Notes under the pieces: generated by a model | The model's database searches: none | Told to the model about the DNA's origin: nothing | The model's input: only the letters and a program-made list of their open reading frames with translations | Virus record (IMG/VR): IMGVR_UViG_3300028030_000005 | Coordinates: 33,646 to 97,645 of that record | DNA length: 64,000 nt | Source: a virus | Direction: 5' to 3' (one strand) | Program-made: the position numbers and the translations under genes | Shown: positions 1 through 64,000 of the stretch, piece by piece | Layout: each line of letters starts with the position of its first letter | How positions within the stretch are numbered: the stretch's first letter is position 1

Positions 1-845
1 CTATCAATTGGTCCTGGAGTGTGTTTGAATTTAGCTTCAGTCACTGTAATCATCGGACTCTGTTCATTGAGAGTATTTATCGTATCAGTTTCTTTTGATA
101 GAAAGGCAAATATATTTCTTATTCTCAAATCAACAATTGTAAGATTGCCAGCATTATTAGTAACTTTTGCTAATAAAAATTCCTTACCATCGATAACAAC
201 ATCACTTGCACGTAGTTCTACTTGATAGTGGTCATTGATGAATGGGAACTCATCACTAACTGATTGAATCGTTCCTGGAGTGAATGTTCCTATGATTCGA
301 TACTTTTGAGATTGTTCGTTTTGTAAGATATCGGCAGCAACATTTAACGCTGCTATTGTATCTGACTGTACGGATTGTATTATGTACTTGCCAGTATTCT
401 TTGTTGAGTACGGAAAGTCTATTACAGATGCAAAGTTTGGCAATCCTCTCAGTCGCTCTGTAAACTGCGTCGACGTTCCCATTATCGTGCCATCTTGCTG
501 AATGTCAACTAATCCTTGCTCTATTGACGTTTGTTTATAAGAAACTACCACATATCTTGGAATGTTGTCAGGTGGTACTGTCAAAACGTCAACTAAGTCT
601 TGTTTGATATCTATAACGTTAAGCTCGTCGTCGATGGCAATTCCTGCTCTCACAGTCAGTTTTCCCAGAGCAGAATCGACTACCTGTAAATTCTCAAAAC
701 TTTGCGAATGATATGGCTTAACTACTCCATATGACGATATCATCTGTTTTAATATCTTTTCATATCCTTCGTATTTTACAGAATTAATCAAATGTTTTAT
801 TTCTTGCAGACCTAAAAATAGGTCGTTTGAAAGTTTTAGATTCAT
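1..845 (-). CDS. Baseplate/tail structural protein (partial, runs off left edge)
   Basis: ATG at 843-845 overlaps the TGA of the upstream gene (ATGA). Reading by hand gives MNLKLSNDLFLGLQEIKHLINSVKYEGYEKILKQM... open to the window edge. Position after baseplate genes. Missing from the ORF track because no stop lies in the window. Confidence 0.6.
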   Translation of the reverse strand, partial: MNLKLSNDLFLGLQEIKHLINSVKYEGYEKILKQMISSYGVVKPYHSQSFENLQVVDSALGKLTVRAGIAIDDELNVIDIKQDLVDVLTVPPDNIPRYVVVSYKQTSIEQGLVDIQQDGTIMGTSTQFTERLRGLPNFASVIDFPYSTKNTGKYIIQSVQSDTIAALNVAADILQNEQSQKYRIIGTFTPGTIQSVSDEFPFINDHYQVELRASDVVIDGKEFLLAKVTNNAGNLTIVDLRIRNIFAFLSKETDTINTLNEQSPMITVTEAKFKHTPGPID

Positions 846-2404
846 AATAAATTTAATTTTGTTGTCATTCTATATGGTAACAGAGTATTGTTCATCACTT
901 CCTGCAAACACACTTCATTCAACGAAGCATTGTTTTTTATCCACGCCTCAATGAATGGATTATTGGTTGCTTTAGAATAGGCTGTTTTTAGCGGCTTAAA
1001 CTCTACATTACGAACTTGTATTTTTGAATCAGCATCAGCATCGAGTAAAATTTCAACAAACGTTTTAACAGCATCTATGTGCTGTTTTAAATTACTTCCG
1101 TAACCAATACTCGGAACTGCCGTAGATGGGTCTGTTTGAATTGCGATATCAGCTCCCCACAATATTACCCTAACTTCATACCAATTTTCTAACTTTGCAA
1201 ATTTCATTTGGTCAATTGCTATGTTAGATAGCCCTCCTTGAATAGATGCAGGATTCACGTCGTTATTCAATACATCTTTTGACCACATTTTAACGGTGAG
1301 CCTTGAATTATTGTCTAACGCCCTTACTTGAAATTGCAGTTGGTAGCTTAGTAAACTGTCTGTCGTTGTCCAGAACTTGTTAGCTGTCGCACTATCAATA
1401 GAAATTCCTTTGGCAGGACCTCCGGCTTGTTGTTTTATATTCAAAATAGCATCCATTTCGTTTGGTTGCCAATCTACGTCACAAAAACTCTCATCTATTG
1501 GAAAGTTTGCTCCATCTGCTCTATCTCTGTATAGTTGAAACAGCTTTACGTAGTCACGGTTATTTTCAATTCCTTTATATAAAGGACTGTGATGATTCAA
1601 CCACCATCCTGTATTGTGTCCTTTATTGATTGCTATTAAAAATTCATCGTAATCTTGTTTGTTGATGATTCGAAACAATTCGTCAGTGAAACGACGCGTT
1701 CCTCTATAATTATATTGACGAAATCTGTTTTTTGATAGAGTTTGTAATCTCGTTAAGTCAACATCTCCTGTATTTATGTCCCTAACTTGTAGGTATTTTC
1801 GAAGTAATGTAGAATCGTTGTTTGTTTTTTCGAAATATCTCGCATATATAACAAACATTGCGTAGTAACACGCGATACTACGCCAAAAATCAATGTAGTC
1901 TCTATCCTCGTCATTTTGGTTTTGATTGGTGTTACGAGTCATTGCTTTCATTACAATTCCCGGTTGATAAAGCTTGTTTGTTACGTTAAGACACCAATCT
2001 AATATATCGGGCTGACAACAAGTGAATACAGATGAAAATACAGATGAGTTGAAACTATCACCACACTCTCTTTCTATCGATTGATATTCAATTGTTGTAT
2101 AATCCCAACGAATTGTTCCTGATGCAGAACCTTCTCTGGTGTATCGAAATTCGATATCAAAATCAAATTGTGGTTGAATAGGTATGTCTTGTAACGATTG
2201 CTGAGTTAGTGACTGAAACTCTGTCCAGTTTATTCCATCAATTGTATAGCGAAATTCGCGACGCAACGTATGTGTAGCATCTTCTCCTATCACAGATTCA
2301 GTATATCCTGTGATAGATTGAATACCACTCGTTGGATGGTCGAGTTTGAACAGTCTTATATCTCCTACGTTAACAAATACGTTATTCATATTACCACTTA
2401 CCAA
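842..2404 (-). CDS. Baseplate/tail-associated structural protein
   Basis: 520-aa ORF downstream of baseplate J in the tail module; function inferred from synteny only. Confidence 0.5.
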   Translation of the reverse strand: MVSGNMNNVFVNVGDIRLFKLDHPTSGIQSITGYTESVIGEDATHTLRREFRYTIDGINWTEFQSLTQQSLQDIPIQPQFDFDIEFRYTREGSASGTIRWDYTTIEYQSIERECGDSFNSSVFSSVFTCCQPDILDWCLNVTNKLYQPGIVMKAMTRNTNQNQNDEDRDYIDFWRSIACYYAMFVIYARYFEKTNNDSTLLRKYLQVRDINTGDVDLTRLQTLSKNRFRQYNYRGTRRFTDELFRIINKQDYDEFLIAINKGHNTGWWLNHHSPLYKGIENNRDYVKLFQLYRDRADGANFPIDESFCDVDWQPNEMDAILNIKQQAGGPAKGISIDSATANKFWTTTDSLLSYQLQFQVRALDNNSRLTVKMWSKDVLNNDVNPASIQGGLSNIAIDQMKFAKLENWYEVRVILWGADIAIQTDPSTAVPSIGYGSNLKQHIDAVKTFVEILLDADADSKIQVRNVEFKPLKTAYSKATNNPFIEAWIKNNASLNEVCLQEVMNNTLLPYRMTTKLNLL

Positions 2405-2528
2405 TTAAGTTTTTTTCATCATCACTATAATAAGGATACGAATTGCCTTGATGAATAGTGTGAGTAACTGATTGAATTGTCTTTACTAATACATAAGCAA
2501 CTATAAAAATTAAAAATAACTTCCCCAT
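2391..2528 (-). CDS. Small membrane protein (45 aa, MGKLFLIFIVAYVLVKTIQ...)
   Basis: Hand-read ORF filling the gap. Preceded by the same 27-nt promoter/leader as the amidase gene. Hydrophobic N-terminus. Confidence 0.45.
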   Translation of the reverse strand: MGKLFLIFIVAYVLVKTIQSVTHTIHQGNSYPYYSDDEKNLIGKW

Positions 2529-2551
2529 ATGTAATTTTTGTGTAAACTTAC
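2525..2551 (-). promoter_or_regulatory. Putative late promoter/leader GTAAGTTTACACAAAAATTACATATGG (copy 1)
   Basis: 27 nt identical to 8107-8133. Contains TAnnTTTA (-7-like box) and an A-rich leader running into the ATG. Confidence 0.55.
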
Positions 2552-3333
2552 AATTTTTTCATCAAATTCCGATATATTATCGGATAGTTTTGTCGGAAAC
2601 GGTCATCAATTCGTTTTTTCCATACATCTTTGTACTTAGAAATTCCGTATAAATGAACATATCCTTTCTCAATAGCTTGTTGATTTTGTTGTTCAAGTGT
2701 GTGTCCTGGCAATAATACATCGACGCTCCATTGATTTTGTTGAGATAAACACGCCAACAAGTACTGTTCGATTATAATATTGGGCTCTGACATTTGTTTG
2801 GCTACTGATTTTAATTGATTCATCCAAACATTGTAATTTTCGATATAAACGGTTTTTTTATTTGAATCAGCGAATCCTACCACGCCGTGATTAAAACTGT
2901 AATCTAACATAGTGAAAAACGGTAATTCTTGTAAATGATGAGCTATTCTATTCAACTGAGAGAGATAGTGTTTATTGAATTGCTGTTTTTCAACTCTTTC
3001 TACAATAATTCTATCAAAATCAGGTAGTGGTTTAGATAGAAATACGTCTCCGTCAATATGAATAAATTTACCTTGTGTTCGTTCAATCGCTTCTATTTTC
3101 GAAGTTGTCCAAAATAAATTATTTGGTGGATTGTTTAGTGTTTTTATATCAGCAGGAAGCGAATCAAATAAAAACGCATCACTATCTGATATGTATAACT
3201 CAATGTCGTGAAATCTACTCGCTTGTAATATAGATAGCTGAAACATTTTAATTGTCTCGATATATTTATCACCTTGATTCCATCTCCCTTGTCGGATTGG
3301 TTGTGTGTGTAAACTGTAAACTAACTTTCCCAA
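2548..3333 (-). CDS. GT-A-like DxD protein (DUF6734-like putative glycosyltransferase)
   Basis: W-TTSKIEAI...FIHIDGDVFL (DxD), FNHGVVG, EQYLL, YVHLYG-SKY; same motif order as paralog 47841-48686. Confidence 0.55.
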   Translation of the reverse strand: MGKLVYSLHTQPIRQGRWNQGDKYIETIKMFQLSILQASRFHDIELYISDSDAFLFDSLPADIKTLNNPPNNLFWTTSKIEAIERTQGKFIHIDGDVFLSKPLPDFDRIIVERVEKQQFNKHYLSQLNRIAHHLQELPFFTMLDYSFNHGVVGFADSNKKTVYIENYNVWMNQLKSVAKQMSEPNIIIEQYLLACLSQQNQWSVDVLLPGHTLEQQNQQAIEKGYVHLYGISKYKDVWKKRIDDRFRQNYPIIYRNLMKKL

Positions 3334-4847
3334 TTTCCTAATACTTGTGAATCGTTATTATAGTAACAATCAGCGTCTGATTTTATTTGCATATCTATCT
3401 GAGCAACATTGCTCCACGCTTGTCCGTCACTTGCTTGATAGTCAAAAATATATTCTCTCAAATCGTCAGAATCTGATTGATATGAAATGTCGTCAATTTG
3501 AGATGTCGTGAATTCTTGTCCAGAAACAATCGGTGTATTGTTGTATAATAACTGTCCTGCTGCTGGTAGTGTATTAAATCTTATTTTAGCCAACGAATCG
3601 CCATCTTGGTCGTCAAATTCGTCGATAAATAATTGTTGATAAAAATCGAACGTTGAATTTGGACACATTTGGATTGCAAAATCGCCTGCTTCCGGTGGAT
3701 GATTTACGTGAGCAACATCGATATTGATTTCTCCCATATTACTTGTTAGTGGTAGTATCTCACAACTATCTATAATCCTAAAATTGAACTGTGCATATCC
3801 ATTGCCATACGTATCTTGTTCTGGAATAAATCTCAATAACAAGTTGTTTGTTGGGTCGATTATTATTTGCTGTCCTACAGAAACCGGCAAGCTATTGTAT
3901 TCTAAATTCCCTCTATTTGGTAACGACTCTATTATGATTATGTGCGGCAAGTCTCCGTCTGCATCAATAAATATACCTGTCCAGAATTGATAAGAAAATT
4001 CAAAAATGCTGTTTTCATAAATAGCTCTACTTGTACTGGTCACGCTTGGCTTGTTGTTTGAGTTTATTCTCAGCGTAACTGCGTTACTATACATTGCAGA
4101 TGTATCATCTGTCACTGCAAATTGAAAGCTGTCTGAAGGACGTCCTATTTGCAGGGGATGAGATTCATATATCAAATCTCCGCTTTCTATTTGGCTGATT
4201 AGTATTTCGTCACCTACATTACACAATATTCCTGCTAACGACAATTCATTGGTAGGTAGTGTTATTAATTTTATTTTAGTAGGCAGGTTGTTTTGTAAAT
4301 CAACGTAATTTTGCAAAAAATCTAATTTATTAAACTGATATAAAGTATCAGATTCAATACAAACATCATTATCACTAATTTGTGGTGGAGTGTTAGCGCG
4401 AACATAAACTGTTACTACTGCCTGATTCGACCAGCGATTTGGATTTCCTCCTGAATCGGCTATTTGAATAGTAAATTCGTCGTGCGGCATTCCGTATGTA
4501 TTTGGATTTGGAATGTAGGTAAGGTTGTCTAAATCGTCGTAAGGAATAACCTGATTTAATACAACGTCAATATTATTGTATTGAAGCGTTCCTCGAGTAG
4601 GTAGCGACGTTATTCTAATTTGCACAATCTGCTCTCCGGCTTGTAGTCCTGAAGTTGCATTGTCTATCAACGATTCATTAAAATCAAATTCATCGTTCCA
4701 TTGCATTACAAACCAAAAATCACTCAACGTTGGTGGTGTATTGTGTGTTGTGCTGTTAGTTGATAAAATCGTTATCGTATCGCCGTTAATTAGCGACGAA
4801 TATTCAGTTAACGTTTCGTTTATGTGTGTGAGATTTATATAGCTCAT
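3321..4847 (-). CDS. Virion protein with four tandem cadherin/Ig-like repeats
   Basis: Repeated units I-x-I-x-(S/T)LP-x-x-G-x-L-x-YN...GQ...L-x-Y-x-P...F-x-F-x-x-x-D...SN, joined by N-x-P-P linkers; directly downstream of baseplate J. Confidence 0.65.
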   Translation of the reverse strand: MSYINLTHINETLTEYSSLINGDTITILSTNSTTHNTPPTLSDFWFVMQWNDEFDFNESLIDNATSGLQAGEQIVQIRITSLPTRGTLQYNNIDVVLNQVIPYDDLDNLTYIPNPNTYGMPHDEFTIQIADSGGNPNRWSNQAVVTVYVRANTPPQISDNDVCIESDTLYQFNKLDFLQNYVDLQNNLPTKIKLITLPTNELSLAGILCNVGDEILISQIESGDLIYESHPLQIGRPSDSFQFAVTDDTSAMYSNAVTLRINSNNKPSVTSTSRAIYENSIFEFSYQFWTGIFIDADGDLPHIIIIESLPNRGNLEYNSLPVSVGQQIIIDPTNNLLLRFIPEQDTYGNGYAQFNFRIIDSCEILPLTSNMGEINIDVAHVNHPPEAGDFAIQMCPNSTFDFYQQLFIDEFDDQDGDSLAKIRFNTLPAAGQLLYNNTPIVSGQEFTTSQIDDISYQSDSDDLREYIFDYQASDGQAWSNVAQIDMQIKSDADCYYNNDSQVLGNWES

Positions 4848-6031
4848 ATTATGGTAGATTGATAGTCAACGTCTATATTGTTTGGATAGTAAATCGGGTC
4901 AATGATACCAGAATTATCAATCATAACATCTCCTTGTAGGTCTCTAATAATAAAGCTTCGTATTCTCGGTAAATGTCCTGCATATGTAGCTATATCTGCT
5001 CGCGGATTAAAAAACTGGTCTGGTACATACTTTACAGCAGAATGTTGCTTTACAATTTGTAGTAGGTCATCCCATTGAACTGTTTGCATAGGATTCCAGT
5101 AGCGATAATCAAAGTACTTAGCAAATTGTTGCTGAATCTCTTGTCGAACTTGGTCTGCGTTTGCAGTCTGAATCAACTCTGCTCTAAAATCTATGTCTAT
5201 CAATTTGTATTCTATGTTTTTCACAACGACGTTGATACTGTTATTACTGATATGATTGTAATCTATCAGCGATAAGTAGGGAGATATATCAATTGCGAGC
5301 TGATTTAATTCGTTTTGTGTAAGGTCTATTCCGTTTTGTGTCGAGATTGCCAACACTAATTGTTGTTGTGCATTTACTCCATAATTATGAACACTGAGAA
5401 TGTTAGAATTGAATTTCAATAAAACTTGCGTAAGGTAGTCCATCGTTCCTCTTGCTAATACATTCGGACCTTTCTTTATTCGTTTTCTGAATAATTCGTC
5501 TGATTCAATATCACGACCTCCAGTAGCGTGATATTCGTTCACTACATATTGATGTCCTACAGGTTCAGGAGTTACTTGTGTAATTGATAATGGCGGAACA
5601 TTGGTTGATTTTCCGGTAGATTGACTTCTTACCTTGGCATATCCATACCCTTCTGAACCTACTATAAAATCATCTGTAAGTTCGAATACAACACCATTTG
5701 CTTGAAATAAATTAGTTGCCGCTTGATATGTGGTTCCTGGGTCTGCCACTAACTTGATGTATGTCGTAGATTTACTTGCCCCATATCTCGGAGCAATTCC
5801 TTCTCTCTCTGCAATATCATCTAAATGATATCCGTACGCATATTCAGGAAACAAATGACTTTCTACCAGAGCGATGTCTTTTAATGCTTTTTGTGCAACT
5901 TTCGCCGTTCCATAAGCAATTCCATTCAAAATAGATTCGTCAGAAACCTTAGTTACTTTGTCGGTTTTGTTTAGTAAAACCTCTATGTAGATTCTTTTTA
6001 ATTCCTCTACCGTACTTACGCGTGTAATCAT
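4844..6031 (-). CDS. Baseplate J/gp47-like wedge protein
   Basis: AYGYHLDDIA...R, G-x-x-x-NV, ATGGRDIESDELFRKRI: characteristic baseplate J motifs. Confidence 0.9.
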   Translation of the reverse strand: MITRVSTVEELKRIYIEVLLNKTDKVTKVSDESILNGIAYGTAKVAQKALKDIALVESHLFPEYAYGYHLDDIAEREGIAPRYGASKSTTYIKLVADPGTTYQAATNLFQANGVVFELTDDFIVGSEGYGYAKVRSQSTGKSTNVPPLSITQVTPEPVGHQYVVNEYHATGGRDIESDELFRKRIKKGPNVLARGTMDYLTQVLLKFNSNILSVHNYGVNAQQQLVLAISTQNGIDLTQNELNQLAIDISPYLSLIDYNHISNNSINVVVKNIEYKLIDIDFRAELIQTANADQVRQEIQQQFAKYFDYRYWNPMQTVQWDDLLQIVKQHSAVKYVPDQFFNPRADIATYAGHLPRIRSFIIRDLQGDVMIDNSGIIDPIYYPNNIDVDYQSTII

Positions 6032-6936
6032 AGCTGTATTGTTTTTTCTATCTCTTCTCCGAGACGTGTTCTTACCGTAAAATCAATAAACAAAGCATCT
6101 TGCTTGTTTGATATGTTTGTGATATTCAGTGCGGTCAGTGTATCATCTTTTCTAAATGTTTGATAAAACTGTCTAAATATCACTGGATATGCGATTGAGT
6201 GCCTGTTTTCTCCTATAATTAAGTTTGTTTGCAGTCCGTCGGTGGCAAATTCCGGAGTGCTACCATACCTCAACTCAGTCAATATATCGACTGCCTGAAT
6301 AACTGTTTGTTTATACGACAGCGCCTTCAAATCGTCATTTTCAAATGTTATTATTCGATTTATGTCGATTCCATAAACTCTTTCGCCGTATATATTATCG
6401 ACAACCGAATCAAGTTTTATTGTCAATTTGCCGAGATATCCTACCAACAAAGAGTTTCCTCCAGACAAATCATAATCTTGTTCTGACAAGTCATTTCTCA
6501 AAGCTATCGTTGCCCATTGATTGTCGTTATCTTTGTATCCAAAATCACTCGATAATTGCTCCAATGTTTGTAGCTGTTTCAGTTGACGAATTACCTCTAC
6601 ATTTGGATTAAAGTTGTTTTTGCTTATAGCACTTCTTAGCCACTTACTGCTATTTTCAATTGTAAGTAAGCTGATGTGCATATTATCCAACAACTCAATC
6701 AGTTGCCAAAATTCTGCATTCTGCATTCTATCTCGATGTAGCTCAATTTGCTCCAATATATCACGTGATTGTTGTAATAATTTACTTAAATTGTTAAAAG
6801 CATTTTTGTCTGCATCAGATACTCCGAGATAATAGTCTAATATTCGTTCTTTATCGGTATCCATAAACTCAACAAAGTTCGATATATATAATTTTAATGG
6901 GTATCTTGTTATATGTATAAACTTATCAATTACCAT
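6028..6936 (-). CDS. Baseplate wedge protein (gp25-like C-terminus)
   Basis: Position just before baseplate J. YGIDI...DDL...QAV...TPEF C-terminal region resembles Herelleviridae baseplate wedge proteins. Confidence 0.6.
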   Translation of the reverse strand: MVIDKFIHITRYPLKLYISNFVEFMDTDKERILDYYLGVSDADKNAFNNLSKLLQQSRDILEQIELHRDRMQNAEFWQLIELLDNMHISLLTIENSSKWLRSAISKNNFNPNVEVIRQLKQLQTLEQLSSDFGYKDNDNQWATIALRNDLSEQDYDLSGGNSLLVGYLGKLTIKLDSVVDNIYGERVYGIDINRIITFENDDLKALSYKQTVIQAVDILTELRYGSTPEFATDGLQTNLIIGENRHSIAYPVIFRQFYQTFRKDDTLTALNITNISNKQDALFIDFTVRTRLGEEIEKTIQL

Positions 6937-7634
6937 TGTAGATTTCGGATTGAATTCGTTAGTTGATTGATTGATTGATTTAACACTCTCATTGACGTTG
7001 CTGTTTTTAATGACTTTTTATTTTCAAGAATAATTCTATCAATAGGAGCAATCGTCGTCATATTCAATGTGTAGTGCCACATCATATTTGATTGAGATTC
7101 GTCTTGTCTTAATTGAAAAGCATTGATTTTTACAAGATAATTGTGATTCAGACTCGGATTGTATAGAAATAACAAGTGTGGTTGTCCATAATCGTCTAAC
7201 TTTGTTGATTTTTCTTTTATCGACTCTAATACCTTTATTGACCCATATCCTGTTTTGAATTTTGCATTGAATACATTAGTTTTCACTGACTTATCATCTG
7301 AAAAATATCCTTTAGCAGATTGAGTCCTACTCATATCGCTTAACAATAAACGAAATTTTCTACCAAAAGTGCCTGTTATCACGTATTTTCTCGGAACAAA
7401 TGATTCGCTATCTAAAACAGTTACTCCACCTAATGTCTGTTTGACGTTAGTTAATGGTTGACTATTGTAGTCAATTGATTTTGGATTGACAGGAAATGTT
7501 AAAAACTCTACTGTCTTGCCCTTACTATTGACAAGCTCTAATGTAATAGCATAGTACTCAAAGTCATTTGGATACTTTGCTGCCAATCCTGCTCTACCAA
7601 TATTCGCTAATAACTGCTTTGCTTGTTCAATCAT
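6930..7634 (-). CDS. Baseplate/tail tube initiator-like protein
   Basis: FPVNPKSI...QTLGG...ITGTFG...WHYTL, typical of the Herelleviridae tail-initiator/baseplate protein; synteny. Confidence 0.65.
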   Translation of the reverse strand: MIEQAKQLLANIGRAGLAAKYPNDFEYYAITLELVNSKGKTVEFLTFPVNPKSIDYNSQPLTNVKQTLGGVTVLDSESFVPRKYVITGTFGRKFRLLLSDMSRTQSAKGYFSDDKSVKTNVFNAKFKTGYGSIKVLESIKEKSTKLDDYGQPHLLFLYNPSLNHNYLVKINAFQLRQDESQSNMMWHYTLNMTTIAPIDRIILENKKSLKTATSMRVLNQSINQLTNSIRNLQW

Positions 7635-8110
7635 AAGATGTGTTTCTCATCAATCCCAATTGAGCGTAACCAACTCGGAACATCGAAACTTGGACACGCC
7701 TTATTTGCTAATTGATTATGTCCTACTACCACAATGTCGGGATGTCTTAAAATTGTGTATTTGACGTACGTTTCTAATGCTTTACGTTGTTCGTCTGTGC
7801 GCGTATCTTTTGGCGGATAGTGTTGAAATTCAGCTGGTTTATATTCTGATGCTCCACCAACATAAACTACGTGACGTGAATGTGAGTTGTGTCCGCGAAC
7901 ACCATTCGTTAATTCCCACGGCTCTACTAAATCGTCTTGGTCGTATGGTACAAGATTTTCTAACTTACCATCAAGATGAATCATATCACTATAACCAACT
8001 CTTTTCCATCCTCGCTCTTTTAAATGCCATTTTTCAATATCTTTTCTTGATACAGGACGTCCTTCAGGTGTGTCTGTACAGTGAATAACTAAATACTTTA
8101 ACTTTGCCAT
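7631..8110 (-). CDS. N-acetylmuramoyl-L-alanine amidase (T7 lysozyme-like endolysin)
   Basis: LVIHCTDT, WHLKERGW, GY, YVGG, DTRT, GHNQ, KACPSF: Zn-amidase (Amidase_2) ligands H, H, C. Confidence 0.92.
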   Translation of the reverse strand: MAKLKYLVIHCTDTPEGRPVSRKDIEKWHLKERGWKRVGYSDMIHLDGKLENLVPYDQDDLVEPWELTNGVRGHNSHSRHVVYVGGASEYKPAEFQHYPPKDTRTDEQRKALETYVKYTILRHPDIVVVGHNQLANKACPSFDVPSWLRSIGIDEKHIL

Positions 8111-8133
8111 ATGTAATTTTTGTGTAAACTTAC
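8107..8133 (-). promoter_or_regulatory. Putative late promoter/leader (copy 2) upstream of amidase
   Basis: Identical to 2525-2551; related variant at about 35714-35741. Confidence 0.55.
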
Positions 8134-8144
8134 GAAAAAATAAC

Positions 8145-8990
8145 TTATTCTACCAGCACCTTATTGCTCAATAAAGAATCTATCTTTTGTAAAATATTTG
8201 AAAATGTTGATTGGTTGATTGGTGGTGTAGATGTTACAGGAGCTCCTGCTACCATTGTGGTTACTTGAATCTGCTGACACGCAGTTATCAAATCTTTTAA
8301 CAGTTTTTTAAGCTCGTCTCCCAGTACAACCGGATGTTTTGCATTCTTACCTATCTCAATTTGCTTATCGATTTTGATAGCACTATCAACAGACTCTACC
8401 GTCAACTCAATCACTTCTGATGCATCGAGCTCGATTTGTTTTTGTGAAATATTGATTGATGATTGTATTTCGTCTGCAATGGCCTTAAATGCAATACTTG
8501 ACCCTATCGATGGTTGAGAATGTACTACCACACTATACGTTCCTGAAGTTAAATCAATTGTTCTGCTATAACTAATAGATTCGAATTGCTTATGTTGTAC
8601 ATATCTATTTTCTTGCATTAATTGCGTCTCATCGGCTCGTAAATGAGTTGATACGATTGAAACCTGACTATTTTCATCAACAACATATCTGACTAACGTT
8701 CCGTATTGTCCTGGTAGTTGTGGAAATGTTAGTTCGTCGATTAATTCTTTTGGAATTGACACGTTATTTATCACTTGATTGTAGTTTGTTACTATACTAC
8801 ATAAAAGAGTTGAATATACGTGATTTATATACTGATTTCTTTGTATATCTGATGGAACGATTACATAGGCAAATCCGCCTTGCTTATTCTTATCAATATC
8901 AACGCGCTTCGTTAATTTCAGTGATTTATGTAATCTACGATTTTTTGCCATAACTGAATTGCATTTTTCTGATAAAAAATTGCAGTACAT
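8145..8990 (-). CDS. Baseplate spike / GpV-like protein
   Basis: Follows the hub gene; C-terminal VVLGDELKKLLKDLI...TSTPPIN...F resembles spike C-termini. True start is probably MAKNRR. Confidence 0.55.
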   Translation of the reverse strand: MYCNFLSEKCNSVMAKNRRLHKSLKLTKRVDIDKNKQGGFAYVIVPSDIQRNQYINHVYSTLLCSIVTNYNQVINNVSIPKELIDELTFPQLPGQYGTLVRYVVDENSQVSIVSTHLRADETQLMQENRYVQHKQFESISYSRTIDLTSGTYSVVVHSQPSIGSSIAFKAIADEIQSSINISQKQIELDASEVIELTVESVDSAIKIDKQIEIGKNAKHPVVLGDELKKLLKDLITACQQIQVTTMVAGAPVTSTPPINQSTFSNILQKIDSLLSNKVLVE

Positions 8991-11766
8991 CAGAATTTAA
9001 CTGCATATTTGATTTGTAATTGAATTTATTGCTCACCTTCCCTTTGGTAATTGTGTCGTAAACTCCTTGCTTCAAATTATCAATATTTACGATATTGAAG
9101 TATGATACTGAAATATTCTTTTCGACTCCCTTAATCTTTATTTTAACCGGAATTTCACGAATATATCGCTTGACCATTCCTCGCTCAACAGTCAACGTAG
9201 TAGTACGTTCGATGTTGTTATTTGAAATCGTTATATTATTGCTTACTGACTTAACATAGAACACTTCCTTAGTCGGTCGATAATATATCCAGTGACCTAT
9301 CTTGATTCTACGGTCACCATTCACAGTAATTGTACCTTCTCTTGTAAATGGTAGATAGATGTTACTTTCGACAATATAGCTCAATAATTGTGCTGCTTGT
9401 TCTGCGTATAGGTCTATTTGTTTGTTTTGATTTTTGTTGTTGAAAAAGTATTGATTGCTGTAATTTGACGTGACTTCGAGCAGTTTATTGCCAAATATCT
9501 GCGCGTATTCATCAAAATAAAGAGATGGTACGTGTCCTAATGATACGGTGTTTCCTGCAAAATTCCCTTTATCTGTTATTTTGTACCACGCATATGCTTC
9601 ATTACTAAATTGCAAATCCTCACGAATCACGTCGTCAGAATTGATGTTTATTATTCGTGGGAAATTCGCTGATGACTTAATAACCACTTCGTCAAGCTCT
9701 ATCCCTTGTTTTGGAATTAATAGGCCATCGTCAGTAACAATAATGTCTGATTTTCCTGTTTTTTTTGATTGAGTTTTTTGTTGTGATTGTTGAGTTTGTT
9801 TGTATTTATTTTTTTGTGTGGCAGTTGCTGTTCCTACAGTAGATTGGGTTGATTTGTATTGAGAAAAATCTCCCATATCATCAGCATCAATCTGATTAAT
9901 CATCGCCATTACAGCATCTTGTGTTACTGGCGGTTGTCTGAAATTTAGATAGTACTTGTCTCCATACGTATCTGCAAAAAACTCTACAAACGGTCTTTGA
10001 GCTATTTTTTGAAACAGCTGTAGAATATTGCCCTTTGGATTCATTATGCTATCGTCAATGATTCTTAACTGCCGTACATTATCGTCAACAAAAACTTTGA
10101 TAATCTGCCAAATTCCATTAGTACGTTTTGTTGACTTTATTAAATCGCTGGTAACCACTTGCGTTTTATTATTCCACTGACTGAATACCTCGTCAGGAAT
10201 GTAACCAATCGATGCTATACGATTAGTTATAAATTCTACTTGCTGTTGTATTGTTCTTGGAATAACCGCGCTTAATAATTTGAATTCGCCGTTTAACATT
10301 CGGTCCGATAATTTACCACCGTAAATACTTTGGCTGTGTCCGATGCTATAAGGATTAAAATAACTATTATCGTCAGTCAAAACTTTTATCAAATCTCTAC
10401 CGCGAATTGAAATTGATGATTCATTTGTTGCTGCTGTTATGTCCTTACCCACAACATCTACCATCGCAATCATATCATACCATTTGTTTGAAGGTATTTG
10501 GCTTGAATCATTGTCAATGTCTAATTCCTCAAACGATATTAGTAATAGGTCGTTCTGATGAATCAACTGCTGATAGTAAAATAGTGGTTGAGTATATTCG
10601 CTCGATACATTTTCTCCATCAGAATAAACTTTAGACTTATTGACACTACCCAAATTCACAACACCATTGTCTGTTTGTATTACAGTAGAGTCTGATATCT
10701 TTGCTGGTAGTGTAATTGAAAAGTTCCCTCCAGCATCGAGTGATATATTAGTCGTAGCACTAACAATATCGTTTGTAATGTTAATCCATCCAGGAAACCC
10801 TTGTAGGTGTAGAGCTCTTGACCACAACCAGATATTAAGTTGTGGATAAATTTGTTTTGCATCAACTCCTCTGTTATATATTGCTGGAACAAATCCAGGG
10901 TCGTTGGTTAAGTGACGTAATATCGGAGCAAAATATTGTATAGAGTTGCTTTTTGTAATCGTTATATTTGATTGTACCAGATTTTCAAGTGATATCCATT
11001 CTTGTTTTATATACACAACAGTTCCTACAGCGATTTTATAATCAAACTCAGAATCATATTCAATTTTATCTGATTGTTGTTTTCTTTGTTTATTCGACAG
11101 CGCATCATATATTCTGCGATGATTTGTCTTGTTTTTATAAGTAAATTGTAAAAATTGCTGCTTTTTCACAACAACATTGCGAAATCTGTCTGTTTTTAAC
11201 AACTCATCGACAGATATTGATTGAGATACTTGATATGGCGTCGTTTTTTCAGCTGTTGATTGAATGACTTTTACATCGTCGATGCTACTCTTTTCATTTT
11301 CGTCGTCACAAGCTGCTTGAAATAAGTTGGTTGGGTTTTGAATAATGTTGTTGAATCGCACTTCCAGATGAACGTGATTCGTTATTCCTTTGTATTTTTT
11401 GTAAAGATTTTCAGCCGTTCCTATCACATTACCAACTGCAATAGTTTGCCCAACCACAACGTTTGGTTTTGCGTATAAAATTTTAACAGTCACTCCTTTA
11501 GCACATCCCATTCCTTTAATGATAATAGAATCATATCTATTGTCGTCACTATATGCTTTTCCTACGTGGATGATTGTTCCTGGAATTGGCGAGCGAATGT
11601 CTTGTCCTGTATAGGTCACTATATCGATTCCTTTGTGAGCGCCCGGAACACTGACCCACTTACCATTGATTTTTCGCTTTCTACTGGCACCAAATGCGCC
11701 CGAACCCGCAGCATCTTTACCGCGGAATCGTTGATTTGGTACTATGTCGTGTAATATTGGTTTCAT
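8935..11766 (-). CDS. Baseplate hub / tail lysin with N-terminal M23 peptidase
   Basis: HKGIDI (HxxxD) and HVHLEV (HxH) M23 motifs in the first 150 aa. Later I-x-GRDL-x-K, EFFADTYGD, G-x-ITVNGDRRIKIG are typical of hub proteins downstream of the tape measure. Confidence 0.75.
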   Translation of the reverse strand: MKPILHDIVPNQRFRGKDAAGSGAFGASRKRKINGKWVSVPGAHKGIDIVTYTGQDIRSPIPGTIIHVGKAYSDDNRYDSIIIKGMGCAKGVTVKILYAKPNVVVGQTIAVGNVIGTAENLYKKYKGITNHVHLEVRFNNIIQNPTNLFQAACDDENEKSSIDDVKVIQSTAEKTTPYQVSQSISVDELLKTDRFRNVVVKKQQFLQFTYKNKTNHRRIYDALSNKQRKQQSDKIEYDSEFDYKIAVGTVVYIKQEWISLENLVQSNITITKSNSIQYFAPILRHLTNDPGFVPAIYNRGVDAKQIYPQLNIWLWSRALHLQGFPGWINITNDIVSATTNISLDAGGNFSITLPAKISDSTVIQTDNGVVNLGSVNKSKVYSDGENVSSEYTQPLFYYQQLIHQNDLLLISFEELDIDNDSSQIPSNKWYDMIAMVDVVGKDITAATNESSISIRGRDLIKVLTDDNSYFNPYSIGHSQSIYGGKLSDRMLNGEFKLLSAVIPRTIQQQVEFITNRIASIGYIPDEVFSQWNNKTQVVTSDLIKSTKRTNGIWQIIKVFVDDNVRQLRIIDDSIMNPKGNILQLFQKIAQRPFVEFFADTYGDKYYLNFRQPPVTQDAVMAMINQIDADDMGDFSQYKSTQSTVGTATATQKNKYKQTQQSQQKTQSKKTGKSDIIVTDDGLLIPKQGIELDEVVIKSSANFPRIININSDDVIREDLQFSNEAYAWYKITDKGNFAGNTVSLGHVPSLYFDEYAQIFGNKLLEVTSNYSNQYFFNNKNQNKQIDLYAEQAAQLLSYIVESNIYLPFTREGTITVNGDRRIKIGHWIYYRPTKEVFYVKSVSNNITISNNNIERTTTLTVERGMVKRYIREIPVKIKIKGVEKNISVSYFNIVNIDNLKQGVYDTITKGKVSNKFNYKSNMQLNSDVLQFFIRKMQFSYGKKS

Positions 11767-13493
11767 TAATCGAGTTTACCTATTAATTGGTCGAGCTTGT
11801 GTACGATTTTTTCAACATCCTCTCCAATTGGCGATATTAAGTCCTTAAATTTTTCTGCAAAGTTCAATAATTCAGCTTGCGCTCCAGACGATGAACGCAA
11901 TGCTCGTCCTTTGTAATCAAGTTCGTGTGTTTTGGCTCCTAAATCAATATCATCCAATGATTTTGACCCTGATAATAGTGCCCAGATATCTTTCTTACGC
12001 ATACTACCGCCTGTCAAGCTGTCAAACAATAATGCTTGTGAGTTCAAGTCTCCTCCCGAACCCTTAACAAAATCAAATAATCCAGACAAATATCCCTTAC
12101 TCGCAACACCCTTCTCCATCTCCATTTGGAGTTCGAAATATGATTTGTTCGGATTTTTACGACGCAAGACATCGAATTTAATTGCTTGTGCTTCAGGAGA
12201 GCCAGCAGACGTTAATCCTGAATTCAATCTACGCATTGTATCGAATGTATAGTCGTCAGAATTAAAATTACCACCCATTCCGTATAGGTGCCTCATCAAT
12301 CCCATTGTTCCAGTTGTTGATGTAGCTCCAGATGACATTAATAAGCTGGTCTGAAAGTTAGCGAATCCTGACATAACTGCATCCATACGTGCCATATCAC
12401 TGCCATCTTTTCCAAACACACCAGTGCGATAAAGTGACGAGAATACTCGGGTCGTCAGTTGTTGAGAGTCTGATGTTCGTGCTAATACTCGCGTTAATTT
12501 TTCTAACGTCGTGATTGTTGATTGACTGGTTCCTGTTGATTTCTCTAATTCCAATGCATTCATTGTAGCGTCATATCCACCAGCACTTCTACCACGAGCT
12601 CTTATAATAGCAGGCATTGATTGAGAAAGGAAGTCCTCACGAGATACACCTAATCTGCGCGGACCATAATCTCCATATCCTGTCCTACCTATTCCTCCAT
12701 CAATAATATCGTCAACAGACATCCCTGATAATGCTGCTAATGACGTTGCGCTATTTTCGCGATTTGCTCTTATTGCTAATGCTCCGACAGATGCTCCAAT
12801 AATAGCTGTAATTGCGCCTAAAAACGGAAAATCATTCGCTTGTTCGAGTTCTTGATTGATGGCAGTTACTCCATCACTACTATTCGTAAATCTACGCGCA
12901 CTTTGCGCAGCACGAACATAAAACGGACTTCGACGTCCTCCCTTTCCTCCTCCGCCACTGCCTGAACCTGCAGATTGTTCGTCGTTTTCTTGTGAAAGAG
13001 AATCTGCTAATCCAATATATCCTTCTCCTGCATCTGCTAACATAGCTCTATCGAGCATAGCCTGTTCACGAATTGAATTTGATGTATCAGACTTAATCTC
13101 TTGTTGAGATGTTCGTTTGACTGTTTCAATTAATTCGCGAAGTAAATCAATCTGAATCTGGTCCTCTTTACTGGATTGACGTAATTCAGAGACTTGTTGT
13201 CTGTATTGTTGTTTAAGTGCTGATTGGTCAGCTCCTTCAACTTGAGAAAGTGATTGGTATCGTCTATCTATCGCAGCACGACGCTGCTTTGCTTCGAGTT
13301 TATTTCGCTGTTCGAGAAGTTTTATCTGCTGTTCTATATATTGAACAGACTCACGTGCATTTTGAGAATTTTGCTGAGCTTCTCTTATTAGCTCATCACC
13401 GAGCTCATTTGCTGATTGCCTTAGCTTAGACATTAGGTCAGCTACTCCATTATCTCTGGCACTAAAAACTATTTCCTTGCGAGTTGAGCTCAT
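11766..13493 (-). CDS. Tape measure protein
   Basis: N-terminal FSARDNG, coiled-coil, Ala/Gly-rich segments; position after tube and chaperones. Confidence 0.7.
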   Translation of the reverse strand: MSSTRKEIVFSARDNGVADLMSKLRQSANELGDELIREAQQNSQNARESVQYIEQQIKLLEQRNKLEAKQRRAAIDRRYQSLSQVEGADQSALKQQYRQQVSELRQSSKEDQIQIDLLRELIETVKRTSQQEIKSDTSNSIREQAMLDRAMLADAGEGYIGLADSLSQENDEQSAGSGSGGGGKGGRRSPFYVRAAQSARRFTNSSDGVTAINQELEQANDFPFLGAITAIIGASVGALAIRANRENSATSLAALSGMSVDDIIDGGIGRTGYGDYGPRRLGVSREDFLSQSMPAIIRARGRSAGGYDATMNALELEKSTGTSQSTITTLEKLTRVLARTSDSQQLTTRVFSSLYRTGVFGKDGSDMARMDAVMSGFANFQTSLLMSSGATSTTGTMGLMRHLYGMGGNFNSDDYTFDTMRRLNSGLTSAGSPEAQAIKFDVLRRKNPNKSYFELQMEMEKGVASKGYLSGLFDFVKGSGGDLNSQALLFDSLTGGSMRKKDIWALLSGSKSLDDIDLGAKTHELDYKGRALRSSSGAQAELLNFAEKFKDLISPIGEDVEKIVHKLDQLIGKLD

Positions 13494-13888
13494 ATTATAA
13501 GTTCGTCTGATTCATCTTGAATATCTGTGATTGATATTTTATCATAAATATCGTCAATTTCATCGTTGGTCAGTTGTTGTTGGGTAGATTTTTTTAACCA
13601 CACTCCCCTACCTGGCACGTATTGTGATATTGGTTGCTGTTCATACAATAGCTGTTTGTAAAATCTATCCTCCTCCCATTCCATCCGCATATCAATTATT
13701 CGTGTGTTGCGATGCTGTTCACTGTTTAGCGCAACTTTATACTTTTCTCTCCACCAACGGTCTATTGGATATAACTGATTCCACCTGACAATAAAATCAC
13801 GCAAATGTTGTGATGTAAATGCAGCGACGTCCCTCTTTAATTCAGAAGGACGTCGCATATTTGGCTTTATTAGATTATTTGTTCTCAC
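13490..13888 (-). CDS. Tail assembly chaperone (second ORF)
   Basis: Between first chaperone and tape measure; WWREKY motif. Confidence 0.55.
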   Translation of the reverse strand: MRTNNLIKPNMRRPSELKRDVAAFTSQHLRDFIVRWNQLYPIDRWWREKYKVALNSEQHRNTRIIDMRMEWEEDRFYKQLLYEQQPISQYVPGRGVWLKKSTQQQLTNDEIDDIYDKISITDIQDESDELII

Positions 13889-14252
13889 CTTCGTCCTTAG
13901 TTTCTACATCTCGAAGTGCTTTGGTAAATTGTTCAAACCACGGAACAAATTGTTGTTTATATGCTTTTTTTAACTCGGCTAAATCAAATGGGTCGAGCTC
14001 TCTCCACGAATTGACTGCAAGGTCCTTCATTAATTGTGGTACCAATATTGATAAATAGGCAAACATATCAATATTATCGAGATTGTATTCAGCCCAAACA
14101 GTTCTGTTATTCAGCACATCTCCATACCGGCCATTGGCTAAAACAGCCTTCATTTCCTCTACATCCCACAATTGTCCTGCTGTAGGAGTTTTAACGTGAT
14201 ATGTGTTGTCTTTGATTGTTAATTGTAACGGTGTTCTTAAATTTACGTTCAT
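13875..14252 (-). CDS. Tail assembly chaperone
   Basis: Immediately downstream of tail tube; 125 aa, acidic. Confidence 0.6.
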   Translation of the reverse strand: MNVNLRTPLQLTIKDNTYHVKTPTAGQLWDVEEMKAVLANGRYGDVLNNRTVWAEYNLDNIDMFAYLSILVPQLMKDLAVNSWRELDPFDLAELKKAYKQQFVPWFEQFTKALRDVETKDEGENK

Positions 14253-14271
14253 TTTGTTTTATTTTAACGGT

Positions 14272-14754
14272 TTATTTTGAATATATCATCGGAGTCAAAT
14301 ATGTGAAGTCTTGATTGTGTCCACTGATTTGACCTTCACTGATTGTTAGTCCTTCACGGTCTATAAAAGCCTGATTAATTGTTGCGTGCTTTTTCAATTT
14401 TGATTTGATTAGTCCGGTTTGCGGGTCAATAAAATCTTTGGTTTTTTTGAAAACCACAACGTCAATTCCGTCCTCTTGTAACAGCATATTGTCGACGAAC
14501 TCTTGTACAGAACCGGCAGTTCGTTTTATAGCGTCAGGAAGTCCTGTTTTTCGAAAATCGATTTCATAAAATTCAGCAGAGATATTTCCATTGAATTCTA
14601 ATGCAGGCACCTCTGATGCGTTGAGTTCTCCGATTCCACTAACACGACCTCGTCTGTAAGTTTCTGTTATTCGAAGGTTTTTCATCTTACCGACTGTAAT
14701 TCCTTTAACCTTAATCAAAGCTAATGGTGCGGTTAAAACTTTTTTATCTGACAT
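14272..14754 (-). CDS. Tail tube protein
   Basis: 160 aa directly after sheath; VG-x-M-x-x-L...V-x-GIG-x-L...E-x-P...FTYLTP. Confidence 0.85.
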   Translation of the reverse strand: MSDKKVLTAPLALIKVKGITVGKMKNLRITETYRRGRVSGIGELNASEVPALEFNGNISAEFYEIDFRKTGLPDAIKRTAGSVQEFVDNMLLQEDGIDVVVFKKTKDFIDPQTGLIKSKLKKHATINQAFIDREGLTISEGQISGHNQDFTYLTPMIYSK

Positions 14755-14766
14755 TTTTAACGTTTT

Positions 14767-16383
14767 TTAGTTTAAGTTGGGGTCTAATATCAATCCTGTG
14801 AAAAATAACTTATTTACTTCGAAATTTGGAACGAATCCATAATCGATACAATAAGCATCTTGTTTTATCTCAACGGTTATATCTTGATATGATAATATCA
14901 GATTGTCTTGCGTTGATGTTGCTGTTCTTTTGTTTAAATAAGAATCGACCCATTCCGCTACCACTTCCGGAGACAATGTAGCTCTGTTTGGACCTTGTTG
15001 TTGATTTCCAAGTAGGTCAATTTTCGCATTGACGATTATTTCTTTGTTTAATTGAGCGGCAATTCTCATCAATTGCCAACTGTGAGAAGTACCGTCAGGA
15101 TTTACAACGTTTTTGTTATTTTTAAGCGTTGTAATTCCTTGTGTGATTACAAAAGAGTTTAAATCGTCGTCGTAGTGTGTAGTCAATACACCATTATCGA
15201 GAGCAAGCGTCAATTCTTTATCGTTCATTTTATGACGCTCACCTGCATATGCTAACGCCTTAAATGTTGGTGGTGTTTGTGGTGGTAATCCTGCGACTCT
15301 ACCGAGCACATAAGCAGCGTGATATTTACTGTTTTTAATCCACTCACCCATATTGATGTTATTTTCAATACATCCTGCGTGAACCACAACAGCTTTCTCG
15401 CTATTCAGTGTGTTTGCTGCTGTTATTGATTGAGAGTGGAATGTGTTTCTGTCATTTCCTCCACCAACAATAATAGTTTTGTCGAAACGAGCTTCTTGAT
15501 GTACGTGTGCGAGAATTTTTAAATTATCTACACTAACTGCATCCGCTTCACTATCTAAACTCAAAATATTCGAATAATCAAGATTTTTGACAGCATCAAG
15601 TACATCATCAATTCTGTCAGTATTATAAGTTTGAGTTGCTCCTGCAAATAACTGATATCCTGCTAATGACGTAATGTCTGCTGCAACGATTGCTCCTCCT
15701 GTTGTTGAAATCAGTTTGAAGTTGTTGTTGAAATCATAATCGACTGATGCCCAATCAGCAAATTCGCTGATATCCGCTATCTCCGGACTCGAAGCTATTA
15801 ATACCGGCTGAACGTCGTTTTGAGATATTCCATCGTATAAAACGCCATTTTCATCAACTCCTTTATATCCACCTCTCCAAAATTTGAATCTGAACTTGTT
15901 TGTATCAACAGTACCTGCTTCTAATGTGACAGCAAATCCTGTTTGTAATTGTCCTACCTGGACATCTCCATTTGCTGTAAGTCCTTCGTGCTTGGTTTTT
16001 AACGCAATGCTACCATTTGTTAAGTTTAGTGTTAAACTTGCAGCGGTTGTTTTTAGCGCGCGAACATACCACAAAACAGATACTCCAGGATATCCAGGAC
16101 CGTTCGGTCTGAATAGTGGCTTAGCTAAGTCATACAACTCACCTCCACCAACAAATTTTCTAAAATCGCGAATATTGTCGAATCCATAGATTGAATCTTG
16201 TCCTTGTGAGAATTCGCCATCAATTCCTGCACCTCCACCATATTTACTTGTATCATCTTTGTCGATGATTAGCACATTGCCGTAAGACAATTTTAACGGT
16301 GGATTATTTACTCCTGACGATATTTTTGAATAACTACCGGGTAGTTTAATCAATTTTCCGTTGAAAATGTATTCTGTTGCCAT
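14767..16383 (-). CDS. Tail sheath protein
   Basis: 538 aa; N-terminal KLPGSY, GGGEL, C-terminal ALDNGVL...ITQGITT, as in contractile-tail sheaths. Confidence 0.9.
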   Translation of the reverse strand: MATEYIFNGKLIKLPGSYSKISSGVNNPPLKLSYGNVLIIDKDDTSKYGGGAGIDGEFSQGQDSIYGFDNIRDFRKFVGGGELYDLAKPLFRPNGPGYPGVSVLWYVRALKTTAASLTLNLTNGSIALKTKHEGLTANGDVQVGQLQTGFAVTLEAGTVDTNKFRFKFWRGGYKGVDENGVLYDGISQNDVQPVLIASSPEIADISEFADWASVDYDFNNNFKLISTTGGAIVAADITSLAGYQLFAGATQTYNTDRIDDVLDAVKNLDYSNILSLDSEADAVSVDNLKILAHVHQEARFDKTIIVGGGNDRNTFHSQSITAANTLNSEKAVVVHAGCIENNINMGEWIKNSKYHAAYVLGRVAGLPPQTPPTFKALAYAGERHKMNDKELTLALDNGVLTTHYDDDLNSFVITQGITTLKNNKNVVNPDGTSHSWQLMRIAAQLNKEIIVNAKIDLLGNQQQGPNRATLSPEVVAEWVDSYLNKRTATSTQDNLILSYQDITVEIKQDAYCIDYGFVPNFEVNKLFFTGLILDPNLN

Positions 16384-16386
16384 AAA

Positions 16387-16563
16387 TTACTTTTTTTCAA
16401 TTATTTTTTTGCGAACAAACTCTGCTTTCCATTTTTCAAGAGTCTGCAATTGCTTTCCATACAACTTTGCAACAGCAAAGATGTTTCTATTGCCCAGACC
16501 TAATGTTTGAGCGGCGGTAGATGCAGTTATTGTAACATCTTTTTTTGTATTGTTATTCGCCAT
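16387..16563 (-). CDS. Small conserved-position protein before sheath (58 aa)
   Basis: Hand-read ORF MANNNTKKDVTITAST...EFVRKKIIEKK fills the gap exactly. Confidence 0.55.
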   Translation of the reverse strand: MANNNTKKDVTITASTAAQTLGLGNRNIFAVAKLYGKQLQTLEKWKAEFVRKKIIEKK

Positions 16564-17218
16564 CGTTAATGATTTTATTTGATTTACATAAAATTATGTC
16601 AGCAATGTTTTCGCTTCCCCACCACCTCGGAACCTCTACTTCATAGAAAAACGAGATACCTATGCTACGCATAAAAATATTTTCAGGGACAAGGTCCGAA
16701 TTTATTCTCAATTCTTGACCGGTTAGTGTAGCATTTTGCAATCCAGATAGTGATAATGTTTCTAATACAGTAATCAATCCTGCTCTAATCAGATGATACA
16801 TCAACAACACCTCTGCGCTGTTATCGCTGGTAATTACCAATTGAAATGTTGATTGAAAATTTTTTCTATATGCTACTGAGCTTCCTGACATTAATTCAAA
16901 TAACGTATCGCTATCTGACTCATCATTTGATAGCGTACCGTTTGTTTGATTTTCACTCGGAATAGTTATATGTACAGTTGGAATTCGAGCTCTTTCTGCA
17001 TCAAATGCTGTTCTTACTTCTATTTTACGTGGATGCTCTTGTTCTCTGGTAAACAAATCAATCGCTTGTTCGAGATACTCACGTTTTTCGTCCACAACGC
17101 TATCGAAATAATGATGTAATAACGTTTTACTTTTATCAGTAGCTGATATGTAATCGTTTTTAATGTGCTTCAATAACGCCTCTACTATATGCCTTAAAAT
17201 AACTTCTGGTATTATCAT
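16553..17218 (-). CDS. Tail terminator / tail completion protein
   Basis: MIIPEVIL start and position before sheath, as in Herelleviridae. Confidence 0.6.
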   Translation of the reverse strand: MIIPEVILRHIVEALLKHIKNDYISATDKSKTLLHHYFDSVVDEKREYLEQAIDLFTREQEHPRKIEVRTAFDAERARIPTVHITIPSENQTNGTLSNDESDSDTLFELMSGSSVAYRKNFQSTFQLVITSDNSAEVLLMYHLIRAGLITVLETLSLSGLQNATLTGQELRINSDLVPENIFMRSIGISFFYEVEVPRWWGSENIADIILCKSNKIINDGE

Positions 17219-17979
17219 AATCCTAAATGTGCTAAGTAACTATCTATTGCGACATCAACAATATGTGGAACGTCCGTTTTTTGTAACGCTTTTTCGGCTA
17301 ATTTTTTTGGTTGAAATCCTGGATGAATCCATCTGTCCGCATCTGAATTTACGCTAACGCGCCTAAACATTACATATCCACCCCCCTTATTGCTTCCTAA
17401 TCCTTCATATATTGATGTCATTGCTGTTCCTTTCGGTATTGATGTCATTGCTCCACTCTTTAACTTTCTACGCAGAGTTGCTGATTGCGGAATGTGATAT
17501 TTTGTTGGAATGTCAGATAGTGACAACTGAGCTTTGCCTTGTAGAGCCTTTGCTTTTTGATGTATTATCGTCGGCATTACTCCTGCAAATGCATTGTTTT
17601 CTCCTAATGACGATGGTATTGCAAATCGAAATCCTATTGTCAAGTACGGCAATCCATTTTTAGTGTATTTTACTTTCCTACTTGACAAAAATCCGCGTTT
17701 CATATCGAACTCACTCGCTCCCATTTCAAGTGCGTTTGCAATCCAAACTGCCGGATTGAGATATACTACTCCGGTAAATTTATCACGCTTTTCAACTTGT
17801 ATTGCTTGTCGATACTGCTCTCGTGTACTTTTTAACGTTGTTTTTGCTTGCGTATCCCAATTGCGCGCAAATTGCGCTGTTACCTCATCGACAACAAATT
17901 CCAACATATCATCAACTTCTTTTTGTGAGAGTTGAAATTCCGCTGATATATCTCTTGTGTCGATGGATAAGTCTATCAT
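17215..17979 (-). CDS. Neck / head-tail joining protein
   Basis: LEMGASEFDMK, YLTIGFR, FRRVS-NS...WIHPG: motifs of the Herelleviridae neck protein. Confidence 0.65.
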   Translation of the reverse strand: MIDLSIDTRDISAEFQLSQKEVDDMLEFVVDEVTAQFARNWDTQAKTTLKSTREQYRQAIQVEKRDKFTGVVYLNPAVWIANALEMGASEFDMKRGFLSSRKVKYTKNGLPYLTIGFRFAIPSSLGENNAFAGVMPTIIHQKAKALQGKAQLSLSDIPTKYHIPQSATLRRKLKSGAMTSIPKGTAMTSIYEGLGSNKGGGYVMFRRVSVNSDADRWIHPGFQPKKLAEKALQKTDVPHIVDVAIDSYLAHLGL

Positions 17980-18140
17980 CGTCGCTTCGAAATTATCTTA
18001 CCGAGATGTGTGATTGTCATTACAGCAGATATCATAAATGTCAAATATATCCATCCGTTGTACGGGTACAATTTATTCAGATACATTGTTGTTCCCAGCA
18101 CTGCAGCTGATATGATTGTAATTATTGTATTCCTTTTCAT
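17976..18140 (-). CDS. Small two-TM membrane protein (54 aa)
   Basis: Hand-read ORF MKRNTIITIISAAVLG...HLGKIISKRR with ATGA overlaps at both ends. Confidence 0.55.
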   Translation of the reverse strand: MKRNTIITIISAAVLGTTMYLNKLYPYNGWIYLTFMISAVMTITHLGKIISKRR

Positions 18141-18502
18141 AACAATATAATTATCAAGTTAAATATCCATAAAATGGCGCTAATTATTGACCATATTACA
18201 ATTAATTTTTTCTTTAATGCAGGTTCATTTTGTCCTACATAAAACAAATCTTTTTTCCAGACCCACGAAAAATGCCTATCAAACAGAACAGCTCTCGATA
18301 ATACTACAAAAGTACCAAATTGCCATCCTACATTAATCCACATTAAGATAGCAAATGAGAGATGAAACCAAACGTCCCACTGGTGCCATTTGATGTTGTG
18401 TTCACTATCTTTACTGTCTTTCGATACGTGATAATCGTGATACACTTCTATCACAAAGTACATCGTAAAAACAATCAGAATATTTGCTATTTTTATCAAC
18501 AT
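18137..18502 (-). CDS. Membrane protein
   Basis: 121 aa with three hydrophobic segments. Confidence 0.6.
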   Translation of the reverse strand: MLIKIANILIVFTMYFVIEVYHDYHVSKDSKDSEHNIKWHQWDVWFHLSFAILMWINVGWQFGTFVVLSRAVLFDRHFSWVWKKDLFYVGQNEPALKKKLIVIWSIISAILWIFNLIIILL

Positions 18503-19293
18503 CTCTTAAAATTTAGACTGCTATCACACTGTTTGTCGTAACTGTTGTCAAGTAGGTAGTCTTGATTATAATTCTGAGAATCTAATATGTAATGAGCGGC
18601 CCTACCAACTGCACTGACAGGAAAGTCTTTATCGATATCTTTGCCTGCTGTTAATTTTTTTGATGTCATAACATCTCTATTGACGTCAAGTATATAATAT
18701 ACTGGATTGTATAGGTATCTTACGCTGATTGTTGGATATTGTTCGTTAACGTTATTCAGTTCAATCCATTGATTGTGCTGAATTGAATAATCGTCAGAAG
18801 TTAGTTTTATCAACGGACTGTCACTATCTGCAAATCTAAATATATCTACGATATCAATAATCGGATACGTTGTCATTACTCTGTATTTGCCGTCGGTATG
18901 TTGCTTTAAAAATAGCGTTTCGTTTAATGACTGAATCGAATTGATTATCGTAATTTTATCCATATACGACAATCTCTGTTCGTTAAGTGCAGTAATCTTT
19001 GCTGTGCCGAGATTCTCTTTCGACCACTCCTTGTATTGAGTATCTTTGTTGATACTTTGGATTACCATTCGTGTTTGGTTCGGATTGTAGAATACCCAAC
19101 CAGAGCCTCCACAATTACGACAATTTGATAAAGCCATTCCGTCTGGTCTATTTCTGCAAGGACATTCAATCGCTTTTTCAACAATAACATCATATCCTTT
19201 CTGCCAAACTAAAGCATCAAAGTCTGTTTTAACAAGGTCAACACGAGCCTTGCCTTGTAAATTTGGAGCAGTTGTTTTTACTAATTCTCCCAT
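18496..19293 (-). CDS. Head closure/neck protein with Zn-ribbon
   Basis: CPC...CRNCGGSGW in the neck position, as in Herelleviridae. Confidence 0.7.
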   Translation of the reverse strand: MGELVKTTAPNLQGKARVDLVKTDFDALVWQKGYDVIVEKAIECPCRNRPDGMALSNCRNCGGSGWVFYNPNQTRMVIQSINKDTQYKEWSKENLGTAKITALNEQRLSYMDKITIINSIQSLNETLFLKQHTDGKYRVMTTYPIIDIVDIFRFADSDSPLIKLTSDDYSIQHNQWIELNNVNEQYPTISVRYLYNPVYYILDVNRDVMTSKKLTAGKDIDKDFPVSAVGRAAHYILDSQNYNQDYLLDNSYDKQCDSSLNFKRC

Positions 19294-19294
19294 A

Positions 19295-20071
19295 TTACAA
19301 ACTTGTTATTACCATTCCATCGTATTTAGCTTCAAGCTCATCCTTCATTCGCTTTAAATCATCGACATATCCTGTTACACGAGCACCGTATCCAGCATTT
19401 GTTGCAGACGATGTTGTCGATATACTTTGACTCAGTCCGTCGATTCCGATACTCTGACTTGCTATTCCAGCACCTAAGATTATATCTCCTAATTGATGAA
19501 ATATGTTTATCGATGCTAACTTGCCTGCAAAGTCAAGAATGTCGTCAGGCAACTTTTCAAAACTCGTACAATATTTTGCTGTCCAATAATTTGGAATTGT
19601 AGGTTGTCCAAACCATCCAGTATGTGGAGTTATTCCACTGAACACAACGCTATTGTGAGTCACTGCTCCAGCTGTAGGAACAATGTAAATTGCTCGGTGG
19701 AATCCGTGTCCATCCGATGTTTTTTTTGCAGAGAGCCATTCAGTTGGAAATTTGATTTGTTCTACGTTACCGAGAAATCCGGTTAGACTGATTGGCTTAA
19801 CTACTGGATAACTCGTTTGTAGTAGTCCCCAGTGTTTGTAGTCTTGTAGATTGTAATTTAGTGTTTCCTCAATTATCTGTTTTTTAACCTTTAAATTCAA
19901 CCATCCTTCAACATTTTCAATTGCTGCATTGATATAGAATTGAATTTTTTCAGGCGACATAATATTGCCAGAAGGGTCTTTGATAGGTATTCCAAAAAAA
20001 TACCTATCAACCAACTCCTCTGCCGATATTGCTGTTTTGTTTTTTTCAAACTTAATTGAGTATCGTGTCAT
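19295..20071 (-). CDS. Head-tail adaptor protein
   Basis: YFFGIPI, GAGIASQSIGIDGLSQSISTTSSA...YGAR: conserved adaptor C-terminus. Confidence 0.75.
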   Translation of the reverse strand: MTRYSIKFEKNKTAISAEELVDRYFFGIPIKDPSGNIMSPEKIQFYINAAIENVEGWLNLKVKKQIIEETLNYNLQDYKHWGLLQTSYPVVKPISLTGFLGNVEQIKFPTEWLSAKKTSDGHGFHRAIYIVPTAGAVTHNSVVFSGITPHTGWFGQPTIPNYWTAKYCTSFEKLPDDILDFAGKLASINIFHQLGDIILGAGIASQSIGIDGLSQSISTTSSATNAGYGARVTGYVDDLKRMKDELEAKYDGMVITSL

Positions 20072-20072
20072 T

Positions 20073-20618
20073 TTATTCTTTTGTTAGAATACTGATTGCA
20101 AAATCAATCAATGCCGGTTTACCGTCTTTACCTTTGAATTCAGGCTTATTGATTTCAGCTTCGTCAACACCTGCTTCAACTAACATTTCACGAATCTCAG
20201 GCATTGTCATTGCTTGAAGTTCTTTTTTAACTTCGTTATTGTCGGTAGATTCGCTTGTAATGTCGTTACTATCTTGTGGTTCAACTGCCTGTTTCCCATC
20301 CGGTTCGGGATGTGGTGGTGGAGTTGCTGTAGTTGTTTGTGGTTCGAGCGGCTTTACTTCGTCAGATTTTGTTTCAGGCAATTCCGGTTCTTTGTTGATT
20401 TCATCGATATTTTCGTCCTTTGAAGTACCAGTGGTTTCGTCCGGAATAACCGGTTCTTGTGACTCGACGAATACTAATGAATACGATGCATTGACCAACT
20501 TTTGTGCTTGGTCATCCGGCAACTCTGCGATGCCATTTTCATCAAATTTAATTTTCCCAAATGATGTCGAACGCTCTTTTCCTCGTTCGTGCAAATGTAA
20601 TGTTCTAATCTTTGCCAT
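20073..20618 (-). CDS. Acidic protein downstream of major capsid
   Basis: 181 aa with low-complexity P/T/E middle and helical C-terminus; conserved position. Confidence 0.55.
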   Translation of the reverse strand: MAKIRTLHLHERGKERSTSFGKIKFDENGIAELPDDQAQKLVNASYSLVFVESQEPVIPDETTGTSKDENIDEINKEPELPETKSDEVKPLEPQTTTATPPPHPEPDGKQAVEPQDSNDITSESTDNNEVKKELQAMTMPEIREMLVEAGVDEAEINKPEFKGKDGKPALIDFAISILTKE

Positions 20619-20680
20619 TTTACTGTTTTTTTGAATTAATGTTTTGTGAATCTAAATATACGAAAAATATCTAATATAAC

Positions 20681-20711
20681 AAAAGCCCACACATTTCTGT
20701 GTAGGCTTTTT
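20681..20711 (-). terminator. Rho-independent terminator after major capsid gene
   Basis: aaaagcc-cacaca/tgtgta-ggctttt hairpin with T-tract. Confidence 0.75.
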
Positions 20712-20733
20712 GAGAATACAAAAGAGACCGGGT

Positions 20734-22257
20734 TTAGAAATTTCGTCCGATATTTACAAATCTTATCATCTTGCTTGGCGCATAAACGATAGGAGTACCG
20801 TACAATAATACCATAAAACGGTCGGCAGGGCTTAATTTTGCAAGCGGCATTTTCATAAGCGGAGCTAATTGTTTGAATTCAATAACATCTGTATCTCCTT
20901 GTAACAATAATGCTTCCTCAGTTCCAGGCAACCAACGGTTTCTGTCACGTACTTTACCAGCTGCTGCTCCATCCACTCCATTTGCTAACGAACCACGTTT
21001 TGTATCAGTTCCTGCTGCAGGAACGACCATAATCGGATACATTGTGGTTTTGTTAAATGGTGTTGACGGGTCTTTTAATGAGCGATATACAACATATGCG
21101 TTCGGTGTGTAAGCACCTGCAGTTGCTGTAAATGTCAAATCGACACTATCGTCAGCATTTGCGATGGTTACTGTGTTGCCTACTTGCGTCATTGCACTTT
21201 CGCCATATCGGTTAATTGCAGATACTGCATAGTAGTAATCGCCGATTCCGTCAGCAAATTTGCTGTGTCCGTCATTTGCTACTACATCAGCTGATACTGC
21301 TGTAGGTGCAGAAGGTGCTTTGGATGAGCTTGCCGGAGCTACTGAAAGTTTGCCAGGTGCTTTTGCTGCAAAAATGTCGTATTCGAAATCAATCAAACCG
21401 TACATTGATTGGAATTTACTGATGTGCTGACCAGTGGTCATTCCTTTAGTATTAGCATTTTGACTTCCACCAATCATTACGCGTTGTTTAGCGTAGAATT
21501 CGGTTGCAAAGTCAGATAATACTACAGGCGGCGCAATCAATAAGTTCGCTTGGGCAAATTTGTTCAATAATGTTTGAGCCCCTTTCTCAAGGTTTTCTTG
21601 TTTCAAGACACTTCCTCGCAGGTCAATCACTAACTCAGAATCCATATATTCATCTAAGTTGGCAAATTGGTCGTTGTTCATATGCTGCGCATATAAGCCG
21701 TTCCACTCTTGCTTAACGACTTTTTCATCACCGGTAAATAAAGCTCTATCCGCTTTTCTTAAAATCCACAAGATTCCGTTAGTAGTTTCTCTACGAACGA
21801 TATCTCCGACGTTGGTATTTACGAGCTGCATTTGATGTGTGACGGATTTGGTAACACCCAAATACTTCACGTGTTCAGCTTTACGAACGTATTTAGAATC
21901 CTCTTCTTCCGGCAATTCGCCTTCGTTATTGAATCCTCCACGGTCGCTACCGTAGCTCGTTAATTGGTTGTACTCCTCAACAGTGTTAAACGCTGCTGTT
22001 TTCGGGAAACGTTTCCAGAAGCGAATATCGCTTTCTTTAAACGTAATAAGTTTCAAAGAGCTTTCCAAACTCTCTGTTTTCAATGCACCACCATTGGTTT
22101 GATTTCCGGACATATCTCCACCTTGAAGCTGTCCAGCTTCAAGCGCTTTTGATAATTCAGCAAGTTGGTCTGCCGTTAAATTGGCTTGTCCCATTGCTGC
22201 TCCGTCAAATCCTGCACCGTGTTGGTAGTCTGCAAGATTTACTGAAAGATTTTCCAT
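20734..22257 (-). CDS. Major capsid protein (Herelleviridae-like)
   Basis: ELSKALEAG, GGALKTESLESSLK, VEEY, FN3-like insert (YYYAVSAINRYGES), LAPLMKMPLA; followed by a terminator. Confidence 0.92.
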   Translation of the reverse strand: MENLSVNLADYQHGAGFDGAAMGQANLTADQLAELSKALEAGQLQGGDMSGNQTNGGALKTESLESSLKLITFKESDIRFWKRFPKTAAFNTVEEYNQLTSYGSDRGGFNNEGELPEEEDSKYVRKAEHVKYLGVTKSVTHQMQLVNTNVGDIVRRETTNGILWILRKADRALFTGDEKVVKQEWNGLYAQHMNNDQFANLDEYMDSELVIDLRGSVLKQENLEKGAQTLLNKFAQANLLIAPPVVLSDFATEFYAKQRVMIGGSQNANTKGMTTGQHISKFQSMYGLIDFEYDIFAAKAPGKLSVAPASSSKAPSAPTAVSADVVANDGHSKFADGIGDYYYAVSAINRYGESAMTQVGNTVTIANADDSVDLTFTATAGAYTPNAYVVYRSLKDPSTPFNKTTMYPIMVVPAAGTDTKRGSLANGVDGAAAGKVRDRNRWLPGTEEALLLQGDTDVIEFKQLAPLMKMPLAKLSPADRFMVLLYGTPIVYAPSKMIRFVNIGRNF

Positions 22258-22321
22258 TGTAATAATTAATTTTTGTTTTTAAATTCCGTCCTCTCTTTTC
22301 TTACACAATCTTTCAATATTT

Positions 22322-23755
22322 TTACTTCACTAATGTGATGCCTAATTGTTGAGCTTTAGCAATTAAATTTTTACCAACTGCACCGGCTTGCTCAAACATC
22401 ATAATTTCAGATGCTACAACTTTATCAGTAATTCCTTCGTCGGTTGTAATTGCTTTTGTCAATGTGTCGAGAATCTGTCTTTTATCTTTTGTGACCGACA
22501 AAACGTTTCCGGCTGGCTTTTTGTTCAAATCGTCATCAAAAGATTTTTCAACATAACTCTTTGTAGTGACACTTTTTCGTTGAACGGGCTGAGATTCGAT
22601 ACTGTCTAATCTTTCATTCAAATCACTGATTTGGTCCATCAATGATTTTTGAATCGTTCCTACAGCTTCGAATTTCTCATCAAGTTCGTCGTGAAGGTGC
22701 TCGTTATGTTCTTTTAACAATACACCAATTCCTTTGAGCAATTTACTTGAATCCACTTCACCATCAGAAATATCTTTCGATGCAATTTGTCCTTTCAAAA
22801 CTTCGATTTCAGCTAACGCTTTTTCTAATTTTTGTTCAACAACAGAAGCTACGTCCGTTGCTTGTTCAGTATTTACATCAGCTCCTACTTCAGTAGTGGC
22901 TGTATCGTCCGGAGTTTGTTCTGTTGTAGCAGCCTCTGCTGGTTCGTCAGTTAATTCTAACGCTTGTAATGCTTTTTCAATTGCTTCCTCAGAAACTTCT
23001 TTGATGGTTTTTTTATCTTTTGCCATATTGATTGATTTTTCAATTTTTAATGTAAGTTCGTATAATTTTTCGGCACCTACAATTGATATATGTGGTAAAT
23101 CTCGGAAAATTTTTTCAAAGAATGCACCTTTAGAAAAAGTTTTTTTAACTCCCTCTATCAAATCCTCCTTTGCTAATGCACGTCCGCTTGCTGATTCTGC
23201 CGACAGCGCTTTTTCACGAGTTTCGTCGTCCATATTTTCGTATGCCGATAATTTATTAAAATTATGTGATTTGATAATTTCTGTTACTGTATCACTATTT
23301 TTGGGGTTTGGAGTGATTGCACATCCTGTAATTCTTGCTTCAAGCACTTTCGCAGGATTGTCTTTATCTCGTTTTAAAACTTCTCCTTCGATAGATAATC
23401 CGAGAGCCATCCCTTGTGCTTCAAGTAATTTTTGAAGTTCGTAAATCTGTTGTGCTTTAACACTATCTGGAAATAAGTAGAATTCAATAACCAACTGCCC
23501 TTTACTGTTTACTTTTGCAGATATAGGTCGTCCAACTAATGCGAGTGGGTCTTTATTGGTTTGATGATTCCAGTTCATATATCCGTACTTCAAAAAGTAC
23601 GAGACATCAAATCCTTTCGGGTCAAGATATTCTCCGTCCGCATCCAACGAAGGTGTTGATGCGATTCCTCGCATTTTCATCACCTTAGAATTGCCTTCAC
23701 CTGCTTTTACCAGGTGTAGTGTTGCGTTAAACTTTATCGTTGAATTGCTCGTCAT
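22322..23755 (-). CDS. Prohead protease fused to scaffold-like coiled-coil region
   Basis: GIASTPSLDADGE, NWNH, GLSIEG, CAITPNPKN (HK97-like protease), then an acidic coiled-coil C-terminus. Confidence 0.88.
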   Translation of the reverse strand: MTSNSTIKFNATLHLVKAGEGNSKVMKMRGIASTPSLDADGEYLDPKGFDVSYFLKYGYMNWNHQTNKDPLALVGRPISAKVNSKGQLVIEFYLFPDSVKAQQIYELQKLLEAQGMALGLSIEGEVLKRDKDNPAKVLEARITGCAITPNPKNSDTVTEIIKSHNFNKLSAYENMDDETREKALSAESASGRALAKEDLIEGVKKTFSKGAFFEKIFRDLPHISIVGAEKLYELTLKIEKSINMAKDKKTIKEVSEEAIEKALQALELTDEPAEAATTEQTPDDTATTEVGADVNTEQATDVASVVEQKLEKALAEIEVLKGQIASKDISDGEVDSSKLLKGIGVLLKEHNEHLHDELDEKFEAVGTIQKSLMDQISDLNERLDSIESQPVQRKSVTTKSYVEKSFDDDLNKKPAGNVLSVTKDKRQILDTLTKAITTDEGITDKVVASEIMMFEQAGAVGKNLIAKAQQLGITLVK

Positions 23756-24296
23756 AACTTTCGTCTAAAAACCACTTATTCAATCTCTGCTTCAATACCT
23801 TCAATACAAACGATGTTTCTGTTAATCCTAATTTGTCGAGATTTTCAAAAACACTTATCAATAGTTGAACAATAATCATATTGAATACTGCATAAAATAG
23901 CCATTTGTGTATATTGATATCGAAATCAAAGACTTCAGGAGTTGGCAGATGTTTTGCAAATATATTCAATACTCCTAATATAACTGTATATGCCCCTATC
24001 TTTATAATCATTCTACCGAATTTCCTCGATTGAATTTTTTGACCTTGTTTCAGAGATGCCATTATGCCGGTCACAAACTCTCCTACAAGTAAAATTATAA
24101 ATGCTACGTAAACCAATGCTGTCACACCTATATACTCCTCTATTAATGTTGCTAAATAACCGGTCAGTGTGATTAGCAACACTCCAAAAGCAGATAGGTG
24201 CTTATAGTGAAATGTGCTATTTAGAAAATCGTCTATATTTCTATATCCGAATCCTTGTAACCAATAGGTTACCCAGTATATAACACTATTAATCAT
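23727..24296 (-). CDS. Holin-like membrane protein
   Basis: Multiple TM helices; EFVTGI...IQSRKF...K...ISVFENL pattern of the phage holin 4 family. Confidence 0.65.
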   Translation of the reverse strand: MINSVIYWVTYWLQGFGYRNIDDFLNSTFHYKHLSAFGVLLITLTGYLATLIEEYIGVTALVYVAFIILLVGEFVTGIMASLKQGQKIQSRKFGRMIIKIGAYTVILGVLNIFAKHLPTPEVFDFDINIHKWLFYAVFNMIIVQLLISVFENLDKLGLTETSFVLKVLKQRLNKWFLDESYDEQFNDKV

Positions 24297-24298
24297 AT

Positions 24299-24601
24299 TT
24301 ATTGTGAAGGTGTTGTTGCGGTTACAATCTCTGTAGCATCATCCTCATTAATGTCTATCACCGTTAATGATAAATTCAAGTCTTGTGCTACTTTTTTCAT
24401 TGTTTGCCAATCAAAATCCATTTCTTGAAATCCTAAACCAGCAATAATTGCATTGTCGTCGCGAACAATCTCCATATTGGTAAATTTCGTGTCAAATCCT
24501 TCGGTGGCTAATTCGTCGTTGGTTGCGAATATATCAACCTTTACTTCCGCTCTTACTTCGGGAGTTACTCCGTTTGCTGATTTATAAACTAATGTTTTCA
24601 T
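24299..24601 (-). CDS. Hypothetical virion-associated protein
   Basis: 100-aa ORF in head module, preceded by a TATATTTG promoter-like box. Confidence 0.5.
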   Translation of the reverse strand: MKTLVYKSANGVTPEVRAEVKVDIFATNDELATEGFDTKFTNMEIVRDDNAIIAGLGFQEMDFDWQTMKKVAQDLNLSLTVIDINEDDATEIVTATTPSQ

Positions 24602-24644
24602 ATGCTAATGTTTTTACTTGACAAATATACAAAATTATTCTCGG

Positions 24645-24824
24645 TCACCAAACCGGTTGCTTCAATAATTCAATTTCAATTTGCGCTTCAATCGCTTCTG
24701 TACGAAGTCTTATCAGCTCAGCTTTACATTTTTCGTACTTTTCTGCTGCTTTAATTAGCTGTAAATTGCGCTTTTTTAGTTCCATTCTCGCTGGACATAT
24801 CCAGTTTTTAATTTTTTCAATCAT
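24645..24824 (-). CDS. Small coiled-coil protein (59 aa)
   Basis: Hand-read ORF MIEKIKNWICPARMELKK...LLKQPVW with ATGA overlap. Confidence 0.45.
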   Translation of the reverse strand: MIEKIKNWICPARMELKKRNLQLIKAAEKYEKCKAELIRLRTEAIEAQIEIELLKQPVW

Positions 24825-25786
24825 ATCTCTGTTGTTTTTCCGTTTACAGTTACTTTTACTTTACTACGTCTTTTAACTTTTCGAGTCCATTTTGTCTTAT
24901 CGTGAACAAATTGACTACCGTCCCAATACCATTCTCCTGTTTTTAATCCTTCTAACGTAAATCCATTTGGTACGTCCATTAGCGTACATCTGCAGTAGGG
25001 ATGTGTCGGTCCCACTACCGGTTTTAGCTCTTTTACCTTTCGACCTACATTAGTGCCATTTTGTTTCAGGTCATATAATTTGAATAATATTGGTTGCGAA
25101 CCCACCCCTGCTGTTGTGTATAATCTTTGACAGTGCGGACACGCACCTGCATATACATCTTTATAAACTAATGCATCTGCTCCTTTCTTTCGTTGTACCA
25201 TCATTGCCCTACCTTCATCAAATGCTGTGTGCATTACGTAGTCAGAGATTCTTGCTAAATCACGATTCCATTGTTGTGTTTTCTTTCCTATTGTTGACGT
25301 TACTTCTGTCACTGACTTTCTATCTGCAATTGCTTTTGCAGCTGCGTCAGTGACGAGTTTACTGTGCTTTACAGTATGTCGTTTTTTATCTGCAAATACT
25401 AATTCATCTGCAATTTGAGACTTGATTCGATTCGTTAATCGTGTAACGTCGTTATATGTTTGAGACTTAATGTTTTTCAGAGCAGCTCTTTCTAATGGAT
25501 TCAACTTAAACATTTTGCCAGAGCTGATATATTGTTTAAGCTGCTTGTAGTCCATATTCATCACAGCAGCTTTCCCTAATGCTTCTGACAACAATCCAAA
25601 CTTGAATGCGTGTTCAACGACACTTGTATCTTTCGCAATCGATTTATAGTTTATTCCTGCGTTTGTTAAGATAGATTTATCTTTTGATGATAGTACTTCT
25701 GTTCCTACATTATAAGCAATGAAGGTTAGTGTGTATCTATCTAAAATAGACAATAACTCTTGTATTTGATTTGGATTTAGAATCAT
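24821..25786 (-). CDS. MuF / gp7-like minor head protein
   Basis: RDLARI...G, CPHC and HPYCRC C-terminal MuF motifs. Confidence 0.8.
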   Translation of the reverse strand: MILNPNQIQELLSILDRYTLTFIAYNVGTEVLSSKDKSILTNAGINYKSIAKDTSVVEHAFKFGLLSEALGKAAVMNMDYKQLKQYISSGKMFKLNPLERAALKNIKSQTYNDVTRLTNRIKSQIADELVFADKKRHTVKHSKLVTDAAAKAIADRKSVTEVTSTIGKKTQQWNRDLARISDYVMHTAFDEGRAMMVQRKKGADALVYKDVYAGACPHCQRLYTTAGVGSQPILFKLYDLKQNGTNVGRKVKELKPVVGPTHPYCRCTLMDVPNGFTLEGLKTGEWYWDGSQFVHDKTKWTRKVKRRSKVKVTVNGKTTEI

Positions 25787-26001
25787 AATTTATCTAACTC
25801 ATCTAATACAATGTAGTAGAAAGAATACATTTCGTATTCCAACAACACGTCTGCAAGATTATCCAGAACTACCTCCTGAGAAAATTGTGTGTTGTTTATT
25901 TTTAGCCATTGTCTGAATTCAGACATCGACATATCGCTTAACAATAATCGTGGGTCTGTTTGCAATTTAGCAGCTTTATTATTTATTTGCTCAACTGTCA
26001 T
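25783..26001 (-). CDS. Hypothetical protein
   Basis: 72-aa ORF with coupled start/stop overlaps. Confidence 0.5.
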   Translation of the reverse strand: MTVEQINNKAAKLQTDPRLLLSDMSMSEFRQWLKINNTQFSQEVVLDNLADVLLEYEMYSFYYIVLDELDKL

Positions 26002-26516
26002 TGTATCTCAGATATCGTGATTAAATCATCGCCGTCACCATTACTTTCTTGATACCAGTTATCTATCACTTCCTCTAAGCTATCAGCGCCCCACTCGTCT
26101 AATAAATCATCAATCTCATCCTGGCTATATCCTTGAAATCTGTTATGCAATAAGTGTTGAATCACATCACTCCCTCTCCCAATATAAACTTCATTGCCTT
26201 CTCCAGGACCGTATCTTTCGTAAGGAGTTATTGTGATTGCATACGTTTTGTTCAAATCAATGTCTTTAACTGATTTAACGTCCTTTAAACCTTTGGTTGA
26301 TGGCGCTCGATTAATGTTTTTAGCACTATATAACTCTTTTTTAGATATTGATTTCGGTTTTTTGTCTTTTTTAACAGGAACCCACTTACCTTCTGCAACC
26401 TTCTTAAATCCACGAGAAACGGTTCCTATAGGAACCTTTCTCCCCTTCTCTATGTTACCTAAAGTAGATATCTGCTTTACTACAGATTCTTTATGATGTT
26501 TAATAGTATTATCCAT
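25998..26516 (-). CDS. Putative internal head protein with IEK|G-PIGT leader
   Basis: N-terminus LGNIEKGRKVPIGTV...EGKWVPVKKDKKPKSIS shared with 27668-28141. Confidence 0.6.
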   Translation of the reverse strand: MDNTIKHHKESVVKQISTLGNIEKGRKVPIGTVSRGFKKVAEGKWVPVKKDKKPKSISKKELYSAKNINRAPSTKGLKDVKSVKDIDLNKTYAITITPYERYGPGEGNEVYIGRGSDVIQHLLHNRFQGYSQDEIDDLLDEWGADSLEEVIDNWYQESNGDGDDLITISEIQ

Positions 26517-26628
26517 TTTTAGACTGTTTTTTACGTTTTACTAATTCAATTCCTATCATTTTTTTATAAATACCGTCGTCCATACTACGATATGCTGTTA
26601 ATAATTGTTGTGTTGTGTATTTTTCCAT
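26509..26628 (-). CDS. Small hypothetical protein (39 aa)
   Basis: Hand-read ORF MEKYTTQQLLTAYRS... fills the gap. Confidence 0.35.
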   Translation of the reverse strand: MEKYTTQQLLTAYRSMDDGIYKKMIGIELVKRKKQSKNG

Positions 26629-26640
26629 AACTTTTTGATT

Positions 26641-27663
26641 TTATGCCATCATTGCTACAGCAACTTCTTTCCAATCTAAATTCGAACCAGATTCTGTTAC
26701 TTTTTTCTTGATTAGTGCTATTTGTCCTAATGTTCGCGCATTCAAATCGCCTATATCGATTTTGTCAGAAATCTCTTCTAAGAAGTCGATTGCTGCTTCT
26801 CTATCATCAGCACTAACCTGAATCGGATTGCCGTGATTGTCTTGAAACGGCATCTTGTGAATGAACGTTCTCATTCGCTCGATTGTTTCTTTTGGAGTCA
26901 TTGAAAGGTCGATTGTTAGTGAGCGCGACCTTAGTGGCTGCGGCATTTCTTTTGCTGATAAATTGCTGATGAATATTACCTTTCCTGCGAATGTGAACCT
27001 TTGTGGAATTGGCTCTCCGTCAGAATCCTTAATTTTCTTTGCAGAACCATACGAAATTGTACCATCTCCTGTAGTATCTAACGCTCCTTTCAAAATATTA
27101 ATTGATGTTGGGTCCTCCAGTACACTATCACAATCGTCAAATATTAATAACTTACCATTATGTTCGTACAACGCTTTGTATAGTGCTGTCGGAGTTGATT
27201 TTCCTGTGATTTTGATATAATCATAGCTATCAGAACCAGGCAAGTGTATGTCCTCGAGATATTCTTGTAGGTTGTGACGTTTCAGCGATTGTGTGACTGT
27301 GTACGTCTTTCCTACACCACCTATACCATATGAAATTGCACTTTTACCAAGTCCATCGATTACCATATCGATAAACAACTCATAACTTTGCCAACGTTCG
27401 TGTACTCCTACAGGCGGTAATTTACTGACTGCTTTATCAAGTTCTTGTAGCTCTTTTTCTACTGAGTCATCTTTCGATTGATTATTCGAAGGTAGTGGTG
27501 AGTGATATTTCCATCCTTGTGCTGTTTTGATGAACATTCCATTCGGACGCTTTTTGATAGTTCCTATAGGTAGTGCGCGTGCTTTTTCAATAACATTACC
27601 AATATTTGACTTCACAATATTGTTAATTACTTGTTGTTTATGTTTTCTTATAATATCGTCCAT
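26641..27663 (-). CDS. AAA+ ATPase with IEK|A-PIGT leader
   Basis: Walker A GIGGVGKT, Walker B LIFDDCD, sensor FISN, arginine finger LRSRS; N-terminal IEKARALPIGTI. Confidence 0.8.
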   Translation of the reverse strand: MDDIIRKHKQQVINNIVKSNIGNVIEKARALPIGTIKKRPNGMFIKTAQGWKYHSPLPSNNQSKDDSVEKELQELDKAVSKLPPVGVHERWQSYELFIDMVIDGLGKSAISYGIGGVGKTYTVTQSLKRHNLQEYLEDIHLPGSDSYDYIKITGKSTPTALYKALYEHNGKLLIFDDCDSVLEDPTSINILKGALDTTGDGTISYGSAKKIKDSDGEPIPQRFTFAGKVIFISNLSAKEMPQPLRSRSLTIDLSMTPKETIERMRTFIHKMPFQDNHGNPIQVSADDREAAIDFLEEISDKIDIGDLNARTLGQIALIKKKVTESGSNLDWKEVAVAMMA

Positions 27664-27667
27664 TATT

Positions 27668-28141
27668 CTAAATTTTCTTTTTTATAATTATAGCTGGCAT
27701 TTCGGTTCCGTACGCTCTACCCCTACCAGCTGTTTGAATCGTTATCGTTTCCCATACATCGAATCCTAATTTTTTAGCATAGTTTTTTATCTTTTTGTAT
27801 TTTGGATTATTTAAGAAAATAGTAACAGTTAATATATTTTTATTTTTCCCACTAAAAAGTTTTTTGTAATGGCCGCTATACAACTTCCCGTATTCTTTTA
27901 TTTTACTCCAATCTTGATTTAGTATTTCTTTATTTCGAGTTTGGATATCGTCGAGAGTGTCTTCTACAGATATTGATTTTGGTTTTTTGTCTTTTTTAAC
28001 AGGAACCCACTTACCTTCTGCAATTTTCTTTAAACCATTATGAACTGTTCCTATAGGCACTTTTCGTCCTTTCTCAATATCGTTCCCTAACGACATAATT
28101 TGTTGAGTTATTGCTAACCTATGTTTTTGAATGTTATCCAT
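27668..28141 (-). CDS. Putative internal head protein with IEK|G-PIGT leader
   Basis: LGNDIEKGRKVPIGTV...EGKWVPVKKDKKPKSIS; C-terminus unrelated to 25998-26516. Confidence 0.6.
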   Translation of the reverse strand: MDNIQKHRLAITQQIMSLGNDIEKGRKVPIGTVHNGLKKIAEGKWVPVKKDKKPKSISVEDTLDDIQTRNKEILNQDWSKIKEYGKLYSGHYKKLFSGKNKNILTVTIFLNNPKYKKIKNYAKKLGFDVWETITIQTAGRGRAYGTEMPAIIIKKKI

Positions 28142-28968
28142 TACTGCTTGATTTTCAAAGTTCCATTATCGTTCCACAAAGCTCCTACTGGCAATCCACT
28201 ATCTGATGTCGGCAATTCCGGCATAATTATCTTTGGAGTGTTGAATGTTAGATGCTTAGCTCCTCCCATCATTATCCCTTCAATGATAGATTTGAGTCCA
28301 TCTGTTTGGTCAGGATTTCCTATTTTAATCACACCAATTTTGTTTGGACCTGATGCAAATAGTCTATGTCCTATATACAAATTGTATGACCCTGTCTGCA
28401 ATCCGTTTCCTGCTTCATTGCCAATGGCAATATTGTGATGTCCAGTAGTTATACTTCGTAAAGTGGACACTCCTAAAGCAATGTTATGATATCCTGAGCA
28501 TCTCCATAAAGTTTCTTTTCCAATAGCAATATTGTAGTTTCCGGTTATTCTTTGTCCAGCACTATATCCAATTGCAACGTTGTGGTGTCCTGCTGTATTC
28601 ATATATAACGAATAGCTACCAAAACTCGTATTTCCGTTACCGGTTTTATTAGAATATTGAGAACCATATCCTATTGCCGTGTTATTATCTCCAGAAAGCT
28701 GTTTATTCATCGTCCAGTGACCTATGAATGTATTATATTTGTTCTTTGTTGCTATAAGGTCGGTATCAGTTGCTCCAACTATCAAATCTTTATTGTCTTC
28801 TAAACTCTGCAATCCTGTTGCGATAATTCTCCCATCATCGTTCAATGAAGGAAATTGCGAAATTATCCAGTATAACTGCTTTTTCAATTCGTCGTCAGTC
28901 TCTTGCAGTGAATACTTGCTCTTACTTATTGCTTGAATTGCTTCTAATATTACATCTATTCTTGCCAT
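28141..28968 (-). CDS. Fibre-like protein with about 14-residue N-x-A-I-G repeats (YadA-head-like beta-roll)
   Basis: NTAIG, NTSFG, NVAIG, NIAIG, NIALG, NIAIG, NLYIG repeats; C-terminal LPTSD...GALWNDNGTLKI. Confidence 0.7.
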   Translation of the reverse strand: MARIDVILEAIQAISKSKYSLQETDDELKKQLYWIISQFPSLNDDGRIIATGLQSLEDNKDLIVGATDTDLIATKNKYNTFIGHWTMNKQLSGDNNTAIGYGSQYSNKTGNGNTSFGSYSLYMNTAGHHNVAIGYSAGQRITGNYNIAIGKETLWRCSGYHNIALGVSTLRSITTGHHNIAIGNEAGNGLQTGSYNLYIGHRLFASGPNKIGVIKIGNPDQTDGLKSIIEGIMMGGAKHLTFNTPKIIMPELPTSDSGLPVGALWNDNGTLKIKQ

Positions 28969-29366
28969 TATTTAATCATTTTTAATACATCTAAATTCAA
29001 AGATAAAATTTCTTTCGGTAATTTACTCAACTCAAACCATTTCATCTGTGAGAATTCGTTATTTGGCGTTAATTTCGGTTTTTTATCGTTTGTTTTTAAA
29101 ACGAAAAACGCAACGAATGGTTTAGTCGGGTGTACAATCATTGGCAATCTCAAAGGATGTGCTATGATGCCAGCTTCCTCATATGTTTCACGAATTGCAC
29201 TTTGAAGTGGATATTCGTTTCCATCAACTCCACCTCCAGGAAAAACCCACTTTCCGTCTCGTTCATCGTTTTGTCCTACTGACATTCCAAGAAGCAGGTT
29301 GTTATCATTATCAAATACGATAGCGACTGCTGCTTTTATTTCTTGCTTAAATCCTTTGAGTATCAT
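28968..29366 (-). CDS. Nudix hydrolase
   Basis: Nudix box GGGVDGNEYPLQSAIRETYEEAGI. Confidence 0.92.
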   Translation of the reverse strand: MILKGFKQEIKAAVAIVFDNDNNLLLGMSVGQNDERDGKWVFPGGGVDGNEYPLQSAIRETYEEAGIIAHPLRLPMIVHPTKPFVAFFVLKTNDKKPKLTPNNEFSQMKWFELSKLPKEILSLNLDVLKMIK

Positions 29367-32300
29367 TAGTAAATTGTTCTAATATATTCCGCAACTTTTT
29401 TTGGACTGCGGTAGGTCTTTATTGCACTGTTGTAATGCTTTTTCATCATATTATCCACATCCTTCGGATTATTTCCGTATTTAACCAACAACTCTCTTAC
29501 CTTTGATTTATGTTGCGCCAAAACTTCATCAGATTTCTTTAAAGTTAGTTCGTGAATATTATCATCGATTTCTTTTCCTACAACATATTCCTTTCCATTA
29601 TGTTTAATAGTTTCGCCTGGTTTGTAGAGTTTTTCCTCTGTATCGGGGTCGAGAACATCGATTGTTAATTTTCCTCCATCATCAATTACGAAAGGATGTT
29701 CGTCAAACGAAGCCAGTTCGTCTTTGTATAGTTTCTTAGCGTCCGCATCGATTTTAGCTGCTTTGTCAGGATATTTTTCTTTCAGCTTTTTAATTTCTTG
29801 CTCTACTGCGTACGGAATATCGTGTTTGTCTGATGCTGCTCTATCGAGCGCAGTTTTTAACTCATTGATAGAGTATTTTGATGAGTTAGATTTCTTTTGT
29901 TTATTATTCATATGGTCAGACACAAGGTTTCTCAAGGTAGATGACTTCATTGTGTCTGTATGATACACTCCATTTTTCTTAGCATATTCTGTCAACTCAT
30001 CTCGTGACATCGATGCTGCAGTTTTCTTATCAGACTTACTCGCTTGATGATGTTGTTGAGCTTTTTGACCAGTTCCTTTGCCGTAATATTTCCAACCAGA
30101 CGATGTTTTTATGTATTGACGTCCACCAAACTTTTTAACTGTTCCGATTGGATGAATTGTTCGTGCTTTTTCGATACCGAGAAGTTCAAATGCTTTTGAG
30201 ACTTTGTCATCAAAAATATTTTCGTTGTTTATAGTTTTTGCTCGTACGAGACCTTCAACTATATCGACAACGTCATCTTTTGAAAGATTTTCGTGCCACG
30301 AACCTTCTTTGATGTTGTGTTTAGCTATCGACAAAGACAATCCTCTTATAGCAGCCGATTCTTTCGAAGGAGTCCAATTAATTGTTTTTTTGATTTTGAA
30401 ATCTCTGTTTTCTAATCCAGCATCTTTTAATGAATCGACTACGCTTTTGATTTCGTCGTCAGAATAGTCACCTACCCAGTCTCTTACCAGATTAAATAAT
30501 TTTGGAGATTTCTTGCCTTTCTTTTCGTTAATTTTTTTATCCCACTCATCATCTTTATAACCATAATTAAATTTTGACTTCAATTGCTCGACTAAATCTT
30601 TATAAAGTTCGTGATGGTCAGTGTTGTTTTTGTCAAGACCTTCAATTGCTTCAATGAGTTTTTTGGATTTTGGATTGTCGAGAATGTCTGTGAATGAAGG
30701 TTTTTTATCTCCCATTTTTGGTTCCTTTCCTCCTCCACCAACTCCGTGTTGAGATGGTTTTTTGTTAGAATCTTTTTTAGCTAAAAATTGTTGGTTCGGT
30801 GTGAATTTACCGATTATTTGCCCTCCTTGTTTTTCGAACTGACTTACTCGATTATTTGTTGTTCTGATGAATTTGCCTTGATATTTTACTACTGAATAAT
30901 TTTCTGGCTTATTCAGTTTCCCAGCAGGATTCGTAGCTCTTTCTTTTGATGCGTAAATTGCATCACCATAAGACGATTTCGGTTCTATTGTTTTAGAACT
31001 TACTTTTGAACTACCATCCTTGACCGGTTTCCATTTACCGTCACCTTGTTTTTGGTATTTCTTTCCTTTCCATTGACGGATTGTTCCGACTGGATATGCT
31101 TTAATAAGGGTTTCCTCTGCTGTGAAGGTTTTAATTGCTTTTTCGATATTAGATTCTTTTAACTTCGCAACTAATCCTGAATCCGGATTGGCGATATAGA
31201 CATTGCCATCAGAAGCTAAATATATTGCAGTATCATCATCGAATCCCGTTACATCAAGTCTTTTAGCGTCTCCATTCAACACTTCATCTTGAATTTTACC
31301 ATCAACCTTATCGTTGGTAGTGTAGTCGTTTATAACGTCGTCGTAATCAAGTGAGCCATCAGACATCATATCCTCTATTTCATCAATAGTATTTTGTATT
31401 CCTGGAGACGGTTTGTTGGGCTGCTTTTTAGCTGCTTTTTGACTGTCTGAATTCCCGATAATTTTGTCAATTTTTTTATGAGTTCTGTCAAGATTTCCTC
31501 CATATTCATATCCCCAAAACATTGGATGTGGGTATTTTCCTGCCCCGATTTTCTTTGTAATTTGACTTATTTTACTATGTGCACTATTTACTTGCTTGAC
31601 CATTTTATTATGTTGGTCCATATCATTCCATTTCGCTTTACGATATTTTTCTACAAATTCCTCTTCGAGTTTATGGTACTTGTCGAGAAGTGGTTTTAAT
31701 TGTTTTAAGGAATCAGCAGACCTTCCGTTTTGCTTAACGTCTCTAAGAATGTTTTGTAAATCTTTTCCTAATTGAGTCCCTTCTTTAATATAGTCTTTAA
31801 TATCGTCAGCAGTAATAGGATTTCCGTCGGGACCTTTACCAATCACGTTTTCATCGCCTCCCTTATCCCAAAACTTACTGTCTGATTTCTTTTGAACACC
31901 AGCATCTACGAGCTTTTGATGAGTTTCGTCAAGTATTTTTGCAGCTTGTTGCATTGCTTTTTCATCTTTATCTGCATTCGCAACGTTCCATTTTCTTTTA
32001 GCTCGTACGAACTTTTCTTTTAATCCTTCAACTTCAGCAGCTTTCTTTTCATCAACGTTCTCAGTTTCTTTTGGAACGTGCTTGTCGAGATATTCTTTTG
32101 ACGTCTTGTTTAATTCTTTCTCACCGTCTTTAATTGTTTTCGAACGCTCATCGTCTTTACCGAGTTTATCAAAATCGACATCATCTTTACCAGCTGTGCT
32201 GTGTTGATGTTCGACTAATTTATTTACCACATCTTGTGGTACCTTATCTTGTGCTGCAGGATGTAATTCATTATAGATTTCGTGAGCTGCATCAATATCT

Positions 32301-32605
32301 CCAGATTGAAGTTTTTGTTTTAATAACGTTAGTTGAGCGATGTCTTGTTTTGTTACACTCGGTTGATTGTCGTCGCTGCCGCCAGGCTGCTTCCCGGTTT
32401 CATCGTCCGTTTTCTTTTCTTTCGGGTCAGTAACTGGTATCCATTTGCCACCGGTTTTTTTATATTTTTTACCATTCCATTCACGAATTTCTCCTTCTTG
32501 TCCGAGCTTACCTCCTTTCTCAATGGTATCTGACGTTGGCAAAACAATGCTATTTGCAATGTTTTTGATTATTTGTTTACGTTTGTTGATAATGTTGAAA
32601 TCCAT
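29366..32605 (-). CDS. Large Lys-rich putative internal head polyprotein with three copies of the K|A/G-P(I/V)GT...G(K)W motif
   Basis: IEKGGKLGQEGEIREWNGKKYKKTGGKWIPV; LIKAYPVGTIRQWKGKKYQKQGDGKWKPV; IEKARTIHPIGTVKKFGGRQYIKTSSGWKY. Confidence 0.6.
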   Translation of the reverse strand: MDFNIINKRKQIIKNIANSIVLPTSDTIEKGGKLGQEGEIREWNGKKYKKTGGKWIPVTDPKEKKTDDETGKQPGGSDDNQPSVTKQDIAQLTLLKQKLQSGDIDAAHEIYNELHPAAQDKVPQDVVNKLVEHQHSTAGKDDVDFDKLGKDDERSKTIKDGEKELNKTSKEYLDKHVPKETENVDEKKAAEVEGLKEKFVRAKRKWNVANADKDEKAMQQAAKILDETHQKLVDAGVQKKSDSKFWDKGGDENVIGKGPDGNPITADDIKDYIKEGTQLGKDLQNILRDVKQNGRSADSLKQLKPLLDKYHKLEEEFVEKYRKAKWNDMDQHNKMVKQVNSAHSKISQITKKIGAGKYPHPMFWGYEYGGNLDRTHKKIDKIIGNSDSQKAAKKQPNKPSPGIQNTIDEIEDMMSDGSLDYDDVINDYTTNDKVDGKIQDEVLNGDAKRLDVTGFDDDTAIYLASDGNVYIANPDSGLVAKLKESNIEKAIKTFTAEETLIKAYPVGTIRQWKGKKYQKQGDGKWKPVKDGSSKVSSKTIEPKSSYGDAIYASKERATNPAGKLNKPENYSVVKYQGKFIRTTNNRVSQFEKQGGQIIGKFTPNQQFLAKKDSNKKPSQHGVGGGGKEPKMGDKKPSFTDILDNPKSKKLIEAIEGLDKNNTDHHELYKDLVEQLKSKFNYGYKDDEWDKKINEKKGKKSPKLFNLVRDWVGDYSDDEIKSVVDSLKDAGLENRDFKIKKTINWTPSKESAAIRGLSLSIAKHNIKEGSWHENLSKDDVVDIVEGLVRAKTINNENIFDDKVSKAFELLGIEKARTIHPIGTVKKFGGRQYIKTSSGWKYYGKGTGQKAQQHHQASKSDKKTAASMSRDELTEYAKKNGVYHTDTMKSSTLRNLVSDHMNNKQKKSNSSKYSINELKTALDRAASDKHDIPYAVEQEIKKLKEKYPDKAAKIDADAKKLYKDELASFDEHPFVIDDGGKLTIDVLDPDTEEKLYKPGETIKHNGKEYVVGKEIDDNIHELTLKKSDEVLAQHKSKVRELLVKYGNNPKDVDNMMKKHYNSAIKTYRSPKKVAEYIRTIY

Positions 32606-32610
32606 AATCT

Positions 32611-32757
32611 TTATTTTGATACTTGACGTTTTAATGTTTTAGTTAAATCTGTAATCGCTACTTTTAGCATTTGTTCGTATTGTTTTTTAAAATGATTTTC
32701 ATACTCGATTATCACTTTAAATCTCGGTGGGTCTTTGTATTGTTTTTTCTTTGCCAT
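32611..32757 (-). CDS. Small basic protein (48 aa)
   Basis: Hand-read ORF MAKKKQYKDPPRFKVII... fills the gap. Confidence 0.45.
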   Translation of the reverse strand: MAKKKQYKDPPRFKVIIEYENHFKKQYEQMLKVAITDLTKTLKRQVSK

Positions 32758-32758
32758 A

Positions 32759-33502
32759 TTACCATCTTTTCATTGCACCGACTAATATTCGACCTTGCGT
32801 ATCTATCGATGAGCCAAATTGCAGGTTTTTATATTGAGCTGCAAAATCAGCTTGAATCAGATACTGTTTATTGAAAATGTCTTTTCCTACTTTTGCTCCA
32901 TACCAGAATGACCATTTTCGTTGTTTTGGTTGGTTAATCGACAATGAACTCACATTGAGTTTATCTACAACTAACCAGTCAGGTCCTGATAAATTTGCTT
33001 CGTACAGCCCTGGTTTTTTCTCACTTATCGTTATATCAATAGGTAACTTGCCAAATTGCCAGTCACCTATTCTATTTCCGCTTTGTAATATCGTGCTTTT
33101 ATACCGGATAAACCAATTTTTCTCGTCAGGATACGAGTCTGTAAAGCTACCGTCTGTATTGACGTACACCGTATCGACCTTTGGTTTGAAGCTGTGTTGT
33201 GAGTTGATGATGCTTATCAGTTGACGATTTTGACTTCTCAGTTGGTCATATAGCTGTTGATTTTGTAGTTGTAATACTTGAAACAGCTGTTTTTGACTTG
33301 TATATAGGTCGTTTACTAACTTACTATATTGACCATCTGCTGTTTTTGTTAAACTGTCGTGCTCTATCTCATTTCGTTTATTTTTAGTTTGTTCGTCTTG
33401 TAGTTTTTTAATCGTATAACCTTGATAAATCGAATTTGCGGCAATAACTAACAAAAGTAATGCTAATACATAACTAATGATATTTTGCTTCGTTATATGC
33501 AT
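32759..33502 (-). CDS. Membrane-anchored coiled-coil protein, possible spanin-like
   Basis: N-terminal TM helix, Gln-rich coiled coil, C-terminal amphipathic beta-strands ending in W. Confidence 0.45.
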   Translation of the reverse strand: MHITKQNIISYVLALLLLVIAANSIYQGYTIKKLQDEQTKNKRNEIEHDSLTKTADGQYSKLVNDLYTSQKQLFQVLQLQNQQLYDQLRSQNRQLISIINSQHSFKPKVDTVYVNTDGSFTDSYPDEKNWFIRYKSTILQSGNRIGDWQFGKLPIDITISEKKPGLYEANLSGPDWLVVDKLNVSSLSINQPKQRKWSFWYGAKVGKDIFNKQYLIQADFAAQYKNLQFGSSIDTQGRILVGAMKRW

Positions 33503-35214
33503 TATTTTTCAAATAAAATTTTTAGCGCATCTTTCATCATTGGATTGTCTGAGTATTCTGTTGCTGATAATGCTTTTTCAACCTTATCGTCTGTATCTAA
33601 TGTGTCCCAGAAATCGTCGTCTGACATAGATTCTTGCTCGTCTTGCATAACTTCACCGTTTTCGTCTTGTTCTCCTGCCATTTGAGCTTGTTGATATACT
33701 TGTATCCATTGTGGATTCAAAATCAAATCATCGTCTGGTAATTCGTCTGGTAATCCGTGTTTTCTACGAGCTTCTTTGTATCCCATAAACGAACTAACTT
33801 TACTGATATCCAAATCAACTTCAGATTTTTCATCATCAACATCAACACCAACAAAAGCAAACTCAAAATTCTCATCAATTGGATTGACCAGCCATTTGTT
33901 TATCCAAAACTCAATTGAGTGTAATAATGGTCGTAATCCTTTGTCTTTTGAGTATTTTAACTGCTGTTCGTTATTTGATTCGAATAAAGCTCCTCCTCCA
34001 GATGCATTCCCCAGGTTAAATCCTATTTCCTCCGGTGAGATTTTAAAGATTGCACACGCTACTTTGATTAGATACTCCTGCCACTTTGCAAATTGCATAT
34101 CAGTGTTGTTTTTTTGCAAGTCTATCCATTCCATCTTTTCGCTTTCAATCATTGGAATTTTCCACGCATTCTCAACACCAGCAACCATCGCTGCCCATTG
34201 TTGTCTAAATTCTGCAAGTCTATTTCGATTAATTCCTTTCGAAACTTTGAGTAATCCTTTCGGACTACTACCTTGAGAAAAGAACTTTCCGTTATAAGCA
34301 TCTGAATATAACATCCACGTAATGATGCTTATCAACTCCTCTACTTCTGACTTGCCATATCCGTTTGCACGAATATCTGTTGTTTGATTGCGTACTCCAA
34401 AACACAACTCCCACGGATAAAATTCACTTCTGATTACACCATCTATCACTTGAACGTAGCTCGGATAATACCCGTGTTTTTTCTCTCGATTGATACTTGT
34501 ATTCGGGTTATTTTCATATTCATCGTCGTCCCAACTATCTGCAATGCGGAATGTAGCTCCATCAACAGCAAGATATTCAACTGGAATCCCTGCTCTGTTG
34601 CGAACTACTTCAAACGTTGCTTGGTCGAGCGTTAATGCATCGTCAACGATTTTCTTTAAGAAGCTATCAAACGTATCACCGTGCCAACTATTCGCTTTGT
34701 CACCTCCGTTGAGCAAGAAATCAGTTATTTGTTTGATTTTTTGCTTATCGGTAGATGTTAATTCTACTTCGTCGCTTGTATAGTATTCTTGCTTTTTGCG
34801 AATAACAAATCCTGTTTCATATTTGTTTTTTTGTGGACGAGCAAATGCTGCTACTTGTGCTTGACGCGTTGTGATTATCGCTTTTATAATTGGAGTTTTT
34901 GCCATTCGACGTAATGTTGTGAATGACAAAGAAAATGATTTATGTTTATATCCTACTGCATCGTTCCATTGATTCGGGTCTATCAACTCTGATTTAAGTC
35001 CGGATGATTGTCTTGACTGTATGTCTTGCCAGTATGATTGTGCTTTCAAAAGAATGTCAGGATTGTCACTTTGAAATGCTTTTTCTAATATTTGACCAGT
35101 CTGTATATCAAGTTGATGACGTTGTTGTTGTAATTTATCGAGCTCTGTCGATACATCACTTTTAACGTCATCGCTTTGTCCAGCCGTTGATGTGATTACG
35201 TAGTTGAAATACAT
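33502..35214 (-). CDS. Portal protein
   Basis: AIITTRQAQV, DALTLDQ, AVDGATFR, GYGKSEVE, FFSQGSSPKG, DMQF, SPEEIGF, SKDKGLRPLL: Herelleviridae-type portal. Confidence 0.92.
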   Translation of the reverse strand: MYFNYVITSTAGQSDDVKSDVSTELDKLQQQRHQLDIQTGQILEKAFQSDNPDILLKAQSYWQDIQSRQSSGLKSELIDPNQWNDAVGYKHKSFSLSFTTLRRMAKTPIIKAIITTRQAQVAAFARPQKNKYETGFVIRKKQEYYTSDEVELTSTDKQKIKQITDFLLNGGDKANSWHGDTFDSFLKKIVDDALTLDQATFEVVRNRAGIPVEYLAVDGATFRIADSWDDDEYENNPNTSINREKKHGYYPSYVQVIDGVIRSEFYPWELCFGVRNQTTDIRANGYGKSEVEELISIITWMLYSDAYNGKFFSQGSSPKGLLKVSKGINRNRLAEFRQQWAAMVAGVENAWKIPMIESEKMEWIDLQKNNTDMQFAKWQEYLIKVACAIFKISPEEIGFNLGNASGGGALFESNNEQQLKYSKDKGLRPLLHSIEFWINKWLVNPIDENFEFAFVGVDVDDEKSEVDLDISKVSSFMGYKEARRKHGLPDELPDDDLILNPQWIQVYQQAQMAGEQDENGEVMQDEQESMSDDDFWDTLDTDDKVEKALSATEYSDNPMMKDALKILFEK

Positions 35215-35215
35215 A

Positions 35216-35716
35216 TTATAGTCCGAGTACAGTTGCTTGTCTGATTGTTAATTGATAGGATTTTGAGTCGTTGATTCCTCTTATCAACGTATCCAACTCA
35301 ATGAGCTGTTTTTGACGGTCAATTATTCTACGAACAATCTGGTCGTGTTCTCGCATACATTGAGTTTGTTGTTTATCTTGTTGAGTTGGTAGAGACGATA
35401 TTGATTCGCTATCAGCAATCACTTCTGACGATTTTCCGTATATAGCAATGGTTAGCGACATTCTATCGTCATACGGCTCTAACCAATATGTAGGAATAGA
35501 TTCTGTTGGTTTTTGTCCACATTGAGCTATCTTTTGTTCAAGTTGAGTTGTAAATCTACTTATCTCTACTTTGATATCTGCAACGTTTTCTTGTAACCTT
35601 TGTTTTATCTGTTTTCCAGACTTTTTTAGAAAAATCTTATTATCTCCGTATTGAAAGGAGTCGATGATATTACTTTTGATAATTTCATCTCGTTTTTTAG
35701 CGTTTGGAAATTGCAT
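35216..35716 (-). CDS. Hypothetical coiled-coil protein, possible head protein (IIK|S)
   Basis: 166 aa upstream of portal; EIIKSNI resembles IVKSNI in the leader of 26641-27663. Confidence 0.5.
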   Translation of the reverse strand: MQFPNAKKRDEIIKSNIIDSFQYGDNKIFLKKSGKQIKQRLQENVADIKVEISRFTTQLEQKIAQCGQKPTESIPTYWLEPYDDRMSLTIAIYGKSSEVIADSESISSLPTQQDKQQTQCMREHDQIVRRIIDRQKQLIELDTLIRGINDSKSYQLTIRQATVLGL

Positions 35717-35749
35717 CGATGTAATTTTTGTATAAAGATACTAATTTTT

Positions 35750-36103
35750 CTAATAACCTGCCACCGACGAGATGATTGGTTTGTTCTCGTCTTTATCCCA
35801 TAGAATTTTCTTAGTTTGACGTGTGATGCGTTGGATTGTATTTACTTTACGAGCTAACTTGCTATCAAACACAGCATATATTTGCCATTGTTTGTATTTA
35901 CCGTTTAGTAATTCAACTAATGCTTGTCGTATGTTGGTTGGTGCTGAATTATCATAAGTTACGGTAAGGTCGTGTAGTGTATATTTAACATCAGACACAG
36001 CTACTTGTACAATTACATTTCCTTCATTATCTACTATATTATATAGTGTTGATTTCGATTTCTTTCCAGATACTACATCAAATGCTATTGCTGTTAGATT
36101 CAT
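35750..36103 (-). CDS. Hypothetical protein
   Basis: 117-aa ORF. Confidence 0.55.
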   Translation of the reverse strand: MNLTAIAFDVVSGKKSKSTLYNIVDNEGNVIVQVAVSDVKYTLHDLTVTYDNSAPTNIRQALVELLNGKYKQWQIYAVFDSKLARKVNTIQRITRQTKKILWDKDENKPIISSVAGY

Positions 36104-36419
36104 TGATTATTTGTTTTGCAAGTTTTGTGAATTTCTTTTTAGCGTTTTTCATATTTAACGCTTGAACGTATAGCATTTTCGGGTCATAAGTTACTTTATG
36201 ACTGACCTTTCTCGTCCCCTTATCAAAATCTGGTTTGACGACAGTTTCGTCGAACTCTACTTTCGATATTCTACCAGTCTCAATGCTCATCTGAAACAAC
36301 GTTAGTCCCTTACGTAATCGTATAGACCCTATGTGCTTTTGTTGCTTCTTTTGTTCTGCTTTTTTAACAAATTCGGTCGGCGTTTTTTCATCGACCACTT
36401 TTACTCCGAGTTGTTTCAT
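36078..36419 (-). CDS. Hypothetical basic protein
   Basis: 113-aa ORF preceded by promoter variant at 36432-36464. Confidence 0.6.
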   Translation of the reverse strand: MKQLGVKVVDEKTPTEFVKKAEQKKQQKHIGSIRLRKGLTLFQMSIETGRISKVEFDETVVKPDFDKGTRKVSHKVTYDPKMLYVQALNMKNAKKKFTKLAKQIINESNSNSI

Positions 36420-36464
36420 AAGATATTTTTTCTAAACATACTCAATCGTTATCTTTTTTGCAAC

Positions 36465-36494
36465 AAAAAACCTTACAAATTTTCATCTGTAAGG
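36465..36494 (-). terminator. Rho-independent terminator
   Basis: ccttaca/tgtaagg stem followed by T6 on the minus strand. Confidence 0.6.
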
Positions 36495-36528
36495 CTCTTG
36501 TTAACCAAAAAATAATAATTATGAAAAA

Positions 36529-36861
36529 CTATTTACTTTCCTGATGACGTTTGATTGTCATTTCTCTTAATTCTGCTACTTGTTTTGGAACTTTAACAAC
36601 GTCTCCTACTTTTTTACCTTGACGCTTCAATTCTCCAACAGCATCGAGCTCAAAATCCAACTCAGTTAATTTGATTTCGACTAACTCTTGTGATGTTATT
36701 TTCTTGTTGAGTAGGTCGTTTTTTGTTGCTTCAAGCATTCCGACAATATAGACATCATCAACAGGTTGTCTTGTATTGATTCCTATTGTCATTTCTCCAG
36801 TTTTCTTTTGAGTGATTACTATCTTTATCACTTCATCTTGTGCTAATTCTACTTTTGACAT
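36529..36861 (-). CDS. Hypothetical protein
   Basis: 110-aa ORF with its own TTG-N20-TATATTTA box at about 36884-36914. Confidence 0.6.
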   Translation of the reverse strand: MSKVELAQDEVIKIVITQKKTGEMTIGINTRQPVDDVYIVGMLEATKNDLLNKKITSQELVEIKLTELDFELDAVGELKRQGKKVGDVVKVPKQVAELREMTIKRHQESK

Positions 36862-36914
36862 ATTTACAGTTTTTAAATTTTGTTAAATATACAACTTTAA
36901 TATGTTTTACACAA

Positions 36915-36940
36915 CAAAAAATCCCCACCGAAGTGGGGAT
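36915..36940 (-). terminator. Rho-independent terminator with UUCG loop
   Basis: Minus strand ATCCCCAC-TTCG-GTGGGGAT-TTTTT. Confidence 0.85.
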
Positions 36941-36948
36941 AAGTTCTC

Positions 36949-37053
36949 ATATAGGTGCCTTTTAACGCTCCACGAATCCTTACGAACTCATATAGGTGCC
37001 TTTTAACGCTCCACAATCCCGAAGGATTATATAGGTGCCTTTTAACGCTCCAC
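36949..37053 (-). repeat. Three identical 25-nt direct repeats separated by tetraloop hairpin spacers (putative ncRNA)
   Basis: ATATAGGTGCCTTTTAACGCTCCAC at 36949-36973, 36990-37014 and 37029-37053; spacers of 16 and 14 nt. Confidence 0.95.
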
Positions 37054-37063
37054 GAGAGATGTC

Positions 37064-37762
37064 TTAAATAGGTTTATATGATATTGTTTTTGCACCGCCC
37101 TGGCCTATATTATGTAATCCAAACATCCAAAATTTATATAGGTGGTCTGTTGTGTAAATTTGTTTTTGAGTTGCTTTATCTATTGCAACGATTCGTAATG
37201 CAAATCGTTGTCCTTGATAGATTTTCGTGTTTCCTTCGTCTATATAATAATTTCCTCGCTCTCCTTTCATTGAAGGGAAGTCGTCTTTAAAATATTTTTC
37301 TTGATGAAAATCGAATGAAAATGACGCCGACGGAATGTTGAATTTATTTGGTCTTTGTGCTACACTTGCTACGTTTGTGTCGTGTTTCCATCCTGCACGT
37401 CTTTGTCTATCGTTTTTTACTCCTAAATACTCATATCGTCTCCACCTATCAACAGCAATCTTAATATCTATGTCGTCTGATTTCAATTTTTTGACGATAT
37501 CGAAATTTTTAATCAATAAAGAAGGTAATAGTAAGTTAATTTCAGGAGTGCTTTCGAGTTCTTTGTAATTTTCTTTACTCCACTTCATTTCAATCTCAAT
37601 ATCGTTCAACTGCTCATACATTCCTCCTGATATACTATCAATGATGTAATTTAAAGCACGTTCGTTGTTTTCAGACAATTCTTGTGTTGTTGCTGCCGTT
37701 ATTGACGAAATTGCTGATATCGTATCGGTTATCTTTTTTATCAATTGCTTATCTGCCATCAA
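37064..37762 (-). CDS. Hypothetical (possibly virion) protein
   Basis: 232-aa ORF. Confidence 0.6.
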   Translation of the reverse strand: MMADKQLIKKITDTISAISSITAATTQELSENNERALNYIIDSISGGMYEQLNDIEIEMKWSKENYKELESTPEINLLLPSLLIKNFDIVKKLKSDDIDIKIAVDRWRRYEYLGVKNDRQRRAGWKHDTNVASVAQRPNKFNIPSASFSFDFHQEKYFKDDFPSMKGERGNYYIDEGNTKIYQGQRFALRIVAIDKATQKQIYTTDHLYKFWMFGLHNIGQGGAKTISYKPI

Positions 37763-37763
37763 A

Positions 37764-38141
37764 TTATCGTTTTACTACTACAATTATTTGAACCTTTCCT
37801 TGAGTTGACCAGTTGACATTTGAAATGTCTAATAACAAATATCGTCCTGTAATATCGTTACCCAAATCATATTTTGCAGACATATTATCTGACATTGTGA
37901 TTGTACTGGTCGCAGATACCTGGTCTGCTTGTCCGAGAATATTGCTCTGTTTTATCACAATTTGTCCTGATTGTCCAGAAGTTGCTTGTGGAAGTACTTG
38001 AACAGATGCTTTGCTAAATCCTAACATATCTACAAACAATTCTCCTCCTGCAAATCCGTCAGTCAAGTCGATATCAAATATCACTTGTTTTGCAACATTA
38101 GTATCGTGATGATGTATTTTGTGTTTTTTTATGGAACCCAT
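37764..38141 (-). CDS. Small beta-rich protein, possible decoration/structural protein
   Basis: 125 aa; alternating beta pattern ASVQV...GQIVIKQSN...GRYLLL. Confidence 0.5.
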   Translation of the reverse strand: MGSIKKHKIHHHDTNVAKQVIFDIDLTDGFAGGELFVDMLGFSKASVQVLPQATSGQSGQIVIKQSNILGQADQVSATSTITMSDNMSAKYDLGNDITGRYLLLDISNVNWSTQGKVQIIVVVKR

Positions 38142-38184
38142 TGTGATTGATTAATGATGTAAATATCTGTCTTTTTTTTCAAAT

Positions 38185-38219
38185 AAAAAAGCGTGCTACA
38201 TAAATGTAAACACGCTTTT
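38185..38219 (-). terminator. Terminator closing the tRNA/tmRNA operon
   Basis: aaaagcgtg...cacgctttt inverted repeat with T-tract. Confidence 0.7.
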
Positions 38220-38261
38220 GACCGAGACCTATAACAATGCTGTGCTGATATTGCACTGTTG

Positions 38262-38335
38262 TAGCAGGGGCCGGACTCGAACCGACGACCTTGAGATTAT
38301 GAAACTCACGAGCTAACCATCTGCTCTACCCTGCG
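38262..38335 (-). tRNA. tRNA-Met (CAT), initiator-like with atypical anticodon stem
   Basis: CGCAGGG/CCCTGCT acceptor with C1:U72 mismatch, A73, T-arm GTCGG-TTCGAGT-CCGGC, anticodon loop TTCATAA; CCA not encoded. Confidence 0.88.
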
Positions 38336-38340
38336 ATGTG

Positions 38341-38630
38341 TGGAGATGCTGGGATTCGAACCCAGGTCCCGTACAATTTGCAAATCAAAGTTTTATACAG
38401 CTTAATAGGGCCGACTGACGTCGTGATTTCCACCAGTTAGTTTTGTGAAAACTAACAAAACGTATTGTTCTCTACGCAGCTATCAACTCTGTTGATGTGT
38501 TCATTTTATGAACAATAAATCTGCTTTTGTTACTATTATTGCCAGTTATTTTAATTCACCGTACTTTTTAACGAGAGCTACCTCGGCTGAACTTTGAATT
38601 ACTCGTTGCAGGTCAATGCCGTACATCCCC
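38341..38630 (-). ncRNA. ssrA: tmRNA
   Basis: 5' GGGGATG pairs with 3' CATCTCC-A including G3:U70; T-arm CTGGG-TTCGAAT-CCCAG; ATAACT-GGC resume site; tag GNNSNKSRFIVHKMNTSTELIAA* (38472-38543). Confidence 0.92.
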
Positions 38631-38652
38631 ATATGTTAATGAACTATTATTT

Positions 38653-38890
38653 GGAAATTTGGTGGTGTACTCGCGAATGACTACACCACCTTATTTCCTA
38701 TCAAACACAAAACTATATCAATCCGGTATCTGCTTTATGTTTGATAACCATTGCCGTACTGTTTCTGTTACTTTACACTTCACCACAACGCTCCGTGTAA
38801 TAACGTTTCTGTTCCAGTTGCTACCAGCTAAACGTGTCTATTGTTGTGGCTCACCACGCGTCGCTCAAGTAGCTAAGAATTAACGGTTGG
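38653..38890 (-). ncRNA. Candidate structured ncRNA between tRNA-Ile and tmRNA
   Basis: Several stems (9 bp perfect; 15 bp with G-U pairs valid only on the minus strand; 7-8 bp); no convincing ORF. Confidence 0.5.
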
Positions 38891-38898
38891 TTTTCTCG

Positions 38899-38971
38899 TG
38901 TTGTGAGTAGGACTCGAACCTACGACCTCGTCCATATCAGGGACGCGCTCTACCAACTAAGCTATCACAAC
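38899..38971 (-). tRNA. tRNA-Ile (GAT)
   Basis: GTTGTGA/TCACAAC acceptor, CGTCC-CTGATAT-GGACG anticodon arm, GTAGG-TTCGAGT-CCTAC T-arm; CCA not encoded. Confidence 0.92.
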
Positions 38972-39039
38972 CCCCATCCACATTTTAACGTCACAGAGTT
39001 ATCAACTCCCCTTAATCATTTGGATGATTTGATTGTTTC

Positions 39040-39228
39040 TTATTCAAACGTTGCTTTGAGATGATTTATATAATCAATACTCGTATGCATCGTTTTTGCT
39101 ATTTGTTCCGGCGTATATCCGATTTTTTCGAATTCTACTACCGATAAATAATCTCCGTATAATTTGGATTGTTCAGTTTCTTGCAACCAAGCATCCTCTC
39201 CTTTATCCTTTGTTTTTTGATTTGACAT
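39040..39228 (-). CDS. Small hypothetical protein with HTH-like C-terminus
   Basis: GYTPEQIAKTMHTSIDYI; promoter copy directly upstream. Confidence 0.5.
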   Translation of the reverse strand: MSNQKTKDKGEDAWLQETEQSKLYGDYLSVVEFEKIGYTPEQIAKTMHTSIDYINHLKATFE

Positions 39229-39244
39229 AACTCTCGGTTTTAAT

Positions 39245-39283
39245 TACATTGTAAAGATACTCAATTTATATCTCTTAGACAAC
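39245..39283 (-). promoter_or_regulatory. Repeated phage promoter (TTG-N20-TATCTTTA)
   Basis: GTTGTCTAAGAGATATAAATTGAGTATCTTTA on the minus strand. Confidence 0.7.
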
Positions 39284-39294
39284 GATTTCGATGA

Positions 39295-40965
39295 TTATTT
39301 TGAAAATCCTATGTAGTTTTCGAAGTAAGTACGCTGTTCGTCGTCAGTTAAGTCTAATTCTCCTTCCCAATGCTTTTTGTACATCAATGCCTTACTCGCT
39401 AACTTGTTCGGCCCTATTTCACTGAGCAATCTCATCGGAAACTGTACTCCATAACCACGATTATTCTCATTATTATAAAAATCCTTAAATGCTTTCTCTG
39501 CATCGTCTGCATCTTGTTGCGTTACAGTGTAGCTCCCGATATAAGGATTCTCTGTTATAGTTTTCCCCACAGAATCTTTAAATTTTTGAACAATCCTTTC
39601 AACAGCATCTCTTTCGGCCATAAATCCATATCTCATCCAAACATATCCACCCAAATCGATATTTGCACTGACATCGATTTTCTTAACACCAATATTTTTG
39701 TATTGCTCATACCAAATTTTGAATAATTTTTTACCAAACCCCTTTCCTTTGAAATTATCGTCTTTGATTTTGAAATATTGATGATATACGCTAATCTTAT
39801 CTGGGCGACGACTCGCATAGAATTGACGTACTATTCTTACTTTATCATTTTCTATTTCGAATTTAAGATATGTGTCTCCAACGCTATCTACTCCTGTCGC
39901 AATATCGAATTCAGTATCGATGTCACCAAAAGATTGTTTAAGTAGATTTTGAGTTTCCGATATCAATTTATCGAAATTGAGTTTACCAAACTTTTCGTCA
40001 AATTCGATGTCCTTTAATCTGTCGTTGTATGCTTGTTCTCGCTTTTGCTCAAATATTTCTCCAGGATATCCAGATATATCTGTCGGCACTCCGTTTACGT
40101 AGAAAATTACTTTGTGATTTTTTTCTATCTCTCGCTTTCTTTGCCAAGACATTGGTGGTTGGTCCTCAGGTTCAGATTGTCCTTTGTAAATTGAACTCAG
40201 TTTTCGTCGTGTACGTTTTCCGTCGTTTGTGACTAATTCCAACCACTCTCCTCGTGGATGAATGTATCGAATTTTTGCAGGTATTTCTTGTGACTTCGTT
40301 TTGATTGTCACTTCGTCTCCGACCGATATTTGCGATATGCTTTCAACTTTTGTTAGTCCTGTAGATTGTGGCTTTTTCTTTACTTCTGGTATATGTTTGT
40401 GAAACGACATTTGTTTATTCCACTCATTGCTATTTGTACGTGGAAGTTTTAACTGATACCCTTCAGGATATGTATAACTATTACGATTCCCGGTATCAAA
40501 TAGTTTGATGAATTTTGCTAATATGTAGTCACTACCGATGTCAGTTATTTTGAGATTTCCTTTCATCTGGTATGTGTCACCTGTACTCCATCCTTTGAAC
40601 TTTGCGTCGATGACATCTCCTACCTTCATTTGATTTTCATACTCATTCTGCTTTATAAATGAAGTCGCTTTTTCGTCATCATCAACTTTTTTGACATATA
40701 CTGTCTTGACATAAGCTACTCCGTTCTTATTGATGATTTGTCGCTTGACAGGAGTTAAATTTGCGATGTTTCTTTGCTTACTGAGTAAATCGAGAGCTTG
40801 TGGTAGTGATTGAAATGCTTTTTCGAGCTCATCTATTGTGTAAAATCTCGGTAAGTCTCCGAGATTTCTCAGAGACTTAGCGATTTGTTTTGCATCTGCT
40901 ACTTCACCGTCCAGTGAAACGTATTCAGCTAATTTTAGACGGGATTTTATCGTTTTTTCATCCAT
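39295..40965 (-). CDS. Multidomain protein with SH3/Tudor-like units and C-terminal GNAT-like acetyltransferase
   Basis: FKGKGFGKKLF (acetyl-CoA motif A), VSANIDLGGYVWMRYGF; ISVGDEVTI SH3-like; N-terminal IK|S, AK|S, LEK|A sites. Confidence 0.65.
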   Translation of the reverse strand: MDEKTIKSRLKLAEYVSLDGEVADAKQIAKSLRNLGDLPRFYTIDELEKAFQSLPQALDLLSKQRNIANLTPVKRQIINKNGVAYVKTVYVKKVDDDEKATSFIKQNEYENQMKVGDVIDAKFKGWSTGDTYQMKGNLKITDIGSDYILAKFIKLFDTGNRNSYTYPEGYQLKLPRTNSNEWNKQMSFHKHIPEVKKKPQSTGLTKVESISQISVGDEVTIKTKSQEIPAKIRYIHPRGEWLELVTNDGKRTRRKLSSIYKGQSEPEDQPPMSWQRKREIEKNHKVIFYVNGVPTDISGYPGEIFEQKREQAYNDRLKDIEFDEKFGKLNFDKLISETQNLLKQSFGDIDTEFDIATGVDSVGDTYLKFEIENDKVRIVRQFYASRRPDKISVYHQYFKIKDDNFKGKGFGKKLFKIWYEQYKNIGVKKIDVSANIDLGGYVWMRYGFMAERDAVERIVQKFKDSVGKTITENPYIGSYTVTQQDADDAEKAFKDFYNNENNRGYGVQFPMRLLSEIGPNKLASKALMYKKHWEGELDLTDDEQRTYFENYIGFSK

Positions 40966-41002
40966 TGATAAATTTTTTGATAAAGGTACTTAAAATTGAT
41001 AT

Positions 41003-41215
41003 CTATTCCAACCACTCTATTACTGCTATCCAAAATTGTCCTACAATTACCATTAGTATAATCATCGGAAATATCCAAACAACATATAACATCAGATACA
41101 GTAATTCGTGTTTAAATATAGATACTACAATCGGTGCTGTCGCAATCGCTATTTCGATTAATAAAAAGAATACGATTGCTGTGAATGAGATGAGATTGTG
41201 AATGTAATGTTTCAT
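41003..41215 (-). CDS. Small membrane protein
   Basis: Two hydrophobic helices. Confidence 0.55.
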   Translation of the reverse strand: MKHYIHNLISFTAIVFFLLIEIAIATAPIVVSIFKHELLYLMLYVVWIFPMIILMVIVGQFWIAVIEWLE

Positions 41216-41218
41216 TGG

Positions 41219-41638
41219 TTATTTTATTTCTATCATATTGTCATAATGTGGATATATCGACGATAGGTAGATATATTTGATACTATTCCCTTCGGTTTCT
41301 GCTAAAAGTGCTACTGGATGTGACCACGAAAACGGTCTGTATATTGCTGCACTGACCATCCATTCATTATCCACTTTCTTATATGAAGCATATCCGATTA
41401 CTTCAGAGAATCCACCACTATCGATTCTTTTGGTAAGTAGAGCAACTTCGTCAGTTGGATTTTCAATAAAGTCCGGCAACATTCCTTCTAACTTAATCGA
41501 AATTAAGATTTTGTCTTTTGTCCAGGTTATTACCGGTAATTTTCTTTTTACAGGATTTTCCCTTGTTCTTGAAATTACATACATTGTTGTGATTGCGATT
41601 ACTAAAATCGTCAGTACTAAAATCTCTGTGTTTGTCAT
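41219..41638 (-). CDS. Membrane-anchored hypothetical protein
   Basis: N-terminal TM helix. Confidence 0.55.
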   Translation of the reverse strand: MTNTEILVLTILVIAITTMYVISRTRENPVKRKLPVITWTKDKILISIKLEGMLPDFIENPTDEVALLTKRIDSGGFSEVIGYASYKKVDNEWMVSAAIYRPFSWSHPVALLAETEGNSIKYIYLSSIYPHYDNMIEIK

Positions 41639-41656
41639 AACTATTATTTTTATTGG

Positions 41657-42460
41657 TTATAGGTTTATTCTCTTTGGTGGTTGTTTCTTGTTCAGACCAC
41701 TATTGTCGTACCAAGCATATTTCGATATTAGCTTGTTTTTAATCAAGTGTTTGACTACCTTACGACTGTTGATATTTGATTTATATACTACTTCTCGTGG
41801 AACCCATCGTTTTGTATCAACTCCTCGTTTCTGAGCGCTGTAAAACGCTTTGTCTGGTGGAACGTCAACAAATACCAATTTAATGTCGTATCCACGTTTT
41901 TTCAGGTCACGAATCAGCTTTTCTGCTTTTTGTTGTTTAGATAGTGTAGTATCTATTGTGATGTGATATTTGTTTTCAATAGCATCGTGTATTAATACTT
42001 TACTGAGATACGACGATTCACCGTGTACTTTATGTGCTGCTGACTTGTAGTCTTTCTTTATATATTTACTGTATTCGGGTAATTGTTGTTTGATATCATC
42101 GCTATTGATGTACACTGAATTCTCGTCGATTTTACCATAAAACTTTTGATATACGTACGTTTTACCACTTCCTGTTCCTCCAGCAAGAATCACTGCCGTA
42201 GGTCGTTTTTGGTCAGCAACTTTGTTTTTAAAGAAATTGTCGACTATCTTTTTGTGTAGCTTTACTCTTGAAGATGTCCATTCGTCGTTTATCTTGTACA
42301 AATGTTCAGTAGTAGTTTCTCTATACTTCTTTAATTCCGGGTCAACGCTGCCTCCATAAGCAAGTCCTACTCGTTGCAAACGACGATTCAGCCAATTATC
42401 TTTGTAATAACCTTTAATCAGATTTTTTACGTCGCTTTCTATTTTGTTTGTGGATTTCAT
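41657..42460 (-). CDS. Zeta-toxin-family P-loop kinase
   Basis: ILAGGTGSGKT, INSDDIKQQLPEY, VHGESS, IDTTLS, RWVP. Confidence 0.85.
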   Translation of the reverse strand: MKSTNKIESDVKNLIKGYYKDNWLNRRLQRVGLAYGGSVDPELKKYRETTTEHLYKINDEWTSSRVKLHKKIVDNFFKNKVADQKRPTAVILAGGTGSGKTYVYQKFYGKIDENSVYINSDDIKQQLPEYSKYIKKDYKSAAHKVHGESSYLSKVLIHDAIENKYHITIDTTLSKQQKAEKLIRDLKKRGYDIKLVFVDVPPDKAFYSAQKRGVDTKRWVPREVVYKSNINSRKVVKHLIKNKLISKYAWYDNSGLNKKQPPKRINL

Positions 42461-42590
42461 CGAGATGTGGTTTAAGTTGCTTGTAACCTTTCGTCTTGTT
42501 GATTTTGTTGATGGATTCGATATCTGGGGTATCGTCCCAGATATCGTCTCTCATCCACTTTGGTGTTTTACTTGTCTTTTTTGAGTTCAT
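42414..42590 (-). CDS. Small protein overlapping the zeta-toxin start (58 aa), candidate antitoxin
   Basis: Hand-read ORF MNSKKTSKTPKWMRDDIWDDTPDIESINK...RKRRKKSD, below the ORF-track cutoff. Confidence 0.4.
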   Translation of the reverse strand: MNSKKTSKTPKWMRDDIWDDTPDIESINKINKTKGYKQLKPHLDEIHKQNRKRRKKSD

Positions 42591-43032
42591 CTAATCGTTT
42601 TTTCAATTCTGCTGCTCGTAGATAGTCCTCACTTTCTACTGCTGATTTTAACTGAGTTTCTAATTGTTCAATTTGTTGTTGTTTTGTCAGCTGTTTGTCG
42701 ATTTGTTGTTTCTTTTCGTCAATCAACTCGTTAATCAACGTTAATTTGCTTACATTTGGTGCTACAAAGTCAGCCATCAAACTCTCCACCTGTGGTGGTA
42801 ATGACATTCCCATTTCTGTTTGAGTGATTTCGAACAAAAAGAAATGTGTTTTTGATGCTGATATCACTTCTGTGAGATAGTCGATTGATTTATCACTTGT
42901 AAAGATTGTTAATGTCAATCCTGTCGAACCAACTATTCTACTGTCAAGAATAAATCCTTCTACCAATTCTCCTGCTATTTCTAAATCAGGGATTGGACTG
43001 AATCTTGCTAAGAAATATGTTTTAATTGTCAT
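42568..43032 (-). CDS. UVR (UvrB/UvrC motif) domain protein
   Basis: C-terminal QLKSAVESEDYLRAAELKKRLDEL. Confidence 0.75.
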   Translation of the reverse strand: MTIKTYFLARFSPIPDLEIAGELVEGFILDSRIVGSTGLTLTIFTSDKSIDYLTEVISASKTHFFLFEITQTEMGMSLPPQVESLMADFVAPNVSKLTLINELIDEKKQQIDKQLTKQQQIEQLETQLKSAVESEDYLRAAELKKRLDELKKDK

Positions 43033-43042
43033 AGGTCTATTT

Positions 43043-43303
43043 TTATTGAAAGATTTCGTCTTTGTATGAATATAATACGTCCGATTCCTCTACAATATAA
43101 TAGTCAGTGAATTGACGAATTCCGTTGGCTTTATCAAAGTAACTGAGTTGATGTTTTGTTTTGTCTGCTCGAATGTGGTCTCCTACAGATAAATTCCCCA
43201 CATATCCATCAGGAAGCTTTTCGATTTGATATTGCATTATTCGTTGACGTGATACGAGTAAATGTCCGCGTCCTACCTTGATGTTGTCTAAATTTAGTTT
43301 CAT
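43043..43303 (-). CDS. Divergent GroES-like protein
   Basis: IKVGRGHLLVSR...LSVGDHI...YYIVEESDVL matches the GroES pattern VKVGD...YLI-x-ESDIL. Confidence 0.45.
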   Translation of the reverse strand: MKLNLDNIKVGRGHLLVSRQRIMQYQIEKLPDGYVGNLSVGDHIRADKTKHQLSYFDKANGIRQFTDYYIVEESDVLYSYKDEIFQ

Positions 43304-43319
43304 TTGATTAGTTTTTTTA

Positions 43320-43357
43320 TTGATTTCTACACCATAAAGATACTACATAGTTATCTT

Positions 43358-43366
<9 letters not shown>
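43320..43366 (-). promoter_or_regulatory. Repeated phage promoter plus leader
   Basis: GTTGCATAAAAGATAACTATGTAGTATCTTTATGGTGTAGAAATCAA on the minus strand. Confidence 0.85.
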
Positions 43367-45589
<2,223 letters not shown>

Positions 45590-45597
<8 letters not shown>

Positions 45598-46336
45598 ATT
45601 GAAACGTTATGTAATCGCTTCCGTCAAATTGAATCTTTTTCAAACGTCCTTCCTCAACTACCGACGTAAATGTGGTAGTTGAGTTGGAACCGGAATCTGA
45701 TACTTGACATTGGATAGGTAGGTTGCTTGAAAGATAGAATGCTATATCAATCCCTACTCCCGACCATCGTTCGTTGAAATCACTACATACGTTTATAAAT
45801 GGATTTTTGTCGTCTGTATATAGATACGTAATTGTTTGTACTACTTGTCCGTTTTGATAGGTTTGTATTGATTGTAGATTGTTGTTATCCCAATTAAAAA
45901 CCTTTGTTTGAAGTAGTTGTCCGGCATTACTATAACTTCTCTGTTCGGCAATTTTATTGTTGTTTAAATAATATATTTTGGTCAAATTTAACTGATTGTT
46001 TTCCTTATATGTTTTGATTATTGAATCAGCTTGATATTGATACGTGATTGTAGTTGTTAGTCCTCCTCCTGATATTTGTTTTTGAATGATTAGACCAGCA
46101 GAATCTGTGATTTCAGTCACGTCACTTACTGATTGAAATCCGGAAATCACGTCGTTTGTGTACATCACATTGAATACTTTGTCGTTGTCATCACTGAATA
46201 CAACTGTCTTCAATTTGATATCGGAATTCTGAGCTCGTTGTTGAACAACGTCGTCTTGTTTTTGACAACTTGTGGTTGTCATTGTCATAATCACTGCTAT
46301 AATCAGTGTTAATAGGTAAAAAAATCTTGTTTTCAT
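45590..46336 (-). CDS. Lipoprotein with YD-like beta repeats
   Basis: Signal peptide with TTSC lipobox followed by QKQDD; Y-x-Y repeats and YTDDKNPF, typical of Bacteroidota surface lipoproteins. Confidence 0.7.
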
Positions 46337-46422
46337 ATTGATTTGTTTTTAAAATTAATTTCTTGTTTCTGATTGAACAGTGGCTTTATCCACCAATAAC
46401 ATCTTTTTTCATTCTAATCGAT

Positions 46423-46665
46423 TTAAGGTTGAGTATTACGGTCTTTGTTTATGCAACACTTTTTATATTTCTTTCCACTTCCACAAGGACAAGGTTCGTT
46501 TCGACCTATCTTTGGTTCGGTTCGAACTTTAACAAATTTTCCACGAATCCGTCGTGGTGGTGCAAAATAAGGTATGTCACGAGCTATCGGCATTACTTGC
46601 ATCACTGTTTCTGTGAATTTGCGTAGATAAGCATCGTCTCCTGTTATAATTGCTTTTTGTTCCAT
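46423..46665 (-). CDS. SEC-C motif protein
   Basis: [20 protein letters not shown]. Confidence 0.9.
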
Positions 46666-46895
46666 TATCCAAATATTTGTTCGGTTGCTATATCACTATC
46701 CATCACACTTGCTTGTAATCCTAATGAAGCACTACTTCCAAAACACCTTACTCTCTTATCGTTAGTATTGATTTCGCAAAATCCTGCTGTAACTGGAGCA
46801 AGATGTTTAAATTCAGAATGTTGAATTTCAGGTGAGAATATCACGATTCTCTCGTTCCGAAACAACCCTATTCTTATGTATTTTAGTTTTTTCAT
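46665..46895 (-). CDS. Hypothetical phage protein
   Basis: 76 aa, H...AGF...CFG-S-SL motif. Confidence 0.6.
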
Positions 46896-47131
46896 CGAAT
46901 GTCATTTTTTCTCTTTACTTCGTCATACAATGCTCGTAACGCTTGTTTTTGAGTGACGTAAATTCTATCGTAGTCTCTTTCAGGTAACTCATCATCAATT
47001 CTGTCAATAGCCATCGTATTGGTTGTAGTACAGTATCTGTTTATTCCTCTAATGTCGAATCCTATACGATAGTGTCCTTTACCCAAAAATGTGTGTCCTA
47101 AGTAGCGATTCTCTAATTGTTTTGTTGTCAT
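46892..47131 (-). CDS. Hypothetical early protein
   Basis: First gene after promoter copy 47144-47190. Confidence 0.6.
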   Translation of the reverse strand: MTTKQLENRYLGHTFLGKGHYRIGFDIRGINRYCTTTNTMAIDRIDDELPERDYDRIYVTQKQALRALYDEVKRKNDIR

Positions 47132-47143
47132 CTTGATTTATTT

Positions 47144-47190
47144 TTGATTTCTACACCATAAAGATACCCATTTTATATCTTTCAGACAAC
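47144..47190 (-). promoter_or_regulatory. Repeated phage promoter plus leader
   Basis: GTTGTCTGAAAGATATAAAATGGGTATCTTTATGGTGTAGAAATCAA. Confidence 0.85.
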
Positions 47191-47197
47191 AGTTTGG

Positions 47198-47524
47198 TTA
47201 TTTATTTTGATTCAGGTGTCCGTCTGCTGACGCTTTTAGTCGTTTTTCAATCCACATTGATACCGTCATTCCGTACGTACTTCCAAGTACTGTTCCAACA
47301 ATATATGGAATGAATAACATAAAGCTCATATCACTCAATACCAGTTCTCGAAATGTCAAAAACCAAATTGAGTTACTGAATGTTGCTGCTATCAGGTGGT
47401 ACGTTTTGTTGTTTCGATTACGGGACCTACTTACCACACTAAAACTTACACTTTGAATAAATGCTAATATTAAAATCTTTATCATTTTGTTATATATATT
47501 TGTGAATCTGGATGTTGACGACAA
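47198..47524 (-). CDS. Small multi-pass membrane protein
   Basis: Three hydrophobic segments; real start probably MIKILI. Confidence 0.6.
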   Translation of the reverse strand: MSSTSRFTNIYNKMIKILILAFIQSVSFSVVSRSRNRNNKTYHLIAATFSNSIWFLTFRELVLSDMSFMLFIPYIVGTVLGSTYGMTVSMWIEKRLKASADGHLNQNK

Positions 47525-47841
47525 TTGTTAAGATAGTCCTCAACGAATTGTAATAAGTCGTCGTACGTTCCCCATCCATTTTCTGGTTGATATTTTAATA
47601 ATTTGTCTTTTTTACGTTTTAATTTTTTTAATCCTTTCTCAAGGTATGGAATTGCTTTTTCAGCAGTATCTACACCGAGCTTTTCTGGTTTCCACATCAC
47701 TTTATACAATTTTGCTTTCTTAGCCATTTTATTTAGATTGTGAGTGATGTTTCTCTCCCATACTACATCATCATAAATAACACATACGTTATTATCTCCA
47801 CACCTTTGTGGTTGGTAGAATAGTTCAATTGATAAGCTCAT
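47482..47841 (-). CDS. Conserved hypothetical phage protein
   Basis: NITHNLNKMA...PENGWGTYD...C-x-x-HP motif. Confidence 0.65.
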   Translation of the reverse strand: MSLSIELFYQPQRCGDNNVCVIYDDVVWERNITHNLNKMAKKAKLYKVMWKPEKLGVDTAEKAIPYLEKGLKKLKRKKDKLLKYQPENGWGTYDDLLQFVEDYLNNCRQHPDSQIYITK

Positions 47842-48686
47842 TATCTTATGTATTTATTTAGATTGATTTCTAATTGTTTGTGTACTGATGGAAATAACGA
47901 CCTAAGCTCATCGTCGAACTTACGTTGGTTGATATCGTCATATTTCGAGTATCCGTAATAATGATAATATCCGTGTCTTTGTTCCCAGCTTCGCTGGGCT
48001 TTTTGAGTCATTCCACTTGTTAGAAATTTTGGTTTGATTCCGAGTTTTTCTAATCCTAAACGAATCCCCCATTGCTCAATTACAGCATTCGGGTCGAGTT
48101 TGTTTTGGAGAAATTTATATCCAAGTGACTTCTGACTTTGACGATATAGTAGTAGTGTTTCATCAACACTTTTAAGTACTTCTCGAAACATAGCACTGTT
48201 ACCAACCGATATGATTCCACAATTGACACACCACATATCGCTCGGTTGCCACCACTTAATCGTATCGTTTTGTCTTATCTGACGAAACATACTCAACCAA
48301 GGAGTGTAATGATGATGGAAGTTTTCAGTTTCGTATCGGTCGAACATCACTTGCTCAGTAGAGAGTTCGATTGGTTTTCTCATCACAAAGTCAGCATCTA
48401 TATGAACATACGAACCTATTTGATGACGAATTGTGTTAATTTTTGTCATAGCCCAAACGTCAGGTGGGACCGGATTGTCTATCAATACAGTTTCTACTGG
48501 TATTCCTTCAAACATAGCTAATGTCAACTCATCTCCGTAAATCACAATATCGTGGTACCATTGATTGGTCCAGCTCACAGACAAAGCAAATAGTCGAAAC
48601 GTCTTTTCCAACACTTGTTTCGTATCCTTCATTCCCCATCGAGCATTTCGTAATGCTGCTGTATCCATACTATATATTATTCTCAT
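47841..48686 (-). CDS. GT-A-like DxD protein (DUF6734-like), paralog of 2548-3333
   Basis: WAMTKI...YVHIDADF, NCGII, IEQW, YYHYYG-SKY. Confidence 0.55.
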   Translation of the reverse strand: MRIIYSMDTAALRNARWGMKDTKQVLEKTFRLFALSVSWTNQWYHDIVIYGDELTLAMFEGIPVETVLIDNPVPPDVWAMTKINTIRHQIGSYVHIDADFVMRKPIELSTEQVMFDRYETENFHHHYTPWLSMFRQIRQNDTIKWWQPSDMWCVNCGIISVGNSAMFREVLKSVDETLLLYRQSQKSLGYKFLQNKLDPNAVIEQWGIRLGLEKLGIKPKFLTSGMTQKAQRSWEQRHGYYHYYGYSKYDDINQRKFDDELRSLFPSVHKQLEINLNKYIR

Positions 48687-49155
48687 AAAGTCGGTAAAAT
48701 GTTAGTCGTTTTTGGTGCTTTCTTTTTCTGTGGTCACTAATTGGTAGTGTTAGTGCTTTGCTATGTTGTTGTTTTCGTTCGTCGCTTGATTGATGACGAA
48801 TTTTCCAACATCCCTTATCATACAATACCGTTTTCTCTTTGATAGGTTGCTTCTTGACAAAGATATCGACATTACATCCATATATAAATGTGTAATATTC
48901 GTCTATCACATTTTGTCGGTAAATTCCTTCTACCTTTCGTAAGAAATAGTGTTTTTGTAATACTTTGAGTTGTTGTGGAGTAATCGTGATATCGACGTCG
49001 TGTGGAACGAAGTATTCAGTTTGTTTACATATATTGAGATAATCAGCTATCGAACCAGACAATATGTATTCGTCTGAAAATAGCTGTTGTAAAACAAACA
49101 ACGTTGTTTTAATCTCTAATGGTAGTCGGTTTATTTCAATTGCTGTGTTATCCAT
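48670..49155 (-). CDS. Pol-beta-superfamily nucleotidyltransferase
   Basis: LSGS...PHDVDI...VDIF (hGS, DxD, third D). Confidence 0.7.
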   Translation of the reverse strand: MDNTAIEINRLPLEIKTTLFVLQQLFSDEYILSGSIADYLNICKQTEYFVPHDVDITITPQQLKVLQKHYFLRKVEGIYRQNVIDEYYTFIYGCNVDIFVKKQPIKEKTVLYDKGCWKIRHQSSDERKQQHSKALTLPISDHRKRKHQKRLTFYRLYENNI

Positions 49156-49610
49156 CTGTACATTATACTTCGGTAAATTTTTGTTTGGTCATCTTGTGAT
49201 AATTCGTGGTCAGTTAGCTTCTTTGCTCGTTTAATCGTTCGACACGATAGGTTCTCTCGTACATATATCAATCCAGCGTAATCTGGTACCTCGTTTTTGT
49301 CAACCATTCCTTCTGGTACGACATAGTAGAATTTGTATATCTTTCCTCGGTACCCATTCGTCATTCTACTGTGTTTTGGTTTCTTTCTATCTTGAAAGAA
49401 GTCAGACCTACTGATTTTCAACTCGTATTCAATCAGTTTATCTTGTTTAGTCACTACAAGGAAATCAATCTCGTGTTCTATCTGACTCGTTCGTAACGAT
49501 ACTATTTTCTGATGAAATTGGTATTGTATCATCGCTTTCTCCAATTGACGGGTAGAAAGCTTGACAAACTGACGCTTTAACTTGTTGTTCGATTTTGGTT
49601 TTTTGTTCAT
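49131..49610 (-). CDS. PD-(D/E)xK nuclease, MmcB-like
   Basis: EIDFL...EYELKISRSDF...FYYVVP...PDYAGLI. Confidence 0.75.
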   Translation of the reverse strand: MNKKPKSNNKLKRQFVKLSTRQLEKAMIQYQFHQKIVSLRTSQIEHEIDFLVVTKQDKLIEYELKISRSDFFQDRKKPKHSRMTNGYRGKIYKFYYVVPEGMVDKNEVPDYAGLIYVRENLSCRTIKRAKKLTDHELSQDDQTKIYRSIMYRWITQQLK

Positions 49611-49733
49611 TTGTTAATCTTTCAACTATATAATGGTCCCTCCACTCAATCTGACATTTGGTACCTACTTTTCTAAATTTCAATATCCATCCGTCGTATA
49701 GGTCACAATCTTGATATGTTGTCCATTGTGTTT

Positions 49734-50819
49734 TCATTTTTGTACATTTTCAACTCTTGCTTGTGCTTTTTCAACATTTCTCTTACGCTCACGTAATTTC
49801 ATCATTAGTCGTTGTTTTGTTGTCATAGCTTGTTTTTTGACGGTAGGTTCGGGTTCGTCCCACTTTTGTAATTCCAGGTTGGTGTCCCCTGTTTTATGTT
49901 GTTGTTTAATCTTATCCCAATTATATACCATTGAGCTCGGAAATACAACTTCATCTTGTTCGTCATCGGGACGTACAAACCCACTGTATTTTGCATAGTA
50001 GGAATTATGTAACCTACTTATAAGGAACCTGGGATTGATATTCATTCGAGCAGCCACCCTTGCTACGATGATGTCGTTGATTGTCAGTCCCTTCATCACT
50101 TCATCCTGAATGTGGTGGTTGATAGTGATTTCAAGTTGAGCTGTGATATTGTGGTCTATCTTGATTCGCTTGTCTTCTACTTCATCACGAATTGCTCGTA
50201 ATGTCTGAAGCATTAGTTGGTAGTCAGATTTGCTTTGAGTTTGTTCGTACTTATGTTTTCTGCTGGTGTACATATATACCAACTCCTCGAGACGTCCCTT
50301 CTTATGAGCTAACCTAATATCGTCGATTTTCTGTTGGAACCTACTTTGAGCTTTCTTTATTTCCTTGTGATGACGCTTCTTGAAATTGATTAAAGTGCTT
50401 ATAGGGACATCGTATCCCCATTCAACTGTGATAATCTTATGTACTTCCTCGTTGGTCAGCATTCGTCCGAATAATGCAACTATCTCAGCTTGTCTCTCGT
50501 CGAGTAAACCTATATTGAGTTGATTGACGAAGTTCGATTTTCTAATACCGAACGCTTTGTGTTTGAGATTGGTAGCTTTGTTGTGTATTATCTTTACTGC
50601 TCGTACACGTCTGTTGATTTCATCTTGTTCGTCTAATGGTAGGTGTGTGATTTGTTTTGCTATTTGTGCAATTGGACGAAATGGGTCTATCACTAAATTG
50701 TTATCACTCGTTTGTATCAGTCTTTCTGGATAATGTAGTGCAGGCATAGCCTGGTATTTCTGCCAAGCATCGTATGCAATTTTATCTTTTATTTGACTTT
50801 CATCAAGTAGGTTGCTCAT
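49734..50819 (-). CDS. Putative terminase small subunit / HTH DNA-binding protein
   Basis: HTH-like EIVALFGR-LTNEEVHKII and RLAHKKGRLEEL...LQTLRAIRDEVE resemble DUF2280-like small terminases; inference. Confidence 0.4.
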   Translation of the reverse strand: MSNLLDESQIKDKIAYDAWQKYQAMPALHYPERLIQTSDNNLVIDPFRPIAQIAKQITHLPLDEQDEINRRVRAVKIIHNKATNLKHKAFGIRKSNFVNQLNIGLLDERQAEIVALFGRMLTNEEVHKIITVEWGYDVPISTLINFKKRHHKEIKKAQSRFQQKIDDIRLAHKKGRLEELVYMYTSRKHKYEQTQSKSDYQLMLQTLRAIRDEVEDKRIKIDHNITAQLEITINHHIQDEVMKGLTINDIIVARVAARMNINPRFLISRLHNSYYAKYSGFVRPDDEQDEVVFPSSMVYNWDKIKQQHKTGDTNLELQKWDEPEPTVKKQAMTTKQRLMMKLRERKRNVEKAQARVENVQK

Positions 50820-50865
50820 AGGGTGTAGGGACTTAATATCACAAAGATAACAAAATTATATCTGA

Positions 50866-51138
50866 CTAACAACACTGTGATTCGTAGTGTTCACACTGTG
50901 ATATCAGATTGAATTGTACTTCAGGTTGAAATATCTGTTTTGTCTTATCACAATGTACAACTACTTCTCTGTCAGTATGATTTGTTGATTTTGTTAGATT
51001 TGATAAGTACTCTATCCAGTCCTGAAATGAGACTGTAACTCGTAGGTTACTACACACTAAACACAAGGAATCAGGACTAAATAGCCCTGATTCGATGAGT
51101 AATTTGTTTTGTTTTACTTGTTTTTTCTGTTTTGCCAT
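50866..51138 (-). CDS. Cys-containing hypothetical protein
   Basis: CLVC...HC...C. Confidence 0.5.
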   Translation of the reverse strand: MAKQKKQVKQNKLLIESGLFSPDSLCLVCSNLRVTVSFQDWIEYLSNLTKSTNHTDREVVVHCDKTKQIFQPEVQFNLISQCEHYESQCC

Positions 51139-51578
51139 TTTGAACTGAGTTTATATACTTCAGGATTTCCGTGTTGTTTTTGTAGCTCAGTACTTTTATC
51201 TGCTCCTGTTTGGAATGTTAAGTTTGATAAGTTGTTGTTCAATGTATCTCCATCGATGTGAAGTGAATACCAATTTTTATATGTTTTCTTTCGATATTTT
51301 TGTTGAACGGTTACTTTAAAATCCTCCCATCCTACGTAGAATGCCTTTAGTACTTCACGTGCTACTTGATATTTACGTCTTTTACCTCTACACGTTACTT
51401 CAAATGCGAGATATCCGGGTTTTGATTCCCATAGTCTCATTTGTTTTCCGTCGTGTTTTCTTTTTACATTACCTAAATTCGAAATCAGATAATCACCACA
51501 GTCACTTACTGGTCTGTAGATTTCGATTTGGTGTTGCGATTTTGTTAAGTCGGATTTGTTTTTTAATCTCGGTTTCAT
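51114..51578 (-). CDS. NUMOD4/HNH homing endonuclease-like protein
   Basis: YLISNLGNVK (NUMOD4), GYL, HIDGDTLNNNLSNL (HNH). Confidence 0.8.
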   Translation of the reverse strand: MKPRLKNKSDLTKSQHQIEIYRPVSDCGDYLISNLGNVKRKHDGKQMRLWESKPGYLAFEVTCRGKRRKYQVAREVLKAFYVGWEDFKVTVQQKYRKKTYKNWYSLHIDGDTLNNNLSNLTFQTGADKSTELQKQHGNPEVYKLSSKWQNRKNK

Positions 51579-51593
51579 AGTGTATAATTTTTA

Positions 51594-51640
51594 TTGATTT
51601 CTACACCATAAAGATACCCTACTTATATCTTTTATGCAAC
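51594..51640 (-). promoter_or_regulatory. Repeated phage promoter plus leader
   Basis: GTTGCATAAAAGATATAAGTAGGGTATCTTTATGGTGTAGAAATCAA. Confidence 0.85.
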
Positions 51641-51651
51641 GATTTTTGTAA

Positions 51652-52095
51652 TTATTTTTTCCAAATCAATCTATCAGCCAATAAAAGTTTGGTTATATTA
51701 TGAGCAGGCTGTATTTGTTTTGGAGAGTGTTCTTGTATATTGTTCTTACTAATCCTTTCTCCTTTACTATTTATTACAATAACTTCACAATCTTGCTCTA
51801 AGCTGAAAAACTGAACGCAGTTTGTTGAGAAGCTATCGTTCCTACTCAATCCCTCTATGTAAGACACTTCTGTTCCGTCAGTAAAATCCCAATGAATCGT
51901 TATTATTCGGTCACTTTGTGGCAACATCTCTCCGAGTAAGTCGATTTCTCCGTGTTCCGATATTTGGTCGAAGTGTTCGTTAACTAATTTCAGTAGTGCT
52001 GAGTGCTCGTCTTGTGCTTGTATTTCAATCACGTTGGTGTTTATTAAAAATCCGTATGTTTTCATTGTCTTAATGTTTTTCGTTCTTGTAGCCAA
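51652..52095 (-). CDS. Hypothetical protein
   Basis: ORF track; real start probably MKTYGF. Confidence 0.55.
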   Translation of the reverse strand: MATRTKNIKTMKTYGFLINTNVIEIQAQDEHSALLKLVNEHFDQISEHGEIDLLGEMLPQSDRIITIHWDFTDGTEVSYIEGLSRNDSFSTNCVQFFSLEQDCEVIVINSKGERISKNNIQEHSPKQIQPAHNITKLLLADRLIWKK

Positions 52096-52307
52096 ATGTC
52101 ATACTTACTGTCCTTATTTTCAAAATCTTTTTCAGACTCCGACATTATTTCATCCAACCATTCATCTGCTACATCGATAGGGTCTTTTCCGTTTTGCCAA
52201 TCGTCGTACCAGGTTTCTTTTAAAAAATTTCCTTTGTATCCTTTATTTTGACAAGTACTGACAAATACGTCGTACCACTCTTCATATGTTTCGTGTGTTG
52301 GTTTCAT
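52062..52307 (-). CDS. Hypothetical acidic/Trp-rich protein
   Basis: 81-aa ORF. Confidence 0.55.
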   Translation of the reverse strand: MKPTHETYEEWYDVFVSTCQNKGYKGNFLKETWYDDWQNGKDPIDVADEWLDEIMSESEKDFENKDSKYDIWLQERKTLRQ

Positions 52308-52422
52308 TTTTCTTTTGTTTTTTATAACATTCTTTACAAGCTAATTTTACAGGAGTGTCCCAGCCTCCAAAAGCTACTACCGTCTTTTTACAGGTATCAC
52401 ATCTTAATAAAGCCATATCTAA

Positions 52423-53121
52423 TTATTTTTGAAATACGTCATCATCTATCAACGATTGTAAATTTTGAATCAGTATGTATGATTTTTGTGGTCCAAATGA
52501 TTCAAATAACTCACGCGCTTTCATATTCATTTCGTCATCAATTTTCTTTTGCTCGTCTTGATTTATCATCATTTTATCACTCATCACTACTCCTCTTTTA
52601 TCAAGAAACGGCTTACAACAGTACTTTTGTGCAGTTCGTTTAGCTGCTTCATTGAGCTGTTCATCACTTAAAACCGGAGTTTGTTTGTTTTCTAACTTTG
52701 GTCCTAATGTGAATAATGTCACAACAACTCTTTTTCGCTCCTCTACTGGTCCAGCTACAAATAACTGTAAGTTGTGTTGTAGTGCTCTCATTCGTTCTGC
52801 AGTATAATTGTTCTTGAATATCACATATGCGACGTTATTGATGATGTCTATTGTATTACCAATTTTTTCTCCAGTTTGAGATACTACTTCATATTGTTTT
52901 CTGTTATATACAACTTCGTAAGGTAACTTGTCTGATGGAGCTATTTCGATGTTAATTACTTGTTCGTATTTGGTAGTCTCGATGTAGTGATGTGATATCA
53001 TCCAATTAAACTGTGGAATCTTGTCGTAAATCGCTGCTTTTTTGTAATCTGACGTCCACGTACTGTCTCCTATGTAGTAGTGCTTTTCTCCGTTATGTAC
53101 TTGATAAATTGTAAATTTCAT
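52423..53121 (-). CDS. Hypothetical protein
   Basis: 232-aa ORF. Confidence 0.6.
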   Translation of the reverse strand: MKFTIYQVHNGEKHYYIGDSTWTSDYKKAAIYDKIPQFNWMISHHYIETTKYEQVINIEIAPSDKLPYEVVYNRKQYEVVSQTGEKIGNTIDIINNVAYVIFKNNYTAERMRALQHNLQLFVAGPVEERKRVVVTLFTLGPKLENKQTPVLSDEQLNEAAKRTAQKYCCKPFLDKRGVVMSDKMMINQDEQKKIDDEMNMKARELFESFGPQKSYILIQNLQSLIDDDVFQK

Positions 53122-53124
53122 AAC

Positions 53125-53337
53125 TTATTTCTGATTAAGTTTAATATTTGCCTCTTTTACTATCACATTATATATCCCTATCAAAATTACGATGGCAAAA
53201 ATTCGTCCAGTAACTGTCCACTTCGGAATTATTTCATACCATTGAAAATTCCAACTAATGAAAGATATTACTAAATATAATATCAATAAGGTTCTGATGA
53301 GTAGTGTGATGATGAGTAGTGTTTTTCTGATTTCCAT
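53125..53337 (-). CDS. Small membrane protein
   Basis: Two TM helices. Confidence 0.55.
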   Translation of the reverse strand: MEIRKTLLIITLLIRTLLILYLVISFISWNFQWYEIIPKWTVTGRIFAIVILIGIYNVIVKEANIKLNQK

Positions 53338-53339
53338 AT

Positions 53340-53597
53340 TTAGTCAATTAATTCGTCCATATTTACATTTGCTTGCTCAAATAGATGAGATATTCTTTCA
53401 AATACTCTTTCTACTGTTTCTGGGTCATTTCTTTCGTCGTGCAACATTTGCTTCTTAACATTAAATTGCAAGTCGAAAAGTACGTTTGCCATATCATTGG
53501 CTTTTACTTGACGCTTTAGGTCTTTGTATTCTTTTTCGTCGAATTCCAGTGTTAGAGTTGTTTTCATTCGGTTTATTTTTAATATTACACTCATCAC
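53340..53597 (-). CDS. Hypothetical phage protein
   Basis: MKTTLTLEFD...KANDMA pattern. Confidence 0.55.
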   Translation of the reverse strand: MMSVILKINRMKTTLTLEFDEKEYKDLKRQVKANDMANVLFDLQFNVKKQMLHDERNDPETVERVFERISHLFEQANVNMDELID

Positions 53598-53626
53598 AAG
53601 GAATAAGTTGATTCATTCCTGATGTA

Positions 53627-53956
53627 TCAATATAGTGACATTGTAAATTGTTGGTTGTGTAGGGACATCTCATTTTGTAAGAATTTTTGTAGCCACTTTG
53701 GCAGTTCTACATATCCTAAAGTTGTGCTAAATCCACTAACAATCGTACCGAATCCAGAATCAATCACTTCGATTTTCAATCCTCTGTACGAAGTTAACTT
53801 CATCTCTACTTCCTTATCTTTATGTATCAGCGGAACATCTAAATTATTGATAAAAATCTTTTTTACCCGCTCGTTCGGAAATAATATTACTTCCGGAGTT
53901 TTACCCAATTGATGGAGTAGATTTATTTGCTCGTCGATGTATTTTGCTATATTCAT
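53627..53956 (-). CDS. Hypothetical protein
   Basis: 109-aa ORF with coupled overlap. Confidence 0.55.
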   Translation of the reverse strand: MNIAKYIDEQINLLHQLGKTPEVILFPNERVKKIFINNLDVPLIHKDKEVEMKLTSYRGLKIEVIDSGFGTIVSGFSTTLGYVELPKWLQKFLQNEMSLHNQQFTMSLY

Positions 53957-54312
53957 TTCAAATCTATTTTAAATGTTAGTATATCAGTATGGTTTTGCAA
54001 CTGCTTCAAGTTGTTGATGAACACAACTGCTGTGTCACGATTCACTGAAATCACACTATATCCAGTATAAATAGACAAAAATTCTATGTTTTGAATCTTT
54101 TCGTGTTTAAAGTGGATTATCACTTTTTGTTCGTTCAAATATACAGCTACTCGATTGTTTTTTGATTCTGCATAATCTAATCCTATCGACTGTGTCCAAG
54201 GGTCATTATCGATTTTTATCAGGTTATCTTGACTGTCATATTGGAGTCGGATACTGTATCCAAACAACCAACGAAGTATTCGTTTTATCATTATTTTAAT
54301 ATTTATATTCAT
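53953..54312 (-). CDS. Hypothetical protein
   Basis: 119-aa ORF. Confidence 0.55.
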   Translation of the reverse strand: MNINIKIMIKRILRWLFGYSIRLQYDSQDNLIKIDNDPWTQSIGLDYAESKNNRVAVYLNEQKVIIHFKHEKIQNIEFLSIYTGYSVISVNRDTAVVFINNLKQLQNHTDILTFKIDLK

Positions 54313-54631
54313 CTGAGTAAGGAATTACCCTACGCTTTGTTTTAATATGTAAATCTAATTCTAATCTATCACAAGTATTTAGTTGTGCTTGTGTAGGATG
54401 TTTTTCACTAATATATGCTACGTGATATATTGTACTTCCTACTAAAATCCATCCTAATTGTGATAATACGTCCTCAGGATATTTGACTTGTGGATGTATT
54501 CTATGAGCTATTTCATAATGAACGCTCGTTATGTCAGTTAAATCAGTATTGGACGGTAGTTTGTGGATTTTTCCTTGTCTATCAATCCAATACTGATTTT
54601 CTAATCTCCAACTATCGTAATTTATATTCAC
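54296..54631 (-). CDS. Hypothetical phage protein
   Basis: WIDRQG...H...LGWI...PTQAQL motif. Confidence 0.6.
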   Translation of the reverse strand: MNINYDSWRLENQYWIDRQGKIHKLPSNTDLTDITSVHYEIAHRIHPQVKYPEDVLSQLGWILVGSTIYHVAYISEKHPTQAQLNTCDRLELDLHIKTKRRVIPYSDEYKY

Positions 54632-55124
54632 AACTCATCGGGTCTAAAACTCCGTATTTATTTGTTTTTGTACGTGACGGGTCTGGCCATCCAAATTTAC
54701 AATATCCGTCTTTGACCCACCATTCTCCTGTCGTTCCGTCCGTAAAGTGTGCTGTTTTGACTACCGTACTTCCTAAGACATCTGTAAGATACAATATGTG
54801 CTCTCTTTGCTTGAACTTCCAATATTCCATATCTTGTTGATGAAATTCCTCCCAACTATCGTGAGTATTCATCATTTTCAATTTAATGCCTACTTGTTCA
54901 AGTATCTGTGCTTGTTGAAATGTTAAATATAAATATTCAACTCTCGCATCAGGAATTCCACTACCTTCAACCGATATCACTTCCCATCCATTAAACGAAA
55001 ATACTGTTTTGCGGTCTAACACTTTACCAGTATTCGAAACTCGTGATGGTTTAGTTTCTCTTTTTAACTTGTCATTTTGAAACAAACAAGTCGGAAATTC
55101 TAAAATTTGAAAACGTGCTTTCAT
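54612..55124 (-). CDS. Hypothetical early protein
   Basis: First gene after promoter copy 55138-55184. Confidence 0.6.
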   Translation of the reverse strand: MKARFQILEFPTCLFQNDKLKRETKPSRVSNTGKVLDRKTVFSFNGWEVISVEGSGIPDARVEYLYLTFQQAQILEQVGIKLKMMNTHDSWEEFHQQDMEYWKFKQREHILYLTDVLGSTVVKTAHFTDGTTGEWWVKDGYCKFGWPDPSRTKTNKYGVLDPMSCEYKLR

Positions 55125-55137
55125 ATCTTTTTGGTTT

Positions 55138-55184
55138 TTGATTTCTACACCATAAAGATACTACATAGTTATCTTTTAGACAAC
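55138..55184 (-). promoter_or_regulatory. Repeated phage promoter plus leader
   Basis: GTTGTCTAAAAGATAACTATGTAGTATCTTTATGGTGTAGAAATCAA. Confidence 0.85.
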
Positions 55185-55207
55185 GATTTTTACAAAAATT
55201 TTAAGAT

Positions 55208-56689
55208 TTATGCATATAAAATTGCTTTTCGTCCTAATTCCGGGTCAATTATTATAACCTGAGATTCGACTTGTCTGCCCATATATCCTTGTCCTTTGTG
55301 CCACCAATCATCAACATCACTCAAAGATGACAATCCTATTCGTTGTACATTTCCGTTTAAATCTCGAGTACTTCCGACGTGTTCGTGTCCGTGAAATAGA
55401 ATGTATTTTTCTACATCCATCACATTAATTCCGTGTTGTTTTGCTTCTGCAAGTATTAATTGATGAATCTTGCCTTCGAGATTAGCTATCGAACGCATCT
55501 CATCTCCGTGAGTTGCTATCAAACATACTCTATCGTACTGAACATATGTTCTGTTATCGTAATTCGTCACCACACTAACTCTTTCATCGTCTCTGTAATA
55601 GATTTCCAAAAACGATTGAAGTGCTATCGATGTTTCGAAATCGTGATTTCCTTTAACTGGTAGTAGTGTAATTGGAGCTATTTGTTTGTAGAAGTCGATG
55701 ATGTCTATCTGAATTTGAATGTAGTTTTTCAGCTCTAATCTCCACAATCCATCAGTCGCTTCGTGTTGTGTAGTTCCTTTAGTTGTTGTATGATGTGTTC
55801 CGTCAACGTGAATATTATCATTTCCTACCATTAAAAAGAATCTTTCTGGACGTCCATATCGACTTGTTTCGCTTGCTAATCTTTCTGTGTGAGACTTGAT
55901 TCGTTTTATCGCGATTTGACGGTCGTACGTTATCTCTCCTCGATGATTGTAGCATAGTTTGAGATAATGCATATCTGATAGTCCGATAAACGCTGAAAAA
56001 CGATAATTTTTATCTGGTAATCGTAATTGCGCTGTCGATATCTGTCTTTCTCTAAGTTCGATTGTAAGTGCTTCGATTGATTCTAATAATGAATTTTCTA
56101 ATGTCCACCACTTATTTGCAGCATCAACTGTCTCTTTCCACTTTTGTCGTTGAGTTTGCTTGTAAACCTTTCTTTTTAGTGTTTGGATATTTTCCTCTAC
56201 TGCTTCATCGACTGTTTTACCTAATTCAAATTCAATATCTGTTTGTGGTGGACTCGCTTTACTAAACCCGTGAATTTTTGCATATTTGTACACAGCTTTG
56301 GTATGTGGAAAGTCAAATTCCATAGCCACTATTGCAGCTGTTTCTCCTTCTCCGTCGTGTACATATTTACGTTGGATTAGTTTATGTCTATCGAGTGAGC
56401 ATATGTAACTTCCGTACTCACCTAAATCAGTTACAATTGTCTTATCGGACCAATTGATGACGTAACCGTCTCTCATTTCCAATCCTGTTTTGATTGTAGT
56501 AGGTTCAGGTTTCTGACTTTCGAGTTTTTTCCATACACCCACCACCTTTCTAATGTAGTCTAATGTATGTTGTAGTTTATGTTGTTCTATCAGTAGTTGT
56601 GCGATTTTACGGTCGGATGTGTTGGGGTTTTCTTGTACTATCTTACTGATGTAGTCTGATAGTTGTTTCGCTTTATTTTCGTATTTCAT
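55208..56689 (-). CDS. Calcineurin-like metallophosphoesterase with N-terminal HTH
   Basis: SDMH, GND, GNHD, HGD, HGHEH; N-terminal SDRKIAQLL HTH-like. Confidence 0.82.
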   Translation of the reverse strand: MKYENKAKQLSDYISKIVQENPNTSDRKIAQLLIEQHKLQHTLDYIRKVVGVWKKLESQKPEPTTIKTGLEMRDGYVINWSDKTIVTDLGEYGSYICSLDRHKLIQRKYVHDGEGETAAIVAMEFDFPHTKAVYKYAKIHGFSKASPPQTDIEFELGKTVDEAVEENIQTLKRKVYKQTQRQKWKETVDAANKWWTLENSLLESIEALTIELRERQISTAQLRLPDKNYRFSAFIGLSDMHYLKLCYNHRGEITYDRQIAIKRIKSHTERLASETSRYGRPERFFLMVGNDNIHVDGTHHTTTKGTTQHEATDGLWRLELKNYIQIQIDIIDFYKQIAPITLLPVKGNHDFETSIALQSFLEIYYRDDERVSVVTNYDNRTYVQYDRVCLIATHGDEMRSIANLEGKIHQLILAEAKQHGINVMDVEKYILFHGHEHVGSTRDLNGNVQRIGLSSLSDVDDWWHKGQGYMGRQVESQVIIIDPELGRKAILYA

Positions 56690-56718
56690 TCTACTGAATA
56701 ATTTGACTGAATATCAGT

Positions 56719-56746
56719 AAAAAATGCGACTTAACAAAGCCGCATT
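56719..56746 (-). terminator. Rho-independent terminator
   Basis: aatgcg/cgcatt stem with T-tract. Confidence 0.55.
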
Positions 56747-56768
56747 CGATTGATTATCAGTAAGATAA

Positions 56769-56954
56769 CTAAGTCTTATCTCTTTTTACATCAAAATTTG
56801 ATATTGTTTTTGGTTTTGGATTATCGACATATTCTTTTATTGCCCTGGTTTTTAGTCGCTCGAATGCAATTTTTGCTTTCAATAACGACTGTTGCAATGC
56901 TTCATCTGAAGGTGTCTTTATATACCATAACTTACTTTCAATCTCATTACTCAT
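56769..56954 (-). CDS. Small hypothetical protein
   Basis: 61-aa ORF coupled to the helicase stop. Confidence 0.5.
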   Translation of the reverse strand: MSNEIESKLWYIKTPSDEALQQSLLKAKIAFERLKTRAIKEYVDNPKPKTISNFDVKRDKT

Positions 56955-58411
56955 CTCTTTGTTTTATTACTATTTATGTAAATCAATTTGTTTTTTGCAC
57001 GAGTAATTGCTACATATAATAAATTACGCTCTTGTTTGAGCTGGTCCTTTGTTGTTGCATATTTACTCGGAATCAGATTGACGTCGAGTATGAATACATT
57101 GTCTGCTTCCAGTCCCTTTGATTTGTGAATTGTACTTAATACTACACCTTTCTTTTCATTGTCTGAAAACAGTCTTTCTAAAAATGCAATCACTTGTCCG
57201 ACCGTAGCATATTGTTCTGCTATAAAAAATAGTACATCGATTTTGTCAGATAGATTTCCATACGAAGGATGATTGGTTACGTTGATTATTCCTCTGTCTT
57301 GTAATTCTTTTTGTTTATCTGATAATTTTGCAAATAAATATGTATTCATCTGTCCAACCGTAGTGTGTGGCGGTAGTGGTTTTATTAGTTTTATCAATCC
57401 CTTTCCTATGTCCTTTCCTTTAATAGTCGCTTTCATTCCATTCGCCAATAATTTAAAGTACACATCTACTAACGGACGAACATTCCTACATATTACCATA
57501 TCTCCTTCTTGAATCTCATTGATTTCTCCTACACGAACAATTCCAGGTGGATTTTTTTCAAATGGTTCCATAATGTTATAAACACGATTTGCTTTATCTA
57601 CAATTCGTGTTCCACATCGATAACAGATAGACAACGGCATTTGTTTCACATTCGGTTTTTCTAAGAATAAATCAAACGATTTGCTATGTGCACCAGCGAA
57701 TCCATATATTGATTGATATGGGTCTCCGACAGCAACAAATCTTGCTCGATTTTCGTTTATTAGTCTATCAATCAACTGATGTTGACAAGCATTAAGGTCC
57801 TGACATTCGTCGACAAATACTAACTTCGGTTGTAGCGCTAATCTAATTTGCCTATTCGTTGCTGGAATATAAATCATATCAGTGAAATCTATCATTTCAG
57901 GATTTTTATTATATTCATCTATCTCTCTCATCAAATCAATCGACTTGCTTATTTCATCATTGGAATATTCTACTCCAAGCTCATCAGCTACCTTACGTAA
58001 GTCGTCAGCATCCTGACATAGGGTCAATCTATATAAGTCGACAAGTTGATGTACTGTTGTCATTGTTCTAACATATTCGCTCGGCTCTATTTGCCAACCA
58101 AGTTTTTTAGCTAATTCCCACGGCTTATTTGCTTGCACTTTTATGTTACGACGAAAGTGTCGCAACAAAGATTTCATTCCAAGAGAATGTATTGTACTCA
58201 CTGTTACGTTCGGCTGACTTACCTTACTTTCGATTTCTTGTTGAATACTTTTGTTAAATGCTAAGAATGCTGTTGGTAAATATGTTCGTTTTAACAATTG
58301 TAAGAGCGTACTAGTTTTACCACTTCCTGCAACGGCACTTACTACCAGATTATGATTGGTAGTGTCAAATTCATCATATATTGCTTGTTGGTATTTACTC
58401 GGCTTGAACAT
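56951..58411 (-). CDS. UvrD/Rep-family SF1 helicase
   Basis: AVAGSGKT, VDECQD, VGDPYQSIYGF, CYRC, STIHKSKGLE, YVAITRAK. Confidence 0.95.
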   Translation of the reverse strand: MFKPSKYQQAIYDEFDTTNHNLVVSAVAGSGKTSTLLQLLKRTYLPTAFLAFNKSIQQEIESKVSQPNVTVSTIHSLGMKSLLRHFRRNIKVQANKPWELAKKLGWQIEPSEYVRTMTTVHQLVDLYRLTLCQDADDLRKVADELGVEYSNDEISKSIDLMREIDEYNKNPEMIDFTDMIYIPATNRQIRLALQPKLVFVDECQDLNACQHQLIDRLINENRARFVAVGDPYQSIYGFAGAHSKSFDLFLEKPNVKQMPLSICYRCGTRIVDKANRVYNIMEPFEKNPPGIVRVGEINEIQEGDMVICRNVRPLVDVYFKLLANGMKATIKGKDIGKGLIKLIKPLPPHTTVGQMNTYLFAKLSDKQKELQDRGIINVTNHPSYGNLSDKIDVLFFIAEQYATVGQVIAFLERLFSDNEKKGVVLSTIHKSKGLEADNVFILDVNLIPSKYATTKDQLKQERNLLYVAITRAKNKLIYINSNKTKR

Positions 58412-58643
58412 TGTTTCTGTCTTTTAAATAATTATTCATCAACTGATTCATTCTTATATCAATTTGTTTATCTATTTTTTCAATCAACTGTTGATTTTTA
58501 GTACTGATTGACAAAAACGAAAATTTTCCATCTTTTATCATTCCTCGAATAGGTTGATTTGTAATGATTCTAACTTTTAATGTTTGTAAATGAGTGATTT
58601 CACTATCACTCAAAATTAATTCGTTAAGTTGTTGTTGTGTCAT
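58395..58643 (-). CDS. Hypothetical protein
   Basis: 82-aa ORF. Confidence 0.5.
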   Translation of the reverse strand: MTQQQLNELILSDSEITHLQTLKVRIITNQPIRGMIKDGKFSFLSISTKNQQLIEKIDKQIDIRMNQLMNNYLKDRNNVQAE

Positions 58644-59103
58644 TTTTCTCGGTTTTTTGTAATCGTCCTTTGTTTGCTAATTCATCAGCAAGTTCATTGT
58701 ATTGATTCCCATTGTGCCCACGAACCCAATGTAAGTGAACAAACTCATCCATTCCGTGTTGTTGATATAATTGGTAAAATTGTGTCCATAAATCCATATT
58801 CGCTTTTTGTTGTCCTCGAGATATCCAATTGAACAGCCATTTCTTTTCTACTGTATTGACGACGTACTGATTATCAATGTGAATATGAATTTGATAACGT
58901 TTTCTTTTTTTAATCAATTTCAACGCTGTGATTAGTGCTAAAATTTCCATTCTTGCACTGGTGGTATTGATGTACTTACCGTCGTAATGAGTCTTTGTGT
59001 GAAGTTTTCCGGCTTTATCTTTATACATCATAACAACGCCAATTCCCCCGGTTTTTTTGCCGGTTCTATTATCTGCACTTCCGTCTGTATAAACTGTTAT
59101 CAT
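58624..59103 (-). CDS. rnhA: Ribonuclease HI
   Basis: YTDGS, RMEI, IDNQYV, N-x-DLW, WVRGH, NELADELA. Confidence 0.95.
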   Translation of the reverse strand: MITVYTDGSADNRTGKKTGGIGVVMMYKDKAGKLHTKTHYDGKYINTTSARMEILALITALKLIKKRKRYQIHIHIDNQYVVNTVEKKWLFNWISRGQQKANMDLWTQFYQLYQQHGMDEFVHLHWVRGHNGNQYNELADELANKGRLQKTEKNDTTTT

Positions 59104-59759
59104 TCTGTAGCAAGTATTGCTGTGACTACTTCCAGTGCTTCTTGACTTAGATGTTGTAAGTCTTTATTGTTTTGAATCGGTAGAGTGTCCCATCCATTAA
59201 AGTCTTTCAGTTCAGTTTCACTTCGATGATTCATACTGCGCGAATCATAATTTTCAGAATTGAATTCGCGATGCACTTTAAACTTGTACACATCAACAGA
59301 ATCAATTTCACTGCAACAAAACTGTTCGTTCAAAAATCTAAAATCCGGAATCAAAATATTGACAGTTCTTACTCTATGAAAGTGTTGATGTTGAATAATG
59401 CTCTGTACGCTTTTCTCTAATGTTCTTTTCCAAGTATCTTTATCAAAATTGTCGCGCACTGCTTCTGTAGCGAATTTTTGTAGCCACTGTCCTAATGTCA
59501 TATTCCACTCTTTTAAGAACGTATTTTTTTGTTTGTGAGTGAAATCATATATTTCATTGTTGTACACATTTTGATTGTGTTTAATTCGTTTAATTCCTGT
59601 CAGTCTTTCTGCAATGAATTTCAATTCGTCAGCAAAGTGCAATTTGTAGTTTTCGGACAGTGATTCGTATCGTTTAAAATGCCCTGCCATCATATCAGCG
59701 AACGTATCTTTTCCAGACTGGAATCCACTTCCGTTTATAAGAATAACTCGTGTTTTCAT
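59100..59759 (-). CDS. Deoxynucleoside monophosphate kinase
   Basis: QSGKDT, FADELK, LQKFATEAVR, IPDFRFLNE, HRSETEL (T4 gp1-like). Confidence 0.85.
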   Translation of the reverse strand: MKTRVILINGSGFQSGKDTFADMMAGHFKRYESLSENYKLHFADELKFIAERLTGIKRIKHNQNVYNNEIYDFTHKQKNTFLKEWNMTLGQWLQKFATEAVRDNFDKDTWKRTLEKSVQSIIQHQHFHRVRTVNILIPDFRFLNEQFCCSEIDSVDVYKFKVHREFNSENYDSRSMNHRSETELKDFNGWDTLPIQNNKDLQHLSQEALEVVTAILATE

Positions 59760-59773
59760 AAAAATAAGATTTT

Positions 59774-59812
59774 AAAAAAGCCACACAAGCACGTGAATGA
59801 ATGTGTGGCTTT
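59774..59812 (-). terminator. Rho-independent terminator after rIIB
   Basis: aaagccacaca/tgtgtggcttt stem with T-tract. Confidence 0.75.
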
Positions 59813-59826
59813 GGTGTAGAAATCAA

Positions 59827-61107
59827 CTAACCGATAACCGTATATCCGGCTTGTTCGAATAGTTCACGTGCTTTATTTTTAACCGCTTTTTCATTAAGAA
59901 ACTTGTTGAGTTCCTCATTGAATTTATCTTTTACCAATTGCATCGTTTGTTTACGATTCAATTTACTAAGGTCAATTTCGTTTTGCAATGTCGATTGATT
60001 GGTTCCGGCACTAACTTCAGTGTCAATCGATTCAGCGTCCTTAGTCAATTGTTTAGTCGCTTCGTATGCTTCCAAAATTCCAGCAGCTTTTTTCAAAATA
60101 CTACGTTTGTTTTTTGGATTGTCAGTCATTTTAGTTCCTGTTTGCTGCTCTACATATTTCATTATATCTTTCGCTGTCATTGATTTCAATTTTTCAATGT
60201 AGGGATTGGTCTCAACTACTTTCAGTTGTTCAATCGGTTTGGCTTTGACATATTTGACTTTTTTACCCGTTCCAAACGACTTGTTCGCTTTCGATTGAGC
60301 TCGCATTTTTTGTTCGGTTTCTACGTCTGGAGTTTTGATAAAATCACTCAATTTAACGACTTGAGAATCGCTATGTGATTTTGTACTGTATCCCATCACT
60401 TGATAACGACATACTCGCATTTTAGTGTTGTTGTAGTCAGTAGGAACCGATACTACGTCAGTTGGATTGACAACACACTTAACGATAATATCTTGTCCGT
60501 ACCATTGACGTACGTAATCCGGAGCACCAACGTGAAGTCCGAATGAGCAAGTTCGATTTGGATTGTCGTCAACTTGTTCTCTCGGCATCTCAACAATCAT
60601 ACCAACACTGTTGTCAACTTTTCCTGTGTACGAATCAACCAATTCTCCTGGCAATCCTCCTGGTTTTTGAGATACTCCTTTCTCAACAACGATATCTCCT
60701 TGTTCAGTCAACGGAATGTTGTTGTGTAACATAAATCCGTACAATTGTTGTTGACTTTGTTCACTCGGATTTTTACGTAATTTTTTCCAAAATCTAATGA
60801 GTGGCAAGAAATCTCCACCGGATTTTTCTAACTCGAGTAATTTTTTAACAATCACATCAGGAATCGGCTTGTTATCACCTTTCAATGTGACTTTTCCGGA
60901 ATTAACTTCGAACAAGTTATTGCTGAATTTCTCAATACGAGATTTGATGTCTAAAAACTTACCAATTAAGTTTTTTTCATCGCGATTGAGTAACATTTCT
61001 GCAACTTGTTGAAACAATTGTTCATCCTCTTGTCTTTGGATGTTTACTTCTTGTCCTTCGTATTTAAGGACGATAGTGTTTTCGCTAATTAAACCTTTGA
61101 TTTTCAT
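59827..61107 (-). CDS. rIIB: rIIB lysis inhibition protein
   Basis: NPS...QLYGF, VEMPREQVDDNPNRTCSFGLHV, VNPTDVVSVPTDYNNTKMRVCRYQV. Confidence 0.92.
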   Translation of the reverse strand: MKIKGLISENTIVLKYEGQEVNIQRQEDEQLFQQVAEMLLNRDEKNLIGKFLDIKSRIEKFSNNLFEVNSGKVTLKGDNKPIPDVIVKKLLELEKSGGDFLPLIRFWKKLRKNPSEQSQQQLYGFMLHNNIPLTEQGDIVVEKGVSQKPGGLPGELVDSYTGKVDNSVGMIVEMPREQVDDNPNRTCSFGLHVGAPDYVRQWYGQDIIVKCVVNPTDVVSVPTDYNNTKMRVCRYQVMGYSTKSHSDSQVVKLSDFIKTPDVETEQKMRAQSKANKSFGTGKKVKYVKAKPIEQLKVVETNPYIEKLKSMTAKDIMKYVEQQTGTKMTDNPKNKRSILKKAAGILEAYEATKQLTKDAESIDTEVSAGTNQSTLQNEIDLSKLNRKQTMQLVKDKFNEELNKFLNEKAVKNKARELFEQAGYTVIG

Positions 61108-61146
61108 AATACTTATTTTTAAGTGAGATGGGTATCTCTGTTATTA

Positions 61147-61186
61147 TTACATTACAAAGATACCCAATCTATATCTTTTATGCAAC
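61147..61186 (-). promoter_or_regulatory. Repeated phage promoter between rIIA and rIIB
   Basis: GTTGCATAAAAGATATAGATTGGGTATCTTTG; overlaps the rIIA stop. Confidence 0.8.
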
Positions 61187-63343
61187 AGTTATTTGATATT
61201 TTTTTATTTCTTTCTGCATTTTTTCAATTGAATCATTTGATGTTCTGATATAATTGTACAACATTGAGTTATCATCCAAACGTTTTTGAATTTTTGTTCT
61301 CAGTCCTTTGAAGTCAAATTTTAGTTTGATATCATCTATCTTAACTCCATTGAGTTGATTATCTACTTTGAAATCATTTTCGATGATATGTCTCATCGAT
61401 TTTGGTAGTAATTCAGGATATAATTTAATCATCTGTTGTACTTTACTACCGTAGCCAAAAAAACTTGTAAATATACTTGTTAATTGTTTGTCCAGTGCAT
61501 ACTTGACTAATCGTTTTTGCAATCGTTTCTCAATCTGTTTGACTAATTCATCTGCATCTATTACCATTGATTTTGGTAGTGTTGAAAAGTATCTATCGTA
61601 CGTACGTTGATTAATAGCAATCAATTCGTAGTCACTGAATTTTTCGATTAATTTATGATTGGTGTGAGCGTTACAAGAATTATTGAGTGATGTCAATCTA
61701 TCGACAATAACATAAGCGAATTTTGCATCAACTTGTTCGTTGGTTTGTGTATCCCACCAAACTTGTTTTTCTCGGTGTAATTCAACTCGGTCAGACTCCC
61801 AACAACTACTTCCCCAAGATGATTGATTGTATTGACGAAATTTGATTGTGATTGTACTTGTTGGTTTGTATGCAGAATATGTTGTAATGTCATTGTTTTC
61901 TGCTTTTTCAACGGTACTAAACAACTCTATATCAAGGTCAAATGTGTGTACAAGTTCAAATTGTTCGTCTGCTTGTTGTTTAATGTCAACTCCCGGTTTT
62001 GGTTGGAGTAAGATAAAATCTCCTTTATTTTCCCATATTGTGATGTTTCTACGAATATTTCGTTTAACGTCGGCATAGTAGATTGGTAATTTAAACCAAC
62101 TGTTTGTGATGTTGTTTGTTAACTCAACGTACGATACTTTTTCTCCATTTTGTGGCTGAGCCACTCTATACGCTTTGTGGTACTTTAACGGCAGTTGTCC
62201 TGTGATTTTTTTACCGTTCCATTCTTGCTGTTTTTTGATAGACGATTTCATTCCACTCAAAATCCCTTTAACCCAATAATCATCTTGTAGTGCAGATTTA
62301 TACATTTTTACTTCAGCATCGTCGATACGTTGTTGTCCAAACAATCCGTTATATCGATAACAGGCTGTTATGTACTTGTCTGCTCCGGAAATGTAGTTTT
62401 TAATCGATTTAGATAGATATTGCTTAACTTCGTCGTTAATCTGTTTCAACTTTTCAACAGTATCGTCATCATATTGAATTGCTTCACGATTTGCAGCAAG
62501 TGTGATGTCTCCTGTATTGAGTTTTAGCTCAATTACCATACTATTCCCTACACCTTTATTTATTTTTAATAGTGACGTATTCAACGGATACATTATTCCA
62601 TCAACGCTCGCGATGTAGTAGTCACCATCAATATAGCTATTTTTCTCTATTATACTAAATGATTTTTCATCAATAACTCGGTTGATTTCAGGAACTTTTT
62701 TGATAAAATTGATTAATGTCGGACGAGTTTTCCAAAGTAACGTACTTTTAATCACTTCATACTCAAATGTTTCTCTATCATCAGATTTGATAGGTACTAT
62801 GATTTGAGTCCCTGTATTTTCAGTAGTTTCCTCAGAATCGAACATAATCATTTTACCCTTTCTACTACTATCAATCATTGCAGTGTAGTGGTATTTTATT
62901 CGTTTTCCTCCTACATTACACGTAGTAATGACGGTAAATGTGTCTGTGTACGCGAACGGTGTTTTAGCTCCAAGGCCAAATCCTCCTGTTTGTCCGTTGG
63001 TATTTCGTTTTGTACTCGCAGCATATTTGACGAACACATCGGCCATTCTATCAGGAGAAATTCCTATTCCATTGTCTCTGAATATGATTGACATATCGCC
63101 TAAGAACGTAAATTTATTCGGCTTAGCGATTTCAACTTCGACAGGAACATCAGCTCTACCTGCTTCACGATTTGCATCTCTACTGTTCGAAATTACCTCA
63201 CGACACAAACTTCCAATCTTATTGGAATACATTTTATCTCGTAAGATATCAAAAATGATTGAGTTGTTGTCATCGATTGAGAAGTTTAATTCTTGTTCGG
63301 CTCCGATGACTAAGTCGTTGAACGATTCTTTTTTTAGTTTCAT
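61178..63343 (-). CDS. rIIA: rIIA lysis inhibition protein (GHKL ATPase N-terminus)
   Basis: MYSNK...REVISNSRDA, DNGIG, STKR, GGFGLGAKTPFAY, REAIQY; upstream of rIIB. Confidence 0.9.
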   Translation of the reverse strand: MKLKKESFNDLVIGAEQELNFSIDDNNSIIFDILRDKMYSNKIGSLCREVISNSRDANREAGRADVPVEVEIAKPNKFTFLGDMSIIFRDNGIGISPDRMADVFVKYAASTKRNTNGQTGGFGLGAKTPFAYTDTFTVITTCNVGGKRIKYHYTAMIDSSRKGKMIMFDSEETTENTGTQIIVPIKSDDRETFEYEVIKSTLLWKTRPTLINFIKKVPEINRVIDEKSFSIIEKNSYIDGDYYIASVDGIMYPLNTSLLKINKGVGNSMVIELKLNTGDITLAANREAIQYDDDTVEKLKQINDEVKQYLSKSIKNYISGADKYITACYRYNGLFGQQRIDDAEVKMYKSALQDDYWVKGILSGMKSSIKKQQEWNGKKITGQLPLKYHKAYRVAQPQNGEKVSYVELTNNITNSWFKLPIYYADVKRNIRRNITIWENKGDFILLQPKPGVDIKQQADEQFELVHTFDLDIELFSTVEKAENNDITTYSAYKPTSTITIKFRQYNQSSWGSSCWESDRVELHREKQVWWDTQTNEQVDAKFAYVIVDRLTSLNNSCNAHTNHKLIEKFSDYELIAINQRTYDRYFSTLPKSMVIDADELVKQIEKRLQKRLVKYALDKQLTSIFTSFFGYGSKVQQMIKLYPELLPKSMRHIIENDFKVDNQLNGVKIDDIKLKFDFKGLRTKIQKRLDDNSMLYNYIRTSNDSIEKMQKEIKKYQITVA

Positions 63344-63358
63344 TGGTCTCAGTTTTTA

Positions 63359-63406
63359 TTGATTTTCTACACTGTAAAGATACTACATAGTTATCTTTTA
63401 TGCAAC
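63359..63406 (-). promoter_or_regulatory. Repeated phage promoter plus leader
   Basis: GTTGCATAAAAGATAACTATGTAGTATCTTTACAGTGTAGAAAATCAA. Confidence 0.85.
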
Positions 63407-63417
63407 AATTTTATCAA

Positions 63418-63870
63418 TTATTTTGAGACAAAATTCACTATCGTCACATTTTCGTGGCGTAGTTCGTAAGAAATAATTTTTTCAATTTTAGTCCAATTAC
63501 CACCTGCTATTCCAGCTCCTATCTTTGGTAATCCGACTCTCATCTTTTTACCACGTATCATTCGAGCCATTTTTCGCACAGATAATCGTAGTGCAGTATA
63601 ATCAAGGTTATTTCCTGGCTGATATTGTGTGTATAGATTAAATATCAATCCGTAATCAGTAACAGCTAACGATAAACTACCTAATTTCAATAAATCTCCT
63701 GGTGTAGTAGTATTATCTGCAACGACTGCTTCAGGAAAACGAACTGCAATTTGACCAGCAATTCCAGCACCCATCATATTGAAGCAATTCGCTCCGTGTG
63801 CAATCACATCGAACTGTTTTGATTGAAATAAATCGAGCAAATTACCGTTTATGTATTTTAATTTTTTCAT
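63418..63870 (-). CDS. Macrodomain (ADP-ribose hydrolase-like) protein
   Basis: GNLL, AHGANC, MGAGIA, NLYTQ, LPKIGAGIAGGNW. Confidence 0.9.
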   Translation of the reverse strand: MKKLKYINGNLLDLFQSKQFDVIAHGANCFNMMGAGIAGQIAVRFPEAVVADNTTTPGDLLKLGSLSLAVTDYGLIFNLYTQYQPGNNLDYTALRLSVRKMARMIRGKKMRVGLPKIGAGIAGGNWTKIEKIISYELRHENVTIVNFVSK

Positions 63871-64000
63871 AACATTTTTTAATCAGTTTAACAATCGCTA
63901 CAAACGAAATTGCGTGTACTATTATATGTACTACAAATAATATACCGACGATTTTCATTTTTTAATCACATTTACACGAACAACTCCATCACCTTTATAG

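Follow-up and report, generated by a model that had tools for sequence, protein, structure and literature searches.

Four proteins encoded between the portal gene and a probable MuF-like gene of an uncultivated myophage carry a repeated element, a portable cassette of ~35–40 residues comprised of a protease-type site followed by a small basic β-hairpin domain. The sequence studied, hereafter the window, is a 64,000-nt stretch of the 97.6-kb IMG/VR record IMGVR_UViG_3300028030_000005. In more than 1,100 phage protein clusters the cassette stands in front of, or between, a variety of enzyme domains that are unrelated to one another, and it is therefore probably a label for cargo to be packed into the head. 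Injected phage proteins, which include anti-restriction and host-takeover enzymes, are hard to tell by sequence; if the cassette does mark such cargo, one short profile would pick out more than 1,000 candidates for injection among the proteins of uncultivated phages, many lacking an assigned function.

The four tagged ORFs all lie on the minus strand and together contain six copies of I-E-K-[G/A], each leading into a basic module of ~30 residues, just as the earlier note had reported. A profile (HMM) built from the six copies revealed no others in the window or anywhere else in the 97.6-kb record, the best of the remaining matches having E > 1. The portal ORF scores 98.3 bits against PF04860 (Phage_portal; gathering cut-off 39.1) and is 47% identical to the portal protein of Chryseobacterium phage MA9V-3, the only isolate found with the module. 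The protease domain and the full-length capsid protein match Herelleviridae-type profiles (phrog_1028 and phrog_752, respectively). A module profile search found no tag in the 247-aa protein between the portal and the first tagged gene.

Features of the tagged-gene cluster and its flanks (nucleotide positions in the window; aa, residues of the encoded protein)
Feature	Position	Strand	Supporting match
Portal protein, 570 aa	33502..35214	(-)	PF04860 E=6e-28; phrog_12 E=1e-48
247-aa protein, hydrophobic segment at N terminus	32759..33502	(-)	phrog_38578 E=2e-9
1079-aa protein, three tagged units in one open frame	29366..32605	(-)	three module matches
1079-aa protein, leader, aa 1-30	32516-32605	(-)	
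1079-aa protein, cassette 1, T-I-E-K-G plus predicted hairpin, aa 25-62	32420..32533	(-)	E=1.5e-18
1079-aa protein, cassette 2, N-I-E-K-A, 11-aa insert, predicted hairpin, aa 484-532	31010..31156	(-)	E=1.2e-20
1079-aa protein, cassette 3, G-I-E-K-A plus predicted hairpin, aa 808-845	30071..30184	(-)	E=2.9e-20
NUDIX hydrolase, 132 aa, without module	28968..29366	(-)	PF00293 E=5e-17
275-aa protein, Gly/Asn-rich repeats, without module	28141..28968	(-)	phrog_4636 E=3e-27; phrog_6002 E=3e-23
157-aa tagged protein, C-terminal domain basic	27668..28141	(-)	module profile match
157-aa protein, cassette, aa 19-52 (leader, aa 1-24)	27986-28087	(-)	
340-aa tagged protein, P-loop NTPase	26641..27663	(-)	phrog_1250 E=4e-38
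340-aa protein, cassette, aa 22-58 (leader, aa 1-27), NTPase after	27490-27600	(-)	
172-aa tagged protein, C-terminal domain acidic	25998..26516	(-)	module profile match
172-aa protein, cassette, aa 19-52 (leader, aa 1-24)	26361-26462	(-)	
Probable MuF-like (SPP1 gp7-type) minor head protein, 321 aa	24821..25786	(-)	weak PF04233 match; fold level
Prohead protease with scaffold-like C-terminal part, 477 aa	22322..23755	(-)	phrog_1028 E=1e-32, aa 22-161
Major capsid protein, 507 aa	20734..22257	(-)	phrog_752 E=5e-86

Each tagged ORF begins with M-D-x(1-2)-I and a K/H/R-rich stretch, after which I-E-K-[G/A] starts at residue 22, 25, 22, and 28 of the 172-, 340-, 157-, and 1079-aa ORFs, respectively, with additional copies at residues 487 and 811 of the last. 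In every copy the motif is followed by a P-[IV]-G-T...G-(K)-W module, and the cassette DNA of the 157- and 172-aa genes is 84% identical over 119 nt. The 1079-aa protein, for which cuts are predicted after Lys30, Lys489, and Lys813, has no recognized domain in Pfam, PHROG, or NCBIfam; in a close relative, its third unit stands alone as a leader-bearing gene of 318 aa, and the first two units are differently arranged. Cassette 3, whose hairpin is of the G-W-K-Y-Y-G-K-G-T-G type, is 47–59% identical to copies in MA9V-3. In the AlphaFold2 model of the 172-aa protein, residues 2–19 form a helix, I-E-K-G is placed in a loop (pLDDT ~67), and residues 31–50 form the hairpin (pLDDT ~90); a structure search with this model gave no fold match.

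Searched against 1.84 billion representatives, the six-copy profile reaches E ≤ 1e-3 in 1,106 protein clusters (50% identity). Pfam, PHROGs, NCBIfam, and the sequences in the PDB contain no match to the module. Pfam DUF7210 was considered as a relative of the hairpin and rejected, with one relative matching at E=0.002 (18 bits against a cut-off of 27) and none of 32 other carriers doing so. The cassette stands at the start of the protein in about two-thirds of carriers (124 of 184); of the 344 copies, 215 are internal and just 5 C-terminal. The conserved element is [D/E]-x-[L/I]-E-K, then Gly, Ala, or Ser, plus a hairpin of the pattern P-I-G-T-[IV]...K-K-x-x-x-G-K-W-x-P-V with a Lys-rich tail after it. 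The Lys is present in 100% of sites, with Glu at −1, Leu or Ile at −2, and no conservation beyond position −5. The site lies upstream of the hairpin in 322 of 339 non-redundant copies, 5% of hairpins being without one. The earlier note had described a shared helical leader; across the family this leader is only weakly conserved, with at most ~1 bit at each position and a length of 4 to ~50 residues, and conservation resides in the cut site and hairpin. Its description of the module as basic and β fared better, with a net charge of +0.14 per residue, compared with 0.00 for the rest of the carrier proteins, and a fold predicted to be a small, strongly basic β-hairpin.

The motif at the head of the cassette recurs in the head proteins. 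Seven capsid proteins, whose N-terminal 20–36 residues otherwise vary, share an invariant L-x-K-A, and the maturation cut of the window capsid protein is predicted at Leu35-Ser36-Lys37/Ala38 (22144-22155). The scaffold part of the protease ORF contains 10 hydrophobic-x-K-[GAS] motifs versus 2.0 expected, a number reached in none of 1000 shuffles, and the scaffolds of the window phage and two Herelleviridae have 8–10 each, likewise matched by 0 of 1000. As the motif is common to the cassette, capsid N termini, and scaffolds, we infer that hydrophobic-x-K-small is the cut site of the prohead (head-maturation) protease. A literature search for the cleavage specificity of this protease family found no published account, and the rule is a testable prediction for the well studied Staphylococcus and Bacillus phages. 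The window portal protein has hydrophobic-E-K-A at residues 43 and 545. Counting against the assignment, this is a common helical tetrapeptide, and the motif is also found in non-head proteins of the window. Moreover, cleavage cannot be the sole role of the cassette, because of the hairpins that have no site and because some N-terminal copies have only 4–5 residues before the Lys.

The C-terminal parts of the four tagged proteins share no similarity with one another, as had been claimed. Tabulation of the domains fused to the module among the profile matches, a check that the earlier note had proposed, revealed at least 22 Pfam families in 49 relatives and not one constant domain, in keeping with a modular tag on varied payloads. 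Partners include NUDIX (the commonest, in 7 of the 49), LPD1, SAM lyase, InPase, Topo IB, ART-PolyVal, Kinase-PolyVal, Zeta toxin, RelA/SpoT, ddrB-ParB, and MuF_C. The NTPase is the only window payload with a recognizable activity; the neighboring NUDIX hydrolase is also recognizable but untagged, and the NUDIX protein of MA9V-3 has the module at its C-terminal end. The supposed AAA+ ATPase payload is in fact a P-loop NTPase of phrog_1250, homologous to NrdC.10 of T4, with only a marginal match to Pfam AAA_14. Homologues of this NTPase occur in ~1,300 phage records, including nrdC.10 of T4-like phages, and that of Bacteroides phage DAC19 is without the tag and far from its own portal gene; this generic phage protein is tagged only where it is located in a head cluster.

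Clusters of tagged genes between the portal gene and the MuF-like, protease, and capsid genes were seen in the window, MA9V-3, and four other phages, giving at least six divergent phages with the placement noted earlier. This context is kept across phages with capsid proteins only 26–55% identical to that of the window. A phrog_752 capsid protein is present in 7 of 9 module-bearing IMG/VR records, although this link to one capsid/protease lineage could reflect shared ancestry instead of function. The gene at the end of the window cluster, previously called MuF, is probably a MuF-like (SPP1 gp7-type) minor head protein, as judged mainly at the level of fold: the model has a pTM of 0.72, and its BFVD matches are annotated "phage head morphogenesis domain" and "minor capsid protein" (probability ~1.0 but TM 0.3–0.5). 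The sequence match to PF04233, in contrast, is below the Pfam cut-off (10 bits against 29.6, E=0.077, spanning profile positions 3–112), and none of 74 homologues carries PF04233 in precomputed Pfam hits. An invariant C..C...H-P-x-C-R-C motif is present, and in an hhalign comparison with SPP1 gp7 the CRC motif alone aligns, at the corresponding C-terminal position. The MuF-like protein has no cassette and a single hydrophobic-x-K-small motif.

The explanation that best accounts for these observations, to which we assign a probability of roughly one-half, is that the site and hairpin together provide for co-assembly, protease trimming, and DNA-bound delivery of cargo. Tagged proteins would join the procapsid during assembly and would be cut after Lys by the scaffold-fused prohead serine protease, the same hydrophobic-x-K/small site serving for trimming of the capsid N terminus and breakdown of the scaffold. 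The cut would strip the leaders and divide the 1079-aa protein into three pieces, leaving the basic hairpin at the new N terminus of the mature cargo. The hairpin, judging from its charge only, may bind DNA, and could thereby tether the cargo to the packaged genome such that it exits the head alongside the DNA. Two features do not sit easily with a loading tag. The NUDIX gene, whose start overlaps the stop of the 1079-aa gene, and the gene for the 275-aa protein, with repeats akin to those of tail-spike and virion structural proteins, lie in the tagged cluster and carry no tag; and in an abundant family of 863-aa relatives, in which cassette, MuF_C, and InPase share one polypeptide, a further address tag would seem superfluous should MuF itself be enough to direct packaging.

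Alternatively, the cassette could stay uncut and work as a single domain inside the infected cell, for instance by contacting nucleic acid or some host target; L/I-E-K-G would then cap the structure or take part in binding, and the carriers would be ordinary late or early proteins, packaged or not. The motif is conserved to the same degree as the hairpin core, as for a single folding or binding unit, the module is basic, tandem hairpins lacking the motif exist, and some proteins have only M-x-L-x-I-K-A ahead of the hairpin, from which a cut would remove almost nothing. We nonetheless consider this rather unlikely, given that I-E-K-G is modeled in a lower-confidence loop outside the hairpin, that the same P3/P1/P1' pattern does not vary among capsid propeptides and recurs along scaffolds, that the genes are located within head-assembly clusters, and that domains of the kinds fused to the cassette have been predicted to be delivered by virions (PMC5512222). 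The hairpin might also be the true capsid-docking element, contacting the scaffold, inner capsid surface, portal, or MuF-like protein, with the site only freeing upstream parts and the N-terminal helix a filler that supplies the P-side residues of the cut. This would fit the barely conserved leader, the hairpin being the best-conserved and best-predicted part, and the C-terminal modules (the MA9V-3 NUDIX protein and a few others), where cleavage would part tag from payload; such copies are rare, however, and the proposal, which we regard as improbable, refines the co-assembly and trimming explanation with no contradiction of it. A chance or low-complexity likeness of short, Lys-rich N termini with no common function, for which one might cite the absence of BLAST matches to the 59-aa N terminus among GenBank phages, is refuted by the reach of the profile over 1,106 clusters (with E of 1e-10 or lower for hundreds of proteins unrelated to one another), the invariant Gly, Lys, Gly, and Trp positions, and a gene context conserved despite the divergence of the capsid proteins.

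More tentatively, and with less than even confidence, the co-assembly and trimming explanation may be extended to a general portable loading-and-processing device for Herelleviridae-like heads, such that any protein acquiring the cassette would be packed, cut, and delivered with the DNA. If true, this would explain the free swapping of injected effectors in these phages and give a sequence rule for spotting injected proteins in metagenomes. The tagged set was initially put forward as a candidate new system; by its sequence features it is better regarded as a variant of known capsid-targeting and polyvalent-effector systems, within the theme of virion-delivered polyvalent proteins (PMC5512222) and resembling the tags of T4 and P1 (PMC9024508).

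As in polyvalent proteins (PMC5512222), cassette-bearing genes adjoin virion genes, lying between the portal and protease/capsid genes in the window and five other phages, and many relatives combine several disparate domains in one polypeptide, drawn from InPase, ART-PolyVal, Kinase-PolyVal, LPD1, RelA/SpoT, NUDIX, Zeta toxin, ddrB-ParB, and MuF_C. The cassette matches none of the LPD families deposited in Pfam. Unlike polyvalent proteins, the window units are mostly separate genes and not one giant protein, and the domains are separated by a site resembling that of the prohead protease. Iyer et al. (2017, PMC5512222) attribute the processing of polyvalent proteins to an embedded zincin-like metallopeptidase, a domain not seen in any of 59 cassette-bearing proteins. 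In the general-device reading the prohead protease would take its place; if this is true, polyvalent proteins would have a second processing route, with the head protease cutting at sites that act as punctuation.

In T4, as cited in PMC9024508 and PMC12991175, a short N-terminal tag on unrelated head-internal proteins such as Alt (Mullaney & Black 1996) is cut by the prohead protease at the capsid/scaffold consensus I/L-x-E. The window proteins likewise share a short tag, with predicted cleavage at hydrophobic-x-K; however, there is no sequence similarity, P1 is Lys and not Glu, the predicted folded basic hairpin would remain on the cargo, the cassette is also internal, suggesting a polyprotein logic, and the protease/capsid lineage is Herelleviridae-like (phrog_1028/752). 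In P1, the first 30 residues direct a large anti-restriction polyvalent protein, and heterologous cargo likewise, into the head, and no consensus is reported among the N termini of the Dar proteins (PMC9024508), whereas here one recognizable cassette is common to four genes and more than 1,100 protein clusters. If it does mark cargo, the cassette could, like the T4 and P1 signals, be turned into a short tag that brings foreign proteins into phage heads. Finally, the window payloads differ from MuF-fused effectors (PF04233, PF18819) in not being fused to MuF, but the cluster ends at the MuF-like gene and the 863-aa relatives join cassette, MuF_C, and InPase.

All four tagged ORFs of the window (172, 340, 157, and 1079 aa) open with M-D-x(1-2)-I and a K/H/R-rich helix, followed by I-E-K-[G/A] and a ~30-aa basic β-hairpin (the module), confirming the similar N terminus described in the earlier note. 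The consensus of the module in the window is P-I-G-T-[IV]...G..[YF].K...G(K)W. The 1079-aa ORF contains extra internal copies of the cassette, comprised of the candidate cut site and the hairpin, at aa 487 and 811, and an HMM built from the six copies found no seventh in the window or in the whole genome. The cassette DNA of the 172- and 157-aa genes is 84% identical across 119 nt, which suggests a recent duplication.

To define which part is conserved, 296 non-redundant cassette copies were aligned on the Lys of the candidate site. This residue is present in 100% of copies and is followed by Gly, Ala, or Ser at +1 and Lys or Arg at +2; position −1 is Glu in 56–73% of copies, −2 is Leu, Ile, Phe, or Val, and −4 is Asp, Glu, or Asn. 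No conserved position was found upstream of −5 in these copies, whether N-terminal or internal. When anchored on Met, the leaders (4 to about 50 aa long) carry at most about 1 bit per position, and 27 of 76 start with M-[DEN]-[DENQKS]. Thus, the M-D-x-I-x-K-H leader, part of the shared leader and module first proposed, is a trait of the window phage and its near relatives, and the unit conserved across the family is the candidate cut site plus the hairpin. The site precedes 322 of 339 hairpins. Most of the 17 without it occupy the second or third place of a tandem array, and the hairpin can therefore occur by itself. In other phages, the leaders of several proteins (P0126, P0135, P0086, P0005, P0173, and P0192) contain two or three hydrophobic-x-K-[GAS] motifs ahead of the final one and look as though they are themselves cut into pieces.

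An AlphaFold2 model of the 172-aa protein, calculated from a 32-sequence alignment, consists of a helix (residues 2–19), a loop holding I-E-K-G (pLDDT about 67), and a small β unit (residues 31–50, pLDDT about 90), beyond which a disordered Lys-rich linker leads to a small C-terminal domain. Neither Foldseek searches of the PDB and BFVD nor VIA-align gave a meaningful match to this model; the best Z, 4.3, was to an anti-CRISPR protein and lies within noise. The module and tail have a net charge of +0.14 per residue, compared with 0.00 in the remainder of the carrier proteins.

The cassette is widespread. A word-indexed search with the six-copy profile retrieved 153 proteins, and among 1.84 billion representatives the number of matching clusters was 1,106 at a cut-off of E ≤ 1e-3 and 73 at E ≤ 1e-10; the matched proteins range from 125 to 2,551 aa, most with 2–4 module copies. 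No consistent family emerged when Pfam, PHROGs, and NCBIfam were compared with the tagged proteins, with the cassettes alone, and with 32 short carriers; the module profile found nothing under E = 0.6 among PDB sequences, and the ESM Atlas gave sub-threshold leads only. In GenBank phages, the 59-aa N terminus had no match by tblastn, and MA9V-3 was the sole match to the full 1079-aa protein. A degenerate DNA pattern for K-K-V-A-E-G-K-W-V-P-V identified 10 IMG/VR loci and had no match among 185,579 reference bacterial genomes.

Among 59 relatives scanned, the Pfam partners of the cassette were NUDIX, LPD1, SAM lyase, InPase, Topo IB, DUF5661, ART-PolyVal, Kinase-PolyVal, Zeta toxin, RelA/SpoT, mCpol, C5 methylase, poly(A)-polymerase-type NTase, ddrB-ParB, RadC, SNF2/ResIII, GNAT, LRR, and MuF_C. 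The possibility that the module is always attached to one constant domain, which would count against a modular tag, is therefore answered by highly diverse payloads. In 184 carriers, with a near-identical 863-aa family entered once, the cassette is at the protein start in 124, and further copies are internal (215) or C-terminal (5). Copies in multidomain carriers separate recognized domains, e.g. SAM lyase from RelA/SpoT and LPD1 from GNAT. A search of IMG/VR for loci related to the 863-aa family (MuF_C-InPase) returned none. No cassette is present in the virion protein of Cellulophaga phage phiST that bears InPase.

The window covers bases 33646-97645 of an IMG/VR virus record (97.6 kb, 94% complete by CheckV), whose closest isolates are the Chryseobacterium myophage MA9V-3, sharing 47% portal identity, and the DAC phages of Bacteroides, with the Herelleviridae as more remote kin. 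The GC content of the window is ~35% and nearly every gene lies on the minus strand. True Herelleviridae have contiguous portal, protease, scaffold, and capsid genes; the tagged genes of the window therefore occupy an expanded portal-to-protease interval. A scan for promoters and terminators across the tagged cluster was at background level.

Features of the head-gene region and the tmRNA of the window, in minus-strand order
Feature	Coordinates	Strand	Remarks
tmRNA	38340-38630 (within 38261-38971)	-	tag ending ...STELIAA; flanked by tRNA-Met(CAT) and tRNA-Ile(GAT)
Portal	33502-35214	-	PF04860, 98 bits; first gene of head region
247-aa protein		-	hydrophobic N terminus
1079-aa ORF	29366-32605	-	tagged; three cassette copies
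NUDIX hydrolase	28968-29366	-	no cassette
275-aa repeat protein		-	tail-spike-like
157-aa ORF	27668-28141	-	tagged
340-aa ORF	26641-27663	-	tagged
172-aa ORF	25998-26516	-	tagged
72-aa ORF		-	
321-aa ORF		-	MuF-like
100-aa ORF		-	
Holin	23727-24296	-	PF05105, E=4e-11
Protease-scaffold fusion		-	phrog_1028; ORF 22322-23755, protease domain aa 1-190
Major capsid protein		-	phrog_752; tail genes beyond

The MuF gene named in the earlier note as one border of the cluster falls below the Pfam threshold by sequence (E = 0.077, although the whole profile is covered), and none of 74 homologues of the 321-aa protein carries a MuF family annotation. Its model (pTM 0.72) matches "phage head morphogenesis domain" and "minor capsid protein" entries of the BFVD with high Foldseek probability and low TM-scores, and its C-terminal CRC motif occupies the same position in SPP1 gp7, being the only part aligned by hhalign between the MuF-like family and gp7. 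By model match and CRC position, the product is probably MuF-like. Some homologues (P0306 and the two top BFVD matches) contain a Hint/intein insertion (PF07591).

Tagged genes are located near head genes in other phages as well. MA9V-3, the one cultured carrier found, encodes the module in four proteins between portal and protease, including an NrdC.10-type NTPase (N-terminal copy), a NUDIX protein (C-terminal copy), and a two-copy protein adjoining the MuF-like gene. Four tagged genes directly follow the portal gene in the IMG/VR record G001, whose portal and capsid protein are 28 and 29% identical to those of the window, and in further phage records and loci (G003, L011, L012/L014, and L019) they adjoin MuF-like, protease, and capsid genes. 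The phrog_752 capsid protein is found in seven of nine IMG/VR records matched by the module DNA pattern, the other two being a 4-kb fragment and a 67%-complete contig. A close relative, represented by a 35-kb contig, encodes the third unit of the 1079-aa protein on its own, as a 318-aa gene headed by an M-E-N-L-I-K leader, and joins the first two units in another way; internal unit and leader-bearing gene are therefore interchangeable forms. The NTPase payload family occurs in about 1,300 phage genomes, including those of T4-like phages, where nrdC.10 is its untagged form. It is tagged and located in the head cluster in both the window and MA9V-3, and in Bacteroides DAC19 it has no tag and lies 80 kb away from the portal gene. 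At the cassette position, the DAC19 protein (DAC19_82, L008:3779-4843) has the N-terminal motif Y-S-D-T-P-Q-N-R-K-L-G-R-V-G-M-T-Y, which may be another small N-terminal module.

Seven capsid proteins of the lineage, about 26% to 55% identical to that of the window, have variable N-terminal segments of 20–36 aa that all end in an invariant [E/D/L]-L-x-K-A-[L/M] (7/7), placing the candidate cut of the window protein at L35-S36-K37/A38. The hydrophobic-x-K-[GAS] motif occurs 10 times in the scaffold part of the window's fusion protein, where shuffles expect 2.0 (0/1000 reach the observed count). It is likewise enriched in 318-aa proteins encoded between the protease and capsid genes of Staphylococcus phage SscM-2 (L027:1876-2829; 8 observed, 1.3 expected, 0/1000) and Bacillus phage Nigalana (L028:1821-2774; 10 observed, 1.9 expected, 0/1000). 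There the form is mostly V-[SE]-K-S, and the capsid N termini have V-S-K-S at aa 28–32; this punctuation (V-x-K-S) and the capsid motif together predict a cleavage rule for the Herelleviridae prohead protease. Across the window ORFs, [ILVMF]-E-K-[GAS] was observed 25 times against 5.2 expected, with portal copies at aa 43 and 545. The related head protease T4 gp21 cuts at I/L-x-E (PMC12991175), likewise with a hydrophobic P3 and a fixed P1, its P1 being Glu whereas that of the window lineage motif is Lys. From the capsid and scaffold motifs and their match to this pattern, we infer that the protease of the window lineage cuts after hydrophobic-x-K and that L/I-E-K-G in the cassette is such a site. 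A literature search for the cleavage specificity of Herelleviridae-type prohead proteases returned nothing usable, and no published proteomics for MA9V-3 was found.

In the proposed mechanism, tagged proteins would enter the procapsid, where the protease would then trim the capsid protein, destroy the scaffold, remove the leaders, and separate polyprotein units, the predicted pieces of the 1079-aa protein being aa 31–489, 490–813, and 814–1079. The basic hairpin would remain at the new N terminus of every piece. Docking may depend on the hairpin, the helix, or both; the existence of a few C-terminal copies and the poor conservation of the leader favor the hairpin as the putative docking element, and the hairpin may also bind DNA. 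In the main rival explanation, the cassette would be a binding domain that stays uncleaved and works within the host cell.

The system that the earlier note suggested as new has precedents in part. T4 has a shared, cleavable capsid-targeting tag (as cited in PMC9024508 and PMC12991175), and P1 DarB has an N-terminal packaging signal, the authors reporting Dar N termini without a consensus (PMC9024508). The domain repertoire fused to the cassette is that of the polyvalent proteins, predicted by Iyer et al. to be injected with phage DNA and to be processed by an embedded metallopeptidase (PMC5512222); no such domain was found in the 59 cassette relatives scanned. What is new is a recognizable cassette in >1,100 clusters that is in none of Pfam, PHROGs, NCBIfam, or the PDB sequences, that serves both as a tag at the N terminus and, between domains, as punctuation, and that is linked with the Herelleviridae-like head module of phages akin to Bacteroidota-infecting isolates, together with the inferred hydrophobic-x-K cleavage rule.

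Several smaller features of the region were observed. The holin gene sits within the head-morphogenesis cluster, with the MuF-like gene on one side and the protease gene on the other. The NUDIX gene begins M-I-L-K-G, like a bare cut-site motif without the hairpin, and the stop of the 1079-aa gene overlaps this start, suggesting that the two are translationally coupled. A tmRNA is also present in the MA9V-3 genome, according to the MA9V-3 paper.

Follow-up and report, generated by a model that had tools for sequence, protein, structure and literature searches.

A conserved three-repeat structured RNA at the predicted 3' end of a phage transcription unit, a candidate multivalent binding platform

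In a phage genome (IMG/VR record IMGVR_UViG_3300028030_000005), of which we analysed a window of 64,000 nucleotides (positions 33,646 to 97,645 of the record), we characterized a non-coding element of ~140 nt on the minus (sense) strand, within 36915-37060, that consists of three identical 25-nt modules, R1 to R3, and stable hairpins (Table 1). Judged from its sequence and from the comparisons below, the element is a real, conserved and orphan structured RNA of narrow distribution that falls outside all the families tested. The interpretation we favour, with a probability of roughly 0.45, is that it works at the RNA level as a multivalent binding platform for a partner that is most likely a protein. 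The analysis shows the anatomy, strand, operon position and conservation of the element and the cargo status of ORF232, its carrier gene; in this reading it is the accumulation of the RNA, the binding and the identity of the partner that we infer. It is preferred because the RNA-specific clamps, the strict 3 x 25 nt invariance and the status of the locus as cargo fit it best.

Table 1. Features of the repeat element and of the neighbouring genes, with positions numbered along the window.
Feature	Positions	Strand	Description
R1	37053-37029	minus	invariant 25-nt module GUGGAGCGUUAAAAGGCACCUAUAU
R2	37014-36990	minus	invariant 25-nt module GUGGAGCGUUAAAAGGCACCUAUAU
R3	36973-36949	minus	invariant 25-nt module GUGGAGCGUUAAAAGGCACCUAUAU
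leader	37054-37063	minus	10 nt from the ORF232 stop codon to R1; not conserved in the X2 relative
hp1	37028-37015	minus	clamp hairpin AAUCC-UUCG-GGAUU
hp2	36989-36974	minus	clamp hairpin GAGUUC-GUAA-GGAUUC, with two G.U pairs
linker GAGAACUU	36941-36948	minus	between R3 and the terminator
intrinsic terminator	36940-36916	minus	8-bp stem, UUCG loop, U-run
ORF110 promoter	36884-36915	minus	host-type; GTTG, 20 nt, TATATTTA; directly after the terminator; full pattern match
ORF125	37764-38141	minus	first gene of the transcription unit; resembles a small viral beta-sandwich protein
ORF232	37064-37762	minus	cargo gene; its 3' UTR is the repeat RNA
ORF110	36529-36861	minus	downstream gene, separate transcription unit

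The repeat element and its predicted folding

The three R modules are identical at 25 of 25 positions, with start-to-start periods of 39 and 41 nt. None of 100 shuffled sequences gave any match, even at 3 mismatches, and no other copy of the motif was found in the 97,645-bp (97.6-kb) phage record, the element being its sole site. The modules alternate with two clamp hairpins, and a linker and an intrinsic terminator come after the third; the GC-rich stem-loop of this terminator, AUCCCCAC-UUCG-GUGGGGAU at 36940-36921, has a fold energy of -13.5 kcal/mol, with a U-run behind it on the transcribed strand. This is the arrangement that the first-pass annotation had described, namely three exact repeats at a 39-41 nt period, UUCG and GNRA spacers and a terminator, all on the minus strand, and both the shuffles and the fold energies bear it out. 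The first three bases of the linker, GAG, are common to the start of hp2 (the 28-nt repeat family D1). The hairpin of unit 1 departs from that of unit 2 in its loop and one arm, and the R modules are without any difference. The arm differences consist of one A/G and one C/U, and pairing is retained through G.U in both.

Within each R module a stem of 5 bp, GGAGC/GCACC, can be drawn around an 8-nt purine-rich loop, GUUAAAAG, followed by a UAUAU tail. This fold had been proposed in the first-pass annotation, and the stem is indeed predicted, but a central A.A mismatch makes it weak (-3.9 kcal/mol). The same module, as read from the sequence, is also an imperfect 18-bp palindrome, GG.GC.TT..AA.GC.CC, that matches at 12/18.

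Several signals separate the two strands. Each of the three clamps is capped by a C(UUCG)G or C(GUAA)G tetraloop. UUCG hairpins with a stem of at least 5 bp are rare: the whole genome has four in the sense orientation, where 1.1 would be expected, and the element accounts for two of them. The G-U pairs of hp2 work on the minus strand only, as had been claimed for them, with hp2 folding at -3.9 kcal/mol as minus-sense RNA and not at all as plus-sense RNA; for the whole element the fold is at z = -2.4 in the minus sense compared to z = -1.1 in the plus sense. Because of the tetraloops, the rare UUCG hairpins, the strand-specific hp2 and the better minus-sense fold, the element appears to have been selected as a minus-sense RNA.

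Genome context, promoters and neighbouring genes

The phage record is estimated to be 94% complete and has 36% G+C, and all of its predicted genes (127/127) lie on the minus strand. The nearest cultured phages, as judged by the portal protein, have Chryseobacterium (47% identity) and Bacteroides as hosts, and the best sequencing-run match to the phage DNA is a hydrothermal-vent metagenome; no RNA run is among the matches listed. Along the direction of transcription, the local order is tRNA-Ile, tmRNA, tRNA-Met, a terminator with a promoter-like stretch, ORF125, ORF232 and the repeat element with its terminator, and this is followed by the promoter at 36915-36884, ORF110, a virion structural protein (PHROG), two ORFs and the portal gene. 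By this order, the repeat element is the predicted 3' end of an ORF125-ORF232 transcription unit, and no convincing promoter of its own was found for it. Given that all genes are on the minus strand and that the element is placed between the ORF232 stop codon and a terminator, it would necessarily be transcribed on the sense strand.

The phage carries a family of promoters with the pattern GTTG-N20-TAnnTTTR, which is the Bacteroidota -33/-7 promoter type. It recurs in intergenic regions, and the window has 12 matches, 11 of them on the minus strand, against 0.87 expected (examples are at window 63375-63406, 55153-55184, 47159-47190 and 39252-39283). The promoter-like stretch before ORF125 was read from the sequence and lies outside the strict pattern. 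R itself was considered as a promoter and rejected for its lack of fit to this pattern. Most promoters of the family, though not those at 36915-36884 and 40981-41012, have a palindrome, AAGATA-N8-TATCTT, that overlaps the -7 box and resembles the operator of a dimeric regulator.

As for the proteins, the look-alikes of ORF125 in the Atlas are viral proteins of 110-135 aa (structure TM 0.66), and ORF125 is probably a virion or decoration protein. ORF232 has N-terminal helices and a C-terminal beta domain with a weak resemblance to cadherin-like repeats. It has no match in Pfam, PHROG or PADLOC, while a HMMER search over 1.84 billion representatives returned two proteins of 239-258 aa at E about 1e-5 and showed the resemblance of its C-terminal ~50 aa to the cadherin-like repeats of giant adhesins; its model is poor (pLDDT 60), with no Foldseek match in the PDB and nothing usable in the Atlas. 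ORF110 is without a Pfam, PHROG or PADLOC match and, with a model at pLDDT 74, without a Foldseek match in the PDB. It is not a toxin candidate, and none of the three proteins ORF125, ORF232 and ORF110 resembles a toxin, a Cas protein or an RNA-binding protein.

Further upstream, the phage tmRNA (window 38340-38630, minus, 80 bits) has an unusually long predicted tag, GNNSNKSRFIVHKMNTSTELIAA, and is flanked by tRNA-Met(CAU) and tRNA-Ile(GAU) (window 38261-38971, minus), with a gene-free interval of ~267 nt from the tRNA-Ile to the tmRNA. Upstream of its tag frame, at 38565-38580, it carries CUCGUUAAAAAG, which has 8 nt (CGUUAAAA) in common with R, a match that is probably due to chance. A GroEL-type chaperonin gene is found at window 43596-45194 (PHROG 5725, E = 1e-119).

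Strong terminators fused to promoters are also seen at other operon ends of this genome, and the element closes an operon that is probably structural or decorative, directly before its terminator and the next promoter. Both facts would suit a cis-acting 3' cassette, in which the hairpins stabilise the ORF125-ORF232 mRNA and insulate it from the following unit, the repeats being mere remnants of a triplicated unit without a specific partner. We regard this as unlikely, if still deserving serious weight: the other terminators of the genome are single hairpins without R-like modules, and the cassette leaves unexplained why the 75 nt of R remained unchanged among the copies, and between the two phages compared below, while spacers and flanks changed.

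Conservation in a relative

The comparison with relatives, which the first-pass annotation had put forward as a check, was made with X2, a sequencing run from a different study in which one contig covers 36852-37790. This contig differs from the phage by 97 substitutions and 11 gaps, with ORF232 about 12% diverged. The 145 nt at 36912-37056 differ by a single substitution, A>G at position 36985 of the plus strand. In the RNA sense this is U to C at base five of hp2, a change that turns a U.G into a C-G pair and brings hp2 from -3.9 to -6.8 kcal/mol. All the fully supported differences up to 37242 were listed, and the count for the element is complete. The leader before R1 has 2 substitutions and a 1-nt insertion, and on the other flank changes resume at 36911. 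The one relative keeps the hairpin pairing and has R unchanged, and the notion of a selected RNA, with a repeated motif between structure-keeping spacers, draws support from the all-minus genes, the tetraloops, the G.U pairs and this U.G to C-G change.

The substitution deficit of the element compared to the rest of the X2 contig is significant (Fisher P = 7e-7), as it is when compared to the third codon positions of ORF110 (4/55; P about 2e-4). Against the raw divergence on the ORF110 side (2.6%) the difference is not significant (P = 0.10), and part of the conservation pattern could therefore stem from a mosaic or recombination boundary located at the ORF232 stop codon. The basis of the conservation is this one relative, with no two-sided covariation; another run, X3, covers ORF110 only.

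A coding role of the repeats was also considered and rejected, as the 1-nt insertion before R1 in X2 argues against it. Read-through of the ORF232 stop codon (window 36974-37066) would place R1 and R2 in frame and give GALKGTY twice, and unit 2 alone holds a 3-codon frame, AUG-AGU-UCG-UAA.

Distribution of the element and its cargo status

In the phage relative L009/G001 (92% complete), whose portal protein is 66% identical, homologues of ORF110 (46% identical) and of ORF125 (35% identical, directly after a tRNA) are separated by about 6 kb of other genes; ORF232 is absent, and no R-like motif was found with as many as 3 of 18 positions mismatched. The place directly before its ORF110 homologue (L009:3339-3467) is taken by an unrelated, strongly structured spacer of 130 nt with a long hairpin (z = -3.3); 0 of 200 shuffles fold as well. 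In X2, a second contig has 36881 apparently joined to 37749, so that 867 nt comprising ORF232, the RNA and part of the ORF110 promoter are skipped. Its depth is 26.7, compared to 49.9 for the cassette-bearing form, with only 30 nt on the joined side, and by its sequence the contig may represent a presence/absence polymorphism of the cassette. Because ORF232 and the RNA are absent from L009/G001 and possibly skipped in the X2 contig, they look like lineage-specific cargo in a variable slot.

IMG/VR was scanned for the 18-nt core and for a tandem 10-mer pattern, and all matches were due to chance or low complexity; BLAST of the element against GenBank phages gave generic terminator-like stretches only. 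A pattern scan found no IMG/VR relatives of ORF232, ORF110 or ORF125, and no homologues of ORF232 or ORF110 were found in GenBank phages. The portal-gene metagenome scan returned two short contigs without the upstream region, and an ORF110 homologue of 85% identity (P0002) is encoded on a 35-kb contig. Nothing reached the gathering score among the Rfam covariance models, and at E up to 10 they gave spurious terminator-driven matches only (isrB, 22.6 bits compared to a cut-off of 35).

One look-alike array, in the record IMGVR_UViG_3300038674_000441 (L010), was set aside as unrelated, being composed of DNA inverted repeats upstream of terminase genes. At L010:5500-5760, on the minus strand, are three 46-nt tandem units, each with GCTTCAGTTAAAAGGC, and the inverted repeat GACTACTTTTGTAGAC occurs at least five times upstream of the small and large terminase genes. 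Only a 10-mer is in common with the R element, and the array itself looks, from its sequence, like a set of DNA sites, pac or operator.

A function at the DNA level could also be imagined for R, with the repeats serving as operators or iterons for a phage or host protein in the control of the promoter at 36915-36884, in replication or in packaging. The three direct repeats are spaced at 39-41 bp (about four helical turns) and lie roughly 40-170 bp upstream of that promoter, each holds the imperfect 18-bp palindrome, and the phage already uses AAGATA-N8-TATCTT palindromes at other promoters. We consider a DNA-level role to be distinctly unlikely. It does not account for conserved spacers and a terminator that bear hallmarks of RNA, namely the tetraloops, the G.U pairs and the change from U.G to C-G, and an identity of 25 bp is rare among operators of a single protein. 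The palindrome is at about P = 0.01 before correction for the choice of centre, there is no further R in the genome, and the ORF110 homologue of L009 is without R sites. Likewise, cumulative GC skew is monotone across the locus, with no turn to mark an iteron-bearing origin, and structural-type genes and the portal gene lie nearby.

Proposed mode of action

If the element is indeed an RNA platform, transcription of the ORF125-ORF232 unit would run through it and stop at the terminator (36940-36916), and the last ~140 nt would fold as alternating modules, in which hp1, hp2 and the terminator isolate the three R modules. The clamps should shield the 3' end from exonucleases and should also keep the self-complementary R modules from pairing together. 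The RNA would then offer three equivalent sites to a sequence-specific partner, the candidates being a host factor or the co-inherited ORF232, and it could affect its own mRNA or function as a stable 3'-end-derived RNA. Against this proposal, ORF232 and ORF125 are without an RNA-binding family or fold; the conservation comes from one relative, lacks two-sided covariation and is at P = 0.10 by the raw ORF110-side comparison; and the 12/18 palindrome of R would also suit a dimeric DNA-binding protein.

Antisense targets of R were looked for without success. The best R duplex over the whole phage transcriptome is at -21.6 kcal/mol, and with one Bacteroidota rRNA operon at -23.0 (5S rRNA), both within the range of the shuffled controls. 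A specific suggestion, that the loop UUAAAAG of R shields or sequesters host tRNA-Lys(UUU) by pairing to its anticodon loop, is one to which we give hardly any credence. The complementarity is of seven contiguous bases in the loop, a length within chance, which leaves the invariance of the remaining 18 nt unexplained. Position 37 of tRNA-Lys normally carries t6A, by which this pairing is blocked. Moreover, sequestration would harm the translation of the phage itself, and an anticodon-nuclease decoy would be expected to look like the loop, not to be its complement.

A bolder version of the platform reading can be put forth, in which ORF232 and the RNA constitute a new phage accessory module, where the RNA assembles with or titrates a defined protein and co-occurring phages gain or lose the two together. 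We think this rather unlikely. In that case, the module could be a counter-defence RNA decoy of Bacteroidota phages, or an RNA-protein particle with a possibly trimeric ORF232.

Little is known of phage non-coding RNAs in Bacteroidota and, to our knowledge, the classical RNA chaperones are missing from this phylum, with CsrA and Hfq generally absent. The element is compact and has a well-defined structure, and can therefore be easily made and tested. Invariant modules on accessory cargo, possibly variable among co-occurring phages, are a good place to seek an RNA that manipulates proteins. If a decoy function is true, it would extend RNA-based counter-defence to a new phylum, and if the element is merely a 3' stabiliser, it shows how a phage constructs insulated 3' ends.

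Comparison with known systems

The tRNA-Lys pairing considered above is one specific form of a decoy, and two others, a pseudo-antitoxin and a CRISPR-repeat mimic, follow from known systems. Type III toxin-antitoxin loci are defined by repeats with a terminator, a single-promoter operon and a ToxN-type toxin (PMC5086642). In such loci the RNA is processed to monomers of unit length, to which the toxin binds. The ToxI, CptI and TenpI arrays and the pseudo-ToxI of phage TE (PMC5086642, PMC3475682) are like the element in that their short RNA units stand in tandem on a single strand and end in a Rho-independent terminator; the unit length of 39-41 nt is in the same range, and there is a precedent for a phage-borne mimic. 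The element does have three 39-41-nt units followed by a terminator, but the units are not uniform, each being an invariant 25 nt plus a variable hairpin, and what precedes the array is a gene, not a promoter. The first-pass annotation had read the order of repeats, terminator and ORF as the type III layout. This does not stand, as ORF110 has its own promoter between the terminator and the gene, shows no sequence or fold match to ToxN, CptN or TenpN, and is kept in L009 as a homologue without upstream repeats.

A free-standing mimic is a separate matter. By analogy with the pseudo-ToxI of phage TE, the RNA might imitate a host type III antitoxin and neutralise its endoribonuclease, and the tandem 39-41-nt units before a terminator, the A-rich core, the phage location and the precedent itself (PMC3475682; PMC5086642) would agree with this, as would the cargo status, which suits an anti-defence trait. 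We nevertheless hold it to be very unlikely. In 185,579 species genomes the 18-nt core gave two chance matches inside unrelated sequence, and in a sample of 401 Bacteroidota genomes the search at up to 2 mismatches gave single matches of the same order as the control pattern and no arrays, so that no host counterpart of R was found in either set. In addition, the tandem units of known antitoxins are uniform and lack variable hairpins, Bacteroidota are not named in the host list of the review (PMC5086642), and a toxin gene is absent at the locus.

The same searches bear on RNA anti-CRISPRs (Racrs) and solitary repeat units, which the element resembles as a phage-encoded non-coding repeat RNA for which decoy action has been proposed (PMC10651486). 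Here R would mimic a host CRISPR repeat and trap Cas proteins. Phage-encoded repeat mimics are known for many CRISPR types (PMC10651486), and the R copies are mutually identical, as CRISPR repeats are. Racrs are, however, defined by their similarity to a CRISPR repeat (PMC10651486), and no matching repeat was found for R in the species genomes or in the Bacteroidota sample. The idea of a CRISPR or antitoxin decoy, which had been raised from the sequence, thus receives no support from these genomes. Solitary repeat units often stand just after a predicted promoter (PMC10651486), and the element has none directly upstream. R is 25 nt long and without a strong repeat-type hairpin, and the intervals of 14-16 nt are structured clamps and not spacers. 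A Racr-like decoy seems highly improbable to us.

In its general design the element resembles the protein-sponge RNAs. CsrB/RsmZ and CrcZ carry several copies of a short motif on or between hairpins, end in a terminator and titrate their proteins by multivalency. Repeated motif, hairpins and terminator are alike in both, but the R motif is 25 nt long and strictly invariant, compared to the 3-6-nt GGA or CA motifs of these RNAs, and the element is phage-borne and located in a 3' UTR. Sponges of the CsrB/RsmZ type expose many GGA motifs in hairpin loops to their partner CsrA/RsmA. The GGA of R lies in its predicted stem, and no Rfam CsrB/Rsm match was found at E up to 10.

T4-type phages have intergenic C(UUCG)G hairpins and terminator cassettes, which are extra-stable, are located at gene ends and probably protect the 3' end. 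These cassettes are single or duplicated hairpins, whereas the hairpins of the element frame three weakly structured, identical modules that are its most conserved part.
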